Below are positions 1 to 41,703 of a DNA stretch of 41,703 bases, in pieces. The translations under genes were made by a program, and so were the position numbers. A model generated the notes under the pieces. That model worked only from the letters and a program-made list of their open reading frames with translations. It had not been told where the DNA came from and did no database searches. Where the stretch lies: NCBI GenBank assembly GCA_030038885.1, contig JASHQY010000010.1, forward strand, positions 1 through 41,703. Reading direction: 5' to 3'. How positions within the stretch are numbered: position 1 is the stretch's first letter; each line of letters begins with the position of its first letter. This DNA comes from Thermoplasmata archaeon (lineage in GTDB: Archaea > Thermoplasmatota > Thermoplasmata > Lutacidiplasmatales > UBA184).

Positions 1-361
1 CCTCGGCGAGGTCCTCCCGGGGCACGGTGACGCGGGCCGAGGTCTCGCCCAGCAGTGTTGAGAACTCGTCAAGGTCGAACGGCCGCTCGAGCGCGATCAA
101 GGGCATCGGTGTTCCGGTCGCGGGAGTTGGGGCCAGGCCGGAGGACGTGGGGGAGGGGGTGGAGGGGGTGGACGGGGTCCGGGCGACCGGGGGGGACGGA
201 GCGGGCGGTCCCTTGACCGAGAGGGCGGGGTCCTTCGGGGGATACTTGTCGAGCACGGGGGAGGCGTCCCGGCCCACGAACCGTGGGGGGGCCGCCGCGC
301 GGCGTCGTCCGGGCGGGGAGTGGGAGCGCTTCTTCCGCGGCGGGGTTCGCTGGCGCGGCAT
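1..361 (-). CDS. hypothetical protein, N-terminal part only (runs off left edge). It has a basic N-terminus and a Pro/Ser/Thr-rich linker.
   Basis: My own reverse-complement translation: ATG at 361-359, open to position 1 (MPRQRTPPRKKRSHSPP...TPSTPSTPSPTSSGLAPTPATGTPMPLIALERPFDLDEFSTLLGETSARVTVPREDLAE). Third codon positions are almost all G/C, as in the confident genes. It is absent from the ORF track because there is no stop in the window. An alternative in-frame start is ATG 106-104. Confidence 0.4.
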   Translation of the reverse strand, partial: MPRQRTPPRKKRSHSPPGRRRAAAPPRFVGRDASPVLDKYPPKDPALSVKGPPAPSPPVARTPSTPSTPSPTSSGLAPTPATGTPMPLIALERPFDLDEFSTLLGETSARVTVPREDLAE

Positions 362-629
362 GCTCACCCCCCGGGAGACCCGTGAGAGGATAAACTACCG
401 GGCGAGGAGGGTCTCACGGTGGGAGCGCCTACCAGGGAAGCGGTCTTCGGGCGCAAGGTCCGTCCAAAGGGCTGGTTTTCGGGGTTTGTAGCGAAGAAGA
501 CCGTGCGACCGTCCGTCACGGAGCGCGTTCTTTGTAGCGCTAGTGACGACACATGGATTATGTAGGTTGGAGTGGGTGGTGCGGAAGAGCCGCCCCGCAT
601 GCGGGGGGGCCCGAAATGGAGAAACGAGA

Positions 630-2342
630 ATGCCGGCACGCGTGATGAAGGAGTTCCAAGCCCCCCGGGGCCTCCCCCGGAAGACGGCCTCGGTTTGCCC
701 CGAATGCATCAAGGTCATCCCGGCGATCGTCCGGGAGAAGGACGGCCGGGTCATCATGGAGAAGACCTGCCGTACCCACGGCTACTTCTGGGACATCATC
801 TCGAACGACGTCGACTTCTACCTCCGGATGGAGGTGTACGCGCACGATGGGGTCGGCTACGAGAACCCCTACTACGACAAGTTCCGCGGATGCCCGACGA
901 CCTGCGGAATGTGCAGCCACCACAAGTCCCACACGGGCCTCGCGCTGATCGATCTGACGAACCGCTGCAATCTGAAGTGCCCGGTCTGCTTCGCGAACGC
1001 GAACGCCGCCGGCTACGTCTTCGAGCCGACGCGCGAGCAGATCCACTTCATGCTGAAGACGCTCCGGGAGCAGAAGCCGGTCGGAACGGTCGCGGTGCAG
1101 TTCTCGGGAGGGGAGCCGACCCTGTCCCCGCTCTTCCTGGACGCCGTCTCGATGGCCCGGGACCTCGGGTTCAAGCAGGTCCAGGTCGCGACGAACGGTA
1201 TCCGGGTCGCGAACGAGCCCGGCTTTGCCCAGGCGTGCCGCGACTCGGGCCTCCACACGCTCTACCTGCAGTTCGACGGGCTGGACGACGAGATCTACCG
1301 GAAGGTCCGGGGGGTCCCGCTGCTGAAGGTCAAGCAGAAGGCGATCCAGGCGGCCCGCGAGACCCACTCCTCGGCCGCCGAGCTCGCGGCGGGCAAGCCG
1401 GACAAGCCGCTCTCGGTCGTGCTCGTCCCGACGCTGGTCGGCGGGTTCAATGAGAAGGAGATCTGGCCGACCGTCAAGTTCGCGATCGACAACATCGACG
1501 TCGTGCGGGGCGTCAACTTCCAGCCGGTCGCGCTGACCGCGCGGATCCCCGACAAGGACCGCTTCCAGATGCGGTTCACCCAGTCGGACCTGGTGCGGAT
1601 CCTGTGCACGGAGGGGCCCTTCGAGAAGTCGGACTTCTTCCCGGTCCCGTCGGTGGCACCGATCTCCGAGCTCGTCTCGATCATCCACGGGGAGGAGAAG
1701 ATGACCCTGACCACCCACCCCGGCTGCGGGTGCGCGACGTTCGCCTTCATCTCCCAGGACGGGCAGAAGATCACGCCGCTCCCCCGGTTCATGGACGTCG
1801 ACGGGTTCTTCGAGAACGTCGAGTCGATGATCGAGAAGTACCGGGACGCGCGGTTCTCGCGGGTCCGCACGGCCGTCGCGGGCGCCCGCCTGCTGCACGA
1901 CGTGTCGAAGTTCTTCGATTTCTCGAAGGCTCCGGAAGGGCTCAGCGAGAAGAACTGCGTCAAGGTGATCGCGGGGATCTTCACCGAGGGGAACAAGGAA
2001 GCCCTCGCGAAGTTCACCTGGCGCACGCTCTACATCGGGAACATGCACTTCCAGGACGCGTACGACTACGATATCCAGCGCCTGATGCGCTGCGACATCC
2101 ACTACGCGGTCCCGGACGGGCGGGTCATCCCGTTCTGCTCGTACAACTCGGGCCCGATCTACCGGACGGAGGTCGAGAAGAAGTTCTCGATCCCGATCCC
2201 GGACTGGCAGGCCGCGAAGAAGCAGGGCGGCTCGCCGCTGAAGACCATCGAGACGATGGGGGTCAACGGCGAGGTCGTGGTCGACCCCGAGTACTACAAG
2301 GTCCGGGCGCTCAAGGGCGCGCCGGGCATGTCCTCGGCGTAG
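630..2342 (+). CDS. radical SAM protein of the MJ0619/Tes family (probable tetraether lipid synthase)
   Basis: ORF 543..2342. I moved the start to ATG 630 because GGAG lies at 617-620 and codons 543-629 have A/T-rich third positions, unlike the rest. Motifs: N-terminal Zn-ribbon CPEC...C.THG, radical-SAM cluster motif CNLKCPVC (CX3CX2C), GGEPTL SAM motif, and a long C-terminal domain. Confidence 0.85.
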   Translation: MPARVMKEFQAPRGLPRKTASVCPECIKVIPAIVREKDGRVIMEKTCRTHGYFWDIISNDVDFYLRMEVYAHDGVGYENPYYDKFRGCPTTCGMCSHHKSHTGLALIDLTNRCNLKCPVCFANANAAGYVFEPTREQIHFMLKTLREQKPVGTVAVQFSGGEPTLSPLFLDAVSMARDLGFKQVQVATNGIRVANEPGFAQACRDSGLHTLYLQFDGLDDEIYRKVRGVPLLKVKQKAIQAARETHSSAAELAAGKPDKPLSVVLVPTLVGGFNEKEIWPTVKFAIDNIDVVRGVNFQPVALTARIPDKDRFQMRFTQSDLVRILCTEGPFEKSDFFPVPSVAPISELVSIIHGEEKMTLTTHPGCGCATFAFISQDGQKITPLPRFMDVDGFFENVESMIEKYRDARFSRVRTAVAGARLLHDVSKFFDFSKAPEGLSEKNCVKVIAGIFTEGNKEALAKFTWRTLYIGNMHFQDAYDYDIQRLMRCDIHYAVPDGRVIPFCSYNSGPIYRTEVEKKFSIPIPDWQAAKKQGGSPLKTIETMGVNGEVVVDPEYYKVRALKGAPGMSSA

Positions 2343-2350
2343 GGCATCGC

Positions 2351-2373
2351 CCGGGGAGGTTCCGCCTCCCCGG
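2351..2373. terminator. GC-rich hairpin between convergent genes (possible bidirectional terminator)
   Basis: CCGGGGAGG (2351-2359) and CCTCCCCGG (2365-2373) are perfect reverse complements with a 5-nt loop. The hairpin lies between the stop of the radical-SAM gene (2342) and the stop of the SWIM gene (2393). A T-containing tract (tctattctt) follows. Confidence 0.35.
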
Positions 2374-2392
2374 TGACAACCCCTTCGGCCGT

Positions 2393-2851
2393 CTATTCTT
2401 CGACCCCTTCGAACAGCGTGGCGCCCGCGCGCCGCCACCGCTGCGCAGCCGGCCCAGAGGCACGGCCCGACGACCCGAGTCGCTGGTCGATCCGCCGCCA
2501 GATCGCCGTCGCGGGGACCGGGGAGGGGGCGGCCGCGCGCGACGGTTTCGCGTCGGCGTGCTCGCCGAGCCAGCGGACCGCCGCCTCGATGTGCTTGCAC
2601 GTGCCCAGCCCGCGCCGGGCGAAGTCCGTGCACGTGCAGAGCGCGACGTCCCGCCCCGGGAATTCCGGGAGCATCACGAGGTACCCCGTGCCGTGCAGCG
2701 GGTTGCGCACCTCGAGGAGAGGGTACGGCTGCCGGGAGCGGAGTCGAACATCGAGCGGCTCCTCGAGCGAGCGGGTCCGTCGCTGGTCGACCGCGTCCGG
2801 CCGGGCCGGCGGAGGGACGCGCCGCCCCGGCTCGCGGGCTCGGGGGGACAT
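2393..2851 (-). CDS. SWIM zinc-finger domain protein
   Basis: ORF 2393..2851 with ATG at 2851. CTCTDFARRGLGTCKHIEAA fits the CxCx(n)CxH SWIM signature. Confidence 0.75.
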   Translation of the reverse strand: MSPRAREPGRRVPPPARPDAVDQRRTRSLEEPLDVRLRSRQPYPLLEVRNPLHGTGYLVMLPEFPGRDVALCTCTDFARRGLGTCKHIEAAVRWLGEHADAKPSRAAAPSPVPATAIWRRIDQRLGSSGRASGPAAQRWRRAGATLFEGVEE

Positions 2852-2991
2852 GCCCGCCCCAGGGCCCCCGGCTCCTTATCCCGCGCGGTCGGTCGAGGGA
2901 GACCGGGCAAACGTAGAAATGGCGCCAGCACCCCGTCCTCGCCCATGACGCGCTCCCGGCCGGTGGGGGCCGGCGCCCACGTCGGTCACCG

Positions 2992-4341
2992 ATGATCAAC
3001 GCCACCACCGAGTTCATCACCGGCCTCTTCCTGCTGGTGGCCTCCGCGGTCATCGTCGGGGAGATCTTCACCCACTTCGGCCAGGCCGCCCTGGTCGGGC
3101 AGCTCCTGGTCGGGGTGCTCCTCGGCCCCACGCTGCTCGGCGACACGCTCGGGATCACGTCGGCCAGCGTCGCCCCGGAGTTCACGGGCCTCCAGACGCT
3201 CGCGACGTTCTTCATCCTCCTGATGGCCGGCCTCTCGGTGAGCCCGAAGGCCCTGCGGGAGACGGGGCTCCCCTCGGCGCTCCTCGGCATCGGGATGTTC
3301 TTCATCCCGTTCCTCTTCGGCGCCGGCCTCGTCCACCTCCTGTACCCCCAGTTCGGCTCGCTGCTCGACCTGTTCGTCGCGCTCGCGATCTCGATCACCG
3401 CGCTGCCCGTGCTCGGCGTGATGCTTCGGGAGTTCGACCTGCTCGACACGCGGTTCGGGGTCACGCTCCTGAACGGATCGGTCGTGAACGAGCTCGCGGC
3501 CGTTACCGTGTTCGCGATCCTCCTCCGCCTCGAAGCGCGCGGCGGGAGCGCGCTCGGCAGCATCGGGATCGCGGTCGGGACGGCCTTCCTCTTCCTCGGC
3601 ACGGTCGTCGCGGCCTACTTCGTCCTGCGGTACCTGGGCGACCGGCCCGGATGGAAGCGGTTCGTCCAGCGGTTCCGCGCCACGTGGAACACCCGCGAGG
3701 CCGGGTTCGCGCTCCTGATCGTGGTCGGCCTCGCGTCGGCCCTCTACTCGCAGTTCCTCGGGCTGACGTTCATCGTCGGCGCGTTCTACGCGGGGATCCT
3801 GATCACGCCCGAAGTCACCGGCCCGAAGGTGCACCGATCGATCAGCCTGGTCTTCGACTCGGTCACGTGGGGGTTCTTCATCCCGCTGTTCTTCGCGCTG
3901 GTCGGCTACGACACGAACTTCCGGCTGATCGGCATCAGCTACGTCGCGCTGATCGCGTTCTCGGCGATCGTGATCTACGCGGTCGCCTCGAAGTTCCTGG
4001 TCGGGGCGGCGCTCGCGCGCGCGCTCAGCTGGTCGGTCGACGAGTCGTTCTCGGCGGGGTTCCTGATCACGAGCCGCGGCGCGGTCGAGCTCGCGATGGC
4101 GGTCATCCTCGTGGGGCTCGGAGTGTTCAACCAGACGGAGTTCACGATCGTGGCCGGTGCGGGTCTCATCACGACGATCGTCGCGCCGCTCGGCGCCCGG
4201 CCGTTCGTGACCGCGATGAAGGCGGCCCGGTACCGCGCGCGCAGGGCGGTCGGGCCCCCGCCGCCGGAGTGGGTCGGCACGGTCTACCTGCCGCCGGGGC
4301 CGGTCTCCGAGCGCCCGGACCTTCCGGTCACGGGCCGCTAG
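2992..4341 (+). CDS. cation:proton antiporter (CPA2 / Na_H_Exchanger family, Kef/NapA-like)
   Basis: 449-aa polytopic membrane protein. The N-terminus GEIFTHFGQAALVGQLLVGVLLGP and the overall repeated hydrophobic pattern are typical of this family. Confidence 0.85.
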   Translation: MINATTEFITGLFLLVASAVIVGEIFTHFGQAALVGQLLVGVLLGPTLLGDTLGITSASVAPEFTGLQTLATFFILLMAGLSVSPKALRETGLPSALLGIGMFFIPFLFGAGLVHLLYPQFGSLLDLFVALAISITALPVLGVMLREFDLLDTRFGVTLLNGSVVNELAAVTVFAILLRLEARGGSALGSIGIAVGTAFLFLGTVVAAYFVLRYLGDRPGWKRFVQRFRATWNTREAGFALLIVVGLASALYSQFLGLTFIVGAFYAGILITPEVTGPKVHRSISLVFDSVTWGFFIPLFFALVGYDTNFRLIGISYVALIAFSAIVIYAVASKFLVGAALARALSWSVDESFSAGFLITSRGAVELAMAVILVGLGVFNQTEFTIVAGAGLITTIVAPLGARPFVTAMKAARYRARRAVGPPPPEWVGTVYLPPGPVSERPDLPVTGR

Positions 4342-4407
4342 GTCGGCGGGGCGGGCCACCCCCCACCGCCTCGGCACGGTTATCTTCCCGCCGCCGCGTC
4401 CCGGTCG

Positions 4408-4632
4408 ATGTCCGGCGAAGCGGCGGCGCCGAGGGCCCCGGCCCGGCGGGGACTGACCCGAATCCAGAAGATCGGGCTCGGTCTCCTCTCGACGCTGGTG
4501 GGCCTCGCGCTCCTGTCGTCCCTCCTCCCCTCGGCGCCCGAGCGGCTCGGCTACGTGCTCCCGGCGGCCGCCGTCGGTCTCCTCCTCCTCTGGATCGGGG
4601 GGATCCTCATGGGGATCGGAAGCCGGTCGTGA
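4408..4632 (+). CDS. small membrane protein (two predicted TM helices)
   Basis: 74-aa ORF with two hydrophobic stretches (IGLGLLSTLVGLALLSSLL and AAAVGLLLLWIGGILMGIG). Its TGA (4630-4632) overlaps the GTG (4629) of the next gene. Confidence 0.5.
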   Translation: MSGEAAAPRAPARRGLTRIQKIGLGLLSTLVGLALLSSLLPSAPERLGYVLPAAAVGLLLLWIGGILMGIGSRS

Positions 4633-5294
4633 CCGCTCTCCCGGGCGGGCCGCCACCGTGGTCGCTGGTCAGCGTCGACGTCGACGGGACCCTCACAACG
4701 GTCCATGGATGGCAGGTCATCGCGGGGCGCCTCGGCCGCCGTCGGGAGTTCGAGCGGACCCAGCGGCGCTTCCTCGCCCGCGAGATCGGAGAGGACGAGC
4801 ACCTCGAGGACATGCTCCGCCTCGCCGAGGGTCGGCGGATCGAGGAGGTCGAGGCGGCGCTCGACGCGACCCCCCACCTCCGCGAGATCGCGGCGGGGGT
4901 CCGGCTGCTCCACGACCAGGGCTCCCGCGTCGCGCTGCTGACCCACAACCCTCCGTACATCTGCGCGTGGTACGCCCGCCGGTTCGGGTTCGACGACTTC
5001 GACGGAACCGGCGCCCAGCCGGTGGTGGACGGCGTGATCGGCCGGCCGAGCGCGGTGCGGGCCGACAAGCCCGCCGGCCTCGCGCGGCTGGCCGCGCGGG
5101 CCGGGACCTCCTGGGACCGGGTCGTCCACGTCGGCGACGGGTGGGCGGACGCGGCGCTGTTCCCCCGCGTCGGCCGGGGGATCGCGCTCAACTCCCGGCT
5201 GCCGGAGGTCGATCGGGCCGCGGACCTCGCGCTCCACACGTCGAGCTTCCGGGCGGTCGCACGCCGCATTGGGTCCCTCGGTCCCCGGACGTGA
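4629..5294 (+). CDS. HAD-superfamily hydrolase (HAD-IB / phosphoserine-phosphatase-like)
   Basis: This is the C-terminal part of track ORF 3651..5294; I chose the GTG at 4629. Motifs: motif I SVDVDGTLT (DxDxT), LLTHN, and motif IV HVGDGWAD. Confidence 0.75.
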   Translation: MTALPGGPPPWSLVSVDVDGTLTTVHGWQVIAGRLGRRREFERTQRRFLAREIGEDEHLEDMLRLAEGRRIEEVEAALDATPHLREIAAGVRLLHDQGSRVALLTHNPPYICAWYARRFGFDDFDGTGAQPVVDGVIGRPSAVRADKPAGLARLAARAGTSWDRVVHVGDGWADAALFPRVGRGIALNSRLPEVDRAADLALHTSSFRAVARRIGSLGPRT

Positions 5295-5317
5295 ACTCTG
5301 ACCCCCGGTTCTCAGAA

Positions 5318-5326
5318 TTCTTATAG
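5318..5326 (+). promoter_or_regulatory. TATA-like box (TTCTTATAG) about 29 nt upstream of ATG 5351
   Basis: An isolated AT-rich octamer-scale element in GC-rich DNA. Its spacing to the start codon is typical of an archaeal leaderless transcript. Confidence 0.4.
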
Positions 5327-5350
5327 CAGGGAGCCCGCCTCGGTGGGCCG

Positions 5351-5932
5351 ATGGAGTACGTGATCCTCCGGGCGATCCACCCGTCCTGGCTCACGATGCA
5401 GCTCCCGCTCGAGGTCGGGGAGCTGATCCGATTCTGTCCGGAGGACCGGAGCGGCCCCGAGGCGAGCCGGGCGATCTCGTTCCTCGCCCGCGGTCCGGGG
5501 ATCGTGCGGGTGATCGCCACCCACCCGGCCCGCGAGGCGCTCGCGGTCGAGACCGTTCGGGGGCGGCTGCTCGCGACCGCGCGCCCCGGCCAGCGGCGCA
5601 TCTTCAGCCTCCCGACGGCGGTCCTCCGCCACCTGAACCTCCAGGTCTACTCCCGCGGACCCCGGGCGGGTCGGGGAACGGACGATCGAACGGTCTGGTT
5701 CGTCCCCGCGCCCGAGTACTACGAGTACCGCGCGGTCGTGGAGGCGGGCCGGGCCTGGTCGGGACCGTCGAACGGTCCGTTCGCCCACGTCTACGCCGCG
5801 AAGTCGCTGGTTCCCTTCCCGCGGGAGCTCGCCCAGCTCGCCGAGCTCGAGCTCCGGATCGAAGAGGAGGAGTGGCGGCCCGCGATCGAGACGCTGCAGC
5901 GCGTCGGGCGGGGTCGTCGGGTGGTCCTGTGA
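5351..5932 (+). CDS. hypothetical protein
   Basis: 193-aa ORF with normal amino-acid composition and GC-rich third positions. I recognised no motif. RRIFSLPTAVLRHLNL is vaguely AbrB/SpoVT-like. Confidence 0.6.
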   Translation: MEYVILRAIHPSWLTMQLPLEVGELIRFCPEDRSGPEASRAISFLARGPGIVRVIATHPAREALAVETVRGRLLATARPGQRRIFSLPTAVLRHLNLQVYSRGPRAGRGTDDRTVWFVPAPEYYEYRAVVEAGRAWSGPSNGPFAHVYAAKSLVPFPRELAQLAELELRIEEEEWRPAIETLQRVGRGRRVVL

Positions 5933-5995
5933 GCGGGGTCCCGGCCCGACGCCGAAGGGTTATCCGGCAGCTCCGGACGAGATTTTTGCCCAACG

Positions 5996-6004
5996 TTTTT
6001 ATAC
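5996..6004 (+). promoter_or_regulatory. TATA box (TTTTTATAC) about 28 nt upstream of ATG 6028
   Basis: One of the strongest AT-rich elements in the window. The spacing implies a leaderless mRNA. Confidence 0.5.
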
Positions 6005-6027
6005 GGTGACTTGGGATAGTTCGGGCC

Positions 6028-6684
6028 ATGCGCGGACCGACGCCCGACGCGAAGCCGAATCCTCCGCGGTACACGCTCCGGAACCCCCTTCCGCTGCGGT
6101 CCGAGGCCGACATCCAGCGCACGCGGGCCGGCCTTCCGACCGACGCGGCCCTGACGGACGTCACGGGCCCGGTCGACTTCGACTCGCTCGCGAAGGCGAT
6201 CCGCCGCTCGGTCGGACACGAGGGGATGCGTCCCGAGGACGCCCGCTCGATCGCGGCCCACGTGCTGAACTTCTTCGGGTTCAACGAGCGGATCATCGAC
6301 AACGTGCTGGAGCCGGACGATCGCGACACGTTCTACATGCTCGAGGACACCGGCATCCTCGAGACCGAGCGCGACGAGACGACGCTCTACGACGGCCGGG
6401 AGTGGCGGATCCACTACTGGATGTTCCGCAAGGACCGGATCTTCGAGCTCGCCCGGGAGGAGAGCGCCGCGATGGCGGCCGCCGGCGAGCAGGAGATCGT
6501 CTACTCCTCGAACGCGGCGCGCTCGGGGGGCTTCCATCTGCCCCACGGCGAGCACGGCACCGGCCTCCCCGCCCACGCGGTCTACCACGAGCTCGGGGAC
6601 GAGATCTGGCTCGAGCGCCGGCAGAACCCGATGGCCCCCCCGCCCCCGACGGGCCACGGCCGCCGGCACCCCGCCGACGAGTAG
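6028..6684 (+). CDS. conserved-looking archaeal hypothetical protein
   Basis: 218-aa ORF with a well-formed globular core (HVLNFFGFNERIIDNVLEPDDRDTFYMLEDTGILETERDETTLYDGREWRIHYWMF). I cannot name a family. Confidence 0.65.
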   Translation: MRGPTPDAKPNPPRYTLRNPLPLRSEADIQRTRAGLPTDAALTDVTGPVDFDSLAKAIRRSVGHEGMRPEDARSIAAHVLNFFGFNERIIDNVLEPDDRDTFYMLEDTGILETERDETTLYDGREWRIHYWMFRKDRIFELAREESAAMAAAGEQEIVYSSNAARSGGFHLPHGEHGTGLPAHAVYHELGDEIWLERRQNPMAPPPPTGHGRRHPADE

Positions 6685-6723
6685 CCGGAACCGCTTAATC
6701 GGCGGGGCGGGTCGCGCCCGCCG

Positions 6724-7350
6724 ATGCGCCGCATCCTCCTGCTCGCGCACCGCGTCCCGACGACCGGGAACTTCACGCTGAACGACCTCGCGGGGGGCGC
6801 CGGGCGGATGGACGAGGTCGCCCGCGCGGTCTCGACCGCCTTCACGACGTCGAACGACCTTCGGCGCGACACCGAGATGACGATCCTGTTCTCGTCCGAG
6901 CCCCCGCCGGCCGCCCGGAAGATCGAGCTCGTCGGGGCGCGCCTTCGCTACCTGAACCCCGACGAGCGCTCGACCGCGGCGCTGCTCAAGAACGCCCTCG
7001 TGCGCTCGATCGGCTTCCCGCGGGAGCTCGAGTCGTCCCCCGGCCTCCGGGTCGCCCCGGCCGATCCCGCGCGCGAGCTGGCCGCGTTCCTCCAGCGCCC
7101 GGGCGCGCTCTGGCTGACCGAGGACGGAACGCCCCTCGAGGACTCCCCGTTCGCCGGCGGCGACGTCGGCGTGGTCCTCTCCGACCCGTACGACCCGAGC
7201 GACGCCGAACTCGCGCTGCTCCGGGGGTCGAACGTCCCGCGACGTTCGGTCGGGCCGCGCCGCCTGCGCAGCTCCCAGGTGATCGACGTCGTGCAGAACG
7301 CGCTCGACCGGGCCGAGACCGAGCGCCGGCCGCCCCCTTCCGAACGCTAG
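6724..7350 (+). CDS. trmY: tRNA (pseudouridine54-N1)-methyltransferase TrmY (SPOUT, DUF358)
   Basis: The N-terminus NFTLNDLAGGAGRMDEVARAVSTAF..DLRRD and the block NPDERSTAALLKNAL match my recollection of the Mj1640 TrmY pattern (LKDLPGSCGRLDLLCRCV...IRRD, SPDERN). Confidence 0.75.
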   Translation: MRRILLLAHRVPTTGNFTLNDLAGGAGRMDEVARAVSTAFTTSNDLRRDTEMTILFSSEPPPAARKIELVGARLRYLNPDERSTAALLKNALVRSIGFPRELESSPGLRVAPADPARELAAFLQRPGALWLTEDGTPLEDSPFAGGDVGVVLSDPYDPSDAELALLRGSNVPRRSVGPRRLRSSQVIDVVQNALDRAETERRPPPSER

Positions 7351-8378
7351 CGGGCGACGAGCGAGGGAGGGCGCCCCGTGCCCGACCTCAGCGCGTCCCG
7401 CACGGTCCGGGGCCGCAGTCCCCCGATCACCGCCGTGAGGCGGACGACCTCCCGCGGTTCGGGGCGGATCCGCGTGCCGAAGACGAGCTTCTGCGGCTCC
7501 CCGAGGCGCTGGCGCATCGCGCGGAGCACCCGGTCGAGCGTACGGAGCGTCAGGTTCGCCCCGCCGTCGAGGTGGACGATCGCGGAGACGCCGTCGGACA
7601 GCTGGTAGTCGAGCAGCGAGTCCGAGAGCGCCTGCTGGACGAGGCGTTCGGGCTCCGACACGTGGTACTCGCCGACGACGAGCGTCGAGAGGCCCGCTTC
7701 CCGCAGGTGGTTCTTCAGGCTCGCGAGGTCGACGTTCAGCTGCGACGGGTTCTCGACCATGTCGACGAGGCTCGAGACCAGCGAGTGCAGGTAGGCGTTC
7801 CGCACGTGGAAGACGCGGTGGATCGGGAGCGACTCGAACCGGCGCAGCTTCTCGTTGGCGAGGGCCAGCAGGAGGCCGCCCATCTCCTCGAGCTCGCCGA
7901 GGGTCGCCTCGACGTTCTCGCGGCGGCCGGGGTTCGTGTCGAGCTCGACCTGGAACGGAAGGAAGACGACCGGCACCGGGAGCGTCTCGGTCGCCCGGAG
8001 CTCCCGAGCGAAGAACGGCAGGAGCGCGCTCCCGGTCCCGCCGCCGAGCCCGGCGAGCAGGAAGACGATCTCGAACGGCGCGAGCCGTCGGAGGACCTCC
8101 TCCTTGCTCTCCTCCGCGGCGCGGAGGACCGACGCGCGGTCCCCTCCGCTGCCCCGTCCCCGGAGCTCGCGCGCGCCGAGGAGGATCCGCTCCTCGACCC
8201 CCATCCGCAGCAGGTGCTTCGCGTCGGTGTTGACCGCGAACGCCCGGACCCCGGGGATCCCGAGGGTCACGAGGTCCTGGGCCGCCTCGCTACCGGCCCC
8301 GCCCAGGCCGACGACCGCGCACGGCGGGGCGAGCGCGAGGGACGCCCAGTTCTCGGGGGGCTTCGTGTCCGGGACCAT
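7347..8378 (-). CDS. ftsZ: FtsZ-family tubulin-like GTPase, a short divergent paralogue (FtsZ2-like context)
   Basis: Motifs: VVGLGGAGSEA (G1), VNTDAKHL (FtsZ NTD motif), GSGGD (T4-like), GLGGGTGSA (tubulin signature) and QLNVDLASL (T7-like N.D). It is only 343 aa, with no long C-terminal tail. Confidence 0.8.
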   Translation of the reverse strand: MVPDTKPPENWASLALAPPCAVVGLGGAGSEAAQDLVTLGIPGVRAFAVNTDAKHLLRMGVEERILLGARELRGRGSGGDRASVLRAAEESKEEVLRRLAPFEIVFLLAGLGGGTGSALLPFFARELRATETLPVPVVFLPFQVELDTNPGRRENVEATLGELEEMGGLLLALANEKLRRFESLPIHRVFHVRNAYLHSLVSSLVDMVENPSQLNVDLASLKNHLREAGLSTLVVGEYHVSEPERLVQQALSDSLLDYQLSDGVSAIVHLDGGANLTLRTLDRVLRAMRQRLGEPQKLVFGTRIRPEPREVVRLTAVIGGLRPRTVRDALRSGTGRPPSLVAR

Positions 8379-8393
8379 CGGTGCCCCGACCGC

Positions 8394-8759
8394 CTAGGGC
8401 GGAGGGGAGCCCTCGGCGACGACCGGTTCCCCCTCCCGGCGATGGGGTCGGGCCGACGGGCCGAGCTGTTCGATGCGGCCGCGGATGTACTCGCGCACCG
8501 CGGAGCGCACCGCGTCGTCCACGCTGACCGAATTGCCCTCGCGGACGAACTCCTCGAGCCGGCGGTTGTCCTGGCGCGAGAGCTCGACCACGACCTTCCG
8601 GACGTTCTGCGGCGGCAGATTGAGCTCGATGTACTGCTCGAGGCCGTCGCGGATCGTATCGGAGATCGTCGGCGTGTCCTTCGACTGCTGGATCTGCTTG
8701 AGCTTCTCGAGCAGCTCCTGCGGTATCCGGACCGTGACGCGCTCGGACGTGTCGACCAT
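8394..8759 (-). CDS. tandem ribbon-helix-helix (CopG/Arc/MetJ-like) DNA-binding protein, CdrS/CdrL-like context
   Basis: Two RHH-like repeats: ERVTVRIPQELLEKLKQI...ISDTIRDGLEQYI and RKVVVELSRQDNRRLEEFV...VDDAVRSAVREYI. I chose ATG 8759, because the ATG at 8801 lies only 17 nt from the centre of the TATA-like box and its extra codons span the palindrome. The stop lies 15 nt upstream of the ftsZ-like start. Confidence 0.7.
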   Translation of the reverse strand: MVDTSERVTVRIPQELLEKLKQIQQSKDTPTISDTIRDGLEQYIELNLPPQNVRKVVVELSRQDNRRLEEFVREGNSVSVDDAVRSAVREYIRGRIEQLGPSARPHRREGEPVVAEGSPPP

Positions 8760-8763
8760 GGAC

Positions 8764-8792
8764 GTCAGACAAGACCCCGTTCTTTGTCTGAC
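8764..8792 (-). promoter_or_regulatory. 9-bp perfect inverted repeat (GTCAGACAA N11 TTGTCTGAC), a candidate operator or 5' hairpin of the RHH-ftsZ-like operon
   Basis: Arms 8764-8772 and 8784-8792 are exact reverse complements. The repeat lies between the TATA-like TTCATATAC (8814-8822, minus strand) and ATG 8759. Confidence 0.45.
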
Positions 8793-8996
8793 GATTGACA
8801 TATCGCGCCGCTCGTATATGAATCAGCCGCTCCGCCTCCGTGGACTCTCGGGGAGTGCCGGCTCGCTCAGTGCCGGCGCTCCGGGCCGCGCCTCGGCCCG
8901 TTGCGGCGGAAGGCATAGCACCTTAACCTCCGGGAGCGCGTGTCGAGCCCCGAGAGCGGCGGATCGAGGACCGGTCGTCGGCCGCTCCGGTCGGAG

Positions 8997-9050
8997 ATGG
9001 ACTTCCGCCGCGGAACCGAACGGGCCCGCTCGGCGAGGCGGGGAACGTGA
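8997..9050 (+). other. 17-codon uORF (MDFRRGTERARSARRGT) whose TGA overlaps the GTG start of the first 7TM gene
   Basis: Read codon by codon: ATG 8997-8999, stop TGA 9048-9050, main-gene GTG at 9047-9049 (GTGA). The same arrangement occurs upstream of the paralogue. Confidence 0.3.
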
Positions 9051-9844
9051 GCGCGCTCATTCCGGCGGGGCAGGTGCCGATCTCGGTCGCGCTCGTCGTC
9101 GTCAGCGGCGCCGTGGCGGTGGTCTTCTTCGCGATCGCGGACCGGCTCGCCCGTCGGCCGGTCTCCGAGAGCTCCCGCCTCGCCTCGTACCTGTTCGCCC
9201 TCTGGTGGATCGGGATCGGGACGTCGGTCGCGATCAACGCGGTGCTGGTCGGGCTCGCGCTCACCGACACGCTCCCGTTCCCGCTCGGGATCTCGATCTA
9301 CCTGGTGAGCCTGCTGGTCGACTGCGTCTTCCTCGCGGCGCTCGTCTCCGCCCTGACGTACGTCTACACGGGGTCGTACCATCTGCTCGAGATCGGCGGG
9401 TTCTACCTCGCGTTCTACGCGGTGCTCCTCGATTGGGCGCTCTCCCAATCGCCGGACGGGCTCTCCCTCCACGCGGGGGTCCCCGCGCTCGCGTTCACGG
9501 CCGCGGCGAATCCGGCGCTCACCGCGGCGGTCACGCTCGGCCTTCTCGTGCCGGGGGTCGCGGCCGCCGTCGCGTACCTCTCGCTCCTCCGGGAGACCGC
9601 CGATCGCTCGATCCGGTTCCGCATCGCGCTGGTCGGCGGAAGCATTCTGCTCTGGTTCGCCCTCGAGATCCTCGTTCCGTCCACGACCGCTTCGTGGGTG
9701 CTCACCCGGAGCGTGCTCGAGCTCGTCCCCGGGGGGTTGAGCCTCTTGGCCCTCATTCCGCCCGCGGGGGTGCGTCGCCGGTTCGGGGTGCCCGCCCCCG
9801 GCGGCAAGGAGGAGTACTACCGTCGTCGGCCGGCCGAGCGGTGA
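9047..9844 (+). CDS. seven-transmembrane protein, paralogue 1 (possible HisKA_7TM-like sensor module)
   Basis: 265 aa with seven hydrophobic segments. It is collinear, with no gaps, with ORF 10028..10825. Shared blocks: RLAS..ALWW, DC.FL, LTYVYTG.YHL, YLSLLR, GG.ILLWF.L...VPS.TA.W. Confidence 0.8.
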   Translation: MSALIPAGQVPISVALVVVSGAVAVVFFAIADRLARRPVSESSRLASYLFALWWIGIGTSVAINAVLVGLALTDTLPFPLGISIYLVSLLVDCVFLAALVSALTYVYTGSYHLLEIGGFYLAFYAVLLDWALSQSPDGLSLHAGVPALAFTAAANPALTAAVTLGLLVPGVAAAVAYLSLLRETADRSIRFRIALVGGSILLWFALEILVPSTTASWVLTRSVLELVPGGLSLLALIPPAGVRRRFGVPAPGGKEEYYRRRPAER

Positions 9845-9974
9845 GGCCGCACGCCCACCCCCGGGGGGCGGACCTGCCGGCGTCTCGATAGTAAGATAAC
9901 CCGCGCCCGCGCCTATTCGTCACGCGGCACCCCCCCCGCTCCCCGCTCCCGGGGGACGCCGCGCCAGGTCGACG

Positions 9975-10031
9975 ATGGAGGCGTTCCGACCCTGCTGCGT
10001 CCCCCCGGTCCTCCGGACGAACGTCCCGTGA
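9975..10031 (+). other. 18-codon uORF (MEAFRPCCVPPVLRTNVP) whose TGA overlaps the GTG start of the second 7TM gene
   Basis: ATG 9975-9977, TGA 10029-10031, main-gene GTG at 10028-10030 (GTGA). Confidence 0.3.
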
Positions 10032-10825
10032 GCGCCTTGGTCCCCTCCTCCCAGCTCCCCTCCGCCGTGGCCATCGTCGTGGTGAGCCTCGGGGTCGCCG
10101 CGGTCTACGGGTTCGTCGGAGTGCGCCTCTATCGCCGGCCGATCGCGCCCGCCGCCCGGCTCGCCTCGACGCAGCTCGCCTTGTGGTGGGGAGGGCTCGG
10201 TGCGGTGACCGCGCTCGGCGGGATCCAGGTCGCGGTCGCCGTGGCCGGCGCGATGTCGTTCCCCCTGGCCCTGACGTTCTACCTGCTCAGCGTGCTGCTC
10301 GACTGCGCATTCCTCTGGGGCCTCGTCGGGTTCCTGACGTACGTGTACACCGGTCGATACCATCTGGTCGCCCTGAGCGGGTTCTACGCATGGTTCTACG
10401 TCACCGTGCTCTACTTCGTCTTCTCGAAGCAGCCCCACGCGGTCGCGATGGTCGGCGGCCAGGTCACGATCGAGTACCTCTCGGCCGTGGCTCCCGCGCT
10501 CACCGTGATCGTCGTGCTCGGCCTCCTGGGGCCCGAGATCGTCGGCGCGATCCTCTATCTGTCGCTGCTCCGGCGCACGCACGATGCCGCCCGGAGGTAC
10601 CGGATCTGGCTGGTCGGCGGTGGGATCCTGCTCTGGTTCCTCCTCGACCTCTTCGTTCCGTCCTCGACGGCCAACTGGACGATCGCCCGCGGCGTCCTGC
10701 AGGTCATCCCCGGGCTGATGAGCCTCATCGCGTTCTTCCCTCCCGAGTGGGCACGTCGCCGGTACGGCGTGACGGTGGTGTCGAGCTCCGAGGGATTGGC
10801 GGAGAAGGCCGCCGGTAGCCCATGA
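10028..10825 (+). CDS. seven-transmembrane protein, paralogue 2, translationally coupled to the histidine kinase
   Basis: 265 aa with seven hydrophobic segments. Its stop TGA 10823-10825 overlaps ATG 10822 of the kinase (ATGA). Confidence 0.8.
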   Translation: MSALVPSSQLPSAVAIVVVSLGVAAVYGFVGVRLYRRPIAPAARLASTQLALWWGGLGAVTALGGIQVAVAVAGAMSFPLALTFYLLSVLLDCAFLWGLVGFLTYVYTGRYHLVALSGFYAWFYVTVLYFVFSKQPHAVAMVGGQVTIEYLSAVAPALTVIVVLGLLGPEIVGAILYLSLLRRTHDAARRYRIWLVGGGILLWFLLDLFVPSSTANWTIARGVLQVIPGLMSLIAFFPPEWARRRYGVTVVSSSEGLAEKAAGSP

Positions 10826-12147
10826 GCGGACGTCCGTCCCCGCCGGCCCGCGCCGAGCCGGAGGTCCCGCCGGTCGCCGCGCGTCGCGGGGGGTCGCCCC
10901 AACGCATCTGGCCGGTGCTCGCGGCCGGCCTCCTCGCCCGGCGACCGGCGCCGTCGGGGCTGTTCGACGATCAGACGCGGCTGCTCCTCGATCTTCCGCT
11001 CGGAGTGCTCCTCCTGGTCGATGACTCGGGTGTCGTGCGGTACGCGAACGTCGCGCTCGAGCGCTTCCTGGGCTACACCCCCCGCGAGGTCGTCGGGCGA
11101 CCGGCCGAGGAGCTGTTCGTCAGCGCGTCGCGTCCCGGCGTCCTCCGGCTCCTCGAATCCCACGTGCCCGGGGACCCGACCGCGTCCGGAGAATTCCGCG
11201 GGCTGCGCAAGAACGGCTCGGTCCTTCCCCTCCAGGTGGTCGTGCAGAGCGCGGTCGTCCCGGGCATGCAGGGGTCCAAGGTGACCGGCCTCTACCTCCG
11301 CGACTTCGCCGAGCGCGAGAAGCTGATCGAGGCGCTCGCCGGGCGGGCGGCCGAGCTCGCGCGCTCGAACCGCGAGCTGGAGCAGTTCTCGTACATCGCC
11401 TCGCACGACCTCCAGGAGCCGTTGCGGATGGTCGGCAGCTACACGCAGCTGCTCGAGCAGCGCTACGCCGCCCAGCTCGACGACGACGCGCGGGAGTTCA
11501 TCCGGTACGCGCAGGAGGGAGCGGCCCGGATGCGCCAGCTGATCGACGCGCTGCTCGCGTACTCCCGCATCGACACGCGCGGAGAGCCGTTCCGCCCGGT
11601 CGCGATGGACCAGGTCGTGTCGGTCGCGCTCGCGAACCTGCGCGAGTCGATCGCCGAGGCGAAGGCGATCGTCACTTCCGGGCCGCTCCCCGAGGTCACG
11701 GGGGACCCCGTGCAACTGGGCCAGGTCCTGCAGAACCTCCTCGGGAACGCGATCAAGTTCCGGGGGCCGAACCCCCCGCACATCGAGATCCGGGCCGAAC
11801 GCCACGGACCGGACTGGGTCTTCTCGGTCCACGACGACGGGATCGGGATCGCGCCCGAGTACCAGGACCGGATCTTCGTGATCTTCCAGCGCCTGCACAG
11901 CCGCGAGGAGTACCCCGGCACGGGGATCGGACTCGCGGTCTGCAAGAAGGTCGTCGAGCGCCACGGAGGCAAGCTCTGGGTCGAGAGCACCGGTCGGCCC
12001 GGCGAGGGATCGACCTTCCGCTTCACGATCCCCGTCGACCGGACGAAAGCCGCTCCGGTGCCCGTGCCGAAGGTCGATGCGATCTCGTCCGAGTCGAAGG
12101 CCGAGGCGCTGACGATGATCGAAGCTCGCCTCAAGGAACTGGTCTAG
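10822..12147 (+). CDS. soluble PAS-domain sensor histidine kinase (PAS-HisKA-HATPase_c)
   Basis: PAS: LLLVDDSGVVRYANVALERFLGYTPREVVGRPAEELF. H-box: FSYIASHDLQEPLRMV. N-box: LLGNAIKF. G-boxes: DDGIGI and GTGIGLAVCKKVVERHGGKLWVES. There is no hydrophobic segment. Confidence 0.92.
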   Translation: MSGRPSPPARAEPEVPPVAARRGGSPQRIWPVLAAGLLARRPAPSGLFDDQTRLLLDLPLGVLLLVDDSGVVRYANVALERFLGYTPREVVGRPAEELFVSASRPGVLRLLESHVPGDPTASGEFRGLRKNGSVLPLQVVVQSAVVPGMQGSKVTGLYLRDFAEREKLIEALAGRAAELARSNRELEQFSYIASHDLQEPLRMVGSYTQLLEQRYAAQLDDDAREFIRYAQEGAARMRQLIDALLAYSRIDTRGEPFRPVAMDQVVSVALANLRESIAEAKAIVTSGPLPEVTGDPVQLGQVLQNLLGNAIKFRGPNPPHIEIRAERHGPDWVFSVHDDGIGIAPEYQDRIFVIFQRLHSREEYPGTGIGLAVCKKVVERHGGKLWVESTGRPGEGSTFRFTIPVDRTKAAPVPVPKVDAISSESKAEALTMIEARLKELV

Positions 12148-12280
12148 CTCCGCGTCGACCGTATCCCTCGACGCTCGTCTCCCCCCGCCGTCCGGTCCGT
12201 GACTCGAGGTGGGCGCGAGCCCCCGTCCCGCGGCGGCTCCGGGCCACAAGACTTTACGCACGGACAGCGCTGGTCTCTGC

Positions 12281-12733
12281 ATGCCGATGGCCGAAGTGCC
12301 GGTCGCCCGCCCTGCCCAGATCCTGATCGTCGAGGACAACCCGGCGGATGCCCGGCTGGTCCGCGAGGTGATGCGCGACAGCAAGATCCTGAACGAGATC
12401 CACTGGGTGCCCGACGGCGTGGAGGCGATGGCGTTCCTCCGTCGGCAGGGAAAGTATCCGGACGCGCCGCGGCCGAACCTGATGTTCCTCGACCTCAACA
12501 TGCCGAGGAAGGACGGCCGCGAGGTGCTGCGGGAGATCAAGTCCGACCCCGATCTTCGCCGGATCCCGGTGGTCGTGATGACGTCCTCCCAGGCCGAGGA
12601 GGACATCGCGCGCGCGTACGACCACCACGCGAACTGCTACGTGCGCAAGCCGATCGACTTCGAGCAGTTCCACTCGGTCGTGAAGACGCTCGAGAACTTC
12701 TGGTTCTCCACGGTCGAGATCCCGACGCGGTAG
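12281..12733 (+). CDS. single-domain response regulator (CheY/Rcp1-like receiver)
   Basis: Motifs: ILIVEDNPADARL, FLDLNMPRKDG (phospho-acceptor Asp), VVVMTSS, YVRKP. I chose ATG 12281. The TATA-like ACTTTAC lies about 25 nt upstream. Confidence 0.88.
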   Translation: MPMAEVPVARPAQILIVEDNPADARLVREVMRDSKILNEIHWVPDGVEAMAFLRRQGKYPDAPRPNLMFLDLNMPRKDGREVLREIKSDPDLRRIPVVVMTSSQAEEDIARAYDHHANCYVRKPIDFEQFHSVVKTLENFWFSTVEIPTR

Positions 12734-12758
12734 CGCGCGGACGCCGGGGTACCGACCG

Positions 12759-13853
12759 ATGGGGCCGCCGGCCGTACGGGTCCTGGTCGTCGACGACAAC
12801 CCCGGCGACGCGCGCCTGGTCGAGTGGAGCCTCGCGCACGAGCCCGACGGGACGTTCGAGTGCGCCCGGGCCGGACGCGTCGCTGAGGCGCTCGCGCTCC
12901 TCGATCGGCGTCCGGCCGACGCGGTCCTCCTCGACCTGGGGCTCCCGGACAGCACCGGAGCGGATGGCGTCCGACGGATCCGCTCCCGGGCGCCCGAGAC
13001 CGCGGTGGTCGTGCTGACCGGTTCCGACGACCCGCGGCGGGTCCGCGAGGCGCTCGCGGCCGGGGCCCAGGACTATCAGGTCAAGGGCGTGTTCCCGCGG
13101 GGCCATCTGTCGCGGGTGCTGCGCGCGGCGATCGCGTGCCAGCGCGTCGAGTCCGCGATCGGCCGCGGGGACCTTCCCGACCCGGAGCGCTGGGAGGCGC
13201 ACGTCGGAGGGGAGGCGCTCGCCCTGTTCGCGGACGGCCGCTCTCCGCTCGTGAGCGAAGCGTGGGTCCGCATCACCGGGGTCCCCCGCGACGGGTCGGC
13301 GGAGCACCGCGCGCGCCTCGCCGGCCTCCTCGCGGCCGGACCGGTGGGCGAGACCGAGGTCGAATCGCCCGGACAGGGCCGTCGGACCGTCGAGTACGTC
13401 GTGCGCACGTTCGGCGAGGGCGGGGCCGTCCGGCGCCTCGTCCGGCTGCGAGCGCCTCCGTCGGCTCCCGCCCCGTCGTCGGGGCGCGGGGCCCCCGACG
13501 GCGAGGCGGTCCTCGACGCGGCGGCGTGGGATCAGCTCCGCGAACTGGCCGGTGCCGATCCCTCGTTCCTGCCCGCGGTGATCGACGCGTTCCTGGAGGA
13601 GGGGTCCGCCCTGCTCGCCGAGCTCCGCGCGGCCGCGAGCGCGGGCGATCGGGGCGGGGTGGAGCGCGCCGCGCACCGGCTCAAGTCGGCGTGCGCCCAG
13701 GTCGGTGCGCTCGATCTCGCGCGCCGTCTCGGTCGCCTCGAGCGCGAGAGCGCAGGACCCGCCGAGGGAGATCTCGGTCCAGAGATCGCGGAGATCGCCG
13801 GGGGCTTCCCGGCCGTCGTCGCGGCGCTGAAGCTCCGGCGCCCGGTGCAGTGA
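12759..13853 (+). CDS. response-regulator receiver fused to a PAS-like middle region and a C-terminal Hpt phosphotransfer domain
   Basis: REC: VLVVDDNPGDARL, LLDLGLPDSTG, VVVLTGS, YQVKG. C-terminal Hpt: ERAAHRLKSACAQVGALDLA (H..KS/G signature). Confidence 0.85.
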   Translation: MGPPAVRVLVVDDNPGDARLVEWSLAHEPDGTFECARAGRVAEALALLDRRPADAVLLDLGLPDSTGADGVRRIRSRAPETAVVVLTGSDDPRRVREALAAGAQDYQVKGVFPRGHLSRVLRAAIACQRVESAIGRGDLPDPERWEAHVGGEALALFADGRSPLVSEAWVRITGVPRDGSAEHRARLAGLLAAGPVGETEVESPGQGRRTVEYVVRTFGEGGAVRRLVRLRAPPSAPAPSSGRGAPDGEAVLDAAAWDQLRELAGADPSFLPAVIDAFLEEGSALLAELRAAASAGDRGGVERAAHRLKSACAQVGALDLARRLGRLERESAGPAEGDLGPEIAEIAGGFPAVVAALKLRRPVQ

Positions 13854-13869
13854 CCTCGGGACGGTCCCG

Positions 13870-14322
13870 CTACGCGGCGCGCTCCTTCGCGACCTGCTGG
13901 AGGACCTCGCGGATCTGCGCGAGCCGGATCGGCTTGTGGAGGACCTCGAACGCCCCGGCCTTGATCAGCGCCTGGACCCGGGGGTCGTCGCTCGGGTTGC
14001 CGGTGCACACGACGACCGTGAGGTCCGGGCTCTTCCCGAGCATGTAGCGCGCGACGTCGTGGCCGCCCTGGTTGGGGTTCCGCGGCTGGTGGAGGAGATC
14101 GATCGGCCCCGGGCCCCGCGCCCCCGCCCCCTCCGAGAGCGAGATGTCGAGGAACACGACCTGCGGGTGGAACTGGTCGAACGCCGCGACCGCCTCGCTC
14201 GCCGAACCGGATTCTCGCACGCTCTCCGCCGGCACGCCCTCCTGGGAGAGCGCCTGCTTGATCGTCAATCGGACGGTCGGGGAGTCGTCCACGATGAGGT
14301 AGCGGAGCGAAGTCATGACCAC
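13870..14322 (-). CDS. CheY-like receiver domain protein with an insertion after the phospho-acceptor Asp
   Basis: Motifs: YLIVDDSPTVR, VFLDISL, VVVCTGN, VLHKP. An extra Gly/Pro-rich segment of roughly 25-30 residues (SEGAGARGPGPIDLLHQPRNPNQGGHD) follows the acceptor Asp. Confidence 0.8.
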   Translation of the reverse strand: MVMTSLRYLIVDDSPTVRLTIKQALSQEGVPAESVRESGSASEAVAAFDQFHPQVVFLDISLSEGAGARGPGPIDLLHQPRNPNQGGHDVARYMLGKSPDLTVVVCTGNPSDDPRVQALIKAGAFEVLHKPIRLAQIREVLQQVAKERAA

Positions 14323-14442
14323 CGGCCCGGGACGCCCGGCGCGCGGACGCCCGTCGTGGAAGAAGGCCGTTCGCGGGTAATAGTTGCTTCGACGCCCCCG
14401 AAGGCCCGGCCCGGGTCGGCGCGTCCGGTCGAGGGGTGGCGC

Positions 14443-15966
14443 CTACACCACGCGCAAGAGCCCGTAGGGGGCATTGTCGTGACCTTCCGTGAGGACGAAC
14501 GTCGGCGTCCACGGGTCGGACCCGTGGAGGAAGATCCGCCCCTGGACCTGGCGGACGTGCAGCCGGAGCGCCGCGGTCGCGCGCAGGGGGTCGAGCAGGG
14601 GCGACTGGGACGAGCCGACCGCGATCGCGTGGATCGGGGAGCCGCGGACCGCCGCCTGGATCTGGCCCGGGAGGCGCTGCGCGATCTCCGGCGTGATCGC
14701 CATCCCCAGGGCGGTCGTGATCGCGACGAGGCCCTGGAGGAAGACGATGAACAGGCCGGGGGAGTCGGGGGTCGAGCCGGACCGCAGGAACTGGTCCATC
14801 CCGAGGTCGTCGGTCGGCGATACGGCGACCCCGTCGGCGGACGCGCCGAGTCGCACGATCGTCGACTCGAACTCCGACTTCCCCTCGTTCGGCCCGGCCG
14901 GGGGCAGGAGGAACCGCACCTGCTCGAGGAACCGGTGCCGCGCGATCGACCCGTGGAGGGCCTCCCACACGTCCTCGGGCAGCGTGCTCGCGTCGGGGAC
15001 GAAGATCACCCGGCCGTTCCGCTCGACCGTGTGCGCGAGCATCGGAGCGAGCAGGAGATGGGGGATCTGGTTCGGCACGTCCTTCTCGACCTCCACCAGC
15101 GTCGACTTGCCCAGCGGGAGCCGTCCGAAGCTGTCGGCGAACGCCCTCGACCCGGGCCAGAGAAGGCCGGGGAGCTGGTCGGGGGCGGGGTTGAACCGTC
15201 CCCCCTGCAACTGCCCGTACGGCCGGACCGGAACGATGCACTCGAAGTGGGCCGACTCGAGCGAGAACGGGTAGAGCGGGTTCTCGATCCGCACGCCCCG
15301 GAGCTTGAGGATCGTCAGCCACCGTTCGAGGCGGCCCTGCACGACCTCCCGGCTCGTGACGGCCACCCCGTTCACCAGGTAGTCGAGCTGGGTCTGGTCC
15401 TCGCGCTCGAGCACGAAGAGGACATGGGCGCGCACCCGGCCGAGGCGTCGGAGCAGCGAGCGTTCGATCTCCCCGCGGGTCGGGAGGTCCGCGCCGCCGT
15501 TCCCATGGCCGAGATAGGACTCGACCAGCGCCTCCCAGGAGTCGATGACGAGGAGCGACGGCTGCTGGGGATCGAGGCGGCTCCACGCCTCCTGGAGGGG
15601 ACCCGGGAGCCAGAGGAACTCCGTGAGCTCCCGGGTCGCGCTCGCGTCGTCGCTGAGCACGTTCCCCCCCGAGCGCAGCAGCGCTCGGGTCGCCTGCGAG
15701 AGGTCGGCGTTCTCGTCCGTGTTGTCGAGGACCTGGATCCCGTACCGTCCGTTCTGCCCCAACCAGGGGAACGCGAGCAGCACGTCGTCGCTCGGGACGC
15801 GATTCGTCACGAAGTGCCGCGCTCCCGCGAAGGACTGCAGCAGCGCGAGCGCGAGGCTGGTCTTGCCGGATCCGGGGGGTCCCCGCAGCAGCATCGACTG
15901 CGGTCCCGGGAGCTTGAGGAAGTCGACCAGCTCCCGTGGGATGGGTAGCGTCGCCCCCATGGCCAC
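14443..15966 (-). CDS. KaiC/RecA-superfamily ATPase, GvpD-like (N-terminal P-loop domain plus a degenerate second domain)
   Basis: Walker A LLRGPPGSGKTSLAL and Walker B SLLVIDSWEALV. The second half has only a degenerate P-loop (LPLGKSTLVEV). The TATA-like CTGTTAAC lies about 30 nt upstream of ATG 15966. Confidence 0.75.
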   Translation of the reverse strand: MAMGATLPIPRELVDFLKLPGPQSMLLRGPPGSGKTSLALALLQSFAGARHFVTNRVPSDDVLLAFPWLGQNGRYGIQVLDNTDENADLSQATRALLRSGGNVLSDDASATRELTEFLWLPGPLQEAWSRLDPQQPSLLVIDSWEALVESYLGHGNGGADLPTRGEIERSLLRRLGRVRAHVLFVLEREDQTQLDYLVNGVAVTSREVVQGRLERWLTILKLRGVRIENPLYPFSLESAHFECIVPVRPYGQLQGGRFNPAPDQLPGLLWPGSRAFADSFGRLPLGKSTLVEVEKDVPNQIPHLLLAPMLAHTVERNGRVIFVPDASTLPEDVWEALHGSIARHRFLEQVRFLLPPAGPNEGKSEFESTIVRLGASADGVAVSPTDDLGMDQFLRSGSTPDSPGLFIVFLQGLVAITTALGMAITPEIAQRLPGQIQAAVRGSPIHAIAVGSSQSPLLDPLRATAALRLHVRQVQGRIFLHGSDPWTPTFVLTEGHDNAPYGLLRVV

Positions 15967-16058
15967 CCGAACTATGCGTACCCCCCGTTAACAGGCTTTC
16001 GATGCGGAGGGGGCCGCGCGCCGATCGGACGCGGGCGGCGGAGGCAGGGGTCGGCGCC

Positions 16059-16349
16059 CTAGCACGCACCCCGGCTGACGACCTCCTCGCACGAGGAGGC
16101 GGGCGTGACCTCGAGGCTGCCGACCTGAGCGAACGGCCCGAGGTACTGGCGTACCGCGGCCTCGTTCGGTCCCTCGACGATCACGTAGAGATGGTGCTGG
16201 CCCCGCGCGACGGCATCCCCGACGAGGTGGAGGCCGGCCTTCGACGCGTTGGGGGCCGAGAGGATCTGCAGGAGGAACGGGGCCATCCGGGGGTCGCCCG
16301 CAGGGCAGTGGTCGGCGGCGTGACGGTGTTCCGCGACGAAGAGCGCCAT
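16059..16349 (-). CDS. small His/Cys-containing hypothetical protein
   Basis: 96-aa ORF directly downstream of the CADD-like gene on the same strand. Features: N-terminal EHRHAADHCPAG and C-terminal SSCEEVVSRGAC. I recognised no family. Confidence 0.55.
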   Translation of the reverse strand: MALFVAEHRHAADHCPAGDPRMAPFLLQILSAPNASKAGLHLVGDAVARGQHHLYVIVEGPNEAAVRQYLGPFAQVGSLEVTPASSCEEVVSRGAC

Positions 16350-16424
16350 GGCCGAACCGACACGGGAGGGGGTCTTGCCGCTGTCGATGCGCGCAGCGTT
16401 CCGGTCGGCCGGCAGGATCGGCCT

Positions 16425-17102
16425 CTATCGACGGGTCCCGGCACCGGCGCACGGAAAGCCGTCGAGGAACGACCACCAGGCGCCGATCGCTTCCCGCGCG
16501 GAGCGCAGCGCGATCGCCCGGTCGGACGGGGCGCGTCGCAGCTCCGCCTCGAGGATCGCGCGTTCGGCGCGCGAGTGCTCGACGTCCGCGCCCGTGTGGA
16601 CCCGGAAGAACTCGTGCGCCTTCGGGTCCGAGATCCCGTACATCGCACGGATCCCGCGGGACTTCTCGGCCGCGATCTCGGGGAAGATCGACTCGTACGA
16701 GTAGAGCGCGGCGAGCGCGCTGGCACTCCCCCAGGAGGTCAGCCGCTCGTAGGTGGACAGGAGCGCGCGGGTCGGCGCGGCCGGGCGCGCGCTCCGGGCC
16801 GCCCGGCGCGATACGCCGAGCCCCTCGGCAAAGTCGAGCCACAGTTCGGGATGGGTCGGGCTCCGTCCCTCCTCGTCGACGAGGTTGTCGAGCAGCACGC
16901 GGCGCTCGCTCGGATCGGCGAGGTGGGCGTAGGCCGCCGCGACGTAGCGCGGGAAGTTCGACTCGAAGTGGTAGTACTGGCCCGCGTACGACCTCAGGGT
17001 GTCGATCGACAGGTCGCCCCGGCTCCACGCGAGGTAGAACGGGTGCTTCAGCAGGTGGCGCTCGCGGAGCAGCTCATCGATCGGGGCAACGCGTCCGGGC
17101 AT
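16425..17102 (-). CDS. CADD/CT610-like heme-oxygenase-fold di-metal protein (PqqC/TenA-like), a candidate self-sacrificing pABA synthase
   Basis: Blocks match my recollection of Chlamydia CT610: HPFYLAWSRGDLS, QYYHFESNFPRY, LLDNLVDEEG..P.HPELW, AALYSYESIFPEIAAEKSRGI, HTGADVEHSRAE. I chose ATG 17102. Confidence 0.8.
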   Translation of the reverse strand: MPGRVAPIDELLRERHLLKHPFYLAWSRGDLSIDTLRSYAGQYYHFESNFPRYVAAAYAHLADPSERRVLLDNLVDEEGRSPTHPELWLDFAEGLGVSRRAARSARPAAPTRALLSTYERLTSWGSASALAALYSYESIFPEIAAEKSRGIRAMYGISDPKAHEFFRVHTGADVEHSRAERAILEAELRRAPSDRAIALRSAREAIGAWWSFLDGFPCAGAGTRR

Positions 17103-17206
17103 GCGCGAGGCAGGGAGTCGTCCTCTTTGTACGTTTCGGGCGCCGCGGCGGGCGCCGCCGACCATCGGCAGCGTATTGAACCCGTGGTCGGCTCGTACCG
17201 CCCACC

Positions 17207-18145
17207 GTGGCCTCGTTCCGACCGATCCCCGACGACCCGGCGACCGCGCTCCAGCTCGCGCGGACCGCGATCCGCTCCCGCAGCGACCCCGAGAGCGAGG
17301 TCGTCCCGTTCCTCTCCGCGGTCGAGCAAGAGATCACCGCCGGGTCGGCCCGCGGGATCCTGCGCGTCCGGGACGGCCGCGCCGTCGGGATCGCGCTCTG
17401 GTCCCCTCCCCAACCGGCCGGCCTCACGGTCGAGGTGCTGTACCTGGCCAGCGGGTGGCAGACGCCGGAGGAGTACCGCCGGTTCTACTCCGAGATCGAG
17501 GAGCGGGTCGGCCCGGTCGCGTTCGCTCCCGGCCGGCTCGCGGGGCTCTCGGAGCTCGCCGAGGACCAGGTGATGGCGGGCCTCGGGTTCTCCCGGTTCT
17601 CCCGGTCGGAGATGCGCTACCCTCCCGACGCGCCGCCCCCGCCCGAACGACCGGCCCCCGGCCTGCGCCGGGCGGAGGCCGCCGACGCGCCCGAGCTCGC
17701 CCGGCTGCATGAGGCGGCCTACCGGGGTCAGCTCGACCGCTACCTCTTCCAGCTGGATCCCGAGCCGCACCGCGACGCGGAGATCCAGGTGCGGGAGATC
17801 CTGGGCGGCCGGTGGGGCGAATGGCTCGCGGGCGCCTCGTTCGTGGTCTCCCCGAGCCGGCCGATCGTCGCGGCGACGCTCGTGGTCCGGGCGCCCTACG
17901 GCCCGCTGATCGCCGACGTGATGGTCGACCCCTCCCGGCAGGGGGAGGGCCTTGGCCGCGCGGTGCTGACCGCGACCGTCCGGGACCTGCGCGCCCGGGG
18001 AGAATCCGTGATCGTCCTCAACGTGACCGACGGCAACGATCGGGCGATCCGCCTCTACGAGCGCACGGGCTTCGTCCGCTCCCTGGGGCCGTCCCACGGA
18101 TGGTACTCGACCGCGCGGGTCCCCGTGGCGCCGTCCCGCGCCTAG
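17207..18145 (+). CDS. two-domain GNAT-family N-acetyltransferase
   Basis: The C-terminal domain has the acetyl-CoA motif DVMVDPSRQGEGLGRAVL...IRLYERTGF. The N-terminal half is GNAT-like but lacks the motif. GTG start. Confidence 0.75.
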   Translation: MASFRPIPDDPATALQLARTAIRSRSDPESEVVPFLSAVEQEITAGSARGILRVRDGRAVGIALWSPPQPAGLTVEVLYLASGWQTPEEYRRFYSEIEERVGPVAFAPGRLAGLSELAEDQVMAGLGFSRFSRSEMRYPPDAPPPPERPAPGLRRAEAADAPELARLHEAAYRGQLDRYLFQLDPEPHRDAEIQVREILGGRWGEWLAGASFVVSPSRPIVAATLVVRAPYGPLIADVMVDPSRQGEGLGRAVLTATVRDLRARGESVIVLNVTDGNDRAIRLYERTGFVRSLGPSHGWYSTARVPVAPSRA

Positions 18146-19575
18146 GACGCAGCCGCGCCGGAGGCGGTCTCCGCCTCTCGGGGGTGGAAGCCGAGGCGCC
18201 GGAGCGCGCCGAAGGACGCCACCATCACGACCCCGAGCGCGACGATCGCCCCGCCCGCGGTGAGGTAGGTGCCCTGCACGCCGACCGCGCTCGTGAGCAC
18301 CCCGCCCGTGGTCTGTCCGAACGGCACCAGCGCGTAGCTCCCGACCTCGTCGGCGGAGAAGACCCGGCCCATCATCGCGTCCGGGACCGTCGCCTGCACG
18401 GTCGAGAGGAAGACCGTCATGATCATGCCCGGCATCATCCCGTAGACGAAGATCACCGGCAGCGCGAGCCAGATCGAGTGCACGAGGCCGAGCGCGAACA
18501 GTCCGCCGCCCATCGCGAGCGTGAGCCCGATGATCGACCGGCCCGCGTGGGGCTCGAACCGGAACCGGGAGATCAGCGTGAAGCCGAGCGCGACGCCGAG
18601 GGTCGACGCGGTGACCATCGCCCCGTACCAGATCCCCTGCGTGAGGCCGAGCCAGCTGCCCACGTAGAGCCCGAGCTCGACCAGCGCGACCGCGGAGAGG
18701 AAGTTCGTGAGCAGGGCGGCGACCGTGATCTCGAGCAGCTCGCGGCGGCGGCCGAGGTACGAGAAGCCCTCGAGCGCGTCCCGACCGACCGACCGGCGCG
18801 TCGGGGAGGGCGCCACCGACAGGTCGATGTCGACGAGCAGGAGCTCGACCTGGGTGCCGAAGAAGAGGACGAACGCGACCGCGAGCGCGTCGCCGGCGGG
18901 CGCGACCGTGAGCACGATCCCGACGATCAGGGTCGTCGCGGCGCTCACGATCGCCGCGCTCGTGTAGATGATCCCGTTCGCCCGCCCGAGGTCCCGTCCC
19001 TCGACCAGGCGGGGGATCGATGAGTTGTACGCCGGACGAAAGAGGGTCGCGCTCGCGACGACCGTCGCCCAGCAGGGGTAGAGCAGGGCCACCCACACCG
19101 GCAGGTAGAACCCCGGAGCGAGCGGGAGCGAGATCCGGCCCCCCGGCGCGAGCACCAGGTCGGCGGCCCCGCCCGCCACGCCGGCCAGCGAGACGAGGTT
19201 GACGACCCGCATCAGGAGCCCCCGGTCGTGTCGGTCCGCGAGGGCACCCGAGAAGAACGCGCTGCCGAACGTCGGGAGCGCGGACGACAGTCCGAGCAGC
19301 GTCAGCGCGTAGGCCCCGAACGTCACGCGCTCGCTCGCGGGGTAGGCGAGCGTGATCGCGAACAGGAAGACGACGAGCACCGACGCGGGCCCGGCGAGCT
19401 GCAACGCGCCGGCGCTCAGGAACGCTCGGAACGACGGCCGTTGGAAGAGGTCGGAATACCGGCTCAGAAGGCTCCTCCCACCCGGGAGTGCCGGACGCGG
19501 CTCGTCCGCGATAAGCCTTCCGCGCAGGCGGCGGCCGGGAGGGGGGCCGCATCGAAATGCGCTTGTAGCCGCCAT
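18142..19575 (-). CDS. MFS-family transporter
   Basis: 477 aa with about 12 hydrophobic segments and MFS-like loops (GALADRHDRG). ATG 19575 is the only in-frame ATG/GTG/TTG upstream of TM1. Confidence 0.8.
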   Translation of the reverse strand: MAATSAFRCGPPPGRRLRGRLIADEPRPALPGGRSLLSRYSDLFQRPSFRAFLSAGALQLAGPASVLVVFLFAITLAYPASERVTFGAYALTLLGLSSALPTFGSAFFSGALADRHDRGLLMRVVNLVSLAGVAGGAADLVLAPGGRISLPLAPGFYLPVWVALLYPCWATVVASATLFRPAYNSSIPRLVEGRDLGRANGIIYTSAAIVSAATTLIVGIVLTVAPAGDALAVAFVLFFGTQVELLLVDIDLSVAPSPTRRSVGRDALEGFSYLGRRRELLEITVAALLTNFLSAVALVELGLYVGSWLGLTQGIWYGAMVTASTLGVALGFTLISRFRFEPHAGRSIIGLTLAMGGGLFALGLVHSIWLALPVIFVYGMMPGMIMTVFLSTVQATVPDAMMGRVFSADEVGSYALVPFGQTTGGVLTSAVGVQGTYLTAGGAIVALGVVMVASFGALRRLGFHPREAETASGAAAS

Positions 19576-19602
19576 CCGTCCGTACGGACCGCGGGGTCGA
19601 TC

Positions 19603-20721
19603 GTGCGCCTAGTCCACCACGACGCGGCGACCGGACGGTTCCGCCTGCGCCTCGAGACCCCGAGCGACCTCTGGCGGATCACCCGGTTCGTCCATCCCGG
19701 GGAGGTCGTCGGCGCGTCGACCACCCGGCGCGACCCCGAGGCCCCGCCCGAGGTCGCCGGTGCCGAGCGGACCCGCCGTCGGGTGTTCCTCTCGGTCCGG
19801 GCCGAGCAGGTCGAGTTCCACGGATTCTCGAAGCACGTCCGGATCACCGGCCCGATCGTCGAGGGACCGTTCGACCTCGGCCGCCACCACACGCTCGATC
19901 TCGGGGAGGGCGACGAGCTCTCGGTCACGAAGCCGAGCCCGTCGGCCGCCGACCGGACGATCCTCGACGAGGGGCTCCACGGGGCGGACGACCCGACGGT
20001 CCTCGTCGCGGCGGTCGACTGGGGGGACTCGTCGCTCGTCCGCCTGCGGGGCCGCGCGATCCTGCCGGTCGCGGACGTGCGCCGCACGATCGCGGGCAAG
20101 CAGTTCGAGCGGGGCCAGAGCGAGAAGGACCGCGCGACGTACCGGGACGAGCTCGTCGCGCTCCTCCGGCGGGAGGGCTCGGGCGCGACCGCGGTCGTGA
20201 TCGTCGGCCCCGGCTTCCTCAAGGAGGAGCTCCAGCGGCGGATCGCCGAGGTCGATCCGGCGCTCCACCGGAAGGTGAAGGTCTACTCGACCTCGGAGTC
20301 GGGGCGCGCCGGGGTCGACGAGCTCCTGCGCTCGGGTCGGGCGAGCGAGGCGCTGCGCGGGAGCGTCGCGGCCGAGGAAGCCGAGGCCGTCGAGCGGCTC
20401 GTTCGGGGGCTCGCCGGGGGTCGGCGGGCGGCGGTCGGCGCCGCGGAGGTCGCGGAGGCGGTCGGCGCGGGGGCCGTCGAGACCCTGCTCGTGTCCGAGT
20501 CGCTGCTCGGCGACCCGACGGTCGGCCCGGCGCTCGACCGGGCGCGCGCGTCCCGCGTCCGGATCTTCGTCGTCCGCGACGAGGGCGCGGCCGGCCGCCA
20601 GCTCGGCGCGCTCGGCCGGGTGGCGGCGATCCTGCGCTACGACTGGACGAGCGCCGCGCCGGCTACGGGATCGACTGGACCGCCTCGCGGAGGTCCTCGA
20701 AGCGGCGCTTCAGCTCCTTGA
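19603..20721 (+). CDS. pelA: Pelota (aRF1-related mRNA surveillance factor)
   Basis: This is the C-terminal 372 aa of track ORF 19228..20721; I chose the GTG at 19603. Blocks: VRLVHHDAATGRFRLRLETPSDLWRITRFVHPGEVV, GPGFLKEEL, TLLVSESLL. The tail of about 25 aa after ILRYDW overlaps convergent rpoD. Confidence 0.85.
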   Translation: MRLVHHDAATGRFRLRLETPSDLWRITRFVHPGEVVGASTTRRDPEAPPEVAGAERTRRRVFLSVRAEQVEFHGFSKHVRITGPIVEGPFDLGRHHTLDLGEGDELSVTKPSPSAADRTILDEGLHGADDPTVLVAAVDWGDSSLVRLRGRAILPVADVRRTIAGKQFERGQSEKDRATYRDELVALLRREGSGATAVVIVGPGFLKEELQRRIAEVDPALHRKVKVYSTSESGRAGVDELLRSGRASEALRGSVAAEEAEAVERLVRGLAGGRRAAVGAAEVAEAVGAGAVETLLVSESLLGDPTVGPALDRARASRVRIFVVRDEGAAGRQLGALGRVAAILRYDWTSAAPATGSTGPPRGGPRSGASAP

Positions 20722-21508
20722 GCGTGAACCGGAGCGCCTCGCGCGGGGAGAGCGAGCCGTCCGTCTCGAAGCGGAGGAAGAACCGCTCGGTGTCGGGCTC
20801 GACCTTGATCGACCCGTGCTCGCAGGTCGCCTCGCACGCGCCGCAGAAGATGCACTTCGGCTCGTCCGTGACCGAGAGCTTCCCGTTCGCGAACTCGAGG
20901 ATGTTCACCGGGCAGGAGCCGGCGGTCCGCTTGAGGCACGCGTCGGAGCAGCCCTCCTTGCGCTGGATCCGGACGTGGGGCCGCGGGTACATCCCGACGG
21001 CGTGCGCGACCTGCCACTTCGCGTGCTCGCGGGCGGTCCCGACGACCGCGGTCGCGTAGGCGAGGAGCGCCTGGCGGGCCCCGAGCCGGACGATCGGCAC
21101 GTCGGGCTCGAGGATCGCGAGCCCGGCGTCCCCGAGCGGCACGACGTCCCGCGCGTAGACCGTGCACGGTCCCTTGCGGTCGACCGAGTACATCACCTGG
21201 CAGTGGGGGCAGCCGGCCCCGCCGCACGAGCACTCCGACTTCTTGCGGAACTCACCCAGGTCGGTCGGGATCGGCAGGAGCCCGAGGCGCAGCGCGACCG
21301 CCTCGTCGAACATGCTCGTCGACGAGTCGTAGTCCTTGCCGCTCGCCTCGTCCCGGATCGGGCCCAGGTGGAACTCGACGTCCTCGATCGCGAGCTTCGG
21401 CACGTCGGCGAGCAGCGTGCGCCGGATCGCGTTGACCTGCGAGGCGGTCGGGCCCTCGAACTCGAGGAGCGTCGAGCGGGGCTTCAGCTCCTGGATCGTC
21501 ACCGGCAT
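20663..21508 (-). CDS. rpoD: DNA-directed RNA polymerase subunit D (Rpo3) with a Cys-rich Fe-S insertion
   Basis: N-terminus MPVTIQELKPRSTLLEFEGPTASQVNAIRRTLLADVPKLAIEDVEF. Cys clusters CSCGGAGCPHC and CIFCGACEATCEHG. It lies downstream of rps11, as in the archaeal operon. Confidence 0.9.
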   Translation of the reverse strand: MPVTIQELKPRSTLLEFEGPTASQVNAIRRTLLADVPKLAIEDVEFHLGPIRDEASGKDYDSSTSMFDEAVALRLGLLPIPTDLGEFRKKSECSCGGAGCPHCQVMYSVDRKGPCTVYARDVVPLGDAGLAILEPDVPIVRLGARQALLAYATAVVGTAREHAKWQVAHAVGMYPRPHVRIQRKEGCSDACLKRTAGSCPVNILEFANGKLSVTDEPKCIFCGACEATCEHGSIKVEPDTERFFLRFETDGSLSPREALRFTLKELKRRFEDLREAVQSIP

Positions 21509-21512
21509 CGCG

Positions 21513-21896
21513 CTACACGCGCCGGCCGCGGCGCCCTCCCTTCGGCTTGGTCCCGTCGTGCGGGACCGGCGTGACATCCTCGATGCGCTGGATCTTGACG
21601 CCCGCGCGCGCGAGCGCGCGGATCGCGGCCTGGGCGCCCGGGCCGGGCGAACGCGAGCGGTTGCCGCCGGGAGCCCGCACGCGCACGTGCAGGGTGTCGT
21701 AGCCCTTCTCCTTGATCAGCGCCGCGACCTGGTCGGCGGCCTTCATCGCGGCGTAGGGGCTCGACTCGTCCCGGGCGGCCTTGACGACCATCCCGCCGGT
21801 CGCCTTGGCGAGCGTCTCGGCGCCGGTGACGTCGGTGACCGTGATGTGGATGTTGTTGTAGCTCGCGAAGATGTGCGCGATCCCGATCTTCGTCAT
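21513..21896 (-). CDS. rps11: 30S ribosomal protein S11 (uS11)
   Basis: [40 protein letters not shown]...[34 protein letters not shown] 21896 overlaps the rps4 stop (ATGA). Confidence 0.95.
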
Positions 21897-22492
21897 GCCG
21901 GCGGGGCCTCCTCCGGCGGCACCGGGGCCGCTTCGGCCGGCGCGGCCTTCGCCGCGAGCCGCTCGCGCAGGGCGATCCGCATCGGGTGGTCGTCGCTCGC
22001 GAACGGGCTCCCGTTCGCGTAGGCGATCTGCCCCTCCTCGTCCAGCCGCACGAGGTACCCCGGCCGGGTGACGCGGTGCGCTCCGAGCGTGAAGTGCCCC
22101 TGGACGATCCACTTCCGGGCGCTCTCGGCGGTCGGCGCGAGGCTGTGGCCATACACGACCGTCTCGAAGCGGCGGCGCAGGACGTCCTCGGTCGTGAGCG
22201 CGAGGACGTCGTCGAGCGTCGGGGTGCCGACCGAGAGCATGCCGAGGCGCGTCAGCCGGGCCAGGAGGAGGGCGGTCTCCTGCTGCGCCTGGGCCTCGCC
22301 GGTGCGCAGGCGGGCCTGCAGCTCGCGGGTCTGCCCGCGGATGCGGCGCAGGATCGACTGCGCCTTCCACAGCTCTCGCTTGTTCTTGAGGCCGTACTTC
22401 TCGAGGAGCTTCCGCTCCTCGTCCATGCGGGTCGCCTCCCACGGATGCTTCGGCGTGTCGTAGGTGCGCCGGAGGAACTTCGGATCGCCCAT
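21893..22492 (-). CDS. rps4: 30S ribosomal protein S4 (uS4), with an Ala/Pro-rich C-terminal tail
   Basis: [46 protein letters not shown]... is canonical archaeal S4. The tail is [20 protein letters not shown]. Confidence 0.95.
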
Positions 22493-22499
22493 CGCTGTC

Positions 22500-23234
22500 C
22501 TACTCCTTCTTCGCCGGCGGGGCCTTGGCCGCGGGAGCGGGCGCCTCTTCCTTGCCGGCGGCCGCCGCCGCTTCCTTGGCCGCCTTCTTCAGCACGCCGG
22601 CGGCCATGCCGGTCCGCCCGTTCGAGCGGGTCCGCTGTCCGCGGACCTTCTGGCCGCGCTCGTGGCGGACCCCGCGGTAGCTGCGGATCATCTTCAGCTG
22701 GTTCACGTCGTCCCGCCGTCGGGTGTCGAGCTCGGGTCCGACGTAGTGGAGCGTCTCCCCGAGCAGCGGCTCGTGGCGGTGGTTGACCATCCAGTCCGGC
22801 ACCTTCGACGGGATCGACGCGAGGGTCGTTTCGATCAGGTCGACCGTCGGCTCGGGGAGGTTGCCGATCCGCTCGGCCGCCGGCACCGCCGCGAGCTGGC
22901 AGGCCACCTCGGCGAGGCGGAGCCCGACCCCCCGCACCCCGGTGAGCGCGAGCGCCACCGCTCGGGTGCCGTCGAGGTCGGTGTCGGAAACGCGCACGAT
23001 GTAGCGGAAGTTCGGATTGTCGGGGACGTACTTCGGAGCCTTGCCGGCGCCGGGTCCCGGCGCCTTGCCTTTCTTGCCCGCGTCCTTGGCGTCCTTCCCT
23101 TCCTTCGCGTCCCGGCCCTTGCCCCCCTTCTCCTTCTTGGCGGCCTTCTCGGTCGAGGCCTCCGCCCCGGCGTCCGCGGCCGGCGCCGCCGCTTCGTCCT
23201 TCGGTTCCTTGGGGTCCTTCGGCGCGATCTTCAC
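22500..23234 (-). CDS. rps13: 30S ribosomal protein S13 (uS13) with Lys/Ala/Glu-rich N- and C-terminal extensions
   Basis: Core: FRYIVRVSDTDLDGTRAVALALTGVRGVGLRLAE...LKMIRSYRGVRHERGQKVRGQRTRSNGR. The only in-frame ATG/GTG/TTG upstream of the core and downstream of the methyltransferase stop are GTG 23234 and TTG 23324. Alternative internal start: GTG 22997. Confidence 0.85.
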   Translation of the reverse strand: MKIAPKDPKEPKDEAAAPAADAGAEASTEKAAKKEKGGKGRDAKEGKDAKDAGKKGKAPGPGAGKAPKYVPDNPNFRYIVRVSDTDLDGTRAVALALTGVRGVGLRLAEVACQLAAVPAAERIGNLPEPTVDLIETTLASIPSKVPDWMVNHRHEPLLGETLHYVGPELDTRRRDDVNQLKMIRSYRGVRHERGQKVRGQRTRSNGRTGMAAGVLKKAAKEAAAAAGKEEAPAPAAKAPPAKKE

Positions 23235-23334
23235 CTTCTGGGAAGGGGTCCCGGATCGGCGCGGTCGGACGCGAGCCGGAGCCCGCGATTCGACCCCCGC
23301 TCCGAGGGCGGGGCCGCCGAGCAAGCCGTTCCTT

Positions 23335-23970
23335 TTAACGGCTTCGCCGCCGCGCCTCGAGCACCCGGTAGCCGGAGCCCCGTGCGAGCACCTCGACGGG
23401 TCCGGGCCAGTGCGCTTCGAGCCAGTCCTGGTAGAACCGGATCCCGAGGCTGCCCTTGCCGACGAGGACGAACCGGCCCCCGGGCCGGACGTGGTCCGGC
23501 GCCTCGGTGAGGATCCGGAGCACGTGCGCCCGCCCGAGCCGGTACGGCGGGTTGGCCGCGACCACATCGAACGCGTCGGAGGCGATCGGCTCGAAGAACG
23601 CGCCGACCCGCACTTCGGCGTTGAGGAGCCCGTTCCGCTCGACGTTGCCTTCGGCGAGGCGGGCCGCGCGACGGTTGACCTCGGTCAGCACGACGCGCCC
23701 GTCGCGCGCGGCCTTCGCGGCCGCCACGCCGACGGCGCCCCAGCCGCATCCGAGGTCGAGCACGCGGTCGCTGCGACCGATCGTGAGGTTCTCGATCAAG
23801 AGCGCGGTCCCGGGATCGAGCCCCCGGCCGGAGAAGACCCCCTGGTCCACGACGAACGTCAGGAGTTCGCCGCGGTAGAGGAAGCGCAGCAGCCGGGGGT
23901 GCGAGCGGACGCGGGGCCGTTCGGCGAAGTACTGCTCGGAGAGCGCCCGCGCCCCCGCCTCGTCGGCCAT
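23335..23970 (-). CDS. class I SAM-dependent methyltransferase (MTS / RsmC-RlmG-like, NPPY motif)
   Basis: Motifs: VLDLGCGWGAVGV (motif I) and VVAANPPYR (N-methylation NPPY motif). Confidence 0.8.
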   Translation of the reverse strand: MADEAGARALSEQYFAERPRVRSHPRLLRFLYRGELLTFVVDQGVFSGRGLDPGTALLIENLTIGRSDRVLDLGCGWGAVGVAAAKAARDGRVVLTEVNRRAARLAEGNVERNGLLNAEVRVGAFFEPIASDAFDVVAANPPYRLGRAHVLRILTEAPDHVRPGGRFVLVGKGSLGIRFYQDWLEAHWPGPVEVLARGSGYRVLEARRRSR

Positions 23971-23976
23971 CGGCGG

Positions 23977-25110
23977 CTAGCTCCGGCGATGGAAGAACGA
24001 CTCCCGCCGCGCCGTGGCGGTCGGCGCACCGGCGCCGAGCGCCTCCCGGACGAGCTCCTTCTCCCGCCCCGGCAGGGAGCGGGGGATCTCGACGTGGAGG
24101 GTCACGACGAGGTCGCCGCGGGTCGGCCCGCGGAACCGGGGGAATCCGAGGCCGCGCATGCGGAACTGGGTCTCGGGCTGAGTGCCGGCGGGCACCTTCA
24201 GCTCGGCCTCCCCTTCGATCGTTCGGACCGTCGCGACCCCGCCCAAGAGGGCGGTGACCAGCGGCACGGTCGCCTCGGTGAACGCCTCGGTCCCCTCCCG
24301 TCGGAGATGATCCGAGGGCTCGAAGACCACCTGGACGTACAGGTCGCCGGCCCGCTCCCCGTCCGGTCCGCGCCCCCCATGGCCGGGGACGCGGAGGACC
24401 GCCCCGTCCTCCATCCCGGGAGGGACCGTCACCTCGATCCGCTCGACCGTGCGCTGGCGGCCCGAGCCGTGGCAGGTCGGACACCGCTCGAGGATCTTCT
24501 GGCCGCTCCCGCGGCAGGTCGGGCACTGACCGACCGTGATGAACTGGGTGTAGCCCCGGCTGCGGCTGCGTCGGACCTGGCCCGAACCGCCGCACTCCGG
24601 ACAGACCTCGAGCGCGGTGCCGTGCTTGGCCCCGGTCCCGCGGCAGTCGGAGCACGGACCGACCAGCGGGACCTCGAGCGTCGGACGCGCGCCCTCGACC
24701 GCGGCCCGGAGCGGGAGGCGGACCGCGACCTCGACGTCGCTCCCCCGCGCGGCGCGCCCGACCGGCGCGCCCATGAAGCTGCCGAACAGCTGCTGGAACA
24801 GCGGGTTCGCCCCGAGGAGGTCCTCGAGGTCCCCGGCGTGGGTGAAGTTCTGCCAGGTGAATCCGCCGGGTCCGAAATCGCCCTGCACCGCGTCGAACCC
24901 GCGCTGGTCGTAGCTCTGGCGCTTCTGCTCGTCGGCCAGGACCTCGTAGGCTTCCGAGATCTCCTTGAACTTCGCCTCGGCGGCCTTCGGGTCCTCCTTC
25001 GCCACGTCCGGGTGGTACTGGCGCGCGAGGTGGCGGTACGCCGACTTGATCTCGTCCGGCGTCGCGGTCTTCGGGACCCCGAGCACCTCGTAGTAGTCGC
25101 GCTTGGGCAT
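23977..25110 (-). CDS. dnaJ: molecular chaperone DnaJ
   Basis: J domain [36 protein letters not shown]. Four CxxCxGxG repeats: [33 protein letters not shown] chose ATG 25110. Confidence 0.93.
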
Positions 25111-25159
25111 GGTCGGTGAGGGGACGGAACGTCCGTTCCCCCGTCTCCTAGGGACCCGG

Positions 25160-25990
25160 CTATTTACCGTTCCCTGTGCGCGCGGTGCGCGGAGCCCAGC
25201 GGACCGTGACCGCGTCGCCGACGCCGGCCCGCCATCGCCGAGCCGCGACCCCGCGGGCGACCGCGACCTCGAGCGTGCCGAAGCTCGAACCGAGGAGCCC
25301 GGTGCGGCCGCGTCCGAGGGCCTCGTAGCTGGCCACCACCGGCACGCGACGGGCCGGACGGCCGCGGAGCCGAACGTCGGCCGACCGCGCGTCGGAGGGG
25401 AGCCAGCCGGTCGGGACGTTCGTGATGAGGTTGCCGAACCGGTCCTCGTGGAGGATCTCGCCGGAGGCGACCGCGCCGCGGCGGCGAGCCACCGGGATCG
25501 CGTAGCGATGGGCCCGGATCCGGGGCCCGAGCGCGCGGGCCCGCAGGCCCTGCGCGAGCCGGGCGGCCGCCGGGGCGAACAGATCCCGGCCATCGAACGT
25601 GCGTCCGACCCGGGGTCGGGCGCCGAGACGCGCCGGGTCGATCCGGTACGCGATCGGCTGCCCGAGGGCGTCGGCGAGGGGGATCAGGACCCCGTTGTCC
25701 GGGCCGACCAGCGCCGAACCGTCGGCGCAGTCGATCGCGATCGGCGCGCGACGGCCGCCGACGCCCGGGTCGACGACCGCGACGTGGACCGTGCCGGGCG
25801 GGAATCCGATCGCCATCGCGCGGAGGAGGAACGCCGCCTCGCCGATGGCGTGGGCCCGCAGATCGTGGGCCAGGTCGACGACCCGGCCCGGCGGGATGCG
25901 GTGGACGAGGACGGCCTTCATCTGCGCCGCGTACGCGGCGCCGATGTCGCTCGTGAGGGTGACCAGCCGGGGACCGGCCCGCGCCCGCAT
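25160..25990 (-). CDS. SAM hydroxide adenosyltransferase / SAM-dependent halogenase-like protein (DUF62)
   Basis: Motifs: [53 protein letters not shown]. Confidence 0.8.
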
Positions 25991-26027
25991 GGTCGCCGAC
26001 CCGACGGGTCGACCGTGCCCGAGCCGC

Positions 26028-26357
26028 CTACGACTTCATGATCGCGACCAGGAAGATCCCGATCGCGATCAGCGCGCCGATGACCGCCGCGATGATCACG
26101 AGGAACGACTCCCAGAGCAGCGATCCGAGCTGTCCGTGCTGCCCGCCGAGGGCCCCGCTGTGGTAGAAGTATCCCACGAGGATCCCGACGATCAGCCCGA
26201 TGACCAGGAGGGCGACGCCGATCGTTCGGCTCTTTCCGCTGCCGAAGTAGGCCGTGAACACCCCGGCCAGGATCAGGAACAGCCCGAAGACCAGGAGCAG
26301 GATCGTCAGGAACTGCCAGCCAGCGATCGCCACCGTGGACGCTACCAGATCGAACAT
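26028..26357 (-). CDS. small integral membrane protein (3-4 TM helices)
   Basis: 109-aa, strongly hydrophobic ORF. It begins 10 nt downstream of the Lrp-like gene on the same strand. Confidence 0.65.
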   Translation of the reverse strand: MFDLVASTVAIAGWQFLTILLLVFGLFLILAGVFTAYFGSGKSRTIGVALLVIGLIVGILVGYFYHSGALGGQHGQLGSLLWESFLVIIAAVIGALIAIGIFLVAIMKS

Positions 26358-26367
26358 TCTCTTCCCT

Positions 26368-26601
26368 TCAGAACTTGATGCCCGTGAGGGTCTTCGTGTC
26401 GATGACGCCCGGAACCGACCGGATCTTGTCGACGACCAGCTGACCCAGCGCGTTGAAATCCTCGGCCTCCACCTTCGCGATCAGGTCGTATTCACCGAAC
26501 AGCGGGTGGAGCTCGACGATCCCCTTCACTCGGAGGAGCTCCGTGTAGACCTCGTGCTCCTTTGCGGGTGCGGTGCTGATCAGGACGAAGCCGATAGCCA
26601 C
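26368..26601 (-). CDS. stand-alone Lrp/AsnC ligand-binding (RAM) domain protein
   Basis: VAIGFVLISTAPAKEHEVYTELLRVKGIVELHPLFGEYDLIAKVEAEDFNALGQLVVDKIRSVPGVIDTKTL. I chose GTG 26601. The track's TTG 26631 is only about 13 nt from the TATA-like CTTATTAA at 26641-26648. Confidence 0.8.
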   Translation of the reverse strand: MAIGFVLISTAPAKEHEVYTELLRVKGIVELHPLFGEYDLIAKVEAEDFNALGQLVVDKIRSVPGVIDTKTLTGIKF

Positions 26602-26751
26602 GCTCGAAACCCTCTCGATAGGCCGCGACAACGACCCCCCTTAATAAGCAATGCGATTCGCAGCGGCGCGCCGGGCGCCGCGGTCGAGGGCCGTGCGTCC
26701 AGTCCAGAGATTGTCGCTTAAGTAGGCCCCTCGTAGCGACGGGCTCGAACG

Positions 26752-28167
26752 ATGGCGATCTCCCTAGCGACCTGGCCGCGCCGGCTCGTCGCCCGGCCCT
26801 GGCTGCTCGCGTTCGTCCCGATCAACGCGGCGACCGCGGGGTTCGGGGTCCTCCTCCCGCTCCTGATCCTGATCCCGCTGCACGGGAGCTGGGCTGACGT
26901 CGCGCTCGCCGCGACCCTGTTCAACTCCGCGGTGATCCTCTCGTCGGTCGCCTGGGGCCACCTCGCCGACCGGTACCCCGGGCGGCGCGCGCTCCTCGTG
27001 GTGAACTACGGGGGCTACGCGCTCCTCTACCTCGGGCTGGCGCACATCGGCTCGCTCCCGCTCCTCTACGTGATCTACACGGCGATCGGGCTCGTCGCGC
27101 CCGCGGGAGCGAGCGCGTCGAACCTCCTGATCCTCGAGAAGTTTCCCGAGGTCGAGCGGGCGACGGCGTTCGCGTCGTTCCAGGAGATGAGCATGATCGG
27201 CTCGGTCGCCGGGCTGCTCGTGGGGTACTTCTGGACGGCCGCGAACGACGCGCTCCTGTCGCTCCTCTACGTCCTCGCGGCGCTGGCGGGCCTCAGCGCG
27301 ATCGCGCTCTGGGTCGCGATCCGGGAGGCGCCGCACCGGCTGACGACCGCCAGCATGGCGAGGCACCCCGAGAGCCTCGCGTCCCGCCTCCACATCTCCG
27401 CGTCGCTGCGGATCGCGATCCCGTTCTTCCCGAAGCGGCCCCACGTGGGCGCGGCGCCGCTCCGCCGATTCCGTCGCTGGGTCCGCGACGAGATGCACCA
27501 CGAGCTCCCGCTCGTGATGGGCGCGATCTTCCTGTTCAACCTCGCGTCGAACCTGTTCAACATCTCCTACACCCCGTACCTCTACTCGATCGGGCTCGGG
27601 GTCGCCGCGATCTTCCTCGTGAACTTCTCGAACAACTTCGCCCAGGTGCTCGCCTACCCGATCTCGGGCCGCCTCGCGAACCGCTTCGGGCCGGACGGGC
27701 TCGTCCGGGGGTCGACGTACGCCCGCAGCCTCGGCTACCTCGCGATCGCCGGGTTCACGTTCGCGATCCTCCTGCACGGGGCGGCGTTCACGGCGAACCT
27801 CCTCGCGTTCGGGGTCCTCGGGGGCTCGATCGCGATCTACACGACCGCGAGCTCGCTGATCCTCTTCCGGGGGCTCGAGGGCCGGGACGCGGGCGGCCTC
27901 CTCGGGGTCAACAGCTCGCTCGGCGGCGCCGCGGCGGTCCTGGGCGCGGCGCTCTCCGGCGTGCTCGCGGTCTACGGCAGCTATCGCCTCGTCTTTCTGG
28001 TCGCGGCCGGCGCGCTGCTCGCGTCGATCCCGCTGTGGACCGCCGCCGCACTCGCCTACCGCCGGCGCAAGCACCTCGTCGCGGCGGCCGTGGTGGTCGG
28101 AGCGTCCCGCGTGGCGGAGCCGTTCGCGGCCCGCCCGGAGGCGACCGCGAGCGCGAAACCCCATTAA
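26752..28167 (+). CDS. MFS-family transporter
   Basis: 471 aa with 12-14 hydrophobic segments and the MFS loop GHLADRYPGRR. The TATA-like GCTTAAGTAGG lies about 31 nt upstream. Confidence 0.85.
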   Translation: MAISLATWPRRLVARPWLLAFVPINAATAGFGVLLPLLILIPLHGSWADVALAATLFNSAVILSSVAWGHLADRYPGRRALLVVNYGGYALLYLGLAHIGSLPLLYVIYTAIGLVAPAGASASNLLILEKFPEVERATAFASFQEMSMIGSVAGLLVGYFWTAANDALLSLLYVLAALAGLSAIALWVAIREAPHRLTTASMARHPESLASRLHISASLRIAIPFFPKRPHVGAAPLRRFRRWVRDEMHHELPLVMGAIFLFNLASNLFNISYTPYLYSIGLGVAAIFLVNFSNNFAQVLAYPISGRLANRFGPDGLVRGSTYARSLGYLAIAGFTFAILLHGAAFTANLLAFGVLGGSIAIYTTASSLILFRGLEGRDAGGLLGVNSSLGGAAAVLGAALSGVLAVYGSYRLVFLVAAGALLASIPLWTAAALAYRRRKHLVAAAVVVGASRVAEPFAARPEATASAKPH

Positions 28168-28202
28168 GCCGCGACCTCCTCGCGGGGCGGAGGGGCGCGG
28201 GC

Positions 28203-29336
28203 GTGGTGGCGGTTCCGGCGGTGTCGCGGGGCCTCGAGGATGTGGTCGCCCTCGAGTCCCGGATCTGCTTCATCGACGGCGTGCGGGGCCGCCTGATCTA
28301 CCAGGGTTACGACATCCGCGACCTCGCGGCGCACTCGTCGTTCGAGGAGGTCGCCTACCTCCTCTGGTACGGTCGCCTTCCGACGGCCCCCCAGCTCGCG
28401 GAGCTGCGCGGGCGGCTCGGCGCGCTGCGCGCGCTGCCGCCCGAGCTCGTCCGTCAGATCGATTCGATGCCGGTCGGGAGCACCCCGATGGACGTGCTGC
28501 GCACGAGCGTGAGCGCGCTCGCGATGTTCGAGCCGAGCGAGACCGGGCCGGGCGCGAGCTCGATCGGGGGCGCCCAGCGCCTGACCGCCGTGATCCCGAC
28601 GATCCTCGCGACGTTCCACCGCCGCCGCGCCGGGCTCCCGCCGCTCCGCGAGCGGCCGGACCTCTCCCCGGCGGCGTACCTCCTCTACGCCCTGGTCGAC
28701 CGGGAGCCGACGGAGCTCGAGGCGCGGGCGATGGACGTCGCGCTGATCCTCCACGCGGACCACGAGCTCAATGCCTCGACCTTCGCCGCCCGCGTGACCG
28801 CGTCGACGCTCTCGGACCTCTACAGCGCGGTGACGAGCGCGATCGGCACGCTCAAGGGACCGCTCCACGGAGGGGCGAACGAGCGGGTCATGGAGCTGCT
28901 CGCCGCGATCGGCACTCCCGAGCTCGCGGAGACCGTCGTGAAGGAGCGGCTCGCGAAGCACGAGCGGATCATGGGCTTCGGCCACCGGGTGTACAAGGTC
29001 GAGGACCCGCGCGCGACGATCCTACGCGAGTGGTCGAAGAAGATCGGCGAGGCGAAGGGAAACCTCCGCTACTACGAGCTCCTGCGCAAGGTCGAGGAGA
29101 TCGTCCACCGCGAGAAGGGGCTCTACCCCAACGTCGACCTCTACTCCGGCTCGGTCTACTCGCTGCTCGGGATCTCCCACGACCTGTTCACGCCGATCTT
29201 CGCCGCGAGCCGGGTCTCGGGGTGGACGGCCCACGTGCTCGAGGAATACCAGGACCTCCGCCTGATCCGCCCGACCGCGCGGTACATCGGCGCGACCGAT
29301 CTTGCGTACCTCCCGCTCGCTCAGCGGACCGGGTAA
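28203..29336 (+). CDS. gltA: citrate synthase
   Basis: Blocks: GLEDVVALESRICFIDGVRGRLIYQGYDI, LILHADHELNASTF, GPLHGGANE, GFGHRVYKVEDPRA. I chose GTG 28203, just after the MFS stop. Confidence 0.92.
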   Translation: MVAVPAVSRGLEDVVALESRICFIDGVRGRLIYQGYDIRDLAAHSSFEEVAYLLWYGRLPTAPQLAELRGRLGALRALPPELVRQIDSMPVGSTPMDVLRTSVSALAMFEPSETGPGASSIGGAQRLTAVIPTILATFHRRRAGLPPLRERPDLSPAAYLLYALVDREPTELEARAMDVALILHADHELNASTFAARVTASTLSDLYSAVTSAIGTLKGPLHGGANERVMELLAAIGTPELAETVVKERLAKHERIMGFGHRVYKVEDPRATILREWSKKIGEAKGNLRYYELLRKVEEIVHREKGLYPNVDLYSGSVYSLLGISHDLFTPIFAASRVSGWTAHVLEEYQDLRLIRPTARYIGATDLAYLPLAQRTG

Positions 29337-29755
29337 CGCCCCCGCCGGCGCCGGGGCGCTCCCCGAGCGCGCGGCGCGGTAGCGACCCGCACGACGCTCA
29401 TCAACGGATAGCGCAGGTCCGGCCGGTGGGCCAGACGCGCCGTGACCTCCTCGGGCCCGTCCCGCAGGCGGACGGTCACCTCGAGCATCTCGGGCGTCAG
29501 GTAGTGGTAGGCGAACCGGCCCCGGCCGGCGGGTCCCGCGCGGGTCGGATCGATCGTCGCGCGCACGTCGACGACGTACGGCTGGAGCGCGACCGCCCGC
29601 GCGATCGTCCGGGCGACCGCGGGGGCGGTGCGCGCGGAGACCGGCATCCCGAAGTACTGGTGGAACACGCCGCCGAGCTTCACGCCGGCCTCGAACAGGA
29701 GGGCCTCCCGGCGGGAGAGCCGCGCGGCGTGGATTCGGAGGGGGCGGCTCGGCAT
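29321..29755 (-). CDS. conserved archaeal protein, possibly an MptD-type dihydroneopterin aldolase (COG2098/DUF372)
   Basis: REALLFEAGVKLGGVFHQYFGMPVS resembles the block I recall from the MJ0408 family. The assignment is from memory only. ATG 29755 lies 3 nt after the pssA stop. Confidence 0.6.
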   Translation of the reverse strand: MPSRPLRIHAARLSRREALLFEAGVKLGGVFHQYFGMPVSARTAPAVARTIARAVALQPYVVDVRATIDPTRAGPAGRGRFAYHYLTPEMLEVTVRLRDGPEEVTARLAHRPDLRYPLMSVVRVATAPRARGAPRRRRGRYPVR

Positions 29756-29758
29756 CGC

Positions 29759-30514
29759 TCAGCTCGCGGCCGCGGGGAACGGTCGGCGGTCGACGGTGAA
29801 CGGTCCGAGGACGTAGTACGAGGCGACCCCGACGAGCATCGAGTACGCGGCCCCGAGCGCGAGAAGGTAGGCGACGGAGCCGGCCGCCGGGTGGAACTGC
29901 AGGAGCACGAGCGCGATCGCGGCCGCGGCCCCGGTGACCGCCATCGGCGCCCGGAGGATCGACCCGGCCCGGATCTTCGGATACGGCACCGGCACGACCA
30001 TGAGGACCGCGATGATCGCGGTGCCGATCAGCACGCCGATCGGCTGCACGGACTGGAACGCCGGCGTGTCGTGGAAGAGGAGCGCGACGATCACCGCGAG
30101 CGCGGCCTGCGGCGTCGGGACGCCGAGGAAGTACTTCCGCTGGAACCCCCGGGCCGTGAAGTAGACGAGCCGGCCGATCGCCGCCGCCACGTACGCCGCG
30201 GCGAGCGCGACCGCGAACGGCTCCCACGGGGACCAGAGCGCCGGGTTCGAGGTGTGCACGGCGATCAGGAACCCGGGCGCGAGCCCGAACGTGATCGCGT
30301 CCGCGATCGAATCGGCATAGCGGCCGAACGCGGACGGCGGTCGGGGGCTGCGGCGGGAGAGGAGCCCGTCGAGCCCGTCGAACCCGATCGCCGCGACGAT
30401 CAGGAACATCGCCCAGAGCTTGTTGCCGGCGAGGACGTAGAGGATCGCCCCGACGCCGAGGAGCGCGTTCGCGAGGGTCGCGAGGTTCGCCGCGATCCGC
30501 CAGCGGTCGGTCAC
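29759..30514 (-). CDS. pssA: CDP-alcohol phosphatidyltransferase (archaetidylserine synthase-like)
   Basis: Motif DGLDGLLSRR...G.YADSIADAITF (D-G-x2-A/S-R...G-x3-D-x3-D), multi-TM protein. GTG 30514 overlaps the asd stop (GTGA). Confidence 0.85.
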   Translation of the reverse strand: MTDRWRIAANLATLANALLGVGAILYVLAGNKLWAMFLIVAAIGFDGLDGLLSRRSPRPPSAFGRYADSIADAITFGLAPGFLIAVHTSNPALWSPWEPFAVALAAAYVAAAIGRLVYFTARGFQRKYFLGVPTPQAALAVIVALLFHDTPAFQSVQPIGVLIGTAIIAVLMVVPVPYPKIRAGSILRAPMAVTGAAAAIALVLLQFHPAAGSVAYLLALGAAYSMLVGVASYYVLGPFTVDRRPFPAAAS

Positions 30515-31137
30515 GGGGACTCCCGGGCGATCGGCGTCTCGCCGGCCCGGACCCGGTCCCCGACCGAGACCGTCGGCGTGGTCGTGGCGGCCGGGAGGAG
30601 GACGTCGACGCGGGACCCGAGCACGATCATCCCGAACCGGTCGCCCTTCTTCCCCTCGCTGCCCGGGCGGACGAACGAGACCAGACGGCGCGCGACGAGG
30701 CCGGTCATCTGGACGACCTCCACCGGACCGAGCGGGGTCTCGAGCCGATAGGACCGGCGGACGTTGTGGTCGGCCTCGGGCCGGTACGCCGGACGGTACC
30801 CCGCCCCCGTGTCCCCGACCGCCGCGACCCGGGCGTCGAGCGGGAGGCGGTTCACGTGGACGTCGGTCACGTTCATGAACACCGAGACCCGCCATCGGTC
30901 CCCCTCGCGCACGACCGCGCGGACCCGTCCGTCCGCCGACGCGACGACCCCCGGGCCCGGGGTCCGCTCCGGGTCCCGGAAGAAGGCCGCGAGGAAGGCC
31001 CAGACCGCGCCCGCCGCGAGGAGCGCGCCGAGCGCGACCCACCGGTCCGGCACGACCCCGACGCCGATCGCGACCGCGACGAGCCCGAGGACGATCGCCG
31101 CCGCCCCGAGCGGTCGGCCCGCGCCCGGGGCGAACAC
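30511..31137 (-). CDS. asd: archaetidylserine (phosphatidylserine) decarboxylase proenzyme
   Basis: Blocks: FFRDPERTP, ASADGRV, VFMNVTDVHVNR, and the self-cleavage-type FGMIVLGSRVDVLLP (G-S). The GTG start lies 6 nt after the rps10 stop. Confidence 0.85.
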   Translation of the reverse strand: MFAPGAGRPLGAAAIVLGLVAVAIGVGVVPDRWVALGALLAAGAVWAFLAAFFRDPERTPGPGVVASADGRVRAVVREGDRWRVSVFMNVTDVHVNRLPLDARVAAVGDTGAGYRPAYRPEADHNVRRSYRLETPLGPVEVVQMTGLVARRLVSFVRPGSEGKKGDRFGMIVLGSRVDVLLPAATTTPTVSVGDRVRAGETPIARESP

Positions 31138-31143
31138 GCGCGC

Positions 31144-31452
31144 CTATCCGGTGAGGACGATCTCGATGTTGACGCCGTCCGGCACCTGGATCCGCATGAC
31201 CTGCCGGAGCGCGCGCTCGTCCGCGTCGATGTCGATCAGCCGCTTGTGGATCCGCATCTCCCAGTGGTCGATCGTGCTCGTGCCGCCGCCGTCCGGCCCC
31301 TTGCGCACGGGGACGCGCAGCTTCTTCGTCGGCAGCGGGATCGGGCCCGCGATCGCGACCCCGGTCTTCGAGGAGATCTCCCGGATCTGCTTGCAGATCG
31401 AGTCGACCTTGTGCGAGTCGGTCCCGCTCAGGGAGATCCGGGCCTTCTGCAT
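31144..31452 (-). CDS. rps10: 30S ribosomal protein S10 (uS10)
   Basis: [58 protein letters not shown]...[13 protein letters not shown]. Confidence 0.95.
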
Positions 31453-31489
31453 CGGTCGCCCGTCCTCCGCTCGCGCGCGTCCCGCGGCG

Positions 31490-32770
31490 CTACTGGGCGC
31501 GCTTCTTGACGTCGACGACGACGCCCGCCGCGACCGTCTGGCCCATGTCCCGGACGGCGAACCGGCCGAGCTGGGGGAACTCCTTGTACTTCTCGATCAC
31601 GAGCGGTCGCTTCGGGGTGATCACGACGACCGCGGCGTCGCCGGTCTTGAGGGTCTGCGGGTTCTCCTCCGCGACCTGGCCGGTCTTCGGGTCGAGGCGC
31701 TTCAGGATCTGGGTGAACTCGCACGCGACCTGGGCGGTGTGGGCGTGGAAGACCGGCGTGTAGCCGACCGTCAGCACGCTCGGGTGGTTCAGCACCTGGA
31801 TGTTCGCGGTGAAGCTCTCGACGACGGTCGGCGGGTTCGACACCGGCCCCGCGACGTCGCCGCGCCGGATGTCGTTCTTGTCAATCCCGCGCACGTTGAA
31901 CCCGACGTTGTCGCCGGGCTGGGCCTCCGCCACGGCCTCGTGGTGCATCTCGATCGACTTCACTTCGCCCGACTTCCCGCTGGGCAGGAAGATGATCTTG
32001 TCGCCGACCTTCAGCGTGCCGGTCTCGACCCGGCCGACCGGGACCGTGCCGATGCCGGTGATCGTGTAGACGTCCTGGACCGGCAGGCGCAGGGGCTTTC
32101 CCGTCGCCTTCTCGGGGACCTTCAGGTTGTCGAGCGCCTGGAGGAGCGTAGGGCCCTTGTACCAGGGCATGTTCGGGCTCGCCTTGTTGATGTTGTCGTC
32201 CTTGAACGCGGAGGTCGGGACGAAGACGACCTGTTCGGCGACCTTGTAGCCGACGTTCTTCAGGAGCTTCGTCAGCTCGTCCTTGACCTCGTCGTACTTC
32301 GCCTCGGAGTAGTTGACCTCCTGGCGGTCCATCTTGTTGATCGCGCAGATCAGCTGGCTCACGCCCAGCGTCCGCGAGAGGAAGATGTGTTCGCGGGTCT
32401 GCTCCTGGACGCCCTCCGCCGCGGAGACGACCAGCACGGCCGCGTCGGCCTGGCTGGTCCCGGTGATCATGTTCTTGACGAAGTCGCGGTGGCCGGGCGC
32501 GTCGATGATCGTGAAGTAGTACTTCTGGGTGTCAAAGCGGCGGTGCGCGATGTCGATCGTGACCCCGCGCTCGCGCTCCTCCTTGAGCTCGTCCATCACC
32601 CAAGCGAACTCGAACGTCGCCTTGCCCTTCGCCTCCGCCTCGGCCCGGAACTTGTCGATCTCCTCCTGGCGGATGACCCCGGTGTCGAGCAGCAGTCGAC
32701 CGACGGTCGTCGACTTGCCGTGGTCAACGTGGCCGATGAAGACGATGTTCAGGTGGGGCTTCTGTGCCAT
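31490..32770 (-). CDS. tuf: translation elongation factor EF-1 alpha
   Basis: Motifs: [21 protein letters not shown], and the full-length archaeal EF-1alpha pattern. Confidence 0.97.
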
Positions 32771-32804
32771 ACCGATGGGCTCCGCGCGCGCCCAAAAGGT
32801 ACCC

Positions 32805-32812
32805 CTATATAG
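32805..32812 (-). promoter_or_regulatory. TATA box (CTATATAG) about 38 nt upstream of the tuf ATG
   Basis: The only strongly AT-rich element in the 147-nt spacer upstream of tuf. Confidence 0.5.
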
Positions 32813-32917
32813 GCATTGTCTCGCGCTTCGCCGAGGGAAGCGCTCGCACGGGCCGCGAGTGCCGGGCGCGGCGCTCCGGACGGGCCGGACGCACCGCGCT
32901 CCGCGGAGCGCGCGCGC

Positions 32918-33313
32918 TCAGCCCTGCGGGTGCAGCGTGATCTCGTTCCCGTCCGGGTCCTCGATCGTCGCGTAGGAGCCCCACTCCTCCTTCGTCGGCG
33001 GCTGCGCGAACCGGACGCCGTTCGCGGCGAGCGCGGCACACCCCGCCGCGAAGTCCCCCGGGACCGTGAGCGCGATCCCGGTGTTCCCCTTCTCGAGCGG
33101 GATCGACGGGTCGAACTCGGACGTCTGGCAGAGGTGCAGCGCTCCGGCCTTGCCCTTGCGCCCGACCGTCACCCAATGCTCGTTCGATCGGATCACCTCG
33201 AGGCCGAGCGTCCGCGTGTACCACTCGACCGATCGCTTGCGGTCGGACACGACGACGGCGACGCTCGAGAACTCGATCTTCGGCAGTTTCGCTTCGTGCT
33301 GGGTAGCGGGCAT
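32918..33313 (-). CDS. VOC/glyoxalase-family protein
   Basis: 131 aa. Blocks: SVAVVVSDRKRSVEWYTRTLGLEV and ATIEDPDGNEITL. An 18-bp GC palindrome (32895-32912) lies just downstream of the stop. Confidence 0.8.
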   Translation of the reverse strand: MPATQHEAKLPKIEFSSVAVVVSDRKRSVEWYTRTLGLEVIRSNEHWVTVGRKGKAGALHLCQTSEFDPSIPLEKGNTGIALTVPGDFAAGCAALAANGVRFAQPPTKEEWGSYATIEDPDGNEITLHPQG

Positions 33314-33488
33314 CCGGGGTTCCTCGAAGGGTCGAGGTCGCGGAGCCTATTCAACTGCGCACGGGAGGGAACGAAACGGTTCGGCGGATGCCGTCCGGGG
33401 CCGGGGAGCGGGCCGTGCCCGCTCGGTCGAAATCCATTTAGCGCGGGAGCCGGTCCTGCGCCTCTACCGCCGCCCGAGGTTCTCCGAC

Positions 33489-33995
33489 GTGATCGATCCC
33501 GCGCCGCGCACGGTCGAGCAGAGCCGGGCGTCGGTCGTCCGCCTGACGATCCCGACCGATGCGAACTTCAGCGGGAACGTCTTCGGCGGCCAGCTGCTCG
33601 CCGAGGTCGACCGGGTCGCGTACATCACCGCGACCCGCCACGCTCAGACGAACTGCGTGACCGCGTCGTTCGACCGGGTCGACTTCCTGGCCCCGGTCCA
33701 CGTTGGGGAGGTCGTCGACTTCGATGCGCGGCTGACGTACGTCGGGCGCACCTCGATGGAAGTGTGGGTCCGGATCCGGGCCGAGCCGCTGCTGGGAGGG
33801 CCTTCCCAGCCGGTGGCCGAGGCCTACGTCACGATGGTCGCGGTCGGGCCGGACGGACGTCCGACGGCCGTGCCGGCGCTCGCGCTGACGTCCGACGCAG
33901 AGCGACAGCGATTCGACGACGGCCGGCGACGCACCGAGATCCGGCGCCGCGCCCGGGAGCGCGGTGGAGCGCAGGAGGGGCCCCGTGCTGTGTGA
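33489..33995 (+). CDS. acyl-CoA thioesterase (hotdog fold, YciA/COG1607-like)
   Basis: This is the C-terminal part of track ORF 33066..33995. Blocks: PTDANFSGNVFGGQLLAEVDRVAYITA...VTASFDRVDFLAPVHVGEVV. I chose GTG 33489. Confidence 0.75.
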   Translation: MIDPAPRTVEQSRASVVRLTIPTDANFSGNVFGGQLLAEVDRVAYITATRHAQTNCVTASFDRVDFLAPVHVGEVVDFDARLTYVGRTSMEVWVRIRAEPLLGGPSQPVAEAYVTMVAVGPDGRPTAVPALALTSDAERQRFDDGRRRTEIRRRARERGGAQEGPRAV

Positions 33996-34431
33996 GATGT
34001 GCGGGAAGGACGTGGCCACGACGAGCCGCGTGCGGATCGAGGGATCGGTCCTCCGGCTCTGCCCGGACTGCGCGCGGTTCGGGACCGTGCTCGACCCACC
34101 AACGGTCCCCGTCGCGGCCCCCGCGACGACCCGGGTCCCCGCCTTCTCGGGCGGGGCGTCGCGCGGAGGCGGTGGCCGCTCCCTCCAGGAGCGCGACCTC
34201 TACACGGAGATCGGCGAGCTCGAGCTCGCCCCGGACTGGCCGAAGCGGATCCGGCTCGCCCGGGAGGCGCTCAAGTGGACGCCGGAGGAGTTCGGCAAGA
34301 AGCTGAACGAGAAGAAGTCGGTCGTCCTCAAGCTCGAGTCCGGCGGGTTCCACCCGCCGGACGAGCTCGTGCGCCGCGTCGAGCGCCTCCTGAAGGTCCG
34401 ACTGCGCGCCGATCCGGCGGCGCCCGCGTGA
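33985..34431 (+). CDS. mbf1: archaeal multiprotein bridging factor 1 (Zn-ribbon plus HTH)
   Basis: N-terminal LCEMCGK...LCPDCARFG zinc ribbon and C-terminal cro/C1-type HTH (IRLAREALKWTPEEFGKKLNEKKSVVLKLESG). The start is GTG 33985 or GTG 33964. Confidence 0.85.
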   Translation: MLCEMCGKDVATTSRVRIEGSVLRLCPDCARFGTVLDPPTVPVAAPATTRVPAFSGGASRGGGGRSLQERDLYTEIGELELAPDWPKRIRLAREALKWTPEEFGKKLNEKKSVVLKLESGGFHPPDELVRRVERLLKVRLRADPAAPA

Positions 34432-34443
34432 GGTCCGTCGGTC

Positions 34444-35439
34444 CTAGCGTCCGCGGCGCGTGGGGGACCCGCGGCGGGGTCCGGGACGCAGGTACCGTTC
34501 GAGGATCGCCTTCTGCGCGTGCAGCCGGTTCTCGGCCTGGTCCCAGACCGCCGCGCGCGGCCCGTCGAGGACCTCGTCCGTGATCTCCTGGCCCCGCCGG
34601 GCCGGGAGGTCGTGCAGCACGAACGCGTCGGGGGCCGCCTCGGTGAGCAGCGCGGCGTTGATCTGGAATCCCTGGAACGCGGCCTCCCGCGCCGCCTGCT
34701 CCGCCTCCTCGCCCATCGAGACCCAGACGTCGGTGTAGAGCGCGTTCGCGCCCCGGGCGGCCTCGTGGGGGTCGTTCGTCAGCGAGATCTTCGCCCCCGA
34801 GGCGCGCGCGAGCCGCTCGGCCGCGGCGACGATGTCGGGCCGCGGAGCGTACTTCTCCGGGGTCGCGGCGACGACGTCGAGCCCGACGGCCGCCGCGCCG
34901 AGGAGGAGGGAGTGGAGGACGTTGTCGCCGTCCCCGATCCAGCCGAGCCGCCGGCCGCGGAACCGCCCCTTCCATCGCTCGTGCATCGTCAGGAGATCCG
35001 CGACGATCTGGCACGGATGCTCCCGGTCGTCGAGCGCGTTGATCACGGGGATCGTCGCCCACCGCGCGAGCTCGACCTCGTCGGCGTGCCGGAACGCTCG
35101 GTAGACGAGCGCGTCGCAGTAGCGCGAGAGCACGCGGGCGGTGTCGGCGATCGTCTCGCCGCGGCCGAGCTGCAGGTCGCGCGGCGAGAGATAGATCGAG
35201 TGGCCCCCGAGGTCGTGGATCGCGACCTCGAACGACGTCCGCGTCCGGGTGGACGGCTTCTCGAAGATCAGCCCGACGTTCGTGCCCGGCCGCGTCCCGC
35301 CGAGCCGGCCGCGCGTGCGTTCGGCCTTGAGCCGCTCGGCCCGGGCGAGGAGCGCGGGCAGGTCGCCGGCGATGTCCTCGAGCGAGAGCAGGTCCTTCGT
35401 CGTGCGGGCGGCGGTCACGCGGCGGGTCACGGGGCGCAC
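34444..35439 (-). CDS. argF: ornithine carbamoyltransferase-like transcarbamylase
   Basis: Motifs: STRTR, HPCQ, DVWVSMG. The usual HCLP motif reads HDLP here. Candidate GTG starts: 35439, 35430, 35418. Confidence 0.85.
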   Translation of the reverse strand: MRPVTRRVTAARTTKDLLSLEDIAGDLPALLARAERLKAERTRGRLGGTRPGTNVGLIFEKPSTRTRTSFEVAIHDLGGHSIYLSPRDLQLGRGETIADTARVLSRYCDALVYRAFRHADEVELARWATIPVINALDDREHPCQIVADLLTMHERWKGRFRGRRLGWIGDGDNVLHSLLLGAAAVGLDVVAATPEKYAPRPDIVAAAERLARASGAKISLTNDPHEAARGANALYTDVWVSMGEEAEQAAREAAFQGFQINAALLTEAAPDAFVLHDLPARRGQEITDEVLDGPRAAVWDQAENRLHAQKAILERYLRPGPRRGSPTRRGR

Positions 35440-35595
35440 GTCCTAAAGCGTTCTGTCCGCACCGCGCGGCGTCGCCTCGGCGCTTAAGAACCGGCCCCGA
35501 TTGGCCCGGGCGAGGGATTGAACGTGCCGGCTCGAGCGAAAGCATCCGCGAGGTCTCGAAAGTCGGGCCGCCCTGCCGGGCCCGCCGCCGATCGC

Positions 35596-36963
35596 GTGAC
35601 GCCCGTCACCAAGGCCCGCAAGGTGTTCATGGTGACCGGCGGGGTGACGAAGTTCGCGAAGGCGCACCCCAGCATGGACTTCCGCCTGATGGTCAAGCGG
35701 GCGTACGACTACGCGCTCAAGGGGATCCCGAACCTCACCGCCGAGCGGATCGACGGGACCCGGATCTCGTACTTCTCGGACCACTTCTCGCGCCAATTGA
35801 AGGCCGCGAGCATGGTCCAGGACTATCTCGGGATGAACCCGAAGGGCTCCGTCCGCATCGAATGGGGGGGCGCGACCGGAGGCGAATGCTTCCAGGCCGC
35901 GTACGAGGCGGTCGCGAGCGGACGGATGGACGTCTGCCTCGGCGCCGGCTACGAGACGATGAGCCGCGTCGCGACCTGGAAGGGGAACGAGTTCATCGCG
36001 CTCGCGTCGGACACGAACTTCGACTTCCCCCTCGGCGGGTTCTACACGGGCTACTACGCGCTGATGGTCGTGCGCCACATCTACGAGTACCTGCGACGCG
36101 GGAAGTTCGCGGGCGTGAAGGACGAGCGCGAGGCCCAGCGCCTCGCGATCGCCGAGGGGAGCCGGATCATGAGCCTCGTCTCGGTGAAGAACCACCGCAA
36201 CGCGCTCCACAACCCGTACGCGCAGTACCCCAAGCGGCTGACGGTCGAGGACGTGCTGCGCTCGGAGATGATCAGCTATCCGCTCACCCGCGAGCAGATC
36301 TGCACGATGAGCGACGGGGCCGCGGTCGTGATCCTGTGCGACGAGGCCCGCGCGAAGGAGTTCACCGACAAGCCGGTCCGCGTGATCGGGGTCGGGACCG
36401 GGACCGACACGATGCGGCTCGCGGACCGTCCGTTCGGCAAGGTCCCGCTGATGCCGAACGAGAGGGCGAGCGACTACGACGAGCTCGACTATCCGGGCGT
36501 CCACTCCTTCCGCGCCGGCCGGGCGGCCGGCCTCGAGGCGTACAAGATGGCCGGGATCACGAATCCGAACACCCAGCTCGACTTCATCGAACTCCACGAC
36601 GCCTACGCGTCGAGCGAGATCCAGACCTACGAGGACCTGGGGCTCTGCCGGTACGGCGAGGGGTACGAGTTCGTCGAGCGCGGCGACCCGTTCCTGAAGG
36701 GGATCGACTACGGATTCCCGGTCCCCCAGGCCGGCGCGATCCCCGTGAACCCGTCCGGCGGCCTGATCGCGTGCGGCCACCCGGTGGGGGCGACCGGCCT
36801 CATGCAGGGCGTCTTCGCCTTCTGGCAGCTCCAGGGGACGATCTCCCGCCACTTCGGGGACGCGACCCTGCAGATCCCGAAGGCCCGCCGCGGGGCGATC
36901 CACAGCCACGCCGGCACCGGCTCCGCGGTGACGGTCTCGATCCTCGAGCGGGGGTTCCGATGA
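35596..36963 (+). CDS. thiolase-superfamily protein (archaeal acetyl-CoA acetyltransferase / SCP-x-like)
   Basis: Blocks: VFMVTGGVTKFAK and the C-terminal NPSGGLIACGHPVGATGL. The start is uncertain: GTG 35596 chosen, with TTG 35518 or GTG 35524 possible if leaderless from the TTAAGAA box. Confidence 0.85.
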   Translation: MTPVTKARKVFMVTGGVTKFAKAHPSMDFRLMVKRAYDYALKGIPNLTAERIDGTRISYFSDHFSRQLKAASMVQDYLGMNPKGSVRIEWGGATGGECFQAAYEAVASGRMDVCLGAGYETMSRVATWKGNEFIALASDTNFDFPLGGFYTGYYALMVVRHIYEYLRRGKFAGVKDEREAQRLAIAEGSRIMSLVSVKNHRNALHNPYAQYPKRLTVEDVLRSEMISYPLTREQICTMSDGAAVVILCDEARAKEFTDKPVRVIGVGTGTDTMRLADRPFGKVPLMPNERASDYDELDYPGVHSFRAGRAAGLEAYKMAGITNPNTQLDFIELHDAYASSEIQTYEDLGLCRYGEGYEFVERGDPFLKGIDYGFPVPQAGAIPVNPSGGLIACGHPVGATGLMQGVFAFWQLQGTISRHFGDATLQIPKARRGAIHSHAGTGSAVTVSILERGFR

Positions 36964-37487
36964 GGGCGCGCCCCCCGACCTTCACGAAGTTCCGCGACGT
37001 CCAGGCGGAGCTCGACCGCGCGGGGGCGGCGATCTTCCGCGACGCGGAAGGGGTCGAGAGCCTGGTGATCCGCTACCCGTACTCGATCAACTACATCCAC
37101 AGCTACGCGGAGGACTCGCCGTTCTTCCTCGGACTGGCCGAGGGGCGGCTCCGCGGCTCGAAGTGCCGGCGCCCGAAGTGCCGGTTCGTCTTCGCGACGC
37201 CGCGCAGCCACTGCATGGTCTGCGGCGCGCCGACCGAGTGGGTCGACCTGCCGACGGTCGGTCGGCTCCACTCGTGGACGACCTGCCACTTCGGCAGCGA
37301 GGCGTTCCTGAAGGAGACGCCGTACAACCTCGCGCTGATCGAGTTCGACGGGGTCGGGAGCCTCCTGTTGACCCGCCTCAAGGACGCGGTCGAGTCCGAC
37401 CTCTACGTCGGGATGCCGGTCCAGGCGGTCTTCGATCCGGCCCCGAAGTACTCGATCACGGACGTCTGGTTCGTGCCGCGCCGCTAG
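36960..37487 (+). CDS. DUF35 OB-fold/zinc-ribbon protein (thiolase partner)
   Basis: ATG 36960 overlaps the thiolase TGA (ATGA). Zn ribbon: CRRPKCRFVFATPRSHCMVCG. An OB-like C-terminus follows. Confidence 0.85.
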   Translation: MRARPPTFTKFRDVQAELDRAGAAIFRDAEGVESLVIRYPYSINYIHSYAEDSPFFLGLAEGRLRGSKCRRPKCRFVFATPRSHCMVCGAPTEWVDLPTVGRLHSWTTCHFGSEAFLKETPYNLALIEFDGVGSLLLTRLKDAVESDLYVGMPVQAVFDPAPKYSITDVWFVPRR

Positions 37488-38053
37488 GCCGCGAGCACGC
37501 CGACGAGCTCGAGCACGTCGGCATGGCCCCGGCCGAACTCGGCCCTCGGGACGCGGGCCACGTCGACCAGCGTGAGCTCCTTCCAGGCCGCGGCGCGGGG
37601 GGGACGGGGTTCCGGCCAGACGAGGTCGTAGACGAAATCGAGGTCCCAATGCGGGTCCTTTCCTTCGGCCCCGGGCCGCCCGTACGCCTCCGAGAACACC
37701 CGGGGCGAGGGGAGGTCCGCGAGGTCGATCCCCAGCTGCTCCTTCGCGACCCGCGCCGCCGCCGCGTCCGGCGACTCGAACAGGAGGAGATGGCTCGCCG
37801 GCAGCACCCAGCGGTCGGCGAACCGGGCGACCCGCTCGGCGTCGAGCGCCGCGAGGTCTCCCCAGCGGGCCGCGGGATCCATCTTCCCGAGGAGCACCCG
37901 GCCCGGCTCGTTCGGCGGACGGAACACGAGGAAGACGCTGAGGCACATCCCGTCGGACGGAACTCCCGCGCTGCCGGGCGACGGGGGCTCACCGCCGGGG
38001 CGCAGGCGGGCGAACCGTCGGACCATCGCGGACCTCACGAAGCGCCGGCCCAT
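37484..38053 (-). CDS. Nudix-fold-like hypothetical protein (degenerate Nudix box)
   Basis: This is the C-terminal 189 aa of track ORF 37484..39142 (ATG 38053). GMCLSVFLVF...GRVLLGK...LLLFESPDAAAARVAKEQLG loosely fits G-x5-E-x7-REUxEExGU. The upstream part of the track ORF is Arg-rich junk. Confidence 0.55.
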   Translation of the reverse strand: MGRRFVRSAMVRRFARLRPGGEPPSPGSAGVPSDGMCLSVFLVFRPPNEPGRVLLGKMDPAARWGDLAALDAERVARFADRWVLPASHLLLFESPDAAAARVAKEQLGIDLADLPSPRVFSEAYGRPGAEGKDPHWDLDFVYDLVWPEPRPPRAAAWKELTLVDVARVPRAEFGRGHADVLELVGVLAA

Positions 38054-38149
38054 CAAGCCTTCCTGCGGCGGCGCTCGCCGTCGGCCGCCGCCCGTCCGGC
38101 GGCCCCCTCGAGGTGCGCGTTCAAATAGGACGACCTCCGAGCCCGGGGC

Positions 38150-39106
38150 ATGGCCGCCCCCTCGGTGGTGCCGTCGCCTGGGTCCGCGAGCGTCCCTCCT
38201 CCGCCGCCCCCGACCGCTCCGAAGAGCCACGGCGCGAGGTGGGTGGGTGTCGCCGTGATCGTGATCGTCGTGGCGGTGATCGTCGGTCTCCTGCTCGCGG
38301 GAGTGATCCCGGGGCTGCACTCGAGCTCGGGTTCCGGCAACGGAAGCCCGACCGCCACGTCGTACAGCGAGTCCGAACCGGTCGCCCAGACGGCGGCGGA
38401 CCATATGGGCGGGACGTGGACCACGTTCTTCGCGGGCGGCGCCGACTCGACGACCTCGGTGACCCTTCCGAACCTCACCTCCCAGTTCCTCGGGAGCGAC
38501 TGTCCGCTCATCGACACTCCCTCGACCTCGCCGACCCTCTCGGCGTACACGGGCGCCTACTCGACCGGGCTGATGACCGGTTGGATCTTCGGCCTCTACT
38601 CGACGTCCCCGTCGGCCCTGATGATCCTGATGGTCGAGGACGGCCAGGCGACGCTCCTCGGCGAGGTCACCGCCTCGACCTGCGTCGGGGACTTCTCGGA
38701 CGTCACGGCGCTGACCGCGACGTCGGTGGTCGACAGCACGACGGCCGCCGGGGCCGTCGCGAGCGCGGCCGCGTCGTTCGTGAGCGCGAACCCGACCGCG
38801 AGCTCGAGCGTCGTGCTGACGCCGGGCTTCTCGTTCTCCTTCGGGAGCTACAGCGAGACGATCTATCCCGACTGGATCGTCACCTACTCCTCGTGCGGGG
38901 TCGACGCGACCAGCGGCACCGGGACGCAGTTCAACGCGACGGTCAACGCCACCAACGGCCAGGTGCTCGGCACGACCGGTCCGACGAGCGTCAGTTGCGG
39001 CGCGAACGGGGCGCTGGGATTCCCCGCGGGCGGAGGCGGCGCGCTGTCGAGCGGTCCGTCCCCGATCCCGACCTCGCTCCGGAGCCTGCCGCGGCGCGTC
39101 GGGTGA
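38150..39106 (+). CDS. membrane-anchored extracellular Ser/Thr-rich protein (probable glycoprotein)
   Basis: Pro-rich N-terminus, then one TM helix (WVGVAVIVIVVAVIVGLLLAGVI), then a Ser/Thr-rich domain with N-x-S/T sequons (NLT, NAT, NAT) and 4 Cys. GC3 is very high in this frame. The TATA-like TTCAAATAGG lies 25 nt upstream. Confidence 0.65.
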   Translation: MAAPSVVPSPGSASVPPPPPPTAPKSHGARWVGVAVIVIVVAVIVGLLLAGVIPGLHSSSGSGNGSPTATSYSESEPVAQTAADHMGGTWTTFFAGGADSTTSVTLPNLTSQFLGSDCPLIDTPSTSPTLSAYTGAYSTGLMTGWIFGLYSTSPSALMILMVEDGQATLLGEVTASTCVGDFSDVTALTATSVVDSTTAAGAVASAAASFVSANPTASSSVVLTPGFSFSFGSYSETIYPDWIVTYSSCGVDATSGTGTQFNATVNATNGQVLGTTGPTSVSCGANGALGFPAGGGGALSSGPSPIPTSLRSLPRRVG

Positions 39107-39194
39107 CCCGAGGGCATCTCCGCCGGGGGACCCCGTCGGCACGAAGGGGCCGTTCCGATCGCGGGGCGGCTCCCTACCGTCGGGTCCGAAGCGA

Positions 39195-39268
39195 TGCCGC
39201 GGGCCGGGCTTGAACCGGCGGCTTCAAGATCTTCAGTCTTGCACTCTCCCAAACTGAGTTACCGCGGC
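39195..39268 (-). tRNA. tRNA-Phe (anticodon GAA), no encoded CCA
   Basis: The reverse complement folds by hand into a 74-nt cloverleaf: acceptor GCCGCGG/CCGCGGC, D stem ACTC/GAGT, anticodon stem CAAGA/TCTTG with loop CTGAAGA, T stem GCCGG/CCGGC with loop TTCAAGC, discriminator A. Confidence 0.9.
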
Positions 39269-39927
39269 AGCGCGGCGCGGGGGACGATACCGGCCATTAT
39301 ATCGCTAGAGGGAGCGGCGGTCCCGCGCTCGCGGTCGCGCGCGGTCGGGGCCGCGTGCGGGGGAGGGCCGCCCTCGCGGCGCCCCCCCGGCGTCGCGAGC
39401 TGGGCCGATCGGGGCCGGTCGGAGCGCGCCTCCCGCTCGTCGCTGGCGGGGATCTCGTCCCACAGGTAGGCGGGAAGCGTGAGACCCGCGCGCGCGATCT
39501 CCTCGCGAACGACCGGTCGCCAGTACGTCCGGAGGCTCCCGCACGGCCGCCCGTCGGCGGTCTCGCTCGACGCGGCCACGACGAGCCCCTCGGGCGCGGG
39601 CGGACCGAGCCGGGCGACCGCCCGATGGAGGCGGCCGACCCGGGGAAGCCGTCGGTGCTCGTACGTGCCGGGTCCGGTGCTGACCATGAGCCGGCCGCCC
39701 AGCGTGAGGGCCGTCCAGTACGACACCTCGTAGAGCACCGCGAAGTGGAGCCCCGTGTGGAAGATCCCCGGCCATCCGATCTCGTCCGGCTGGGGCGTGA
39801 ACGCGGTGCGGATCTCCGGCGTCCCGTCGGCGCCGACCCCGCGCTCGAACGCGAGGCGCAGCCCGCGCGGATGGCGGGGTCCGCATCCAAAGCAGGGGTT
39901 GTCCGGCGGGTTCTGAAGCGCGACCAT
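39259..39927 (-). CDS. PaaI-like hotdog-fold thioesterase with an unconserved-looking C-terminal tail
   Basis: This is the 3' end of track ORF 39259..41691 (ATG 39927). MVALQNPPDNPCFGCGPRHPRGLRLAF is a typical N-terminus of this family. The frame stays open until the TAA formed by tRNA positions 8-10. Confidence 0.65.
   Translation of the reverse strand: MVALQNPPDNPCFGCGPRHPRGLRLAFERGVGADGTPEIRTAFTPQPDEIGWPGIFHTGLHFAVLYEVSYWTALTLGGRLMVSTGPGTYEHRRLPRVGRLHRAVARLGPPAPEGLVVAASSETADGRPCGSLRTYWRPVVREEIARAGLTLPAYLWDEIPASDEREARSDRPRSAQLATPGGRREGGPPPHAAPTARDRERGTAAPSSDIMAGIVPRAALPR
39296..39303 (-). promoter_or_regulatory. TATA box (GATATAAT) about 31 nt upstream of the tRNA-Phe 5' end
   Basis: An AT-rich octamer at the spacing expected for an archaeal tRNA promoter. 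It lies inside the 3' tail of the upstream ORF. Confidence 0.45.
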
Positions 39928-40040
39928 GCCCCGGCAACGCGGGCGCCGTCTTGCCGTTTTGGCCCGGGGGCCTTGGGTCCGCCGGCTCGAACGCGCGCGC
40001 CCACGTTCGAGGCCGATCTCCCTCGGTCGGAACGGGCGAT

Positions 40041-40049
40041 ACTTATCTA
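40041..40049 (+). promoter_or_regulatory. TATA-like box (ACTTATCTA) about 27 nt upstream of the topA GTG
   Basis: An AT-rich element with leaderless-type spacing. Confidence 0.4.
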
Positions 40050-40071
40050 GCCGCTCCGGTCTCATTCGGGC

Positions 40072-41703
40072 GTGGAGAAGCTCCGAACCCTGGTGGTCGC
40101 GGAGAAGTTCAACACCGCCCTGCGGATCGCGGTCGTCCTCTCCGACGGCCGGATGAAACGCTCCCGGACAGGCGGGACGAACGTCTTCGAGTTCGAGCGG
40201 CCGGAGGGCCCGTACGCGGTCGTCGGCCTGCGGGGCCACATCGTCGAGCTCGACTATCCGCCCGAGTTCCAGGAGTGGACCCTGGCCGGGCTGTCCCGGC
40301 TGCTCGACACCCCGCCGCTGAAGCGGGTGACCGAGACCGGGATCGTCGCGACCCTCCAGTCGATCGTCCGCGGCTACGACCGCGTGATCCTCGCGACCGA
40401 CTTCGACCGCGAGGGCGAATTGATCGGCCAGGAGTGCCTCGAGCTGCTCCAGAAGGTCCACCCGAACCTGCGCGTGGAGCGCGCCCGCTACAGCGCGCTC
40501 ACCCGGGAGGAGATCGAGCGCAGCTTCGCGCACCTCGCGACCCTCGACACGGCGCTCGCCGAAGCGGCGTCCGCGCGGCAGGAGATCGACCTCGTGTGGG
40601 GCGCCCTCCTCACGCGGTACCTCTCGCTGACGGCCCAGCAGCGGGGGCGGGGGTTCCTCTCGGTCGGGCGCGTCCAGACGCCGACGCTCGCGCTCCTCGT
40701 GGAGCGGGACCAGGCGATCAAGGAGTTCGTGCCGACGCCGTTCTGGGAGATCGCGGCGGACGGGCACCGCGGCGACGAGCCGTTCCGCCTCCACCACGCG
40801 CACGGGGTGTGGGACGCGAAGGACGCCGCGGACGCGGTCTACCGTCGGGTCGAGGGCGCGGAGTCGGGCACCGTCGCGGAGTTCCGGGAGGAGGAGACCC
40901 GGCGTCGGCCTCCGGTCCCGTTCTCGACCACGCTCTTCGTCGCCGAGGCGAGCCGGTTGGGCCTCGGCGCGTCGTTCGCGATGCGGATCGCGGAGGACCT
41001 CTACACCCAGGGGCTGATCAGCTATCCGAGGACCGACAACACGGTCTACCCGCGGAGCCTCGGGCTCCGCCCCCTCGTCGAGAAGTTCCGGGACGGGCCG
41101 TTCGCCGACGCCGCCGCGTTCGTCCTCGAGCAGCCGAGCTTCCACCCGAGCCGGGGGCGCACCGAGGCGACCGACCACCCGCCGATCTACCCGACCGCCG
41201 CGATCGATCCGAAGAAGCTGCGGCCGGACCACGCGAAGGTCTACGAGCTGGTCGTCCGCCGCTTCCTCGCGACGGTCGCCCCGGACGCGGTCGGCTGGAA
41301 GCGCACCGTGCGCGTCCAGGTCGCCGGCGAGCCGTTCGCCGGGGAAGGCCGTCACCTCACCGAGCCGGGGTGGTACCGCCTCTACCCGTACTCGAACCCG
41401 GACGAGGCCCCGATGCCGGTGCTCGAGGTCGGCGGCGCGGTGGAGGTCACCGCCGTCGAGCTCGTCGAGGACCAGACGAAGCCGCCGCGGCGGTTCACCC
41501 AGGGCTCGCTGATCCAGGAGATGGAGCGGCTCGGCCTCGGGACGAAGAGCACGCGGCACGACGTGCTGCAGAAGCTCTTCGACCGGCACTACGTCAGCGC
41601 CCGCCAGCTCGAGCCGACGTCGACCGGCATCGCCGTCACCGAGGCGCTCCGCGCCCACGCCCCGCTCATCACGCGGCCGGAGATGACCCACCGCCTCGAG
41701 GAG
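40072..41703 (+). CDS. topA: DNA topoisomerase I, type IA (Toprim plus Topoisom_bac), 3' end beyond the window
   Basis: My own translation from GTG 40072: VEKLRTLVVAEKFNTALRIA..., ILATDFDREGELIG (Toprim DxD..E), QEIDLVWGALLTRY, GLISYPRTDN (catalytic Tyr). The frame is open to 41703. It is absent from the ORF track because there is no stop. There is no helicase domain, so it is not reverse gyrase. Confidence 0.9.
   Translation, partial: MEKLRTLVVAEKFNTALRIAVVLSDGRMKRSRTGGTNVFEFERPEGPYAVVGLRGHIVELDYPPEFQEWTLAGLSRLLDTPPLKRVTETGIVATLQSIVRGYDRVILATDFDREGELIGQECLELLQKVHPNLRVERARYSALTREEIERSFAHLATLDTALAEAASARQEIDLVWGALLTRYLSLTAQQRGRGFLSVGRVQTPTLALLVERDQAIKEFVPTPFWEIAADGHRGDEPFRLHHAHGVWDAKDAADAVYRRVEGAESGTVAEFREEETRRRPPVPFSTTLFVAEASRLGLGASFAMRIAEDLYTQGLISYPRTDNTVYPRSLGLRPLVEKFRDGPFADAAAFVLEQPSFHPSRGRTEATDHPPIYPTAAIDPKKLRPDHAKVYELVVRRFLATVAPDAVGWKRTVRVQVAGEPFAGEGRHLTEPGWYRLYPYSNPDEAPMPVLEVGGAVEVTAVELVEDQTKPPRRFTQGSLIQEMERLGLGTKSTRHDVLQKLFDRHYVSARQLEPTSTGIAVTEALRAHAPLITRPEMTHRLEE

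Follow-up and report, generated by a model that had tools for sequence, protein, structure and literature searches.

We found that two adjacent genes of a Thermoplasmata archaeon encode members of a family of stand-alone membrane proteins with seven helices (7TM) that had no annotation, and that genes of this family mostly adjoin histidine kinase genes both in archaea and in Chloroflexota. This points to a new membrane partner in two-component signalling. The link of the family to two-component signalling is strong. We favour, with slightly better than even confidence, the reading that the 7TM protein serves a two-component cassette as an auxiliary membrane subunit, be it as co-sensor, regulator or anchor; the physical contact, the direction of signalling and the nature of the stimulus are inferred.

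In the window (the whole analysed stretch of 41,703 nt), the two genes, 7TM_A (9047..9844) and 7TM_B (10028..10825), lie on the plus strand, start with GTG and encode 265 aa each. 7TM_A is the upstream, A-type copy with an EEYYR C-terminal tail; 7TM_B is the kinase-adjoining copy and is found in all related genomes. The preliminary description had reported two same-strand ORFs of this length that align without gaps, with 31 identical residues in the first 60 and several shared motifs, and these counts and motifs proved exact. BLASTP aligned the two proteins with 121/255 identities (47%, 0 gaps, E = 2e-80), 121 of all 265 residues are identical, and LTYVYTG.YHL (at residue 103), YLSLLR (177) and GG.ILLWF.L...VPS.TA.W (197) have the same starts in both. 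The hydropathy scan likewise found the seven hydrophobic segments described for each protein. Of the 35 most conserved positions of the family, 28 are retained in 7TM_A and 31 in 7TM_B. The GC3 of the two genes (0.89-0.91; 0.91 for 7TM_A) is of the coding type, and because such GC3 is confined to the plus strand here, the long minus-strand ORFs are shadows of the high GC content. The public gene calls contain the identical three proteins (265, 265 and, for the kinase, 441 aa), none of them named.

The two 7TM genes are separated by a 183-nt spacer (9845..10027, plus strand) without translational coupling between them. It holds one AT-rich island (about 9888-9900) amid DNA of 72% GC, and this island could be an archaeal TATA box. 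The matching spacers in two related loci are 240 nt (L005) and 104 nt (L006) long, and in a neighbour-joining (NJ) tree 7TM_A clusters with the upstream copies of these loci, which points to a single older duplication. Since two 7TM copies are present in just 3 of the 13 clade genomes (the 7TM_B orthologue is the sole copy in 10 of the 13 clade loci), the duplication is secondary and dispensable.

The family comprises 725 clusters at 50% identity, with unnamed members of about 250-280 aa. Searches of Pfam, NCBIfam and PDB sequences returned no match for the 7TM protein. At a threshold of E ≤ 1, HisKA_7TM (PF16927) and the other Pfam 7TM families matched none of 100 diverse members, and PF16927 matched neither 7TM_A nor 7TM_B. 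The 7TMR-DISM HMMs (PF07695/PF07696) gave no match either, and the microbial rhodopsin HMM of Pfam found nothing among the window proteins and the 100 members. In about 330 clusters inspected there was no fused homologue (all are 133-372 aa long, with no Pfam domain on record). Thus, neither a match to a transporter or enzyme family nor a set of always-fused homologues, which would have indicated an artefact, spoke against the initial proposal.

The AlphaFold2 model of 7TM_B (pLDDT 89, pTM 0.84) has seven long helices, a beta-hairpin (136-150) in the outside TM4-TM5 loop and a short helix-8-like C-terminal helix (240-246); just about 6 N-terminal residues lie outside the membrane, and the Arg+Lys counts of the loops (13 vs 1) indicate an N-out/C-in topology. 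In a Foldseek search of the PDB, GPCRs and microbial rhodopsins filled the top matches, and the 50 matches listed contain neither a transporter nor an enzyme; these matches are weak (best E = 9e-3, TM-scores 0.30-0.58, identity 10-18%), and any 7TM bundle might show such a resemblance. Conservation is concentrated on the cytoplasmic side: the mean Jensen-Shannon conservation is 0.47 in the cytoplasmic third and loops versus 0.32 outside, and 23 of the top 35 conserved positions are cytoplasmic while 3 are outside (permutation p < 1e-4), a pattern that partly reflects the positive-inside rule. The invariant residues of the family are Trp, Arg, Tyr, Pro and Gly, and its alignment has no conserved Asp, Glu, His, Ser, Cys or Lys column; judged from the alignment, the conserved residues form no enzyme signature.

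The partner kinase (10822..12147, plus strand) is a soluble protein of 441 aa with a variable Pro/Arg-rich N-terminus, a hydrophobic stub and PAS, HisKA and HATPase_c domains (Pfam matches to PAS_9 at 61-141, HisKA at 186-252 and HATPase_c at 294-406). It is a classical HisKA-type kinase (HisKA E = 2.6e-11, HATPase_c E = 1.9e-29), and the H-box ASHDLQEP of HisKA is invariant throughout the kinase alignment. In agreement with the preliminary description, the hydropathy scan found no membrane-spanning segment in it (its one hydrophobic window coincides with the beginning of PAS), and its ATG (10822-10824) overlaps the TGA of 7TM_B (10823-10825) in an ATGA at 10822..10825 on the plus strand. Position 10822 is the only start codon 5' of the conserved N-terminal stub. 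An NTGA overlap is also present in L001, L002, L004, L006, L012 and L045, and the 7TM gene overlaps its neighbour by 4 nt in L015 and is 1-2 nt away from it in L014, L016 and L017. Kinase orthologues (65-84% identity) lie immediately 3' of the 7TM gene in 12 of 12 related genomes.

The stub (10912..10950, plus strand; kinase residues 31-43, WPVLAAGLLARRP) precedes the PAS domain and is kept across the clade. Its 13 residues are too few to cross the membrane. The window kinase has this stub only and lacks the layout of intramembrane-sensing kinases (an N-terminal TM pair with an outside link of less than about 25 residues). This two-TM layout was found, by hydropathy, in the related L010, L011 and L050 kinases; in L010 and L011 the stub lines up with the last part of the second TM segment, and the L050 kinase has a comparable two-TM hairpin. 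The stub may be a remnant of such a segment or a docking element. Partner kinases of the relatives often have membrane inputs of their own (dCache-HAMP, DUF4118, multi-TM regions or the two-TM hairpin), and we therefore regard the 7TM protein as an additional component that is always there, rather than as a mere substitute for the sensor that a soluble kinase lacks.

We compared 52 informative loci from Thermoplasmatota and Chloroflexota, 13 of the window clade and 39 distant ones. A same-strand histidine kinase gene directly adjoins the 7TM gene in 36 of them (13/13 in the clade and 23/39 among the distant loci), although the loci are phylogenetically non-independent and the clade, syntenic over the whole 10-kb neighbourhood, amounts to about one observation. 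Five further distant loci have two-component genes within about 3 kb of the 7TM gene, and about 11 of the 52 have none nearby, which means that at least some members work without an adjacent kinase. The 7TM gene precedes the kinase gene in the window clade and in six distant loci; the reverse order is found in 17 and prevails in most relatives. The cassettes take the form 7TM-HK-REC-REC or HK-7TM-REC-REC(output). In Chloroflexota the 7TM gene stands between the kinase and its two receivers, and in most pairs the genes either overlap by 4 nt or lie 1-24 nt apart. The pairing spans two domains of life, with a 5.37-Mb Chloroflexia chromosome among the carriers, and recurs in differing surroundings, such as a ribosomal-protein operon versus FtsZ/RHH. 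As a control, we used kinases of the same H-box subtype that are 41-61% identical to the window kinase, and none of 80 such loci carries the 7TM family within 3.5 kb. The nearest neighbour of a partner kinase core was another partner kinase in 35 of 37 cases and never one of 121 control kinase cores; we count this clustering as support for a probable co-inheritance with the 7TM gene.

Downstream of the kinase lie three receiver genes: RR1 (12209..12733, plus strand), a stand-alone REC protein (Response_reg E = 1.4e-21); RR2 (12759..13853, plus strand), a REC-HPt phosphorelay protein with Response_reg and Hpt matches; and the convergent RR3 (13870..14322, minus strand), with a Response_reg match. 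The position of RR3 is kept where the contig extends (complete in 9 clade loci, cut at the contig end in L003 and past it in L002). The next gene (14443..15966, minus strand) encodes a KaiC/GvpD-like double P-loop ATPase of 507 aa with weak Pfam matches to AAA_16, GvpD_P-loop and KaiC, and it is kept at the same position in 10 clade loci; KaiC-type ATPases also recur beside 7TM and kinase genes in L015, L016, L017, L025 and L050. In the Chloroflexota cassettes, the position equivalent to RR1, after the 7TM gene, is taken by a REC-only gene with 44-56% identity, and the second REC gene has an output domain instead of HPt (HD-GYP in 7, GGDEF in 1, HisKA-HATPase in 2). With HD-GYP or GGDEF receivers as the last members of these bacterial cassettes, the 7TM family may also feed c-di-GMP signalling.

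The constancy of RR1, which has no output domain, also bears on the possibility that the 7TM protein is an output, where phosphorylated RR1 or the kinase would bind its cytoplasmic face and switch a channel, transporter or lipid-related membrane activity. This would suit the cytoplasmic conservation, the many partner kinases that already own sensors and the fact that archaeal receivers act mostly by protein-protein contacts (PMC5847659). We nevertheless consider it unlikely: the second receiver of the bacterial cassettes already has an enzymatic or kinase output, the helices have no conserved charged or polar lining as expected of a channel or transporter, the listed fold matches include no transporter, and three 7TM/kinase pairs (L026, L032 and L052) have no nearby REC gene.

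It appears less probable still that the 7TM gene encodes an unrelated membrane protein (housekeeping, lipid or envelope) that is co-transcribed by genomic inertia or as a regulated target. The loci that have no two-component neighbour (about a fifth), the kinase-free tandem 7TM pairs in L038 and L041 and the synteny of the window clade over the entire region would fit such a function; a pairing that holds in archaea and bacteria alike, whichever gene comes first and whatever genes flank it, would not. Moreover, the gene sits inside the cassette, between kinase and receivers, its overlaps and short gaps are typical of co-translated subunits, and the control loci are free of the family.

The preliminary description had proposed a split 7TM sensor kinase. 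The part that stood is that the 7TM protein is a separate polypeptide functionally tied to the kinase, and its expectation of kinase adjacency in relatives was borne out. That the 7TM gene is the literally detached input of a fused HisKA_7TM-type kinase was attractive given a start/stop-overlapped kinase without membrane segments and the existence of archaeal kinases with fused 7TM inputs (PMC5847659), but it is largely refuted and very improbable, as none of the 100 members matches PF16927 or another Pfam 7TM family, no homologue among the about 330 clusters is fused, most relatives carry the 7TM gene after the C-terminus of the kinase, and partner kinases often have their own TM or dCache inputs.

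If the 7TM protein is an auxiliary membrane subunit, it would dock onto the histidine kinase, or onto the kinase plus RR1, through its conserved cytoplasmic face, which would comprise the end of TM1 with ICL1 (R37), the end of TM3 with ICL2 (YxYTG), the ends of TM5 and TM6 (YLSLLRR...RYRI) and, behind TM7, the PPxWxRRR helix. Indirectly, the conservation of this face and the start/stop overlap of the genes speak for such a contact. The 7TM protein would thereby tether the kinase to the membrane and tune the kinase/phosphatase balance upon a stimulus that it senses at the membrane or within it, and phosphate would pass onward to RR1 and the REC-HPt protein. Because the window kinase has only the short stub and no TM input of its own, 7TM_B is the only part of the cassette that lies in the membrane, and in the window lineage it is the likeliest entry point for membrane signals; 7TM_A, the older dispensable paralogue, may provide another specificity or form a pair with 7TM_B. 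Kinases with dCache or multi-TM sensors need no extra sensor, so that for them a regulator, scaffold or effector fits equally. More tentatively, the 7TM protein could be a stand-alone GPCR-like receptor for a cue from the membrane or from outside the cell, with the cytoplasmic loops and the helix-8-like tail relaying the signal to a separate kinase. Thermoplasmatota and Chloroflexota would then share a prokaryotic receptor-plus-kinase pair, which in the window lineage would have fully replaced the membrane input of the kinase itself.

According to a census, 62% of archaeal histidine kinases are cytoplasmic (PMC5847659). The widespread 7TM neighbour is a concrete, testable candidate for the missing link by which membrane or external signals reach such kinases. 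Naming a family of this size that is absent from Pfam and NCBIfam would also better annotate many soil and sediment genomes.

GPCR-like 7TM proteins have been surveyed across all domains of life (PMC13581589). With eukaryotic GPCRs the family shares the N-out/C-in seven-helix bundle, the outside beta-hairpin between TM4 and TM5 and the short helix after TM7, and GPCRs are its best Foldseek matches (TM-scores up to 0.58), but G-protein or arrestin machinery is absent and the Foldseek similarity is weak (E ≥ 9e-3). Sensory rhodopsin II-HtrII-CheA and Anabaena sensory rhodopsin with its soluble transducer resemble it in that it would be a stand-alone 7TM receptor feeding a separately encoded kinase pathway, and there is a weak fold resemblance to microbial rhodopsins. 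In contrast to these, the family has no rhodopsin HMM match, no transducer protein and no retinal-binding Lys in helix 7 (the only Lys residues are 134 and 260 in 7TM_B and 254 in 7TM_A), and its partner is a HisKA-type kinase rather than the CheA of the sensory rhodopsin II pathway. Like the fused input modules HisKA_7TM and 7TMR-DISM, the 7TM family is a seven-helix module tied to HisKA/HATPase_c kinases and occurs in archaea; it differs from them in that it is never fused, is invisible to their HMMs (0/100 members), has no extracellular DISMED-type domain and is usually encoded after the kinase, whereas HisKA_7TM is at the kinase N-terminus.

Membrane proteins encoded within two-component operons (LiaF, YycH/I, BceAB and others) usually serve as auxiliary regulators of the kinase encoded there. 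WalK is controlled by SpdC, an Abi protein of the 8-TM type (PMC5854430). As in LiaF-LiaS, YycH/YycI-WalK, BceAB-BceS and SpdC-WalK, an integral membrane protein is encoded separately in the kinase's own operon, and this operon is conserved as in three-component systems (36/52 adjacent versus 0/80 controls). LiaF/YycH-type helpers serve intramembrane-sensing kinases, and the L010, L011 and L050 kinases likewise have two TM segments with a short loop; the window kinase has no membrane sensor of its own. The family has no sequence or profile similarity to LiaF, YycHI, BceAB or SpdC; unlike these it would be a seven-helix, GPCR/rhodopsin-like bundle, whose interaction with the kinase and regulatory effect we infer. 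LiaF-type helpers occur in Firmicutes, whereas the 7TM family occurs in Thermoplasmatota and Chloroflexota and, unlike them, also pairs with fully soluble PAS kinases. If our reading is true, the family would add a new structural class to the auxiliary proteins of two-component kinases.

The two adjacent 265-aa genes on the plus strand, 7TM_A (the upstream copy, 9047-9844) and 7TM_B (the kinase-proximal copy, 10028-10825), both begin with GTG, and their products are 47% identical across 255 residues without a gap (E = 2e-80). The residue counts and motifs claimed for this pair in the preliminary description were exact on recheck, and hydropathy bore out seven hydrophobic segments in each copy. 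The 7TM_B stop does overlap the start of the kinase gene (10822-12147, plus strand, 441 aa), with TGA and ATG sharing nucleotides, and the kinase carries PAS, HisKA and HATPase_c domains and no membrane-spanning segment, as had been stated. The observation of two paralogues with an overlapping kinase gene is confirmed. The overlapping start is further supported by a 13-residue hydrophobic stub (WPVLAAGLLARRP, residues 31-43), conserved in the kinases of the window clade (the window and its close relatives), as ATG 10822 is the sole start codon 5' of it. In the kinases of two clade relatives (L010 and L011), it is the final part of the second TM segment that aligns with the stub. Kinase residues 1-30 (10822-10911) are Pro/Arg-rich, of low complexity and unconserved, and vary in length among orthologues.

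Codon-position GC assigned coding to the plus strand only across 9047-12147, and the minus-strand ORFs of this region were rejected on the same measure as high-GC shadows; the public gene calls are identical to the ORFs read here. An assembly or frameshift artefact was ruled out, as the two-gene layout is repeated in 12 independent assemblies and the fused form is absent. Downstream of the kinase the cassette continues with a REC-only gene (12209-12733, plus), a REC-HPt gene (12759-13853, plus), a convergent REC gene (13870-14322, minus) and a KaiC/GvpD-like P-loop ATPase gene (14443-15966, minus), the last of which keeps this place in the window clade. The window (GC ∼72%) is assigned to a Thermoplasmata archaeon because its relatives are all Thermoplasmata MAGs and the neighbouring housekeeping genes are archaeal (aEF-1alpha, TrmY, FtsZ). 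Short AT-rich islands at 8810-8825 (5' of 7TM_A) and 9888-9900 (5' of 7TM_B), in intergenic surroundings of 72% GC, could be candidate archaeal TATA boxes. ARAGORN and Rfam located a single RNA gene in the window, a tRNA-Phe (GAA) at 39193-39269 on the minus strand.

Neither 7TM protein had a match in Pfam or NCBIfam at E ≤ 1, the family profile matched nothing among PDB sequences, and 100 diverse family members gave no consistent match to HisKA_7TM, 7TMR-DISM, rhodopsin or other Pfam families. A word-indexed search returned 73 clusters, nearly all of 243-280 aa with a few shorter fragments; those with names come from Thermoplasmata and carry only the label 'hypothetical protein'. When 1.84 billion representatives were searched exhaustively with a profile, the family grew to 725 clusters at E ≤ 1e-3 (615 at E ≤ 1e-10), with lengths of 133-372 aa among the best 150 of the 725, and two more profile searches gave the same picture of size and lack of fusion. 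No Pfam domain or kinase-sized length occurred among the ∼330 clusters inspected. Thus the possibility that homologues always occur fused to a kinase failed, all matches being stand-alone and too short to contain one.

The AlphaFold2 model of 7TM_B, built from an alignment of 37 sequences, is confident (pLDDT 89, pTM 0.84) and predicts seven long helices, a beta-hairpin joining helices 4 and 5 (136-150) and a short helix C-terminal to helix 7 (240-246). Arg and Lys are concentrated in three loops (33-44, 105-112 and 177-192) and the tail (243-245), with 13 residues versus 1 on the opposite side, which gives a predicted N-out/C-in topology. Foldseek found nothing in the PDB at E ≤ 1e-3; the best 50 weak matches are GPCRs or microbial rhodopsins throughout (TM-scores 0.30-0.58), a likeness that we read as that of a generic 7TM bundle of GPCR/rhodopsin connectivity and not as homology. 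Unlike microbial rhodopsins, 7TM_A and 7TM_B lack any Lys in helix 7. The invariant or near-invariant residues of the family are W54, R192, R37, F50, L99, L103, G109, Y120, P169, Y177, L180, V196, W203, A235, P238 and P239. As the family-wide alignment contains no conserved Asp, Glu, His, Ser, Cys or Lys, and hence no conserved residue of catalytic type, the reading of the 7TM protein as an enzyme was rejected.

We scored conservation on a 100-sequence alignment, with the faces assigned from the predicted topology. Mean Jensen-Shannon conservation was 0.47 in the cytoplasmic thirds and loops, 0.45 in mid-membrane and 0.32 outside, and the 35 highest-scoring positions include 23 on the cytoplasmic side and 3 outside (permutation p < 1e-4). 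Conserved motifs mark the ends of TM1 (R37) and TM3 (YxYTG), the TM5-TM6 turn region (YLSLLRR...RYRI) and the stretch after TM7 (PPxWxRRR). The positive-inside rule is expected to explain some of the cytoplasmic Arg conservation. On the predicted topology, the pattern fits a docking surface for a cytoplasmic partner.

We next consider the neighbourhood of the 7TM genes. In the 12 species-level genomes of the window clade (L001-L012) the genes follow a common order: TrmY, FtsZ (minus), RHH (minus), one or two 7TM genes, kinase, REC, REC-HPt, REC (minus) and ATPase (minus). L010 and L011 are without the TrmY, FtsZ and RHH genes, and four short contigs end at one or both sides of the set. As the whole region is syntenic, the clade loci amount to about one observation, and the decisive evidence for the kinase linkage comes from the distant members, whose identity to the window proteins is no more than 25-40%. 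An exact-protein look-up gave six of these loci and two sub-alignments gave 36 from GTDB representative genomes, and their genes were typed with profiles (7TM family, kinase core, REC, KaiC) and Pfam. Contig ends interrupt 3 of the 55 loci in all. In 36 of the 52 informative loci (13 clade and 23 distant) a kinase gene is directly adjacent on the same strand, five others have two-component genes within ∼3 kb (L017, L025, L027, L047 and L049), and 11 have no two-component gene nearby. Both orders, 7TM-HK and HK-7TM, were found. The 7TM and kinase genes overlap by NTGA in 6 of the 13 clade loci and in L045, and by 4 nt in L015; pairs with the kinase first are separated by 1-24 nt. In Chloroflexota (Anaerolineales, Chloroflexia) the order is HK, 7TM, REC, REC-output, and one such cassette (L042) lies on a 5.37-Mb chromosome. 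In several Thermoplasmatota the L18e/L13/S9 ribosomal operon, not FtsZ, adjoins the pair.

As controls we used 80 kinase loci of the ASHDLQEP H-box subtype from many phyla, 41-61% identical to the window kinase; none has a 7TM-family member within 3.5 kb. The nearest neighbour of 35 of the 37 partner kinase cores (those of kinases paired with a 7TM gene) is another partner kinase, and it is never one of 121 control cores, which points to co-inheritance of kinase and 7TM gene within lineages. This count shows co-inheritance within groups only, and in a neighbour-joining (NJ) tree built from 40 kinase cores the partner kinases did not come together as one clade. From gene context, a functional link of the 7TM family to two-component signalling is well supported.

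The H-box motif itself (ASHDLQEP / NxELEQF[ATS]Y) occurs in more than 600 matching stretches from very many bacterial and archaeal phyla, and the matches listed share 41-61% identity with the core of the window kinase; identity at such a level is therefore no evidence of orthology. Transfer of the whole cassette between phyla, first read from the 44-56% identity of the kinase and the REC-only protein to Chloroflexota proteins, was rejected because the same core shows 41-61% identity in the 80 control loci, whose kinases are unrelated and come from many phyla. Judged by these comparisons, 44-56% kinase identity is generic for the subtype.

Directly 5' of the 7TM genes (6724-8801) lie a TrmY-like methyltransferase gene (plus), an FtsZ-family gene (minus, 343 aa) and an RHH gene (minus, 135 aa). 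FtsZ is 87-93% and RHH 82-93% identical across the clade genomes carrying them. As all three genes are absent beside the more distant cassettes, they probably represent lineage synteny and lie outside the system. KaiC-type ATPase genes directly adjoin 7TM or kinase genes elsewhere in Thermoplasmatota (L015, L016, L017, L025 and L050), immediately 5' of the 7TM gene in L015 and L025, and from this gene order the archaeal version may include the ATPase as an additional component. The assembly GCA_021325135.1 (L017, L018 and L043), titled 'Proteobacteria bacterium Centralia_MAG_189', has contigs with archaeal markers (diphthamide synthase, KaiC clusters), and its label is probably wrong; of the three or more 7TM paralogues in it, one lies within a two-component cluster and two lie outside. 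The 'Halobacteriales archaeon' labels of L032, L038 and L039 may also be doubtful.

Within the window clade, two 7TM copies are present only in the window, L005 and L006. The upstream copies of these three loci cluster in an NJ tree, and those of the window and L006 have a common EEYYR C-terminal tail, which indicates one older duplication followed by losses, with a long-branch artefact possible in this tree. The upstream gene lies 104-240 nt from the second and is not translationally coupled to it. Of the 35 most conserved positions, 28 are kept in the upstream copy versus 31 in the kinase-proximal copy, and, as its GC3 also has a normal coding value, 7TM_A looks functional. Tandem pairs without a nearby kinase occur in L038 (672-2582; followed by an opposite-strand aldolase gene and then a rhomboid/zf-AN1 gene) and L041 (4171-5843; preceded by a TFIIB gene). 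On these gene orders, duplication is recurrent and independent of the kinase link.

Hydropathy and Pfam comparison showed that the partner kinases are heterogeneous in their input region. They are soluble PAS kinases in the window clade, L014, L024, L026, L045 and L046, kinases whose two TM segments form a hairpin with a short loop outside in L010, L011 and L050, dCache-HAMP-PAS kinases in L020, L023 and L042, a DUF4118 kinase in L022 and kinases with 5-7 TM segments unmatched by the family profile in L029, L031, L033 and L035. The product of the adjoining upstream gene in L017 is a PASx3-V4R protein that lacks a kinase core. In L028 (3740-4979) the partner kinase 5' of the 7TM gene is in two overlapping reading frames, likely a frameshift from sequencing error or a pseudogene. 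The second receiver also varies: in the 10 bacterial cassettes examined (Chloroflexota, L020-L042) its output is HD-GYP in seven (as REC-PAS/GAF-HD-GYP), GGDEF in one (as REC-PAS-GGDEF) and another kinase in two, so that these cassettes appear to control c-di-GMP turnover. The archaeal second receiver bears HPt. What stays constant is the HisKA/HATPase core, together with the 7TM protein and the REC-only protein. The proposal that the 7TM protein is the detached input domain of the kinase is therefore not simply so, as partner kinases elsewhere have varied inputs of their own; across these loci the 7TM protein is a putative extra subunit, constant alongside many kinase input types.

We consider it somewhat better than an even chance that the 7TM protein belongs to the two-component cassette as an auxiliary membrane subunit. 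Its cytoplasmic face would bind the kinase, possibly along with the REC-only protein, and it would serve the kinase as a co-sensor, a regulator or an anchor; the cassette of the window lineage has no other membrane element. Contact between the proteins, the direction in which the signal runs and the nature of the stimulus are what we infer here. That the 7TM protein is instead an effector controlled by the REC-only protein is unlikely, with roughly one chance in its favour for several against. Still less probable is an unrelated, co-transcribed membrane protein. That a HisKA_7TM kinase has literally been split here is very improbable, given a stand-alone family that does not match the HisKA_7TM profile; an archaeal census lists HisKA_7TM inputs in fused form only (PMC5847659).

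The auxiliary-subunit reading matches an established pattern, in which a membrane protein encoded within a two-component operon acts as a regulator of its kinase. LiaF, YycH/I and BceAB are such regulators. SpdC, an 8-TM Abi protein, is likewise reported to control the kinase WalK (PMC5854430). The 7TM family is undescribed in Pfam, NCBIfam, the source annotations and the literature searched; the passages searched of a 2026 survey of GPCR-like 7TM folds refer to prokaryotic 7TM proteins only collectively, with histidine kinases as an example, and contain no account of a separately encoded partner family (PMC13581589). Systems in which a histidine kinase has an auxiliary membrane partner are already known as a type, and what is new is the putative partner family itself, its predicted fold and its distribution over two domains of life.
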